Source of the DNA: Moraxellaceae bacterium
GTDB taxonomy: Bacteria > Pseudomonadota > Gammaproteobacteria > Pseudomonadales > Moraxellaceae
Length of the DNA stretch: 24,000 nucleotides
NCBI GenBank assembly: GCA_037189985.1
Contig: JBBCJX010000009.1
Coordinates: 1 to 24,000 of the forward strand
Reading direction: 5' to 3'
Notes under the pieces: model-generated
What the model was told of the DNA's origin: nothing
The model's database searches: none
Seen by the model: the letters and a program-made list of their open reading frames with translations, nothing else
Shown: in pieces, positions 1-24,000 of the stretch
Layout: each line of letters begins with the position of its first letter
How positions within the stretch are numbered: the stretch's first letter is position 1
Translations under genes and position numbers: made by a program

Positions 1-203
1 ACCCGGATATGTAGACCTGAGTCAGGGTGCGACACCCTGCGCCCTTATTCCCTCTGTTCATCTTGTTTTAAGTGCCTTTTCCTTTTCCGTGAGAGTCAAC
101 CTGCGACATACTCCGCCGGCCTGAGTCAGCTGGATTATGTACAGGACTGTGTACATAAAGCGCTGCCTTGGCGTTCATGGCGAATTTTGTACATGGTGAT
201 GGC

Positions 204-1409
204 ATGCCGCTTACGGATACCTGGCTCAAGGCCAATGAAGGGAAAGAGCGAGAAAAGACTCTCGAAGTTGCTGATCGTGATGGCATGGGGGTTCGTGTCT
301 CGCCCAAGGGCAAGATGACCTTTCAGTTGCGTTATCGCTACGCCGGCAAGGCGGCTCGGGTAGATCTTGGCACATATCCCATGATGGGGCTCAAGGCGGC
401 TCGTATGGAGGCGCAACGGCTAAGGGGGCAACTGGAGACTGGGCATGATCCGCGAGTGGTGGTGCAGCTTGAGAAGCACAAGCTTTCTGGTGCCATCCAG
501 ATCGAGACCATGATCAGGCAGTGGTATGCGGCCTATTGCGTTGCGAATAAGAAAAACCATGCCGAGATACTGCGTTCATTTGAGATCTACATTTTTCCAA
601 AGCTGGGCTCGTTGCCGGCGGAACTGACAACGATTCCTCTGTGGCTGGATATCCTGGAGCCTATAGCCAAGAAGTATCCGGGCATTGCGGACCGTCTCCT
701 GATCAACTCCAAGCAGGCGTACAAGTGGGCGATACGACGAAGCTTGGTCGACTTGAATCCGTTGGCGAGCATAACCGGTGCTGCTGATCTGAACATCCGG
801 AAGGGGCAGGGTACGCGGACTCTGGATGATGATGAGCTGCGCCATGTGTGGCGAGCCATCAATGAGTCCCGGATGCTGCAGAAGAATCGTCTGTTCCTGA
901 GGTTGGTTATTTTTTACGGCTGCAGGAACGGGGAGTTGCGGTTGGCCAGGAAGGAGCATTTCAATTTCAAGGATGGCGTATGGACGGTTCCTCCGGAAAA
1001 CCACAAGACTGGAAAGAAAACTGGAAAGGCACTTCTGCGCCCAATCATTCCTGAGGTGCGGCCTCTTATCGAGGAGGCAATGATGCTGAGTGCGGGGCCT
1101 TTTCTCTTTACCAATGCTGAGTCTGAGGAGGGAATGGGGCCGCGTGTTCCGCTGGCGCTGCCTTACAACATCATGCAATGGCTGCGGAAAAATGATGGCT
1201 TTGAGATGGGGCACTGGTCCGTTCATGACTTGAGAAGGACGGCCCGTACCAACTTTTCAAAAATCACTAATCCGCTGACTGCAGAAATAATGCTGGGTCA
1301 TAAGCTTCCTGGGGTGTGGGAGGTGTATGACAGATATAACTATCTTGGCGAGCAGGCAGTTGCGTATTCAAGCTGGTGGGCACGACTCATGCAGATTGTT
1401 GAAGCTTGA
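204..1409 (+). CDS. int: Tyrosine recombinase/integrase, P4-like (N-terminal arm-binding DUF4102-type domain)
   Basis: The ORF at 168..1409 opens with TTG. The ATG at 204 gives MPLTDTWLKA..., a typical P4-integrase N-terminus. The N-terminal motif GVRVSPKGKMTFQLRYRYAGK is present. The C-terminal catalytic signature is HDLRRTARTN ... MLGHKLPGVWEVYDRYNY (HxxR ... H ... Y). Confidence 0.9.
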   Translation: MPLTDTWLKANEGKEREKTLEVADRDGMGVRVSPKGKMTFQLRYRYAGKAARVDLGTYPMMGLKAARMEAQRLRGQLETGHDPRVVVQLEKHKLSGAIQIETMIRQWYAAYCVANKKNHAEILRSFEIYIFPKLGSLPAELTTIPLWLDILEPIAKKYPGIADRLLINSKQAYKWAIRRSLVDLNPLASITGAADLNIRKGQGTRTLDDDELRHVWRAINESRMLQKNRLFLRLVIFYGCRNGELRLARKEHFNFKDGVWTVPPENHKTGKKTGKALLRPIIPEVRPLIEEAMMLSAGPFLFTNAESEEGMGPRVPLALPYNIMQWLRKNDGFEMGHWSVHDLRRTARTNFSKITNPLTAEIMLGHKLPGVWEVYDRYNYLGEQAVAYSSWWARLMQIVEA

Positions 1410-1614
1410 ATTCGACTGCCTCCCACGCAAGAACATCAGAGATTGACCAAAGGCTCTCGGCGCCTGAGCACTGCCGGCGTGGTTGTGGTAGTGGGTTGGG
1501 CTCTTTCTTCATCCATCTGTAGATTGTTCGCTTTGAGCAGCGGTATCTGTTGGCGATGTCTGCTGTGGTCCAGTAGCCGGGCGGTATTTCAATTGGTGGA
1601 AATGGACAGACCAT
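1387..1614 (-). CDS. xis: AlpA/excisionase-family helix-turn-helix protein (putative Xis)
   Basis: 75 aa. TADIANRYRCSKRTIYRWMKK looks like an AlpA/Xis-type HTH. The gene is convergent with int and overlaps its 3' end by 23 nt. Confidence 0.6.
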   Translation of the reverse strand: MVCPFPPIEIPPGYWTTADIANRYRCSKRTIYRWMKKEPNPLPQPRRQCSGAESLWSISDVLAWEAVEFKLQQSA

Positions 1615-1620
1615 GATGGA

Positions 1621-2247
1621 TTAACCTCTGTTGACCAAGGCGGCCATGAGGCGGTCGTGGTGGACGTAAATGGGGCGTCCAGTGGTCTTTTCTTTCTCGA
1701 TCCACCACTCCAGTACTTCACGCAGGCCAAGCGTGGCAGGCGAGTGGGCGGCTGCCGGTGCTGGTGATTGGTTAACCGGGCTCTTCTCCGGCAGGGCGGC
1801 GAGCCCATCCAGTACGCGCTGCCGGAGCTCCTGGGTCTTCTTGCCGCCAGATCCCTTCAGTGCGCCCGATGCGTAAGCTGTGCAAATGCCATTCTCTATG
1901 CACCACTTATTCATGGTGGTCCCTTTCTTCTTGAATTCTTCCTTCACGGCGGTCCGGATATCGCGTGTGGCCGATATCGCGGGCTTCGGTTTGTCTTCTT
2001 TTTGGGGGGCGGGCTCCGGCTTCATTTTCTTTTCGGCTTGCTTGTCGAGCTCGTTGCGGCGCTCGGCATCACGTTGTGGATTGATGCTGAAGTCCTTGAA
2101 GTTGGCCGTGTCGCCTGTGGCGCCAGCGCCGACGGCCTGTATCTTTCCGCCGCGCTGTAGGAAGCGCTCCATGTCGGCTTCCAGCTGCTCGCGGTAGCTT
2201 CTCTTCTGCTCGATGACGGCGCTGTTGATGATGGATGTTTCGGTCAT
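1621..2247 (-). CDS. Hypothetical protein with a possible Ner-like HTH segment
   Basis: ORF 1621..2268. The internal ATG at 2247 has a GAGG 5 nt upstream and clears the upstream stop codon (2255-2257). The central Lys/Glu/Pro-rich linker is followed by IRTAVKEEFKKKGTTMNKWCIENGICTAYASGALKG, which resembles Ner/Nlp-type HTH. Confidence 0.45.
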   Translation of the reverse strand: MTETSIINSAVIEQKRSYREQLEADMERFLQRGGKIQAVGAGATGDTANFKDFSINPQRDAERRNELDKQAEKKMKPEPAPQKEDKPKPAISATRDIRTAVKEEFKKKGTTMNKWCIENGICTAYASGALKGSGGKKTQELRQRVLDGLAALPEKSPVNQSPAPAAAHSPATLGLREVLEWWIEKEKTTGRPIYVHHDRLMAALVNRG

Positions 2248-2254
2248 GATGGCC

Positions 2255-2524
2255 TCAGTTCTTGTCATAAACGGATTTGAGCCAGCTGGAGTACTCGCCC
2301 ATGTTGCTGATCAATATGAGGCGGCTGTCGTCGCACCCGCGTAAGCGGGAGGCGTCATCGCAGTCTGTGCATGCGTTTATGTACTCATGCAGGCTGGCGA
2401 TAGCCGCATCCAGTTTTTTGGCAGTGGCAAGTCCGGCTTGCACGCGCTTTGCTTTGTTGCGGGCTTCTCTTTTCCGCTGGGTGTCGCTCTTGAAGTCGTC
2501 GCCCGACATTGATTGCTGAATCAT
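2255..2524 (-). CDS. Hypothetical 89-aa protein, start codon abuts the RT stop (TAAATG)
   Basis: The ORF start (ATG, 2524-2522) immediately follows the RT stop TAA (2527-2525). The N-terminus is basic (KREARNKAKR) and Cys residues are present (CTDCDD..C). I recognise no family. Confidence 0.5.
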   Translation of the reverse strand: MIQQSMSGDDFKSDTQRKREARNKAKRVQAGLATAKKLDAAIASLHEYINACTDCDDASRLRGCDDSRLILISNMGEYSSWLKSVYDKN

Positions 2525-3706
2525 TTATTTTCCCGCCCCATAGATTTTGGTCAGATGGTGATTCACGGCACGGCCGCGCTGCAGGATGGCTTTGGAAACC
2601 TTCGCGCGGTCCTGCTGGCTATGGGTGGCTTGCCCGATCAGGCCGAGGTAGCTGTTGGCCACGGCCGTCAGATCCTCGCGTGGTGTTGTGCGCATGGCGG
2701 CCACGGCATGGTTCACTGTCCGGCGGCGGGTGGTGCGGTGCCATGGCTTGATGACCTGGCCCACAAAGTCCACACCACGCGACACGGGCTGCAGGATCGT
2801 CTTCTTGGGATTGAGCTCAAGGGCGAGGCGTGCCGGCAGGAAGGCCTCTATCTCGGCCAGCCATGCACGCAACTGCTGCGGTGATTCGTGCACCAGAACA
2901 AAGTCATCCACATAGCGCACGTAATGCCGGCAGCCAAGACGGTGCTTAACAAACTGGTCCAGCTCATTCATGGTGACGTTGGCGCCGGATTGGCTGGGCA
3001 GGTTTCCTATGGGAAAGCCCTTGTTGCTGGGCTGGCTGGCCAGCCGCTTGTGTGCCGGCACGCGCTCGATCAGTCGTGGATCGCCCCGGTATTCAAAGTC
3101 CTGACGCGGGTCATGGAAGTAGATCGTGTGCGCGAGCCAGCGCCACCATGGCTCAGGAATGCCGGGGGCCAGCAGGCTCCAGAAAATGTCCTTGTCCAGA
3201 GAGACAAAGAAGTTGGCAATGTCGCATTTCAGGTAATAACACGGCCGTGACCAGTTCTGTGATGCGCTCCGGATGTGGTGTTCAAGGCGCTTGGCGCCGT
3301 AGAGGGTCCCTCTTCCTGGAATGCAGGCGCAGCTGTCGGCAATGAAGCGACGCATGAAGCGGTCGGAAATGTGATTGTGCAGTAGCCAGTGCACGATGCG
3401 GTCACGGAAAGGGGCAGCCCATACCTCGCGCGGCTTCGGCCGCGTGATGACAAAGCAGATGCTGCGGCCGGGCTGGTAGGTCTGGCTGCGGAGCTCGTCA
3501 CGTAGCTTGATCAGCTCGCGCTCGTAGTTGAGCTCAAAGGCAAAGGCGCTGGCGGTATTGCGCTTGGTCCGGCTGCAGTCGCGATAGGCGCGCAACAGAT
3601 CGGAGAATAAAAAATCAGCATGGGCCTCGGGGAGGGCATCCGTAAAATCTGCGGACGGCCACTGCACGACGCTTGTTGTCCTTGTTGTTGATGTTGCTGT
3701 TGCCAT
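2525..3706 (-). CDS. DGR-type reverse transcriptase (RNA-directed DNA polymerase)
   Basis: Has the catalytic YVDDFVLV (YxDD) box. The preceding FPIGNLPSQSGANV matches the [ILV]GxxxSQ motif characteristic of DGR RTs (Bordetella phage BPP-1 Brt has IGSLTSQ). The N-terminal FSDLLRAYRDCSRTKR aligns with Brt WENLLDAYRKTSHGKR. The start is uncertain. The ORF opens at GTG 3766. ATG 3706 has AGGA 8 nt upstream. GTG 3667 would give an N-terminus of Brt-like length. All three candidates lie inside or beyond the TR. Confidence 0.92.
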   Translation of the reverse strand: MATATSTTRTTSVVQWPSADFTDALPEAHADFLFSDLLRAYRDCSRTKRNTASAFAFELNYERELIKLRDELRSQTYQPGRSICFVITRPKPREVWAAPFRDRIVHWLLHNHISDRFMRRFIADSCACIPGRGTLYGAKRLEHHIRSASQNWSRPCYYLKCDIANFFVSLDKDIFWSLLAPGIPEPWWRWLAHTIYFHDPRQDFEYRGDPRLIERVPAHKRLASQPSNKGFPIGNLPSQSGANVTMNELDQFVKHRLGCRHYVRYVDDFVLVHESPQQLRAWLAEIEAFLPARLALELNPKKTILQPVSRGVDFVGQVIKPWHRTTRRRTVNHAVAAMRTTPREDLTAVANSYLGLIGQATHSQQDRAKVSKAILQRGRAVNHHLTKIYGAGK

Positions 3707-3748
3707 ACTCGAAGTCCTGAACGTAGACGTTGTTGGCGTCGTTCTGGG
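3650..3748 (-). repeat. DGR template repeat (TR), 99-bp core
   Basis: Aligns without gaps to 4409..4507 and 4996..5094. At every variable position but one, this copy carries A on the minus strand. In the VR reading frame it reads QNDANNVYVQDFEYGNSNINNKDNKRRAVAVR and contains eight AAC codons. Confidence 0.92.
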
Positions 3749-3902
3749 CCGTGTCATGCTATCCACGTCGCCCGGTCGAATCCTCGGCCGGAAAACTGCG
3801 CGAGACCTGCCGGCATGCGCTGGCGGTTTCTCTGATGCGCCTGGCGGTGGCGGCAGTACTGCGCCGCCAGCGGCATAACCAGATTCAGAATACGCACGGC
3901 AG

Positions 3903-4319
3903 TCAAAGCCTTAACTCTGACTGGACTGGCGAGGTTGCGGCTTGGGTGGCCCCGGTATCGCTAAGTGCGCTACTTACACTGCCGTTTTTCCAGCCGCCTG
4001 CTTGGGCGCCGATGGAATCAAGTGTCTCGATGGCTCTGGCGTGGTGCGTGATCGCAATGACTCGTGCGCGTGCCAGTGACCGAAACTGGAAAATCAGGAC
4101 GTCCAGGCTCTCCAAGAGATCGTCAATGCGATCTGCCCGGATGGTTCCTTGGGCCATGTTGGCGCGGCGGATGAGCAGCCCGAGCTTGGAGGCTCGGTCC
4201 AGCATCAGCGGCCCCATCGTGGCTCTGGTGGTCTTCGGAACCTGGCTCATTATCGTGATTGTCTGATCCACCAGCGTTTCAGCCGCGCGGTAAATGGGTA
4301 AATCGGAATGCAGGCTCAT
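3903..4319 (-). CDS. avd: Accessory variability determinant (Avd)-like four-helix-bundle protein
   Basis: 138 aa, located between the target genes and the TR as in canonical DGRs. Helical, basic sequence: ETLVDQTITIMSQVPKTTRATMGPLMLDRASKLGLLIRRAN ... LDVLIFQFRSLARARVI ... IETLDSIGAQAGGWKN. This resembles Avd / 23S-rRNA-IVS-family proteins. The call rests on position and pattern, not on a search. Confidence 0.75.
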   Translation of the reverse strand: MSLHSDLPIYRAAETLVDQTITIMSQVPKTTRATMGPLMLDRASKLGLLIRRANMAQGTIRADRIDDLLESLDVLIFQFRSLARARVIAITHHARAIETLDSIGAQAGGWKNGSVSSALSDTGATQAATSPVQSELRL

Positions 4320-4345
4320 GCTGATAAAACCAAAAATTCAAAAAC

Positions 4346-4364
4346 GAGGGCGCATAGCGCCCTC
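4346..4364 (-). promoter_or_regulatory. GC-rich hairpin downstream of VR1 (8-bp stem gagggcgc/gcgccctc, 3-nt loop); candidate DGR target-recognition hairpin and/or intrinsic terminator
   Basis: Perfect inverted repeat, read directly. On the minus strand it is followed by a T-rich tract (gtttttgaatttttggtttt). A paralogous hairpin sits at the same relative position after VR2. Confidence 0.6.
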
Positions 4365-4379
4365 ACAGCAGGTTAAGGA

Positions 4380-4904
4380 TTAAAGGACTGAAGCACTCAG
4401 CTGAATCGTGCGGACGGCCACTGCACGACGCTTGAAGCCCTTGCGGCTGATGCTGCTGTAGCCATACTCGAAGTCCTGAACGTGGACGTTGTAGGCGTCG
4501 TGCTGGGTGCTGGTCCAATACCAGCCCTCCGGGTTGAGCAGGTGCGGCACGTTGATCGACAGGATTTTCGATTCGTTGGTGGACGGCATGAACCAGTCGC
4601 GGTGGCCTTCGATATCCAAGGCGAGAATCTTTTTGCAGATATCGCTGCCGGCGGCGGCAAAGGCGATGGTGTTGGCCATGCCATTGTCCTTGCTGTCAGC
4701 GCCCTCGACCTTTTCGCCGTAGGTTCCGAATTCTTCTTTTTCGGGGTGGCCTGCCAGATCGGTGGCAATGATCAGTGCACGGAGGGGCTCGCCGGGCTTG
4801 CCGCCGATGATGCCGGCGAAGACGCCGCCTTGGCCGGGCCAGGCTTCGCCAATGTGTGGGGAAGAAAACGTGGTGGTGTGAAGCAGTGTGGCGGGTGCGT
4901 TCAT
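4380..4904 (-). CDS. DGR variable target protein 1 (DUF1566/Lcl-C-terminal-like C-type-lectin-fold candidate), 174 aa
   Basis: AGGAG lies 8 nt upstream of the ATG at 4904. The C-terminus contains VR1. The motifs DWFMPSTNE and WYWTSTQ, and the ending RRAVAVR, resemble DUF1566-type DGR targets. It is about 40% identical to the adjacent paralogue outside the VR. Confidence 0.85.
   Translation of the reverse strand: MNAPATLLHTTTFSSPHIGEAWPGQGGVFAGIIGGKPGEPLRALIIATDLAGHPEKEEFGTYGEKVEGADSKDNGMANTIAFAAAGSDICKKILALDIEGHRDWFMPSTNESKILSINVPHLLNPEGWYWTSTQHDAYNVHVQDFEYGYSSISRKGFKRRAVAVRTIQLSASVL
4409..4507 (-). repeat. DGR variable repeat VR1
   Basis: 11 mismatches to the TR. Ten are at TR adenines (TR + strand positions 3676, 3677, 3679, 3685, 3686, 3688, 3694, 3701, 3734, 3743). 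One is at a non-adenine (3725). It encodes QHDAYNVHVQDFEYGYSSISRKGFK. Confidence 0.9.
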
Positions 4905-4932
4905 GGTATTGCTCCTGAAAAATTTGCGCGCG

Positions 4933-4951
4933 AAGGGCGCTGCGCGCCCTT
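4933..4951 (-). promoter_or_regulatory. GC-rich hairpin downstream of VR2 (8-bp stem aagggcgc/gcgccctt, 3-nt loop)
   Basis: Perfect inverted repeat, read directly. It is paralogous to 4346..4364, and the sequence between hairpin and VR is also conserved between the two copies. Confidence 0.6.
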
Positions 4952-4975
4952 ACAACTGGTTAAGGATTGAAGGAC

Positions 4976-5488
4976 TCAAGCACTCAGCTGAATCTTGCGG
5001 ACGGCCACTGCACGACGCTTGAGGTCCTTGTCGTAGAGGCTGCTGCCGCCATACTCGAAGTCCTGAACGAAGACGTTGTCGGCGTCGTACTGGGTGCTGG
5101 TCAGGTAGTAGTAATCAAACTTGAAAAGCTGCGGCACGTTGATGGCCATTGCACGGGCATCATGGGCAGCAGGCAGGATCAGGTCTTTTTGCCCGGCAAT
5201 TTCCAGATCAAGAATCTGCTGGCAGATCTCGCTGCCGGCGGCGGCAAGGGCGATAGTGTTGGCGCGGCCGTCGTGCATGCTCGTGGCGGCCTCGACATCG
5301 ATGCCGTAGGTGCCGAGCTGGACGCCCTCGAAGTGCACGCGCGGATCATCGGGCAGGATAATGGCTTCGTAGGGACGGCCTTCCTGTCCTCCGGTGATGC
5401 CGCAGAAAATGCCGTGGTGCTCCGGCCAGACGATGCCGACGCGGGGCAGGTTGAGGGTGACGATGACGGGTGTGGCAGATGCATTCAT
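4976..5488 (-). CDS. DGR variable target protein 2 (paralogue of target 1), 170 aa
   Basis: The ORF track extends to 5722. The ATG at 5488 (MNASATP...) parallels the MNAPATL... start of the paralogue and has AGGAG upstream. The C-terminus contains VR2. Confidence 0.85.
   Translation of the reverse strand: MNASATPVIVTLNLPRVGIVWPEHHGIFCGITGGQEGRPYEAIILPDDPRVHFEGVQLGTYGIDVEAATSMHDGRANTIALAAAGSEICQQILDLEIAGQKDLILPAAHDARAMAINVPQLFKFDYYYLTSTQYDADNVFVQDFEYGGSSLYDKDLKRRAVAVRKIQLSA
4996..5094 (-). repeat. DGR variable repeat VR2
   Basis: 11 mismatches to the TR, all at TR adenines (3676, 3677, 3686, 3689, 3692, 3694, 3700, 3701, 3724, 3734, 3743). It encodes QYDADNVFVQDFEYGGSSLYDKDLK. Confidence 0.9.
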
Positions 5489-5514
5489 GGTGGTGCTCCT
5501 GGTTGTAGTCGGGG

Positions 5515-6516
5515 TTATTTGCCTGCGCAGGTACTGCAGAGGGATGGCTCGACCCAGTAGCAACCGCCTGCGCAGGCGCGATGCCACGTGCACCCGCAAA
5601 CCCTGCAGATGTCTTTCTCTGGATCGATGGGGGTTATTGAGGTGATGAGCAGCTGCAGGGCGTGACTGGTGATTGCGGTCACTTCCTCTGTGGTTGCGGG
5701 GCGGGGCTCGGCTGTTCCCCACTTTTCGCCTGCTGGCCAGAACACGCGAGCAGAGTCGCCATCAGGGGTGGGATATTTACGCATTAGCGTGATGGTGCCG
5801 ATGTCCGGAACCGACTCATGTATTTCGTTCGGTTCCTGGGCGTAGGTATCGCCGCTGATGTAGATCTCGGCAACTCCGCGCCTCAGCAAGGTATGGCTCG
5901 GTGCATCTTTGAAGTGGCAGTTCTCGCCCGGCTTGAGTGTCACGGCCATATAGGGATCGCCGAGCCCCTCCGTGAAGCGGTGATTCACAAGGCGGCCGCT
6001 GACGATGGTTGAGCTGAGGCCCCACTGCAGGTGGTCATGGATGGTGCTCACGTTGGCGAACGCATGGCGGCTGTCCCAGACGTGAAGTCTGGTTTCTCCC
6101 GGCAAATGCAGGCGCAGCATGCCGAACCCTTGCAGCGACCAACTGAACTTTCCCGCATTTTCCAGAATGAAGCGCACCAAGCTGCGCAGGCGGGGTAGGT
6201 CGGTTTCCGTCAGTGCTGCCATGTCATGTGCAACAGCTTTCTCCTGAATATCATCAAGGACATCCTCATTGATGATGCGCATGGGAATGTCTTCGCCGCC
6301 CTCGATCCAGTAGCCGCCGTCATGGTCATAGCGCTCACAGTGCAGTGGGCGTTCGTGCCATGGTTGAGTTGGCTCGCCACCCATTTCTGGAATGGTGTAG
6401 CTGTCAAACGGGCCGCCATAGGTGGGCACGAGGCCGAGCTCGGGATGCTCTATCACCATGAAAAAATCACGGCGGGTGATGGGGCACTTTTCGGGGTGAG
6501 TGTTGGTGATGGTCAT
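5515..6516 (-). CDS. Hypothetical protein with Cys-rich C-terminal module
   Basis: ORF 5515..6576. The ATG at 6516 has GAGGG 7 nt upstream and clears the upstream stop at 6527. The middle has a His-rich cupin-like pattern (LHVWDSRH...IHDHLQWGLSSTIVSG). The C-terminus is CRVCGCTWHRACAGGCYWVEPSLCSTC. Confidence 0.6.
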   Translation of the reverse strand: MTITNTHPEKCPITRRDFFMVIEHPELGLVPTYGGPFDSYTIPEMGGEPTQPWHERPLHCERYDHDGGYWIEGGEDIPMRIINEDVLDDIQEKAVAHDMAALTETDLPRLRSLVRFILENAGKFSWSLQGFGMLRLHLPGETRLHVWDSRHAFANVSTIHDHLQWGLSSTIVSGRLVNHRFTEGLGDPYMAVTLKPGENCHFKDAPSHTLLRRGVAEIYISGDTYAQEPNEIHESVPDIGTITLMRKYPTPDGDSARVFWPAGEKWGTAEPRPATTEEVTAITSHALQLLITSITPIDPEKDICRVCGCTWHRACAGGCYWVEPSLCSTCAGK

Positions 6517-6526
6517 GCCGGCGCCC

Positions 6527-13845: not shown

Positions 13846-14151
13846 ATGGCCATGAATAATCCAGCGCTTCATAAGTTAGTGGGTGAGCCGGGGCAGCAAA
13901 GCATGCTTGCTGCCCGGCTTCGCGGTATGGGTTACAAGGTGAAGCAGGGTCATATTTGGGGCTGGTTGCACATGAATCGGCCTGAAACCTGCCCTCCGCC
14001 TGTCTACGTCATCCCCATATGTCGAGCCTTTAACTGGGAAATCACCCCACACAGCCTGCGGTCTGATCTGTACCCGAATCCATGGGACGGACTGCCGCCC
14101 ATGATTGCTATGGGGCGTTTTCCTGGATTGGTCCTGCCCGATGCTGCCTAG
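13846..14151 (+). CDS. Cro/YdaS-like HTH regulator
   Basis: An in-frame ATG at 13846 (MAMNNPALHKLVG...) lies after the operators. GQQSMLAARLRGMGYKVKQGHIWGWL ... IPICRAFNWEITPHSLRSDLYP resembles the YdaS/Cro family (HTH followed by the LRPDl-type tail). Confidence 0.6.
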   Translation: MAMNNPALHKLVGEPGQQSMLAARLRGMGYKVKQGHIWGWLHMNRPETCPPPVYVIPICRAFNWEITPHSLRSDLYPNPWDGLPPMIAMGRFPGLVLPDAA

Positions 14152-14217
14152 TGACAGTTCCGTATCGTGCCCGGCTGATCCGGGCATGTATCCAGTGACA
14201 TGCCGGGAGAATCACTG

Positions 14218-14745
14218 ATGACTTTGGCTGGTTACCCTTCCTTGCCGCGCACGGAAAAGGCCAAGCGGGCCGTGCTCTCGCTGGACATGGCGGCATACCA
14301 CGCGGTTCACGACTACCGCGATCCGCAGGGGAATATCGGCGTGCCGGCTGTGGCCAGGCATTACAGCTGGAACCCCCGAACCCTCCAGAACAAGCTCAAT
14401 CCCAATGAGGACAGGAATCACCTGACCGCGCGGGAGCTTGAGTTCGTTGCGGCGCTGACGCTGGATACACGGCTGCTGGACGCCTTTTGTACCCCCTTGC
14501 GGGCGCTCTGGATGCCCATGCCTGAGGTATCAGGGCTTTCGGGAGTGGCCATTCTCAACCAGATTGGCGAGGCCAGTGCCCAGCTCGGGCAGTTGGCCCG
14601 TGATACCTGCACGGCCTTGGCTGATGGGCGCATTTCTGCCGATGAATTGGCGGTGCTGGAGAAAACTTCCATGCGTCTCATGCAGGCGGTTCAGTTGCTC
14701 CTGCAGCAGGCACGTGCCGACATGAGTGCGGGAGGGCATGGCTGA
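14218..14745 (+). CDS. cII: Phage regulatory protein CII (phage 186 CP76 family)
   Basis: TLQNKLNPNEDRNHLTARELEFVAALTLDTRLLDAFCTPL closely parallels phage 186 CII TLRNKLNPEQPHQFTPPELWLLTDLTEDSTLVDGFLAQI. GGGAG lies 8 nt upstream of the ATG at 14218 (the tracked ORF starts at 14200). Confidence 0.75.
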   Translation: MTLAGYPSLPRTEKAKRAVLSLDMAAYHAVHDYRDPQGNIGVPAVARHYSWNPRTLQNKLNPNEDRNHLTARELEFVAALTLDTRLLDAFCTPLRALWMPMPEVSGLSGVAILNQIGEASAQLGQLARDTCTALADGRISADELAVLEKTSMRLMQAVQLLLQQARADMSAGGHG

Positions 14746-15654
14746 ATGAGTTCGCGCGTGATGGGCATGGTGTTTGATCGATACCCGGTTGGCGGCAGTG
14801 AATTCATTCTTGCGTTGGCGCTGGCAGACCATGCCAGTGATGACGGGACAAATATTTACCCGTCGGTGGATTATTCCGCGACAAAAGCACGGCAGTCACG
14901 ACGCTCCGTGCAGATAAATCTGAGAAAAATGCAGAGCCGGGGATTTATCACGGTTGTGCGGGAGGCTGCATATGGCCGTACCCGTGAATACCGAATCACA
15001 CCGGAGTGGATTGCTGGCGGTGAGCTCAAGCCGTTGACAACAGACCATGTACCGGAGGGTGCAGATTCTGCACCCCTGCCTCCTGTGGACAACCCTGACA
15101 GTGATGAAAAACCGGGGTGCAGTCCAGTGTATGGGGGGGCGCAGAATTTGACAGGGGGGGTGCAGGATGACGCACAAAACATGCCTCAAACTGCGCCCAA
15201 ACCATGTATTAACCATCAAGAACAGGGTTTTAACCATCAACCGGCCGTTGTGGAAAACCCGGCGCCTGTAAAACCTCCGTCGCTCTCGGTGCGCGAAAAA
15301 TTCGAGAGATTCTGGTCGGATTACCCGCGTCATGATCAACCGGGTAAGGCGTGGCAACAGTTTCTCAAGATTGATCCGGACGATGCGTTGTTCGGATGGA
15401 TCATGAGAGCCATCGCACATCAGAAAACAACCGACAAATGGAAAAACGACGAGGGGAAGTGGATTCCCTACGCCGTGAACTGGCTTGGCAAGCAACAGTG
15501 GAAAATTTCAAAGGCCGCAAGGGTTGACCAGGGTGGGGCGGAGCCTTTGCCAAGGCTGGCGAGGGGTGCAGATTCTGCGCCTGTGGCAGATGGCGTGGGG
15601 GCCAGTGGGCATGCCTATCTCGGTGAGATGAAAAAGATTCTGGGCAAGGGTTGA
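14746..15654 (+). CDS. Putative replication-initiation/primosomal-type protein (N-terminal winged-helix domain)
   Basis: The N-terminal pattern YPVGGSEFILALALADHASDDG ... SVQINLRKMQSRGFITVV resembles phage replication-protein HTH domains. The C-terminal FERFWSDYPRHDQPGKAWQQF ... IPYAVNWLGKQQW motif is common in phage replication-module proteins. The gene sits after cII. Confidence 0.45.
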   Translation: MSSRVMGMVFDRYPVGGSEFILALALADHASDDGTNIYPSVDYSATKARQSRRSVQINLRKMQSRGFITVVREAAYGRTREYRITPEWIAGGELKPLTTDHVPEGADSAPLPPVDNPDSDEKPGCSPVYGGAQNLTGGVQDDAQNMPQTAPKPCINHQEQGFNHQPAVVENPAPVKPPSLSVREKFERFWSDYPRHDQPGKAWQQFLKIDPDDALFGWIMRAIAHQKTTDKWKNDEGKWIPYAVNWLGKQQWKISKAARVDQGGAEPLPRLARGADSAPVADGVGASGHAYLGEMKKILGKG

Positions 15655-15656
15655 TC

Positions 15657-16028
15657 ATGAGCCAGCAAAACATAACGCGAGAAAGGCTGGATCACTTGCT
15701 GCGCAACTGGGCCCGGTGGCAGCACAGCGAGCGGGCCGGGAATGGCCCCAGAAACGAATACATGACGATGGATCGCATGTATGCATGGCGGCCACGTGGC
15801 GGCACGGTGGCTGAGCATGACGAGACGCTGGGTCTCCACATGGAGCACGCTGTGCTGCAGCTGGTGCAGCAGCAGCAAATGGCATTGGTGGCTTGGTATT
15901 GCTGGGGACAGGACATGATCGGCGTTGCTGATCATTTGGGAGTGAGCAAGATGCGCGCCGAGGCGATTTATGACACGGCGCTTTTTGAAGTCTGGCGGAT
16001 AATTGAGGGCGGATCATGGGCGCAATGA
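15657..16028 (+). CDS. Antitermination protein Q-like regulator (PF06530-like pattern)
   Basis: LDHLLRNWARWQH (WG.W-type motif) plus the C-terminal LVAWYCWGQDMIGVADHLGVSKMRAEAIYDTAL (sigma region-4-like HTH). It is positioned last in the early-right genes, upstream of a strong terminator and the late genes. The ATG at 15657 is preferred over the tracked TTG at 15651. Confidence 0.5.
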   Translation: MSQQNITRERLDHLLRNWARWQHSERAGNGPRNEYMTMDRMYAWRPRGGTVAEHDETLGLHMEHAVLQLVQQQQMALVAWYCWGQDMIGVADHLGVSKMRAEAIYDTALFEVWRIIEGGSWAQ

Positions 16029-16351
16029 GTTTGACCGAAATGATTCTGGGCTTGCTGAAGGTGGCATCACGGCCGATGACGGCGGCCGATCTGTGGCGCA
16101 GGCTTCCTGATGATGTGCAGCGTGATGATGTGGGTAGTCGTCTTTCCAAGATGCGTGGGCGAGGGCAGATTCTTGAAACCACAGTGGATAGCACAGCAAA
16201 AACAGGCCCGAGGCGTATCAAGGCATTCCTTCTTCCTGCTGCGTCAGTCACACGGGAACTAGTTCCCGATCTTGCGCAAACCCAGCAAAACGGCGAAATT
16301 GCGTCCAGGCAAGTTGCGTCCATCGCAAATGTCCCGCAGCACACAACTTGA
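16025..16351 (+). CDS. Hypothetical small winged-helix-like protein
   Basis: The ATG at 16025 makes an ATGA overlap with the Q-like stop. LTEMILGLLKVASRPMTAADLWRRL ... VGSRLSKMRGRGQI. Confidence 0.45.
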   Translation: MSLTEMILGLLKVASRPMTAADLWRRLPDDVQRDDVGSRLSKMRGRGQILETTVDSTAKTGPRRIKAFLLPAASVTRELVPDLAQTQQNGEIASRQVASIANVPQHTT

Positions 16352-16364
16352 TTTTGTCGACATC

Positions 16365-16391
16365 AACCCGTCTTTCAGGCGGGTTTTTTTA
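16365..16391 (+). terminator. Rho-independent terminator (candidate Q-antiterminated late terminator)
   Basis: Stem aacccgtct / aggcgggtt (9 bp with one G-U pair), loop ttc, followed by TTTTTTTA. Confidence 0.8.
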
Positions 16392-16416
16392 TGCCGGGGG
16401 AAGCGTGGATCAGCAG

Positions 16417-16647
16417 ATGATGGAGGGAGCGGCAACTTCGGTTGGTGCGAAGGTCAGCACGGTTGCAGCTTATGCGGCCAGTGGTGGCAGCTTCTTTCTC
16501 GGTCTCTCTCCTGACTGGTGGAATGTCATTATCGGGGGCGTAGGGGTGCTCGGTTCCTGGGCCATCATGATTTATTTCCGGCGCCGTGATAGCCGGCGGA
16601 TGGAAGAGTGGATGAAGCACGGCCGTGATGGGCGTGCGCAGGGCTGA
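16417..16647 (+). CDS. Holin-like small membrane protein (two TM helices, charged C-terminus, tandem Met start)
   Basis: MMEGAATSVGAKVSTVAAYAASGGSFFLGL ... WNVIIGGVGVLGSWAIMIYF followed by RRRDSRRMEEWMKHGRDGRAQG. The topology is typical of class II holins. No family is recognised and no adjacent endolysin is seen. Confidence 0.4.
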   Translation: MMEGAATSVGAKVSTVAAYAASGGSFFLGLSPDWWNVIIGGVGVLGSWAIMIYFRRRDSRRMEEWMKHGRDGRAQG

Positions 16648-17447
16648 TGTTCAGGTTTTCTGCACAGGCACATATTTCATCAGCCACCAGATGGCTGACT
16701 GATGTTGAGAAGCGGCAAGTGCCTTTTGCTACGGCAAGGGCATTGACGATGACGGCTGATGATGTGGCCGGGGTCTTGAGGAAGGATATTCCCAAGGTTT
16801 TTGACAGGCCGGTGCCGTTCACGCGCAACTCGATTTATAAGCGGCCGGCAACAAAGGCTAAGTTGTCGGCCATGGTGTGGGTCAAGGATGACGGCGCAAC
16901 CAAGGGCACACCAGCTGCAAAGTATCTGGCTCCTCAGATCTACGGTGGCCAGCGCAACCTGAAGCGATTCGAGAAGGCATTGCAGGCGGTTGGTGTTTTG
17001 CCGCCGGGCATGATTGCCGTTCCTGGGAAGGCTGCAGAGAAAGATGCATACGGGAACATGAGCAAGGGGCAGATCGTCAAGATTCTGTCTTACCTGCAGG
17101 CCTTCTCTCAGTCCGGATACCGGGCAAACATTACTGACAAGCGCAGGGAGCGCATGGCACGAGGCAATGAAGCCAAAGGTGTAAGGGGATTGGATTACTT
17201 TGTGCTGGCCCGGCCGGAGGGGAAGCTGCCCGCCGGTATTTATAAGCGGGTGCGATATACGGGCGCAGATGCAGTGAAGGTCGGGCATCTGCAGAAGGGC
17301 GGCGCGAAGCCGATCATTGTATTCGTGCGACCGGCGGCGTATCGGAAGCGTTGGAAGTTCTTTGAGACAAGCCAGCGTGTTAGTGAGCGCAGGTTTCCGG
17401 TCAGGTTTGATGAGGCGATGGCCAAAGCCCTCGCGACGGCCCGGTGA
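16647..17447 (+). CDS. Hypothetical phage protein, 266 aa
   Basis: Long ORF coupled by TGATG to the preceding gene. It is basic. I recognise no family with confidence. Confidence 0.55.
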   Translation: MFRFSAQAHISSATRWLTDVEKRQVPFATARALTMTADDVAGVLRKDIPKVFDRPVPFTRNSIYKRPATKAKLSAMVWVKDDGATKGTPAAKYLAPQIYGGQRNLKRFEKALQAVGVLPPGMIAVPGKAAEKDAYGNMSKGQIVKILSYLQAFSQSGYRANITDKRRERMARGNEAKGVRGLDYFVLARPEGKLPAGIYKRVRYTGADAVKVGHLQKGGAKPIIVFVRPAAYRKRWKFFETSQRVSERRFPVRFDEAMAKALATAR

Positions 17448-17578
17448 CGCACCACTTTGGTGAAGGCGGCACGGGTCCTGTCCGGGGGCTTATTCACGGG
17501 TAATTCGAACCTCGTGATCGCGCTAGTGGCTGAGTTTCAGAGTTAGTGAAATTCACCACCTACAGGTGAAGTGGTGAA

Positions 17579-18166
17579 ATGGCTGGTGAAATAGAAAAAT
17601 TCCTGACCAAGAGCGAGTTTGCTGCGTCGCAAGGTTGGAGGCCAAGCTATGTCACCAAGCTGAAAGATCAGGGCCGGCTTGTGATGTCGGAAGACGGCAA
17701 GAAGGTTGACGTAGCCGCGACGCTGGCAAAGCTCAAAGAGACATCCGATCCCAGCAAGGTCGGAGTTCAGAAGCGCCATGCGGATGAGCGCAACGAGAAG
17801 GACGTTGGCCAGCACACGCGTTCCAGTGCGCCGGATGAACCGGACTCTGCATCGTATGGCGCGTTTCAGACCGCGCGTGCGCGTCGTGAGCATTACCTGG
17901 CTCAGCAGGCAGAGCTTGAATATAAGCGGATGTGTGGGGACCTTGTTGAAAGGGCTCCCGTCGAGGCAGCAGCAGAAAAGACGGGCCGCATGCTGCGGGA
18001 CACGATGCTGGGGTTACCCACCAAGGTGGCTCCCCAGTTGATTGCCGTAACAGACCCATGGGAAATCGAGCAGTTATTGCGGTCTGCAATCAGGACGGCG
18101 TTGGACGATATCGCGCGCTTGACTGCTGAGGACCTCCAGCGGCTGCTGGACGATGATTTGCATTGA
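17579..18166 (+). CDS. terS: Terminase small subunit (Nu1-like, N-terminal HTH)
   Basis: LTKSEFAASQGWRPSYVTKLKDQGRLVM is an HTH at the N-terminus. The gene lies immediately upstream of the GpA-type large terminase and is coupled to it by TGATG. Confidence 0.6.
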   Translation: MAGEIEKFLTKSEFAASQGWRPSYVTKLKDQGRLVMSEDGKKVDVAATLAKLKETSDPSKVGVQKRHADERNEKDVGQHTRSSAPDEPDSASYGAFQTARARREHYLAQQAELEYKRMCGDLVERAPVEAAAEKTGRMLRDTMLGLPTKVAPQLIAVTDPWEIEQLLRSAIRTALDDIARLTAEDLQRLLDDDLH

Positions 18167-20145
18167 TGGACGCGCTACCTATTGCTGATGGCCATGTTGT
18201 CTATACGCAGGCCTTCATGCGCGGGCTTTTGCCTGACCCGCCACTCTGGATTGATGAGTGGTCCGATGCGCATATGCGTATTCCGCCGGGCGGTGGCGCT
18301 GAGGTAGGACCGTACAAGATTGCTCGCACGCCATATGCGAGAGAGCCGATGCAGTGCTTGTCGCCGGAGCATCCGAGCAAGCGCGTTGTTGGCATGGTGG
18401 CATCGCAGCTGTTCAAGACGCAGGTTGGCTTGAACTGGATGTGCGGCAGCATCGTTGGCGCCCCTGCCAACATCCTTGCGCTGATGCCTTCGCTGAATTT
18501 GGCGAAGCGCTTGTCGAACCGTATCGGCAAAACGATTGATGAGGTCCCGGAGTGCCGCAAGACGGTGGCTTCGCCACGCTCACGTGATGCGCGTAATACC
18601 ATCGATACCAAAGAGTTTCGGGGTGGCACGCTGTACATCACCACGGCGGGGTCGGCTGCCAACCTTGCTGAAATTCCGGCGCGGTATATCTACGGTGATG
18701 AGATTGATCGCTGGGAACAGAATGTTGGTGGTGAAGGTGACCCCATCGATCTGGCAGAGGCTCGCGGCAGTACTTTCGGGCGTAATGCCAAGTTCTATTA
18801 CACGTCATCGCCCACGCTGGAGGGGGCAAGCCGCATTGCGGATTTGTTCGCCCAGAGCGATCAGCGCCACTATTACGTGCCATGTCCGCATTGCGGCCGC
18901 ATGCAGATTCTGGTGTGGGAGCAGCTGGATTACGACATCGAGACGAAGCGGGCCCAGTACCGTTGCATCAATACGGATGATTGCGGGGCGCTGATTGATG
19001 AGGCGGCCAAAGAGACCATGCTCGCCAATGGCGAGTGGAGGGCGCACGCGAAAGGTGATGGTGAGACGGTCGGCTTCACGTTGTCGACGCTGTACTCCCC
19101 GCCCGGCTGGGTGACATGGTTCGGTCTTGCGGCCCAGTATGACAAGGCCAAGAAAGCGCTGGAGCGTGGCGACCAAGAGCCGATGCAGGTTTTCTACAAC
19201 ACGCGTTTGGCCAGGACATGGAATTCTGTCCAGGAGATGACGAAGTGGGAGGAGCTCAAGAAGCGTGCTGAGGATTATCAGCTGCGCACGATTCCGGATG
19301 GCGTCCTTGCGCTGACGGCTTCGGTCGATGTTCAGGGCAACCGACTGGAGCTCAAGATCATTGGCTGGGGCGAGGGGCTGGAGCGCTGGGTTATTGATTA
19401 TCAGGTCATCCATGGAGACCCCTCGCTGGACGCAACATGGGCAGCACTTGATGAGATTTTAAAGACGCCAATCATTCATCCGTGTGGATACCGGATGACG
19501 ATTGCAGCTGCTGGTGTGGATTCTGGTGGCCACCATACGCAAGAGGTTTATGCCTTCACGCGTAATCGTCAGCATCGTCATGTACTGGCACTGAAGGGGG
19601 CCACTAAGCCGAATCGGCCGGTGATCTCCGGTAAGCCCTCCAAGGTGGACGTTACATGGAATGGCCAGACGGAGAAGCATGGTGCAGAGCTCTGGTTTGT
19701 TGGCACAGATACGGCAAAAGACTGGCTGTATAACCGGATGAAGTTGCCCAGCGGGCCGGGTGCTATTCACTTCTCCAAAGACTTGCCGGATGAGTTCTAC
19801 CAGCAGCTGGTGGCGGAGCGGCGGCTTACGCGATACGTGAAAGGCTTCAAGCGGTCGGAGTGGGTGAAGGCAAAGGCGGATCGCAACGAGGCACTGGATC
19901 TGGCTGTCTATAACCTGGCCATTGCGTACTACCTCAATCTGCATCGTTACAAGGAGGCAGATTGGGAGCGTTTGCGTATGCGGATCAATCCTCCGCAACG
20001 AGACATTTTTGAATCACCGGCGCCTGAGCCAGAGGCACCGGTTGAGCACGAACAGCAGCCCGCTTCCAGCGGGCTTTTTATTGGGCGCAAAGAAAGTACT
20101 CAGACCGATGGCTGGGTGAATACGGGAGATGAGCCGTGGCTATGA
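18166..20145 (+). CDS. terL: Terminase large subunit, lambda GpA family
   Basis: 659 aa. The motif YYVPCPHCGRMQILVWEQL is GpA-typical. An ATPase N-terminal half and a nuclease C-terminal half are present, in lambda-like order upstream of gpW and the portal. Confidence 0.9.
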   Translation: MDALPIADGHVVYTQAFMRGLLPDPPLWIDEWSDAHMRIPPGGGAEVGPYKIARTPYAREPMQCLSPEHPSKRVVGMVASQLFKTQVGLNWMCGSIVGAPANILALMPSLNLAKRLSNRIGKTIDEVPECRKTVASPRSRDARNTIDTKEFRGGTLYITTAGSAANLAEIPARYIYGDEIDRWEQNVGGEGDPIDLAEARGSTFGRNAKFYYTSSPTLEGASRIADLFAQSDQRHYYVPCPHCGRMQILVWEQLDYDIETKRAQYRCINTDDCGALIDEAAKETMLANGEWRAHAKGDGETVGFTLSTLYSPPGWVTWFGLAAQYDKAKKALERGDQEPMQVFYNTRLARTWNSVQEMTKWEELKKRAEDYQLRTIPDGVLALTASVDVQGNRLELKIIGWGEGLERWVIDYQVIHGDPSLDATWAALDEILKTPIIHPCGYRMTIAAAGVDSGGHHTQEVYAFTRNRQHRHVLALKGATKPNRPVISGKPSKVDVTWNGQTEKHGAELWFVGTDTAKDWLYNRMKLPSGPGAIHFSKDLPDEFYQQLVAERRLTRYVKGFKRSEWVKAKADRNEALDLAVYNLAIAYYLNLHRYKEADWERLRMRINPPQRDIFESPAPEPEAPVEHEQQPASSGLFIGRKESTQTDGWVNTGDEPWL

Positions 20146-20348
20146 AGACAGCACGGGAAATGTTGGTGATCTACCAGAATGCCGAGGCTGAGCTGCTGGA
20201 GGGAAAGACCATCGTTTTCCAAGGGCGCCAGATCTCCCATGAAAGCCTCGACATGATCCGCAAGGGGCGTCAGGAGTGGGAGCGTCGGGTGGCTAATGAA
20301 GACAGTGGCGGTCGGGCCCGCAGCGCTTCGTTGGTGGAGTTCGGTTAA
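20142..20348 (+). CDS. Head-tail joining protein, lambda gpW-like
   Basis: 68 aa, with an ATGA overlap with the terL stop. The size, position (between terL and portal) and pattern (L..GK.IVFQGRQISHESLDMIRK) match lambda gpW. Confidence 0.7.
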   Translation: MKTAREMLVIYQNAEAELLEGKTIVFQGRQISHESLDMIRKGRQEWERRVANEDSGGRARSASLVEFG

Positions 20349-21847
20349 TGAACTGGATCGACAAGGCGCTGGAGCCATTTGCGCCGCAGTGGGTTTTCAG
20401 TCGTGTTCGTCACCGTGCCGCCATTCAGGCTTATGAGGCTGCCAGATCCACGCGCACCCACAAGGTCAAGGGCGTCAAGGGCTCTGCCAATGTGCAGGTT
20501 GGTGCTGGCGCGCTGCCGTTGCGGGAACAGGCGCGGCGGCTGGATGAGGATCACGATATTGCGCATGGCCTGCTTGATACGCTGGTCAAGTATGTCATCG
20601 GCCCGAATGGCATATCGGTTGAGCCACAGCCAAAGGACAAGGATGGCAACGTTCATGCGAAGCTGGCATGGCGGCTGGCTGAGCTTTGGGAGAATTTTTC
20701 CGAATTTCCAGAGGTCACTCTGGAGTTTGACCGGGTGCATTCAGAGCAGCTGGTGGCGCGCACCTGGTTCCGTGACGGGGAGTGCTTTGGCCAGTTGGTC
20801 GCGGGCCGTATCCCTTCCCTGGATCACCGCACGCTGGTACCGCTCTCTATCGAGCTGCTGGAGCCGGACTTTGTTCCGCTGGATTTTGATGATGCCCGGC
20901 GGGGAATAAAGCAGGGCATTCAGCGTGATGCGTGGGGACGTGCCACGAACTATTGGGTCTACAAGGAACATCCGGGCGAGCTTTCTTACTTCAGCCGGCC
21001 TGATCTCAAGCCTATTCGTGCTGATCGAATGCTGCACATCAAGCAGGCACACCGGCTGCATCAGGGACGTGGCATCAGTGTTTTTGCACCGTCTCTTGTC
21101 CGGTTGAGCGACCTGAAGGAATACGAAGAGTCGGAGCGCATTGCTGCTCGTGTAGCGGCAGCCATGACGGGCTATATCAAGAAGGGATCGCCTGAGCTCT
21201 ATAAGGGTGCTGGGCCTTTGGATGATAAGGGCGGGGCTGCACCCCGGCGCTTCCAGATGGCTCCCGGCATGATCTTCGATGATCTGGAGCCGGGTGAAGA
21301 GGTGGGCACCATTGAGAGCAATCGCCCCAGCATCCTTTTGCAGCCTTTCCGTGACGCGATGTTGCGCGCCACGGCTGCCGGCACGGGCACAACGTTTAGT
21401 TCGTTGGCGCGGAGTTTTGAGGGGTCGTATAGCTCTCAGCGTCAGGAGCTGGTGGATGGGTTTATCGGCTACCAGATGCTGACCATGATTTTCATCGGTA
21501 GCTGGTCGCGGCCTGTCTATCGGGATTTTGTGCAGACCGCCATTGCTGCGGGTCTGGTCGACATTCCTGATGATGTTGATATGTCCACGATCTATTCGGC
21601 CATGTATCAGGGGCCGGCAATGATCTGGATTGATCCTTACAAAGAAGCCAAGGCCAATGAAGCTTTGCGCACGGCTGGCTTTGAGAGCACATCAAACATC
21701 ATTCGTGCCAGGGGTAAAAACCCTGACGCTGTGCGCCAGCAAATCCTGCAGGAAGAGAAGGAGGATCGTGCGGCCGGCGTCGCCTTCTCTACCAGTGCTA
21801 AATCAATCAACCCCGGAGTGGATGACAATGCCCTCAACGAAAAATAA
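20348..21847 (+). CDS. Portal protein, lambda (gpB) family
   Basis: 499 aa, positioned after gpW and coupled to it by TAATG. The sequence is typical of lambda-family portals (by recollection, not searched). Confidence 0.85.
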   Translation: MNWIDKALEPFAPQWVFSRVRHRAAIQAYEAARSTRTHKVKGVKGSANVQVGAGALPLREQARRLDEDHDIAHGLLDTLVKYVIGPNGISVEPQPKDKDGNVHAKLAWRLAELWENFSEFPEVTLEFDRVHSEQLVARTWFRDGECFGQLVAGRIPSLDHRTLVPLSIELLEPDFVPLDFDDARRGIKQGIQRDAWGRATNYWVYKEHPGELSYFSRPDLKPIRADRMLHIKQAHRLHQGRGISVFAPSLVRLSDLKEYEESERIAARVAAAMTGYIKKGSPELYKGAGPLDDKGGAAPRRFQMAPGMIFDDLEPGEEVGTIESNRPSILLQPFRDAMLRATAAGTGTTFSSLARSFEGSYSSQRQELVDGFIGYQMLTMIFIGSWSRPVYRDFVQTAIAAGLVDIPDDVDMSTIYSAMYQGPAMIWIDPYKEAKANEALRTAGFESTSNIIRARGKNPDAVRQQILQEEKEDRAAGVAFSTSAKSINPGVDDNALNEK

Positions 21848-23828
21848 GACCTGGTTCGAGATCAAGGCCCTCGCTAACAACGAGGCAAGGATCGAGATAT
21901 TCGAAGAGATCGGCTACTGGGGCGTTACTGCCAAAACCTTCAGTGACAGTCTGAAGGCGCTTGGTGATGTCCAGACGATTTACCTGCACATCAATTCGCC
22001 GGGCGGTAGCGTTTTTGATGGCATGGCCATCTACAACATCCTCAAGAATCACCCTGCCAATGTGATCGTTCGCGTGGAAGGCCTCGCTGCCTCCATGGCA
22101 TCAGTAATCATGTGTGCGGGGGATGAAGTCATTGTTCCCGAGAACGCACTGGTAATGATCCACAACCCCACGGGCGGCGCTTATGGGGACGAGGATGAAA
22201 TGCGAAAAATGGCAGACGTGCTGGCCAAGGTTAAGGCCGCCATCGTCAGTGCTTATGTTTCTCGCAGTGGCCGTACTGAAGAAGAGGTTGCTGCATGGAT
22301 GTCGGATGAAACCTGGTTCACGGGTGCTGAGGCCGTGGCTGCAGGTTTTGCCGATAAAACAGATCAGCCTGTGGAGCTGGCGGCATGCGCACACCGCATG
22401 ATTGCGAATTTCACGAAAGCGCCTGACAGCCTCAAAAACCTGTCTGGCACACCCACCCAAACGCCGGCGACTGCCGCCGGGAAAACCGGAGTCATCACCA
22501 TGCCCGAACCGAAAACCCCGGCCACCCCGGTGGCCAAGACTGAAGAAGAGATCCGTGCCCAGGCTATTGCCGGGGAGCGCGCTCGCCGTGATTCCATCAA
22601 GGCGAAGTTTGGTGTGCATGCAACTGCGCACGCTGAGCTGCTGAACACCTGTCTGGATGACATGAACATCACCGCAGTGGATGCGGGTGATCGCCTGCTG
22701 AAGGCGCTGGGGGAGGGTGTTACCCCCAGCAACAAGACCACGCACATCTCTGTGGTAACGGGCAATGCACAGTTCCTGCAGGATGCTGAGCAGGTGCTTT
22801 CTGCCCGCTCTGGCTTGCTGAAGGCATCCGAGGTCCGTAAGGAAAACGGCTTGCGCGGCTACACGCTGGCAGAGCTGGCTCGCGCCACGCTGGAGCTGCA
22901 CGGTGCGAGCCTGGTTGGCATGGATCGCATGGGCATGGTGGGTCATGCCTTCACGCATAACTCCGGCGACTTCACGCGCCTTCTGGGCAATGTGGCGCAC
23001 AAGGCCATGCTCTTTGGCTATGAGGATCAGGAGCAGTCCTTCCGTGAGTGGACGATCAAGGGCACGCTCTCTGACTTCCGGCCTGCTGATCGTGTGGGTC
23101 TGGAGTCGTTCCCTGTCCTTGACAAGGTGCCGGAGGGCGGAGAGTACAAGTACGCCACGCTGGCAGATCGTGGTGAGCGCATCCAGTTGGCTACCTTCGG
23201 CAAGCTTTTCAGTATTACCCGTCAGGCCATCATCAATGATGACCTGCACGCGTTTACTGAGATTCCCAAGAAAATGGGTCAGTCTGCTTACCGCACGGTG
23301 AACAAGCTGGTGTATGCCGTGCTGACCAGCAATCCGCAGATGGCAGATGGCAAGGCGCTGTTCCATGCGGATCACAAAAACCTCCTGACGGGGGCGGCTC
23401 CCAGCATTGCCTCTCTCGGGTTGGCTCGTGCCGCAATGCGCAAGCAGAAGGATAGCGCCAACACCGTGCTGAATATCCGCCCCGGTTTCGTGATCTGCCC
23501 GGTGGCTCTGGAGGATCAGATCAATACCATTATCGCGGGCGAGTTCGATCCTGCCGGCGGCGATGCCAAGGTGCCGAATGCCATTCGCAACTTTGCCACC
23601 GTGATTTCTGATGCTGAGCTGGATGAGGTTTCTGCCTCCAACTGGTATCTGGTGGCCGGCCGGGGTTATGACACCATCGAGGTGGCTTATCTCGATGGCG
23701 ATGAAAGCCCGCGCCTGGAGCAGCAGGCTGGCTGGACTGTGGACGGTGTGGAGTTCAAGGTCGGCATTGATGCCGGCGTGAAGGCTCGCGACTTCCGTAC
23801 CTTCCAGAAGAACCCCTACGCCGGCTGA
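21828..23828 (+). CDS. Prohead protease (ClpP/S49-like) / scaffold-linker / major capsid protein fusion
   Basis: The N-terminal IYLHINSPGGSVFDGMAIYNIL ... GLAASMASVIMCAGD ... MIHNP is a ClpP-type serine protease. A Pro/Thr/Ala-rich linker follows (TPTQTPATAAGKTGVITMPEPKTPATPVAK). The C-terminal roughly 400 aa resemble an HK97-fold major capsid (... NWYLVAGRGYDTIEVAYLDG ...). GGAG lies 9 nt upstream of the ATG at 21828. The tracked ORF start (21630) lies inside the portal gene. Confidence 0.8.
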   Translation: MPSTKNKTWFEIKALANNEARIEIFEEIGYWGVTAKTFSDSLKALGDVQTIYLHINSPGGSVFDGMAIYNILKNHPANVIVRVEGLAASMASVIMCAGDEVIVPENALVMIHNPTGGAYGDEDEMRKMADVLAKVKAAIVSAYVSRSGRTEEEVAAWMSDETWFTGAEAVAAGFADKTDQPVELAACAHRMIANFTKAPDSLKNLSGTPTQTPATAAGKTGVITMPEPKTPATPVAKTEEEIRAQAIAGERARRDSIKAKFGVHATAHAELLNTCLDDMNITAVDAGDRLLKALGEGVTPSNKTTHISVVTGNAQFLQDAEQVLSARSGLLKASEVRKENGLRGYTLAELARATLELHGASLVGMDRMGMVGHAFTHNSGDFTRLLGNVAHKAMLFGYEDQEQSFREWTIKGTLSDFRPADRVGLESFPVLDKVPEGGEYKYATLADRGERIQLATFGKLFSITRQAIINDDLHAFTEIPKKMGQSAYRTVNKLVYAVLTSNPQMADGKALFHADHKNLLTGAAPSIASLGLARAAMRKQKDSANTVLNIRPGFVICPVALEDQINTIIAGEFDPAGGDAKVPNAIRNFATVISDAELDEVSASNWYLVAGRGYDTIEVAYLDGDESPRLEQQAGWTVDGVEFKVGIDAGVKARDFRTFQKNPYAG

Positions 23829-23845
23829 TCCGGCATGCAATGAAA

Positions 23846-23874
23846 AGCCCCGCACCTGCGGGGCTTTTTGTTTC
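23846..23874 (+). terminator. Rho-independent terminator after the capsid gene
   Basis: agccccgc-acct-gcggggct followed by TTTTGTTT. Confidence 0.8.
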
Positions 23875-23907
23875 TGAATCCCTTTCAAAAGTTTGGAGAT
23901 AGCCATC

Positions 23908-24000
23908 ATGGCAAAGAACAAGATTCAGGATGGAAAGGTGCTTTCCATCCTTGCGCCGGCAGATGTCGTTGCTGGTCAGGTGGTGATTGCTGGTTCCATT
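23908..24000 (+). CDS. DUF2190-like head decoration/cement protein (5' part, truncated by the window end)
   Basis: GGAG lies 9 nt upstream of the ATG at 23908. MAKNKIQDGKVLSILAPADVVAGQVVIAGSI matches the usual DUF2190 N-terminus (MAKN.vQdGk.l...AP..v.sGq.v.vGsl). Confidence 0.55.
   Translation, partial: MAKNKIQDGKVLSILAPADVVAGQVVIAGSI

What the first reader, a model, noticed from the sequence alone, without database searches (positions are those of the whole stretch)
2525..5488. Complete diversity-generating retroelement: RT, Avd, one TR and two VRs with adenine-specific mismatches
Three gap-free copies of a 99-bp repeat lie on the minus strand: 3650..3748 (TR), 4409..4507 (VR1) and 4996..5094 (VR2). 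By hand alignment VR1 has 11 mismatches to the TR and VR2 has 11. Of these 22, 21 fall where the 3650..3748 copy has A on the minus (transcribed) strand. Fourteen distinct TR adenines are hit, out of about 32 that I counted. In the VR reading frame the TR reads QNDANNVYVQDFEYGNSNINNKDNK with eight AAC codons, and changes are confined to codon positions 1 and 2. The 3' 24 nt (AAGCGTCGTGCAGTGGCCGTCCGC) are invariant in all three copies. Flanking genes are an RT with IGNLPSQ plus YVDD motifs and an Avd-like helical protein, in the canonical order target-avd-TR-RT. This is the hallmark of mutagenic retrohoming.
Basis: partly seen in the sequence, partly recalled or inferred. Interest (0 to 1): 0.9.

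Follow-up and report, generated by a model that had tools for sequence, protein, structure and literature searches.

The report
Active prophage DGR with upstream primer RNA
This is a complete and recently active diversity-generating retroelement in a temperate phage, a well-known kind of system that rewrites the tips of two small lectin-fold proteins; the unusual part is that its helper RNA (the orphan Rfam motif RT-15) lies in front of the template instead of behind it.

Summary
There are three gap-free 99-nt copies, with 11 + 11 mismatches, and 21 of the 22 fall at template adenines. All changes sit at codon positions 1 and 2, the TR has eight AAC codons, and the 3' 24 nt are invariant.

The interpretation as a DGR is supported:
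- The RT is closest to the Bordetella phage DGR RT (E 8e-33) and has IGNLPSQ and YVDD.
- An Avd homologue lies in the canonical position.
- The targets are short DUF1566/C-type-lectin-fold proteins.

Two public contigs are identical to the window over 5.5 and 4.3 kb except for nine substitutions, all inside VR1. Eight of these are at TR-adenine positions, so the element has been active recently.

About 80 related loci, including isolated phages such as Burkholderia phage Magia, share the layout. This makes the window a new member of a known kind.

One thing goes beyond the finding. The structured RNA between avd and TR is Rfam RT-15, and no spacer RNA follows the TR. A conserved single-stranded box in RT-15 pairs with the TR 3' flank, with covariation. 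This mirrors the BPP-1 spacer primer duplex, which suggests a circularly permuted DGR RNA. That part is inferred, not shown.

The parts
4976..5488 (-). Target gene 2 (170 aa, ATG at 5488), a short DUF1566-type protein carrying VR2 at its C-terminus
   Evidence: ORF list. The public gene call for the identical sequence is 170 aa. It is 52% identical to target 1.
4996..5094 (-). VR2
   Evidence: 99-nt gap-free copy of the TR. All 11 mismatches are at TR adenines.
4933..4995 (-). VR2 3' flank. It contains GATTCAG, complementary to the RT-15 box, then three phased 8-nt repeats (GCTTGAGT/CCTTCAAT/CCTTAACC) and a GC-rich hairpin at 4933-4951. Candidate IMH and target-recognition region.
   Evidence: (D4). 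The repeats are conserved after VRs across the clade and absent after TRs.
4380..4904 (-). Target gene 1 (174 aa), DUF1566/Lcl_C C-type-lectin-like fold, carrying VR1 at its C-terminus
   Evidence: Pfam Lcl_C 2.7e-5, below its cut-off. PHROG 4245 2.4e-24. AF2 model pLDDT 94.1. Best PDB match is the Legionella Lcl C-terminal domain 8q4e_A, E 3e-4, followed by weak matches (E > 0.3) to C-type lectin-like domains.
4409..4507 (-). VR1
   Evidence: 99-nt copy with 11 mismatches, 10 at TR adenines. All nine differences between the window and sibling contigs L087/L088 lie here.
4344..4408 (-). VR1 3' flank: GATTCAG, three phased 8-nt repeats, and a GC-rich hairpin at 4344-4366 followed by a T-run (terminator-like)
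   Evidence: DNA fold, z = -2.85; terminator-like site.
3903..4319 (-). avd (accessory variability determinant, 138 aa)
   Evidence: Pfam bAvd 1e-6. NCBIfam DivGenRetAVD 8.9e-11. BLASTP 2e-22, 36% identity, to Magia 'Avd protein of DGR'.
3747..3934 (-). RT-15 RNA (Rfam RF03018). It is a structured RNA that fills the avd-TR interval and overlaps the last 30 nt of avd.
   Evidence: cmscan 147.4 bits against gathering score 82, full length 1-192. The same motif ends at the TR start in 13 of 13 related loci tested. RNAalifold on 50 sequences reproduces the structure, with 37 of 48 pairs keeping the pair after changes on both sides.
3893..3931 (-). P1 hairpin of RT-15 (10-bp stem plus loop). It is the positional counterpart of the Avd-binding stem-loop that precedes the primer strand in BPP-1.
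   Evidence: cmscan alignment. Covarying pairs at columns 6-47 of A2. The analogy to BPP-1 rests on preprint 10.1101/2023.10.23.563531 and is an inference.
3879..3890 (-). Single-stranded box UUCUGAAUCUGG of RT-15. Proposed primer strand, with G3880 as the proposed priming nucleotide.
   Evidence: AUCUGGU (UUCUGGU in the L002 group) is present in 62 of 64 distinct loci. It pairs with the TR 3' flank with covariation.
3873..3878 (-). 5' strand of the RT-15 outer helix (UUAUGC), starting 1 nt after the box. Proposed counterpart of the Sp strand of the BPP-1 'cPRT stop' duplex.
   Evidence: columns 64-68 pair with 217-221, with compensatory changes. The window itself carries A-U/U-A where the consensus has C-G/G-C.
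3754..3759 (-). 3' strand of the outer helix (GCAUGA), 5 nt upstream of the TR 5' end
3650..3748 (-). TR (template repeat), 99 nt with 32 adenines
3645..3651 (-). TR 3' boundary CAGAUUU, complementary to the RT-15 box. Proposed template strand of the primer duplex, with G3652 as the predicted first templated base.
   Evidence: 79% of cells paired against 70.9% in shuffles (0 of 500 reach the observed value). Pair 7 is UA 21, CG 14, GC 13, GU 2, with none unpaired.
2525..3706 (-). DGR reverse transcriptase (393 aa from ATG 3706). Its first 57 nt overlap the TR.
   Evidence: Pfam RVT_1 5.6e-16. PDB 8ub7_A (bRT) 8e-33, with the alignment starting at ORF residue 54 = bRT residue 15. An ATG at TR position ~41-49 is the only in-frame start in 12 related loci. 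Length changes between the TR and the conserved N-terminus are mostly multiples of 3.

Best explanation
The region is a complete, functional diversity-generating retroelement carried by a lambda-like temperate prophage.

**Proposed mechanism.** The leftward early operon is transcribed through target2, target1, avd, RT-15 RNA, TR and RT. The RT, together with Avd, reverse-transcribes the 99-nt TR and misincorporates opposite adenines. The mutagenised cDNA replaces VR1 or VR2. This rewrites up to 14 or more codon positions (mostly AAC) at the C-terminal ligand-binding face of two small DUF1566/C-type-lectin-fold proteins.

**Shown here:**
- all of the parts are present;
- the mismatches are adenine-specific;
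- natural near-identical copies differ only in VR1.

**Inferred by analogy with the Bordetella phage BPP-1 DGR.** cDNA synthesis would be cis-primed from the RT-15 RNA that lies 5' of the TR. The single-stranded box (…GAAUCUG, 3880-3886) would pair with the TR 3' boundary (CAGAUU, 3646-3651), placing G3880 as primer and G3652 as the first templated base. The RT-15 outer helix, whose 3' strand ends 5 nt before the TR, would act as the stop. On this reading the DGR RNA is a circular permutation of the BPP-1 RNA, with the 'spacer' module in front of the TR rather than behind it.

As noted for BPP-1, the primer strand matches the VR flanks better than the TR flank. In the window this is 9 nt with a one-base bulge for the VRs against 6 + G·U for the TR. 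This could give homing its direction.
For: **Repeats and adenine bias:**

**RT identity:** one search gives bRT 8e-33 against group II 3e-7 and retron-type 6e-4. The residues aligned with bRT D138, I181, G182, Q187 and D215/D216 are conserved in that alignment. RVT_1 is hit.

**Avd:**

**Target fold:**

**Activity:**, L087 and L088 are identical to the window over 5497 and 4301 nt except for 9 substitutions. All 9 are in VR1 and 8 are at TR-A positions. The ninth restores the TR base at the window's only non-A mismatch.

**Clade:**, about 80 related loci have a TR at the RT start plus 2-4 VRs, with mismatches almost exclusively at A.

**Prophage context:**

**RT-15:**
- Presence and position: 13 of 13 loci; annotated in phage Cruim01.
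- Structure.
- Box to TR-flank pairing. The covariation score is 0.241 against 0.085 in shuffles (0 of 500 reach it). Slid controls give 0.03-0.10.
- No conserved structure downstream of the TR.
- The BPP-1 motif (Phage_DGR, RF03022) is absent from the window but is found in BPP-1 as a control.

**BPP-1 parallel:**, Sp47-56 pairs imperfectly with the TR but perfectly with the VR. Naorem 2017 (PMC5703328) had already noted this. In this clade, flank position 6 is paired in 100 of 108 VR flanks but only 17 of 52 TR flanks.
Against: - There is no experimental evidence on cDNA, priming site or homing for this clade.
- The primer duplex is short (5-10 bp) and its core is nearly invariant, so covariation rests mainly on positions 5-9. 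The sequences are related, so there may be only a few independent events.
- The Avd and Lcl_C HMM hits are below their curated cut-offs.
- The two sibling contigs may come from one sample, so they amount to one observed alternative VR1 state. VR2 shows no variation among the three copies.
- The hairpins after the VRs also look like ordinary terminators.
- The function and location of the target proteins are unknown.
Confidence: 0.9

Rival explanations
1. It is a real DGR, but RT-15 is not the priming module. On this reading it is a cis-regulatory or RNP-assembly element, for example controlling RT translation or binding Avd/RT. Priming would occur elsewhere, either from an undetected element inside the RT coding region or by target-primed reverse transcription.
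For: RT-15 lies just upstream of the RT start codon, which is a typical position for a leader. The core of the proposed primer duplex is nearly invariant and so uninformative. No biochemical data exist for this clade.
Against: - Position 7 of the duplex is paired in 50 of 50 distinct sequences with three Watson-Crick pair types, and further compensatory changes occur at positions 5, 6, 8 and 9.
- The pairing partner lies about 230 nt away, exactly at the TR/VR homology boundary.
- The order of modules (hairpin, primer strand, 1-2 nt, long-range helix strand, protein-binding stem-loops) matches BPP-1 (preprint 10.1101/2023.10.23.563531).
- No conserved structure exists downstream of the TR.
Confidence: 0.25
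2. It is a decayed or domesticated DGR. The TR/VR pattern would be a fossil of past activity, and the element no longer diversifies its targets.
For: VR2 is identical in all three available copies. One VR1 mismatch in the window is not at an adenine. At least one clade member (L076) shows mismatches without adenine bias.
Against: - Contigs that are otherwise 100% identical differ at nine VR1 positions, eight of them at TR adenines.
- The RT ORF is intact and its catalytic residues are conserved.
- avd, RT-15 and the TR are all intact, and both VRs remain in frame.
Confidence: 0.05
3. It is not a DGR at all. The three repeats would be ordinary paralogous sequence (duplicated lectin-domain genes plus a pseudogene fragment), sitting next to an unrelated retron, Abi or group II RT.
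For: Targets 1 and 2 are paralogues with 215 nt of extended similarity (D1). NCBIfam lists only group II, Drt and retron models for the RT, all far below their cut-offs.
Against: - The adenine bias has tails of 1e-6 and 3.5e-5.
- The RT is closest to bRT by 26 orders of magnitude in E-value.
- An Avd homologue is present.
- The same arrangement occurs in about 80 loci.
- No group II or retron RNA matches in Rfam.
Confidence: 0.01

Closest known systems
Bordetella phage BPP-1 DGR (mtd-avd-TR-Sp-brt), the prototype
   Same: - The gene order is target-avd-TR-RT.
- The RT is homologous (E 8e-33).
- It has an Avd, adenine-specific TR-to-VR transfer, and a C-terminal VR in a C-type-lectin fold.
- A GC hairpin follows the VR.
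- The primer-strand RNA is more complementary to the VR flank than to the TR flank (PMC5703328).
   Different: - BPP-1 has a 140-nt non-coding spacer RNA (Rfam Phage_DGR RF03022) between TR and brt. Here the TR overlaps the RT start, and the structured RNA (RT-15) lies between avd and the TR.
- The BPP-1 target is a tail-fibre protein in the structural module. Here there are two small stand-alone DUF1566 proteins in the early region next to int.
- The VR class is CLec2-like, not CLec1.
Burkholderia phage Magia DGR and relatives (Pseudomonas phages Cruim01, Haboob, SC_8_H2H8_2017; Shewanella phage vB_Sb_QDWS)
   Same: - The RTs are 59-61% identical.
- Magia has short lectin-fold targets, avd and RT in the early region near xis/int. 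Its genome announcement notes a potential DGR (PMC7883833).
- Cruim01 carries an RT-15 annotation in the same position.
   Different: These are different phages. No nucleotide-level similarity was found. The window's head genes are closest to P. aeruginosa temperate phages, at about 65% for TerL. None of these records interprets RT-15.
Legionella pneumophila DGR / category 'd' (DUF1566, CLec2) targets of Wu et al. 2018 (PMC5758913)
   Same: The VR lies in a DUF1566/Lcl-type domain. About half of that category are short DUF1566-only proteins. The architecture is B1 (avd-TR-RT). About 13% of DGRs have two targets.
   Different: LdtA is a surface lipoprotein. The window's targets have no visible signal peptide or lipobox (by reading the sequence) and are phage-encoded.
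Rfam RT-15 RNA (RF03018), from Weinberg et al. 2017 (PMC5737381)
   Same: The window matches over the full length at 147 bits, against a gathering score of 82.
   Different: The family has no assigned function. The paper ties only RT-10 to a DGR and speculates that other RT motifs may also serve DGRs. No paper in the searchable library names RT-15.

Membership tests
Diversity-generating retroelement (DGR) | Reverse transcriptase of the DGR clade (motif 4 [I/L]GxxxSQ, YxDD, closest to bRT) | tested here: met
   The ORF contains PIGNLPSQ and YVDD. The best PDB sequence match is bRT 8ub7_A at E 8e-33, against 3e-7 for group II and 6e-4 for a retron-type RT.
Diversity-generating retroelement (DGR) | A TR/VR repeat pair whose differences fall at TR adenines | tested here: met
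   21 of 22 mismatches are at A, and A makes up 32 of 99 TR bases. Tails are 1.0e-6 and 3.5e-5.
Diversity-generating retroelement (DGR) | Accessory protein (Avd or HRDC) next to the TR/RT | tested here: met
   bAvd 1e-6 and DivGenRetAVD 8.9e-11, both below curated cut-offs. 36% identity, E 2e-22, to Magia Avd. The position is canonical.
Diversity-generating retroelement (DGR) | VR at the C-terminus of a target protein with a variation-tolerant fold (C-type lectin or Ig) | tested here: met
   AF2 pLDDT 94. Foldseek finds the Lcl C-terminal domain at E 3e-4, then weak matches (E > 0.3) to C-type lectin-like domains, and phage DUF1566 proteins. Changes occur only at codon positions 1 and 2 of AAC-rich codons.
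Diversity-generating retroelement (DGR) | VR-specific 3' element (IMH) that differs from the TR counterpart (IMH*), often followed by a hairpin | tested here: inconclusive
   The VR flanks share GATTCAG, three phased 8-nt repeats and a GC hairpin. The TR flank diverges right after CGCA. Function was not tested.
Diversity-generating retroelement (DGR) | Observed VR hypervariation among otherwise identical copies | tested here: met
   9 of 9 differences over 5.5 kb lie in VR1, and 8 are at TR-A positions. This is only one alternative state, and none was seen for VR2.
BPP-1-type DGR RNA (Rfam Phage_DGR RF03022, spacer between TR and RT) | A structured spacer RNA downstream of the TR that carries the priming adenosine | tested here: not met
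   There is no RF03022 match in 3300-4400 even at E <= 1, while BPP-1 scores 104.7 bits as a control. The TR overlaps the RT ORF, and no conserved structure follows the TR.
Rfam RT-15 RNA (RF03018) | A covariance-model score above the gathering threshold, over the full length | tested here: met
   147.4 bits against 82, model positions 1-192.
Retron | A retron-clade RT with an adjacent msr/msd RNA | tested here: not met
   The retron St85 RT model scores 33.5 bits against a cut-off of 235. No retron RNA family is matched.
Group II intron | An RT/maturase inside a ribozyme with domains I-VI | tested here: not met
   TIGR04416 scores 74 bits against a cut-off of 300. There is no group II intron match in Rfam.

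The most novel reading that the evidence does not exclude
RT-15 would be the priming and RNP-scaffold RNA of a large clade of proteobacterial phage DGRs, and a circular permutation of the BPP-1 DGR RNA. The order here is Avd-binding-like hairpin, primer strand, stop-helix strand, protein-binding stem-loops and second stop-helix strand, all upstream of the TR. Only the primer-binding site lies downstream of the TR. The TR itself encodes the RT's start codon and first 19 residues. The rule that the primer RNA matches the VR flank better than the TR flank would hold in both architectures, which would make it a general basis for the direction of homing. The phased 8-nt repeats after every VR would be a new kind of IMH.
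Probability: 0.55. Interest if true: 0.65.

Novelty: new member of a known kind. Interest (0 to 1): 0.45.

Why it matters
As a DGR this is one more example among tens of thousands, and relatives in isolated phages are already annotated. Three things give it value.

1. It comes with direct natural evidence of activity: copies that differ only in VR1. It would therefore be a sound choice for experiments.

2. It gives a function to an orphan Rfam family (RT-15). It also suggests that the RNA modules seen in the BPP-1 cryo-EM structure can be arranged in a different order around the template. This matters for DGR-based mutagenesis tools, which currently depend on the BPP-1 RNA. It may also explain some of the DGRs that lacked the downstream elements in the published survey.

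3. The targets are small stand-alone lectin-fold proteins, encoded in the early/lysogeny region rather than on tail fibres. What a temperate phage gains by diversifying them is an open question.

Tried and rejected
- **Nucleotide search of phages.** A megablast of 2300-6600 against the phage collection found nothing.
- **Exact-pattern scans.** Scans for the window's RT-15/TR junction in metagenome and IMG/VR contigs found nothing. The only near-identical copies came from exact look-ups of the Avd and ParB-like proteins.
- **NCBIfam.** It has no DGR-RT model. The RT hits only group II, Drt and retron models, far below their cut-offs, which is uninformative.
- **PDB sequence searches.** Searches with Avd and target 1 found nothing useful. 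The fold was established by structure prediction instead.
- **Box pairs only with the VR flanks.** I first thought the RT-15 box paired with the VR flanks alone, as pure RNA-guided targeting. The TR flank turned out to pair too, with better covariation at position 7 (52 of 52, against 80 of 108 for VRs). I therefore adopted the cis-priming reading and kept the better VR match as a secondary feature. The same feature had already been described for BPP-1 (PMC5703328).
- **Repeat period.** I first read the repeats after the VRs as 9-nt units. The count shows a period of 8.
- **Spacer-like structure downstream of the TR.** I looked for a conserved structure there and found none.
- **Host.** I could not identify the host. 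The closest RTs are in Beta- and Gammaproteobacteria, and the closest terminases are in P. aeruginosa phages.
- **One preprint.** A 2026 preprint listed by the search could not be opened.

Full report
**1. Observation**

All lie on the minus strand.

- VR1 has 11 mismatches to the 3650-3748 copy, 10 where that copy has A and one where it has T (position 24). VR2 has 11, all at A.
- The template has 32 A in 99 nt, and 14 distinct adenines are hit.
- The hypergeometric tails are 3.5e-5 and 1.0e-6.
- In the target frame the template reads QNDANNVYVQDFEYGNSNINNKDNKRRAVAVR with eight AAC codons. All 22 changes are at codon positions 1 or 2.
- The invariant 24-nt 3' block occurs three times, against none expected.

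**2. The parts**

*RT.* The ORF 2525-3766 matches RVT_1. Its best solved relative by far is the Bordetella phage DGR RT (8ub7_A, E 8e-33). The group II maturase scores 3e-7 and a retron-type RT 6e-4. In that alignment IGNLPSQ lines up with bRT I181-Q187, and YVDD with the catalytic D215/D216.

*Avd.* The 138-aa protein at 3903-4319 hits bAvd and NCBIfam DivGenRetAVD, both below their curated cut-offs. It is 36% identical (E 2e-22) to the protein annotated as 'Avd protein of DGR' in Burkholderia phage Magia.

*Targets.* Target 1 (174 aa) and target 2 (170 aa) are paralogues, 52% identical. They belong to a family of 160-220-aa proteins that sources name 'DUF1566 domain-containing'.
- An AlphaFold model of target 1 has pLDDT 94.
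- It matches the Legionella Lcl C-terminal domain at E 3e-4, then C-type lectin-like domains only weakly, at E > 0.3.
- It also matches phage DUF1566 proteins, some of which form the C-terminal tips of tail-fibre-like proteins.
- This places the targets in category 'd' (CLec2) of Wu et al. 2018. In that category about half of the targets are short DUF1566-only proteins. About 13% of DGRs have two targets, and the cassette architecture is B1 (PMC5758913).

**3. Context**

The window is a lambda-like temperate prophage. It carries:
- an integrase at 168-1409;
- a ParB-like protein at 7751-9787;
- a CI-like repressor at 13111-13791;
- an O-like replication protein;
- a large terminase, a portal and a protease-capsid fusion.

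The DGR lies in the leftward early region next to the integrase, not among tail genes.

**4. Activity**

An exact look-up of the Avd protein found two public contigs: GCA_037189345.1 JBBCKJ010054150.1 and a Logan assembly of SRR27999909. They are identical to the window over 5497 and 4301 nt except for nine substitutions, and all nine lie inside VR1.
- Eight fall at TR-adenine positions (43, 48, 49, 54, 57, 63, 70, 73).
- The ninth is position 24. There the window carries its only non-adenine mismatch, and the siblings carry the TR base.
- VR2 and everything else are unchanged.

This is the signature of at least one recent round of mutagenic homing into VR1. One caveat applies: the two contigs may come from the same sample, so this is one alternative state.

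**5. The clade**

Scans with the RT found 27 genome loci and 59 IMG/VR loci with 50-68% identical RTs (one at 42%). The genome loci are mostly Burkholderiales and other Betaproteobacteria, with some Gammaproteobacteria.
- My blastn survey shows that almost all of them have a TR at the RT start and two to four VRs, with mismatches almost exclusively at A.
- Isolated phages carry the same RT type at 57-61% identity. Examples are Burkholderia phage Magia, Pseudomonas phages Cruim01, Haboob and SC_8_H2H8_2017, and Shewanella phage vB_Sb_QDWS.
- The Magia genome announcement already notes a potential DGR with short targets (PMC7883833).

The window is therefore a new member of a known and populous kind.

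**6.

The 155 nt between avd and the TR are not a plain spacer. Rfam's RT-15 RNA (RF03018) matches 3747-3934 over its full length at 147 bits, against a gathering score of 82.
- It is full-length in 13 of 13 related loci tested, and its 3' end always falls at the TR 5' end.
- Phage Cruim01 carries the same annotation in the same place.
- RNAalifold on 50 distinct sequences reproduces the Rfam architecture independently. In 37 of 48 pairs, at least one sequence keeps the pair after changes on both sides.
- Weinberg et al. 2017 tied only RT-10 to a DGR. That motif is the BPP-1 spacer, now named Phage_DGR RF03022 in Rfam, and it was found in BPP-1 as a control. The authors speculated that other RT motifs might serve DGRs too (PMC5737381).
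- No paper in the searchable library names RT-15.
- The BPP-1 motif is absent from the window.
- There is no room for a spacer here. The RT frame is open through the TR. In 12 related loci the only in-frame start codon is an ATG at TR position ~41-49, which corresponds to ATG 3706 in the window.
- Length variation between the TR and the conserved RT N-terminus is mostly in multiples of three, and no conserved RNA structure is predicted there.

**7. How RT-15 may work (inference)**

RT-15 has a conserved single-stranded box. In the window it is UUCUGAAUCUGG (3879-3890). AUCUGGU, or UUCUGGU in the L002 group, is present in 62 of 64 distinct loci. The box is complementary to the TR 3' boundary CAGAU(C/U)N…, which begins exactly where TR/VR homology ends.

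I tested the pairing on 50 distinct box+flank combinations:
- 79% of cells are paired, against 70.9% in shuffles. None of 500 shuffles reaches the observed value.
- The covariation score is 0.241, against 0.085 in shuffles (0 of 500). Slid controls give 0.03-0.10.
- Pair 7 is never unpaired and uses U-A (21), C-G (14), G-C (13) and G·U (2).

In BPP-1 the active site holds a duplex between TR117-129 and Sp47-56. A56 is the primer and G117 the first templated base. Two nucleotides later, the Sp strand forms the 'cPRT stop' duplex with the sequence just upstream of the TR. An Avd-binding stem-loop precedes the primer strand (preprint 10.1101/2023.10.23.563531).

RT-15 has the same order of modules:
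- the P1 hairpin;
- the box;
- one nucleotide;
- the 5' strand of a long-range helix;
- several stem-loops;
- the 3' strand of that helix, 5 nt before the TR.

The simplest reading is a circular permutation of the BPP-1 RNA, with the whole 'spacer' module placed 5' of the TR. It predicts G3880 as the primer and G3652 as the first templated base.

A second parallel supports this reading. In BPP-1, Sp47-56 pairs imperfectly with the TR (IMH*) but perfectly with the VR (IMH). I recomputed this, and Naorem et al. 2017 noted it first (PMC5703328). In this clade, flank position 6 is mismatched in about two thirds of TRs but paired in 100 of 108 VR flanks. In the window the VR flanks match nine box nucleotides with a one-base bulge, while the TR flank matches six plus a G·U pair.

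**8. VR-side elements**

Each VR is followed by three phased 8-nt repeats. In the window they read GCTTGAGT/CCTTCAAT/CCTTAACC. The clade consensus is …ATTTAAtCATTnAtCnATTT, and the spacing is 8 in 136 of 176 successive motif pairs. The repeats straddle the stop codon and are absent after TRs.

In the window a GC-rich hairpin follows the repeats (4344-4366 and 4933-4951). The first of these also fits an intrinsic terminator. BPP-1 has a comparable GC hairpin after its VR. These elements are candidates for IMH and target recognition. Their function is untested.

**9. Verdict**

The finding is real and the DGR interpretation is right. As a DGR it is a new member of a known kind. The added value has three parts:
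- natural evidence of activity;
- the assignment of RT-15 to a DGR clade, with a testable permuted-RNA priming model;
- the unusual placement of small stand-alone lectin-fold targets in the early region of a temperate phage.

Noticed in passing
window 4370-4395 and 4957-4982 (minus strand); VR flanks of L001-L086: Three (sometimes four) phased 8-nt repeats ([AC]TT[TCG]A every 8 nt) follow every VR in the clade. They straddle the target stop codon and are absent after TRs (124 distinct flanks).
   Followed up: partly
window 5515-6576 (-): This 353-aa ORF (333 aa by the public gene call) lies just upstream of target 2. It has no Pfam, PHROG or NCBIfam hit and a Cys-rich C-terminus, CRVCGCTWHRACAGGCYWVEPSLCSTCAGK.
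   Followed up: no
window 1621-2268 (-): This 215-aa protein has a SutA RNAP-binding domain hit (PF20661, 1.6e-10) and a weak BcepMu gp16 hit. It may be a phage-encoded RNA-polymerase-binding factor.
   Followed up: no
window 2255-2524 (-): An 89-aa ORF starts at the RT stop codon (ATGA overlap) and has no family hit. Magia also has a small unknown gene right after its RT.
   Followed up: no
L076 (IMGVR_UViG_2834269220_000008): TR/VR mismatches here show little adenine bias (7 of 22 and 14 of 28 at A), and the RT-15 box is missing. This may be a decayed member of the clade.
   Followed up: no
L012, L009, L031, L075, L054 and others: Some clade members have three or four VRs, including remote ones 3-7 kb from the TR. 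The two targets in the window are therefore the minimal common set, not the maximum.
   Followed up: partly
L032 vs L033: These two IMG/VR contigs are 96% identical over 4.7 kb, and 35 of their 182 differences fall in the 210 nt of VRs. That is about a five-fold enrichment, consistent with ongoing diversification elsewhere in the clade.
   Followed up: partly
window 7751-9787 (-) and 6799-7209 (-): A 678-aa ParB-N-like protein (PHROG 7783) and an ASCH-domain protein lie in the same leftward operon as the DGR.
   Followed up: no
L093 (BPP-1) 2743-3020 and 3443-3576: Recomputed on the reference genome, Sp47-56 forms 9 Watson-Crick pairs plus 1 wobble with VR118-127, but only 6 plus 1 wobble plus 3 mismatches with TR118-127. 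This agrees with Naorem et al. 2017.
   Followed up: yes

What the first reader, a model, noticed from the sequence alone, without database searches (positions are those of the whole stretch)
4346..4995. Non-coding 3' flank of both VRs is conserved, including an 8-bp GC hairpin: candidate IMH/target-recognition element
The stretch downstream of VR1 is 4365..4408 (acagcaggttaaggattaaaggactgaagcactcagctgaatcg). The stretch downstream of VR2 is 4952..4995 (acaactggttaaggattgaaggactcaagcactcagctgaatct). They differ at only 5 of 44 positions, and each is followed by a perfect 8-bp GC-rich hairpin with a 3-nt loop (4346..4364 and 4933..4951). This flank is absent downstream of the TR, where sequence diverges within a few bases of 3650. 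It is far better conserved than the coding bodies of the two genes. In the Bordetella phage BPP-1 DGR, VR-specific IMH sequence plus a downstream hairpin/cruciform define the retrohoming target and its directionality. Here the element is duplicated with each target. The VR1 hairpin is also followed by a T-tract on the minus strand, so it may double as an attenuator before avd.
Basis: partly seen in the sequence, partly recalled or inferred. Interest (0 to 1): 0.65.

Follow-up and report, generated by a model that had tools for sequence, protein, structure and literature searches.

The report
DGR target-end signal: repeat array plus hairpin
The conserved stretch and hairpin after both hypervariable gene ends are very probably the "paste here" signal of a diversity-generating retroelement. 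This kind of signal is known, but here it has a three-base loop and a spacer made of 8-base repeats.

Summary
The numbers hold. The two flanks (4365-4408, 4952-4995) agree at 39 of 44 positions, against 61% identity for the gene bodies. Each is followed by a perfect 8-bp GC hairpin, and similarity stops at the hairpin's far edge. "Non-coding" is wrong: each flank also encodes the short C-terminal tail and stop codon of its target gene.

I examined 299 unique VR flanks from 148 related DGR loci:
- 64% are built of 8-nt units (YCMTTNAN), against 0% of TR flanks.
- 39% carry a GC hairpin of at least 6 bp, against 10% of TR flanks.
- Among the 97 hairpins of the first 170 flanks, most loops are GCA, GTA or GAA closed by C:G, the stable DNA mini-hairpin type.

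A near-identical metagenome copy differs at 9 of 8,082 bases, all inside VR1, so that target site has been used recently.

It differs in its 3-nt loop, its 44-nt distance and its repeat array. Only the VR1 hairpin looks like a true terminator.

Side result: the Rfam RT-15 RNA lies just upstream of the TR, and one of its loops pairs, with covariation, with the TR 3' boundary.

Earlier notes of this scan report similar octamer arrays on other DNA. No experiment or RNA data was available.

The parts
4996..5094 (-). VR2, variable repeat at the 3' end of target gene 2 (CDS 4976-5488)
   Evidence: 99-nt repeat of the TR with 11 mismatches, nearly all at TR adenines.
4952..4995 (-). VR2 3' flank: array of about five 8-nt units (A GATTCAGC TGAGTGCT TGAGTCCT TCAATCCT TAACCAGT TGT). 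It encodes KIQLSA plus the stop TGA at 4976-4978.
   Evidence: It is 39/44 identical to the VR1 flank, and the pattern CTTNANNNCTTNANNNCTTNA is unique to the two flanks in the genome.
4933..4951 (-). VR2 hairpin, sense strand AAGGGCGC-GCA-GCGCCCTT. Its centre GCGCAGC fits the GCGNAGC mini-hairpin motif.
   Evidence: The motif is described in PMC13037366 and PMC3201870.
4905..4932 (-). Post-hairpin spacer CGCGCGCAAATTTTT, then the RBS AGGAG before the ATG of target 1.
   Evidence: In the family a T4+ run lies mostly 4-10 nt after the stem. This site is not called terminator-like.
4409..4507 (-). VR1, variable repeat at the 3' end of target gene 1 (CDS 4380-4904)
   Evidence: all 9 differences from the near-identical contig L003 fall in 4435-4484.
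4365..4408 (-). VR1 3' flank: array of about five 8-nt units (C GATTCAGC TGAGTGCT TCAGTCCT TTAATCCT TAACCTGC TGT). It encodes TIQLSASVL plus the stop TAA at 4380-4382.
4346..4364 (-). VR1 hairpin, sense strand GAGGGCGC-TAT-GCGCCCTC. The loop is atypical for the clade.
   Evidence: TAT was seen once among 97 family hairpins.
4326..4345 (-). T-rich tract GTTTTTGAATTTTTGGTTTT directly after the VR1 hairpin. Together they look like an intrinsic terminator or attenuator before avd (ATG at 4319).
   Evidence: top terminator-like site; RNA hairpin -16.4 kcal/mol, z = -4.3.
3650..3748 (-). TR, the template repeat
3640..3653 (-). TR 3' boundary CGCAGATTTTACGG. It has no array and no hairpin after it. 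CAGAUUU can pair with the RT-15 loop.
   Evidence: no structure beyond shuffles; family-wide covariation of this boundary with the RT-15 loop.
3747..3934 (-). RT-15 RNA (Rfam RF03018). It spans the avd 3' end and the avd-TR spacer and abuts the TR 5' end. Its conserved unpaired stretch CUGAAUCUGG lies at 3879-3888.
   Evidence: 147 bits, gathering score 82; present in 13 of 13 clade loci tested.
3903..4319 (-). avd (bAvd-like accessory gene)
   Evidence: PF22296, below cut-off, E = 1e-6.
2525..3622 (-). DGR reverse transcriptase. The start codon is unresolved. The frame stays open into the TR, and an in-frame GTG is visible by eye near the TR 3' end.
   Evidence: RVT_1, E = 4e-16; the only copy in the genome.

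Best explanation
The 63-nt block after each VR is the cis-acting 3' target-site module of this diversity-generating retroelement. The block is the 44-nt flank plus the 19-nt hairpin.

Shown:
- It follows both VRs and not the TR.
- It is kept at 89% identity while the two target genes have drifted to 61%.
- It ends exactly at the hairpin's 3' edge.
- It has the same two-part build as the flanks of most VRs in the clade of DGRs that carry RT-15 RNA and small DUF1566/Lcl_C targets. The first part is a G-poor array of 8-nt units, and the target's stop codon falls inside it. The second part, in roughly 40% of flanks, is a GC hairpin.

Inferred:
- The array does the job that IMH does in phage BPP-1, telling recipient (VR) from donor (TR).
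- The hairpin forms on the sense strand when the DNA is single-stranded or supercoiled, and raises the efficiency with which the adenine-mutagenised cDNA is installed, as shown for BPP-1.
- At VR1 the hairpin, being directly followed by a U-tract, probably also attenuates read-through into avd, RT-15 RNA, TR and RT.
For: - Window: 39/44 flank identity against 61% for the gene bodies (P = 6e-5), 7/28 after the hairpin, and a compensatory outer stem pair.
- Both motifs are unique to the two VR flanks in the genome.
- Family, 299 unique VR flanks in 148 loci: lag-8 identity is 0.478 against 0.222 for TR flanks. 64% of VR flanks, 0% of TR flanks and 2.4% of random windows exceed 0.43.
- GC hairpins of at least 6 bp occur in 117/299 VR flanks against 22/227 TR flanks. 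In the first set the random-window rate was 8%. The results hold after clustering: 178 VR clusters against 71 TR clusters.
- There are 43 distinct stems. GNA loops make up 56 of 97, and the closing pair is C:G in 85 of 97. This matches the stable d(GCGNAGC) mini-hairpin (PMC13037366, PMC3201870) and parallels the sense-strand GRNA loop of BPP-1 (PMC3240598; seen again in the Brt clade).
- Hairpins are as frequent after internal VRs (58/151) as after the last VR (59/148).
- A period of 8 is not a codon period, and the stop codon's offset varies. The constraint therefore acts on the nucleic acid.
- Activity: 9 mismatches in 8,082 bp against L003, all in VR1. By my reading, 8 of them lie at TR adenines.
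Against: - There is no functional test.
- About half of the multi-VR loci of the clade have no hairpin at all. In BPP-1 the hairpin is helpful but not essential (PMC12875486).
- The loops are 3 nt, not 4-nt GRNA. The VR1 loop (TAT) does not fit even the clade's GNA rule, yet VR1 is the recently rewritten one.
- Hairpin stems are often identical within a locus (25/54 pairs against 8.7% between loci). Gene conversion or shared descent could produce this as well as selection.
- A T-run follows 66% of family hairpins, which leaves room for an RNA-level role.
Confidence: 0.7

Rival explanations
1. The hairpins are RNA-level elements only: intrinsic terminators, attenuators or 3' stabilisers that set the ratio of target mRNA to avd/TR/RT transcript. 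They play no part in retrohoming.
For: VR1 hairpin plus GUUUUUGAAUUUUU is the best terminator-like site in 2000-7500. No sigma-70-like promoter was found there, so read-through control is plausible. 64 of 97 family hairpins have a T4+ run within 25 nt, against 3.7% of random windows.
Against: The T-run usually starts 4-10 nt after the stem, and only 4 of 97 start within 0-2 nt. The VR2 site is not terminator-like. Hairpins are as common between target genes as before avd. The bias towards GNA loops with a C:G closing pair is a DNA-hairpin signature (PMC3201870). This rival does not explain the array or its absence after the TR. Wu et al. found terminators after IMH in only a minority of DGRs (PMC5758913).
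Confidence: 0.12
2. The similarity is a passive leftover of duplication, or of gene conversion seeded by the near-identical VRs, and has no function of its own.
For: The VRs are 87% identical over 100 nt and could seed conversion. Stems are often identical within a locus.
Against: Identity on the upstream side of the VR falls to 35/52 while the downstream 63 nt stay conserved, with a sharp edge at the hairpin. The same array-plus-hairpin build recurs in 178 sequence clusters of VR flanks and never after TRs. The only stem difference is compensatory.
Confidence: 0.07
3. The flank is conserved because it encodes a needed C-terminal tail (xIQLSA) of the C-type-lectin-like target proteins.
For: The first 17-26 nt are coding, and IQLSA is shared by both proteins. 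All family members have a short tail after AVAVR.
Against: All third codon positions of the tail are identical. The non-coding 15 nt are 13/15 identical. Tails differ in length and sequence across the family, and the stop codon falls at variable offsets inside an 8-nt periodic array.
Confidence: 0.03
4. The 8-nt array exists to place stop codons in all three reading frames after the VR, so that frameshifted homing products are terminated. The hairpin is a separate element.
For: 40% of VR flanks have stops in all three frames within 48 nt, against 9% of shuffled flanks and 0% of TR flanks. Both window flanks do.
Against: The commonest unit is TTCA, which is not a stop. The total number of stop triplets is only slightly raised, 2.43 against 1.98. 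The effect may simply follow from the period: 8 is 2 modulo 3.
Confidence: 0.05

Closest known systems
Bordetella phage BPP-1 DGR target site: (G/C)14, IMH and the downstream hairpin/cruciform (Guo et al. 2011, PMC3240598)
   Same: An A-free, GC-rich end is shared by VR and TR. VR-specific sequence follows, containing the stop codon, and then an 8-bp GC-rich inverted repeat that is absent after the TR. The position just before avd is the same. I re-read BPP-1 itself and 56 unique VR flanks of its RT clade.
   Different: BPP-1 and its clade have a 4-nt GRNA loop. Guo et al. report hairpins 4-34 bp after the VR as they define it, with IMH included. In one search the stems begin 3-20 nt after the end of the TR-VR match. 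That clade has one 21-nt IMH resembling IMH*, and the Phage_DGR (RT-10) RNA lies 3' of the TR. Here the loops are 3 nt, the hairpin lies 44 nt after TR homology ends, the spacer is an 8-nt repeat array, and the RT-15 RNA lies 5' of the TR. The MyDGR criteria (PMC6602519) would not flag these hairpins.
Trinucleotide-loop hairpins of Nanoarchaeota (DUSEL4) DGRs (Paul et al. 2015, PMC4372165)
   Same: Both are DGR hairpins with a constrained 3-nt loop that begins with G and ends with A.
   Different: Those loops are GRA and lie inside the target ORF. Here the clade's loops are mostly GCA or GTA and lie after the stop codon. The hosts are bacterial or phage, and the RT clade is different.
DNA mini-hairpin d(GCGNAGC) / d(GCGNNAGC) (PMC13037366; closing-pair effect in PMC3201870)
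   Same: The centre of the VR2 hairpin is GCGCAGC. 56 of 97 clade loops are GNA, and 85 of 97 have a C:G closing pair.
   Different: The stems here are 6-9 bp, not 2 bp. The VR1 loop TAT does not fit. Stability was not measured.
Rho-independent (intrinsic) terminator
   Same: At VR1 a GC-rich stem is followed at once by a T-tract.
   Different: At VR2 and in most relatives the T-run is 4-10 nt away from the stem. The element sits inside an operon whose distal genes must be expressed.
DGRs with DUF1566/CLec2-type targets, category 'd' of Wu et al. 2018 (PMC5758913), exemplified by the Legionella LdtA DGR
   Same: The targets are short DUF1566/Lcl_C proteins with a C-terminal VR. Multi-target cassettes occur. 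A GC inverted repeat after IMH is reported to be needed for efficient homing in Legionella (as cited in PMC5758913 and PMC6602519).
   Different: The targets here have no evident signal peptide, and I did not examine this.

Membership tests
DGR hairpin/cruciform target element (Guo 2011; MyDGR criteria) | Lies downstream of a VR that differs from a TR at adenines | tested here: met
   two VRs, 11 mismatches each, 10-11 of them at TR adenines.
DGR hairpin/cruciform target element (Guo 2011; MyDGR criteria) | GC-rich inverted repeat with a 7-10 bp stem | tested here: met
   perfect 8-bp stems with 7/8 and 6/8 G:C pairs.
DGR hairpin/cruciform target element (Guo 2011; MyDGR criteria) | 4-nt loop reading GRNA on the sense strand | tested here: not met
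   the loops are 3 nt, TAT (VR1) and GCA (VR2).
DGR hairpin/cruciform target element (Guo 2011; MyDGR criteria) | 4-34 bp from the 3' end of the VR | tested here: inconclusive
   The hairpin is 44 nt from the end of TR homology. In BPP-1 the VR is defined to include the 21-nt IMH, so the comparable distance depends on how much of the array counts as IMH.
DGR hairpin/cruciform target element (Guo 2011; MyDGR criteria) | Absent downstream of the TR | tested here: met
   In the family, 22/227 TR flanks carry a hairpin against 117/299 VR flanks.
DGR hairpin/cruciform target element (Guo 2011; MyDGR criteria) | Needed for efficient retrohoming; forms a hairpin or cruciform in supercoiled DNA | not testable with these tools
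   This needs homing assays and structure-specific nuclease mapping.
IMH (initiation of mutagenic homing) | Begins with a GC-rich, adenine-poor segment and marks the 3' limit of A-to-N changes | tested here: met
   there are no VR/TR or VR1/L003 differences 3' of 4435. The last 26 nt, CAAGCGTCGTGCAGTGGCCGTCCGCA, are identical in the TR and both VRs.
IMH (initiation of mutagenic homing) | An imperfect repeat of IMH* at the TR end | tested here: inconclusive
   beyond CCGCA only GATT is shared, with a 1-nt offset. The rest of the flank is an 8-nt array without a TR counterpart.
Intrinsic terminator | Stable GC stem followed within 0-2 nt by a U-tract | tested here: met
   This holds for VR1 only. 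At VR2 the T-run begins 10 nt after the stem, so the feature is not met there.
DNA mini-hairpin GCGNAGC | GNA loop closed by C:G | tested here: met
   This holds for VR2 (GCGCAGC) and for 56 of 97 clade hairpins. It is not met for VR1 (GCTATGC).
Octamer-array VR flank of RT-15-type DGRs (a class defined here and in earlier scan notes, not in the literature I could search) | At least 3 units with TTNA spaced 8 nt apart directly after the VR, G-poor, absent after the TR | tested here: met
   CTTNANNNCTTNANNNCTTNA in both flanks only; period 8; G is 12% of the array.

The most novel reading that the evidence does not exclude
In DGRs of the RT-15 type, the G-poor array of 8-nt direct repeats after every VR is the real signal that separates target from template, rather than a BPP-1-like IMH. 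Together with a GNA DNA mini-hairpin on the sense strand, it would keep the VR 3' side open as single-stranded DNA for installation of the cDNA. In the same elements the template RNA would be closed into a loop by an 8-9 bp helix between the RT-15 domain (5' of the TR) and the TR 3' boundary. This is a retron-like layout (comparison from general knowledge) that may set where cDNA synthesis starts, and it is the reverse of the BPP-1 arrangement.
Probability: 0.3. Interest if true: 0.7.

Novelty: new variant of a known kind. Interest (0 to 1): 0.45.

Why it matters
How a DGR finds its target, and avoids rewriting its own template, is still unresolved even for BPP-1 (PMC12875486). Current annotation rules look only for 4-nt GRNA hairpins 4-34 bp from the VR (PMC6602519).

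This clade of DGRs is large and mostly multi-target. Its members mark targets with a different and easily recognised signature: an octamer array, often followed by a GNA-loop hairpin. That signature could help find remote or orphan targets. It could also guide the design of portable target tags for DGR-based directed evolution. Finally, it gives concrete mutations to test, namely unit number, loop identity and the RT-15 pairing with the TR boundary.

For this window alone the result is modest. It confirms that both target genes carry complete recipient signals and that at least VR1 is in current use.

Tried and rejected
- Single-protein searches for related loci found nothing. A 7-protein alignment was too divergent to search with. 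A 4-protein alignment worked.
- I tested whether the array pairs with the DGR RNA next to the TR. The longest complementary words between VR flanks and 200 nt upstream or 150 nt downstream of the TR barely exceed shuffles (6.37 against 6.00). Rejected as a general rule.
- I tested whether the array units are decoys for the RT-15 loop. The variable base of TTNA units beyond the first 9 nt does not follow loop position 6. Only the first, TR-homologous unit does. Rejected.
- The formal pair count on the hairpin alignment is circular for the inner six pairs, because the sequences were picked for having a stem. I rely instead on enrichment over TR flanks and random windows, and on the number of distinct stems.
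- I saw no obvious 8-nt repeat array in the Brt clade flanks (judged by eye, lag not computed). I therefore do not claim the array for all DGRs.
- The alternative 6-bp GCGCGC hairpin next to the VR2 T-run is weaker than the main stem and did not appear in the folds.
- Rfam has no family for the flank or hairpin itself. Its only hit in 2400-5700 is RT-15.
Full report
**Anatomy.** All parts lie on the minus strand. In order they are:
- target gene 2 (5488-4976, 170 aa);
- target gene 1 (4904-4380, 174 aa, weak Lcl_C/DUF1566 hit);
- avd (4319-3903, bAvd-like);
- a 99-nt TR (3748-3650);
- an RVT_1 reverse transcriptase.

The TR matches VR1 (4507-4409) and VR2 (5094-4996), with 11 mismatches each, 10-11 of them at TR adenines. 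The two target proteins are 51% identical. The genome holds one such RT.

**Check of the observation.**
- The flanks 4365-4408 and 4952-4995 agree at 39 of 44 positions. The hairpins at 4346-4364 and 4933-4951 are perfect 8-bp stems with 3-nt loops.
- The only stem difference is a compensatory change of the outer pair, G:C to A:T.
- Codon-aligned gene bodies are 61% identical, with 52% at third positions. The binomial P for 39/44 is 6e-5. The 28 nt after the hairpins agree at only 7 positions, so the conserved block ends at the stem.
- Hairpins of this quality are rare: 5 in the window against 0.75 in shuffles.
- Both the hairpin motif and the flank pattern CTTNANNNCTTNANNNCTTNA occur in the 3.4-Mb genome only at these two places.
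- One point is wrong. The flank is not non-coding. The target ORFs continue into it for 26 nt (TIQLSASVL, stop at 4380-4382) and 17 nt (KIQLSA, stop at 4976-4978).

**Relatives.** Target-protein and RT searches brought in four sets of loci:
- a near-identical copy (L003/L004);
- distant homologues;
- 165 loci found by target similarity;
- 80 loci with the closest RTs.

A self-BLAST filter for repeats whose mismatches sit at adenines of one copy found TR/VR pairs in most of them. Two to four VRs per TR is usual.

**What the flank is.** Across 299 unique VR flanks from 148 loci, the sequence just after the end of TR homology is periodic with a period of 8.
- Identity at lag 8 is 0.478, against 0.222 for 227 TR flanks. 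64% of VR flanks, 0% of TR flanks and 2.4% of random windows exceed 0.43.
- After clustering at 70% identity the figures hold (178 VR clusters, 63%; 71 TR clusters, 0%).
- The unit is roughly YCMTTNAN. TTNA motifs are spaced 8 nt apart in 207 cases, by far the commonest spacing. There are usually 3-4 per flank.
- The array is G-poor (12% G, 37% T).
- The target's stop codon falls inside the array at a variable offset (median 12 nt after TR homology ends), and the encoded tails differ in length and sequence. A period of 8 cannot be a codon effect, so the constraint is on the nucleic acid.
- The window's flanks read C/A GATTCAGC TGAGTGCT TCAGTCCT TTAATCCT TAACCTGC TGT, about five units.

**What the hairpin is.**
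- A GC-rich hairpin (stem >=6, GC >=5, loop 3-6) lies within 75 nt of the VR end in 117/299 VR flanks, against 22/227 TR flanks. In the first set the figures were 97/170 VR flanks against 8% of random windows.
- Stems start mostly 29-41 nt after the conserved Arg codon, with smaller groups near 45-48 and 55-60. The window belongs to the second group.
- There are 43 distinct stem sequences. Loops are GCA (33), GTA (16), GAA (6) and GGA (1), so 56 of 97 are GNA. The 5' closing base is C in 85 of 97.
- C-GNA-G is the motif of the unusually stable DNA mini-hairpin d(GCGNAGC), whose stability depends on the C:G closing pair (PMC13037366, PMC3201870). The 4-nt relative GCGNNAGC corresponds to the GRNA loops of BPP-1.
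- I re-read BPP-1 (GCGGGGCC-GAAA-GGCCCCGC, 4 nt after the VR) and 56 unique flanks of its RT clade. Most of these carry GRNA tetraloops.
- Three-base GRA loops have been reported for Nanoarchaeota DGRs (PMC4372165).
- In the window, VR2 (GCGC-GCA-GCGC) is typical of the clade. VR1 (TAT) is a singleton.
- The pair count on the hairpin alignment is circular for the inner pairs, and I do not use it as evidence.

**Hairpin distribution.** Hairpin presence is a property of the locus. Among multi-VR loci, 60 have none, 29 have one at every VR, and the rest are mixed.
- Hairpins are equally common after the last VR (59/148) and after upstream VRs (58/151).
- Stems within a locus often share the same core (25/54 pairs, against 8.7% between loci).
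- The literature agrees that the repeat is helpful but not universal. It is found in 34% of DGRs (PMC5758913). Deleting it severely but not completely impairs homing (PMC12875486).

**Terminator question.**
- The VR1 hairpin is followed at once by GTTTTTGAATTTTTGGTTTT and is the top terminator-like site in 2000-7500. As RNA it folds at -16.4 kcal/mol.
- The VR2 hairpin is followed by CGCGCGCAAATTTTT and is not called terminator-like.
- In the family, 64 of 97 hairpins have a T4+ run within 25 nt (3.7% of random windows), but it starts 4-10 nt after the stem in most and within 0-2 nt in only 4.
- A dual role at VR1 is plausible. A purely transcriptional role for the class is not.

**Evidence of use.** The window and the independent metagenome contig L003 align over 8,082 bp with 9 mismatches, all at 4435-4484 inside VR1. 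Reading the TR, 8 of the 9 correspond to TR adenines. VR2, both flanks and both hairpins are identical in the two copies. VR1, with its atypical hairpin, has therefore served as a recipient recently.

**Side result: RT-15 RNA.**
- Rfam RT-15 (RF03018, 147 bits) covers 3747-3934, from the avd 3' end to the first bases of the TR.
- It is present in 13 of 13 clade loci tested. [quoted passage not shown] RT-15 had no assigned function (PMC5737381).
- Its conserved stretch UGAAUCUGG, drawn unpaired in the model, is complementary to the TR 3' boundary CAGAUUCA.
- In 114 distinct loop/boundary pairs, 81% of cells pair. The covariation score is 0.269, against 0.104 in shuffles (0/500) and at most 0.107 for slid partners.
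- One pair shows GC 55, UA 25, CG 16, AU 6, and another shows UA 103, CG 7.
- In the window the loop CUGAAUCUGG (3879-3888) can form 6 Watson-Crick pairs plus one G-U with the TR boundary, and 7-8 Watson-Crick pairs with GATTCAG in the VR flanks.
- Later array units do not covary with the loop, and the flanks show no general complementarity to the DGR RNA. I therefore treat RNA-guided recognition of the array as unsupported.

**Other properties.** 40% of VR flanks have stop codons in all three frames within 48 nt (9% of shuffles), including both window flanks. This may be a side effect of the period.

**Verdict.** The block is this DGR's target-end module, a known kind of element in a clade-specific form. 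What is new relative to the papers I could search is the octamer array and the RT-15 pairing with the TR boundary. Earlier notes of this scan report similar arrays, and an RT-16 analogue, on other DNA. I reached the array result before reading those notes.

Noticed in passing
window 3747-3934 (minus strand); loop at 3879-3888; TR boundary at 3646-3653: The Rfam RT-15 RNA sits between avd and the TR. Its conserved 'unpaired' UGAAUCUGG pairs with the TR 3' boundary CAGAUUCA, with covariation across 114 loci. This closes the template into a loop, the opposite layout to BPP-1, where the structured RNA is 3' of the TR.
   Followed up: yes
window 4435-4484 compared with L003 and L004: Over 8,082 bp the window differs from an independent metagenome contig at 9 positions, all inside VR1. 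VR2 is identical in both copies. The DGR has been active on VR1 since the two copies split.
   Followed up: yes
window 4408 and 4995 compared with TR 3649: After the shared ...CCGCA, each VR has one extra base (C or A) before GATTCA, relative to the TR (GATTTT). The same 1-nt offset recurs in several relatives, for example L110, L113, L141 and L151. Its origin is unexplained.
   Followed up: partly
window 4905-4932, and relatives: Many family hairpins are followed by a short palindromic TCGCGA/CGCGCG spacer and then a T-run, before the next gene's RBS or the avd start ...TTCAGCATGGC. Its function is unknown.
   Followed up: partly
L005-L010 (target homologue 48% identical): This is a DUF1566 homologue in a phage-like context with no TR or RT on the contig. 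It is still followed by octamer-like units (GTCCTTTA AGCCTTCG GTCCTTTC) but by no hairpin. It may be a remote or orphaned target.
   Followed up: no
window 3622-3766: The RT reading frame stays open through the whole TR. The ATG at 3621 is out of frame, and an in-frame GTG is visible by eye in the GC-rich 3' end of the TR. The true start is unresolved.
   Followed up: partly
window 15057-15075, 20057-20075, 23843-23868: These are the three other perfect hairpins with stems of at least 8 bp in the window. I did not examine them.
   Followed up: no
window 5515-12400 and L003, L012: The DGR lies at the end of a co-oriented block containing a 678-aa ParB-like gene and ASCH-domain genes. The same ParB-then-targets order is seen in L012. 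Integrase genes follow the RT in L011 and L012.
   Followed up: no

What the first reader, a model, noticed from the sequence alone, without database searches (positions are those of the whole stretch)
4380..5488. Two tandem paralogous target genes, each with an independently diversified VR fed by a single TR
The 174-aa and 170-aa proteins are only about 40% identical over their first 125 or so residues. They share the VR scaffold exactly (VQDFEYG, KRRAVAVR). Their variable codons differ from each other at 8 of the 10 codons that vary in either copy (H/Y, Y/D, H/F, Y/G, S/S, I/L, S/Y, R/D, G/D, F/L). One TR therefore appears to service two neighbouring loci, which squares the accessible repertoire. 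Multi-target DGRs are known, but a tandem pair of minimal single-domain targets is a compact and experimentally tractable case.
Basis: partly seen in the sequence, partly recalled or inferred. Interest (0 to 1): 0.7.

Follow-up and report, generated by a model that had tools for sequence, protein, structure and literature searches.

The report
Prophage DGR with two tandem targets
A prophage carries a mutagenic retroelement (a DGR) whose single template rewrites the binding face of two neighbouring small lectin-like proteins; the finding is real, but it is a typical member of a known class.

Summary
On the minus strand lie a 170-aa gene (5488..4976), a 174-aa gene (4904..4380), avd (4319..3903), a 99-nt template repeat (3748..3650) and a DGR-type reverse transcriptase (3667..2525). 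Each target gene ends in a copy of the template. VR2 differs from it at 11 positions, all template adenines. VR1 differs at 11, of which 10 are adenines.

Each VR, but not the TR, is followed by its own GC-rich hairpin. A second natural contig is identical over 9,674 bp except for 9 substitutions, all inside VR1. So VR1 was rewritten while VR2 stayed unchanged.

The AF2 model of the 170-aa protein (pLDDT 96) matches the Legionella Lcl C-terminal (DUF1566) domain best, then C-type-lectin-like domains. Variable positions align with Lcl's ligand-binding lysines.

The pair is not unusual. 22 of 23 related RT loci in beta- and gammaproteobacterial genomes carry two or more VRs, and the literature reports about 15% of DGRs as multi-target.

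What stands out is the setting. The cassette lies at the early-left, integrase-proximal end of a lambdoid prophage, and the targets have no signal peptide. Their ligand is unknown.

The parts
4976..5488 (-). Distal target gene T2 (170 aa), a single DUF1566/Lcl_C-like CLec-fold domain with no signal peptide
   Evidence: ORF. AF2 pLDDT 96.2. Foldseek top hit 8q4e. phrog_4245 C-terminus. Orthologues at 65-70% identity in L003, L004 and L006.
4996..5094 (-). VR2: variable repeat at the 3' end of T2
   Evidence: 11 mismatches to the TR, all at TR adenines. Identical in the second natural contig L001.
4933..4951 (-). Hairpin 44 nt downstream of VR2 (AAGGGCGC-GCA-GCGCCCTT), a putative DGR target-recognition element
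   Evidence: The same kind of hairpin follows every VR, and never the TR, in relatives.
4380..4904 (-). Proximal target gene T1 (174 aa), a paralogue of T2 (41.6% identity before the VR)
   Evidence: ORF. Pfam Lcl_C E=2.7e-5, below the gathering score. phrog_4245. AF2 pLDDT 75 with a shallow alignment.
4409..4507 (-). VR1: variable repeat at the 3' end of T1
   Evidence: 11 mismatches to the TR: 10 at adenines and 1 T>C at 4484. All 9 differences between the window and L001/L002 over 9,674 bp fall at 4435-4484.
4346..4364 (-). Hairpin 44 nt downstream of VR1 (GAGGGCGC-TAT-GCGCCCTC). It is followed by a T-run, so it also looks like an intrinsic terminator.
3903..4319 (-). avd accessory gene (138 aa)
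   Evidence: NCBIfam DivGenRetAVD E=8.9e-11 and Pfam bAvd E=1e-6, both full length but below the curated cut-offs.
3650..3748 (-). Template repeat (TR) with 31 adenines and 8 AAC codons. Its last 22 nt (3671..3650, CGTCGTGCAGTGGCCGTCCGCA) are GC-rich and identical in both VRs (IMH-like).
   Evidence: No hairpin follows it.
2525..3667 (-). DGR reverse transcriptase. The GTG start at 3667 is the one called in L001, and the ORF is open back to 3766 across the TR.
   Evidence: Pfam RVT_1 E=5.6e-16. IGNLPSQ and YVDD motifs read. 55-74% identity to RTs next to TR/VR sets in more than 30 loci.

Best explanation
This is a complete diversity-generating retroelement at the early-left, integrase-proximal end of a lambdoid prophage.

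Mechanism, inferred by analogy with Bordetella phage BPP-1: the TR is transcribed. The RT, working with Avd, copies it into cDNA and misincorporates opposite template adenines. The cDNA then replaces the homologous VR. The 3' GC-rich invariant segment and a GC hairpin that follows each VR, but not the TR, direct this replacement.

Two adjacent genes each carry a competent recipient site. They encode anciently diverged single-domain DUF1566/C-type-lectin-like proteins of 170 and 174 aa. One template therefore rewrites the same 10 or more surface codons in two different scaffolds, in separate events.

Shown here: the anatomy, the adenine-specific pattern in both VRs, a rewrite of VR1 alone between two natural isolates, the fold, and conservation of the pair across relatives.

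Inferred: the biochemical mechanism, the current activity of VR2, and the function. My best guess for function is that both are ligand-binding proteins made from the early-left operon that act inside the infected or lysogenic cell, because they lack signal peptides and lie far from the tail genes. Their ligand is unknown.
For: All VRs, and no TR, have a hairpin in the window and in seven related loci, consistent with the BPP-1 requirement (PMC3240598).

Natural activity: L001 and L002 are identical to window 12496..2823 except for 9 substitutions, all in VR1. Eight are at TR adenine positions. The ninth is the T/C site.

Fold: AF2 pLDDT 96.2. Foldseek gives 8q4e at E=4.9e-4 and probability 1.0, followed by snaclec, LOX-1 and NKG2-type CTLDs. 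The profile hits 8q4e at 5e-8, and 78 of 113 homologues hit Lcl_C.

Binding face: variable positions 134, 150 and 156 of T2 align with Lcl K369, K385 and K391. Alanine substitution of these lysines reduced GAG binding. Position 151 aligns with surface residue D386 (alignment plus PMC11162425). Variable columns are also the most variable across the family, at 3.05 bits against 1.42 bits for the VR scaffold.

Conservation of the pair: L003 has two VRs and one TR, L004 and L006 have both genes, nine of nine IMG/VR relatives in which a TR was found have 2-4 VRs, and 22 of 23 GTDB loci have two or more VRs.

Prophage setting: CI, CII, O-like, terminase, portal and head genes and the integrase. The position is the same in L046 and L026. 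128 of 134 close homologues have no hydrophobic N-terminus.
Against: No experiment or read-level data show retrohoming here. VR2 is identical in the only two natural variants available, so its present-day activity is unproven. The hairpin loops have 3 nt (TAT, GCA) and lie 44 nt from the VR, whereas the BPP-1 survey describes 4-nt GRNA loops at 4-34 bp, so their role is inferred. The Avd and Lcl_C hits are below the curated thresholds. The 'no signal peptide' statement rests on a crude hydrophobicity scan, not on SignalP. Structurally similar domains also occur at the C-terminal tips of tail-fibre and receptor-binding proteins of phages, so a virion role is not excluded.
Confidence: 0.9

Rival explanations
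1. One active target and one relic. Only the TR-proximal VR1 is still diversified. VR2 was diversified in the past and is now a fixed allele, so the element behaves as a single-target DGR.
For: Between the two natural variants all 9 changes are in VR1 and none in VR2. T2 is a single sequence across three contigs, whereas T1 has two.
Against: VR2 keeps every non-adenine TR position (0 non-A mismatches), the full 22-nt GC-rich 3' segment, and a hairpin with the clade-consensus GCA loop. A relic would be expected to drift. The distal target is conserved, with A-only mismatches, in nearly all relatives. Two samples are too few to establish inactivity.
Confidence: 0.2
2. The targets are virion-associated receptor-binding adhesins, like Mtd, that attach to the tail despite being encoded outside the tail module. 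The DGR would then switch host tropism, with two alternative tips.
For: The same fold forms the C-terminal tip of phage proteins annotated as tail fibre, receptor-binding protein, collagen-repeat or Peptidase_S74 proteins in BFVD. The classic role of a phage DGR is tropism switching (PMC5758913).
Against: T1 and T2 are single domains with no fibre or attachment region. They lie on the opposite strand from the late genes, at the far end of the early-left operon next to the integrase. Relatives keep this position at the prophage edge. Homologues without a DGR in Pseudomonas phages also sit just after the repressor in the early region.
Confidence: 0.15
3. There is no retroelement activity. The three repeats are ordinary duplications kept similar by gene conversion, and the differences are ordinary point mutations.
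For: Direct repeats of about 99 nt can arise by duplication, and the 3' flanks of the two genes are also 82% identical.
Against: 21 of 22 differences fall on template adenines (P about 6e-10), mostly at first and second positions of AAC codons. A DGR-type RT and Avd lie directly adjacent. The second natural contig differs only within 50 bp of VR1 over 9.7 kb.
Confidence: 0.01

Closest known systems
Multi-target DGR cassettes with short DUF1566-type (CLec2, 'category d') targets, catalogued by Wu et al. 2018 (PMC5758913)
   Same: One TR, Avd and RT with two or more adjacent target genes. The VR lies at the C-terminus of a short protein consisting only of a DUF1566-like domain, and the TR is rich in AAC codons. 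The paper reports about 15% of DGRs with more than one target (13% with two). About half of the category d targets are short DUF1566-only proteins.
   Different: No difference of kind. This lineage could not be checked against their tables because the supplements are not held. The systematic pairing in this RT clade and its prophage early-left position are not described in the text I could read.
Bordetella phage BPP-1 DGR (mtd-avd-TR-brt)
   Same: The gene order target-avd-TR-RT, adenine mutagenesis, a GC-rich 3' VR segment, a GC hairpin downstream of the VR and a temperate-phage host.
   Different: BPP-1 has one target, the 381-aa tail-fibre tip protein Mtd, in the tail module. Here there are two 170-aa single-domain targets in the early region. 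The hairpin loop has 3 nt (GCA or TAT) at 44 nt, rather than a 4-nt GRNA loop directly after the VR.
Legionella pneumophila DGR target LdtA and the Lcl C-terminal domain (PDB 8q4e)
   Same: DUF1566/Lcl_C-type CLec-like fold, and 8q4e is the best sequence-profile and structural match. The variable positions align with Lcl's GAG-binding lysines.
   Different: LdtA is an exported surface lipoprotein on an ICE, and Lcl is a secreted trimeric collagen-like adhesin. T1 and T2 have no signal peptide or lipobox. They lack the residue equivalent to Lcl trimer-interface R342: T1 has Thr and T2 has Ala there (read).
Pseudomonas phage D3 orf68 / phrog_4245 family of early proteins
   Same: The same domain family at 30-35% identity, a structural match to Q9MBK5, and the same early-left position after the repressor in Cruim01 and vB_Pae_U9.
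   Different: No RT or Avd homologue and no TR/VR pair was found in the two such loci examined (L007, L008). Function is unknown in both cases.

Membership tests
Diversity-generating retroelement (DGR) | TR/VR repeat pair whose differences are restricted to template adenines | tested here: met
   VR2 has 11 of 11 mismatches at A, and VR1 has 10 of 11.
Diversity-generating retroelement (DGR) | Adjacent reverse transcriptase of the DGR clade ([I/L/V]GxxxSQ motif and YxDD; motif definition from my own knowledge of the DGR literature) | tested here: met
   IGNLPSQ and YVDD read in the translation. RVT_1 E=5.6e-16. 55-74% identity to RTs flanked by TR/VR sets. No DGR-specific RT model was available in the libraries searched.
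Diversity-generating retroelement (DGR) | Accessory variability determinant (Avd) between target and TR | tested here: met
   NF033474 DivGenRetAVD E=8.9e-11 (42 bits, cut-off 80). PF22296 bAvd E=1e-6 (29.6 bits, cut-off 40). Both matches are full length, but both are below the curated cut-offs.
Diversity-generating retroelement (DGR) | Cis elements at the recipient only: a GC-rich IMH-like 3' end and a downstream GC-rich hairpin | tested here: met
   A 22-nt GC-rich segment is shared by TR, VR1 and VR2. 8-bp GC hairpins lie 44 nt after each VR and none after the TR, and the same holds in relatives. Loop size and sequence (3 nt, GCA or TAT) and distance differ from the BPP-1 consensus.
Diversity-generating retroelement (DGR) | Ongoing mutagenic retrohoming (VR changes while the flanks stay constant) | tested here: inconclusive
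   Met for VR1: there are 9 substitutions confined to VR1 over 9,674 otherwise identical bp. Not shown for VR2, which is identical in both variants. No further copies were found in JGI metagenomes or IMG/VR.
Multi-target DGR | Two or more VRs matching one TR within the cassette | tested here: met
   Two VRs and one TR in the window, with no third VR. The same holds in L003, in the nine IMG/VR loci where a TR was found, and in 22 of 23 GTDB loci.
Pfam PF07603 Lcl_C (DUF1566) | Score at or above the Pfam gathering threshold (34.9 bits) | tested here: not met
   T1 scores 24.9 bits (E=2.7e-5) and T2 has no hit. However, 78 of 113 aligned homologues hit Lcl_C, and the family profile hits the Lcl-CTD chain 8q4e at 5.1e-8. 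These are divergent relatives of the family rather than threshold-passing members.
C-type-lectin-like fold of DGR variable proteins | Predicted structure matches CLec-like domains, with the VR forming the C-terminal strands | tested here: met
C-type-lectin-like fold of DGR variable proteins | Variable residues solvent-exposed and clustered on one face | tested here: inconclusive
Indirect support: the variable positions align with Lcl K369, K385, K391 and D386, which are surface and GAG-binding residues. They are also the highest-entropy columns in the family.
Mtd-type phage receptor-binding target | Target encoded in the tail module and carrying a fibre or attachment region | tested here: not met
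   The targets are single-domain 170- and 174-aa proteins in the early-left operon next to the integrase, on the opposite strand from the late genes.

The most novel reading that the evidence does not exclude
In this clade of beta- and gammaproteobacterial prophage DGRs, the conserved pair of signal-peptide-less DUF1566 proteins is a diversified intracellular binder system expressed from the early operon. For example, it could be a hypervariable inhibitor or decoy aimed at variable host factors such as defence proteins or superinfecting-phage proteins. The two scaffolds would be kept either because they form a hetero-oligomer or because they cover two ligand classes. That would make it a phage-side DGR that does not serve receptor recognition.
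Probability: 0.15. Interest if true: 0.8.

Novelty: new member of a known kind. Interest (0 to 1): 0.35.

Why it matters
As an example of a DGR it adds little, because two-target cassettes and short DUF1566 targets are already catalogued. Three points give it modest value. First, two natural contigs that are identical apart from VR1 show that a single VR of a tandem pair can be rewritten on its own. Second, the two-target layout is nearly universal in this RT clade, which suggests the pair is functionally required rather than accidental. Third, the targets lie in the early or lysogeny module of temperate phages and lack export signals, so the usual explanation of tail-fibre tropism switching does not obviously apply. 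The cassette is only about 3 kb, which makes it a convenient system for asking how one TR partitions cDNA between two recipients and what a phage gains from diversifying non-structural proteins.

Tried and rejected
- Megablast of the cassette against plasmids, and of the whole window against phage genomes, found nothing.
- A GTDB scan with patterns derived from the target proteins found no confirmed relative, so the RT was used instead.
- Exact-pattern scans of JGI metagenomes and IMG/VR found no further variants. One used a T2-specific pre-VR 31-mer and one used the TR with N at every adenine. VR2 activity could therefore not be tested further.
- The window's own T1 sequence could not be located with the look-up of encoding contigs. 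The cluster look-up shows it lies on a 41,125-bp contig.
- No pair of related loci was more than 93% identical, so proximal and distal VR turnover could not be compared there.
- PADLOC and NCBIfam gave nothing for T1, T2 or the upstream 333-aa ORF.
- Model coordinates are not exposed to scripts, so solvent accessibility was not computed.
- The first T1 model, built from only 9 sequences, had low confidence in the VR and gave a weak Foldseek hit. The T2 model built from 113 sequences was used instead.
- The Roux et al. preprint gave no usable statement on multi-target frequency.
- I considered an ICE context because of the ParB-like and ASCH genes. I rejected it once CI, CII, terminase, portal, head and integrase genes were identified.

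Full report
**Observation.** The minus strand of window 2525-5488 carries five elements in order:
- a 170-aa ORF (T2, 5488..4976);
- a 174-aa ORF (T1, 4904..4380);
- a 138-aa ORF (4319..3903);
- a non-coding stretch;
- a reverse-transcriptase ORF that runs to 2525.

A three-member direct repeat of 99 nt links 3650-3748, 4409-4507 and 4996-5094. I aligned the three copies on the coding strand. The copy at 3748..3650 is adenine-rich, with 31 A and eight AAC codons. The other two differ from it at 11 positions each. For the T2 copy (VR2) all 11 are template adenines. For the T1 copy (VR1) 10 are adenines and one is a T>C at window 4484. With about 31% A in the template, 21 of 22 differences at A has a probability near 6e-10.

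The two copies differ at nine of them, not eight, with only the S/S codon agreeing. Before the VR the two proteins are 41.6% identical over 125 residues. Both genes have an AGGAG about 8 nt before the ATG. No third VR exists in the 24-kb window.

**What the element is.** The RT ORF hits RVT_1. It also contains IGNLPSQ and YVDD, which I recognise from the DGR literature as the DGR RT signature. The 138-aa protein matches NCBIfam DivGenRetAVD (E=8.9e-11) and Pfam bAvd (E=1e-6) over their full lengths, although both scores are below the curated cut-offs. The last 22 nt of the TR (CGTCGTGCAGTGGCCGTCCGCA) are GC-rich and identical in both VRs.

Each VR is followed 44 nt downstream by an 8-bp GC-rich hairpin. 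The VR1 hairpin is at 4346-4364 with loop TAT, and the VR2 hairpin is at 4933-4951 with loop GCA. No hairpin follows the TR. The two stems differ by a compensatory pair (G-C versus A-T). In seven related loci nearly every VR, and never the TR, has such a hairpin. The stem sequences vary and the loop is mostly GCA or GTA, at a clade-specific distance of 27 nt or 40-57 nt.

Guo et al. showed for BPP-1 that a GC hairpin downstream of the VR is required for retrohoming. Their survey described 7-10 bp stems, 4-nt GRNA loops and distances of 4-34 bp (PMC3240598). The elements here are the same kind of signal, but with a 3-nt loop and a longer spacer. The VR1 hairpin is followed by a T-run and also scores as an intrinsic terminator. 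Each target therefore carries its own full set of recipient cis elements.

**Evidence of natural activity.** Two public contigs cover this region. L001 is 9,674 bp from GCA_037189345.1, and L002 comes from Logan run SRR27999909. Both are identical to window 12496..2823 except for nine substitutions, all between 4435 and 4484 inside VR1. Eight of the nine are at TR adenine positions. The ninth is the T/C site, where L001 carries the template base. VR2 is identical in both variants.

The protein clusters agree: T1 has two sequence variants and T2 has one. This shows directly that VR1 was rewritten without any change to VR2, so the two sites are hit in separate events. It does not show that VR2 is currently active. 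I looked for more variants with two pattern scans each of JGI metagenomes and IMG/VR and found none.

**The target proteins.** T1 hits Pfam Lcl_C (DUF1566) below threshold, at 24.9 bits against a gathering score of 34.9. T2 has no hit. Both match the C-terminal 165 positions of phrog_4245, a family of unknown function. A profile search of 1.84 billion representative proteins found 11,227 relatives, many of them 160-210-aa single-domain proteins that cover the whole query. Of 113 aligned members, 78 hit Lcl_C.

An AF2 model of T2 built from this alignment has pLDDT 96.2 and pTM 0.89. Foldseek against the PDB places the Legionella Lcl C-terminal domain 8q4e first (E=4.9e-4, probability 1.0). A Bacteroides fimbrial protein follows, and then a long series of C-type-lectin-like domains at weak E-values: snaclecs, LOX-1, CD94/NKG2A and invasin. 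The family profile also finds 8q4e by sequence (E=5.1e-8). Its authors describe that domain as C-type-lectin-like (PMC11162425). The CLec/DUF1566 prediction is therefore supported.

I could not compute burial because model coordinates are not exposed. Two indirect tests both agree with exposure.
- In the gapless HMM alignment to 8q4e, chain index plus 236 reproduces eight residue identities named in the paper (R342, F343, E368, K369, K380, K385, D386, K391). On that numbering, T2 variable positions 134, 150 and 156 align with K369, K385 and K391. Alanine substitution of these lysines reduced heparin and C4S binding. Position 151 aligns with surface residue D386.
- The ten variable columns have a mean entropy of 3.05 bits across the family. 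The interleaved scaffold columns of the VR have 1.42 bits and the rest of the domain 2.14 bits.

Each VR can in principle encode about 10^17.7 peptides, or about 10^10 if only the ten codons seen to vary are counted. The 'squared' repertoire is therefore arithmetic, and it matters functionally only if the two proteins act together.

**The pair is neither new nor decaying.** The closest relatives keep the same layout.
- L003 has a 170-aa distal target, a 199-aa proximal target, Avd, one TR and the RT. Both VRs differ from the TR only at adenines.
- L004 and L006 are cut by contig ends but show both genes.
- The distal copies are 65-70% identical across these phages but only about 42% identical to their own neighbour, so the duplication predates the divergence of these phages.

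More widely, all nine IMG/VR relatives in which a TR was found have two to four VRs. Among 27 GTDB loci found with the RT, 22 of the 23 with enough upstream DNA have two or more VRs, usually two small targets immediately upstream of Avd-TR-RT. Their hosts include Janthinobacterium, Paraburkholderia, Undibacterium, Duganella, Comamonas, Acidovorax, Gallionella and Pseudomonas.

[quoted passage not shown] They also report that about half of the DUF1566-type 'category d' targets are short single-domain proteins (PMC5758913). The finding is thus a typical member of a documented class.

**Genomic setting and likely function.** The window is a lambdoid prophage. It has an integrase at 168-1409 (+). 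The other identified genes are:
- a CI-like S24 repressor at 13791..13111 (-);
- a CII-like gene and an O-like replication gene;
- small and large terminase subunits, the portal, and the protease/major head protein on the + strand.

The DGR lies at the far end of the leftward early operon, after the ANT, ParB-like and ASCH genes and just before the integrase. In Janthinobacterium lividum (L046) and Undibacterium (L026) the cassette likewise sits a few kb downstream of a CI-like repressor or of early genes. Housekeeping genes follow it directly, so it lies at the edge of the prophage.

Homologues at 30-35% identity occur in Pseudomonas phages, including D3 orf68, PMG1, Medea1, Cruim01 and vB_Pae_U9. 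In Cruim01 and vB_Pae_U9, the two I examined, they lie in the early region after the repressor, and no RT or Avd homologue or TR/VR pair was found nearby. T1, T2 and 128 of the 134 closest family members of 150-270 aa lack a hydrophobic N-terminus.

On this basis I favour ligand-binding proteins that act inside the infected or lysogenic cell. This part is inference. BFVD also shows the same fold at the C-terminal tips of tail-fibre and receptor-binding proteins, so a virion-associated adhesin role remains possible. PADLOC and NCBIfam give no functional clue.

**Verdict.** The corrections are minor: 9 of 10 codons rather than 8, and the repertoire argument is arithmetic only. The element is a new member of a known kind. 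Interest is modest. It rests on three points:
- the clean natural snapshot of one VR changing while its neighbour does not;
- the near-universal pairing of targets in this RT clade;
- the non-structural, apparently cytoplasmic nature of the targets, whose ligand is unknown.

Noticed in passing
window 4484 (VR1), TR position 3725: There is a single non-adenine difference between VR1 and the TR (T>C, making TAC into CAC). The second natural variant, L001, has the template T at this site. It is either an RT error at a non-A position or an ordinary point mutation.
   Followed up: partly
window 4346-4364 and 4933-4951; L003, L009-L018 downstream of each VR: Across this DGR clade the post-VR hairpin has a 3-nt loop, mostly GCA or GTA closed by C:G, at a clade-specific distance of 27 nt or 40-57 nt. 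This differs from the 4-nt GRNA loops at 4-34 bp described for BPP-1-like DGRs. The recently rewritten VR1 carries the atypical TAT loop.
   Followed up: partly
window 5515-6576 (-): The ORF directly upstream of T2 (333 aa as called in L001) has no hit in Pfam, PHROGs, NCBIfam or PADLOC. It ends in a Cys-rich motif (CRVCGCTWHRACAGGCYWVEPSLCSTCAGK). Its N-terminal ~90 residues are 77% identical to a 465-aa protein at the same position in L006.
   Followed up: partly
window 1621-2268 (-): A 215-aa prophage protein between the RT and the integrase has a SutA RNAP-binding domain (Pfam PF20661, E=1.6e-10, above threshold). It may be a phage-encoded RNA-polymerase-binding factor.
   Followed up: no
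window 7751-9787 (-): A 678-aa ParB-like protein (phrog_7783, E=9.5e-91) has a Lys/Ala/Pro-rich N-terminal tail. Homologues lie upstream of the DGR in L004, L035 and L038.
   Followed up: no
L015, L016, L017, L018, L031, L040, L044, L046: Some relatives have three to five VRs for one TR, including extra targets 2-4 kb upstream of the tandem pair. The number of targets therefore varies within the clade.
   Followed up: partly
P0012 (367 aa), P0015 (382 aa), P0027, P0152; P0011 (3,693 aa, 17 stretches): The same domain also occurs as two or three fused copies in one protein, and as long arrays in giant proteins. Tandem genes and tandem domains therefore both exist in the family.
   Followed up: no
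P0017, P0059, P0076, P0093, P0095 (family members): Several close homologues carry a strongly basic Lys/Arg/Pro-rich N-terminal extension instead of a signal peptide. Others share a short conserved N-terminal module (for example 'MSAAKKFSVQIGQIKI...').
   Followed up: no
L003 6422-7270: The related phage contig L003 encodes a third Lcl_C protein of 282 aa with a lipoprotein-like N-terminus, next to the repressor. It has no VR matching the TR.
   Followed up: partly
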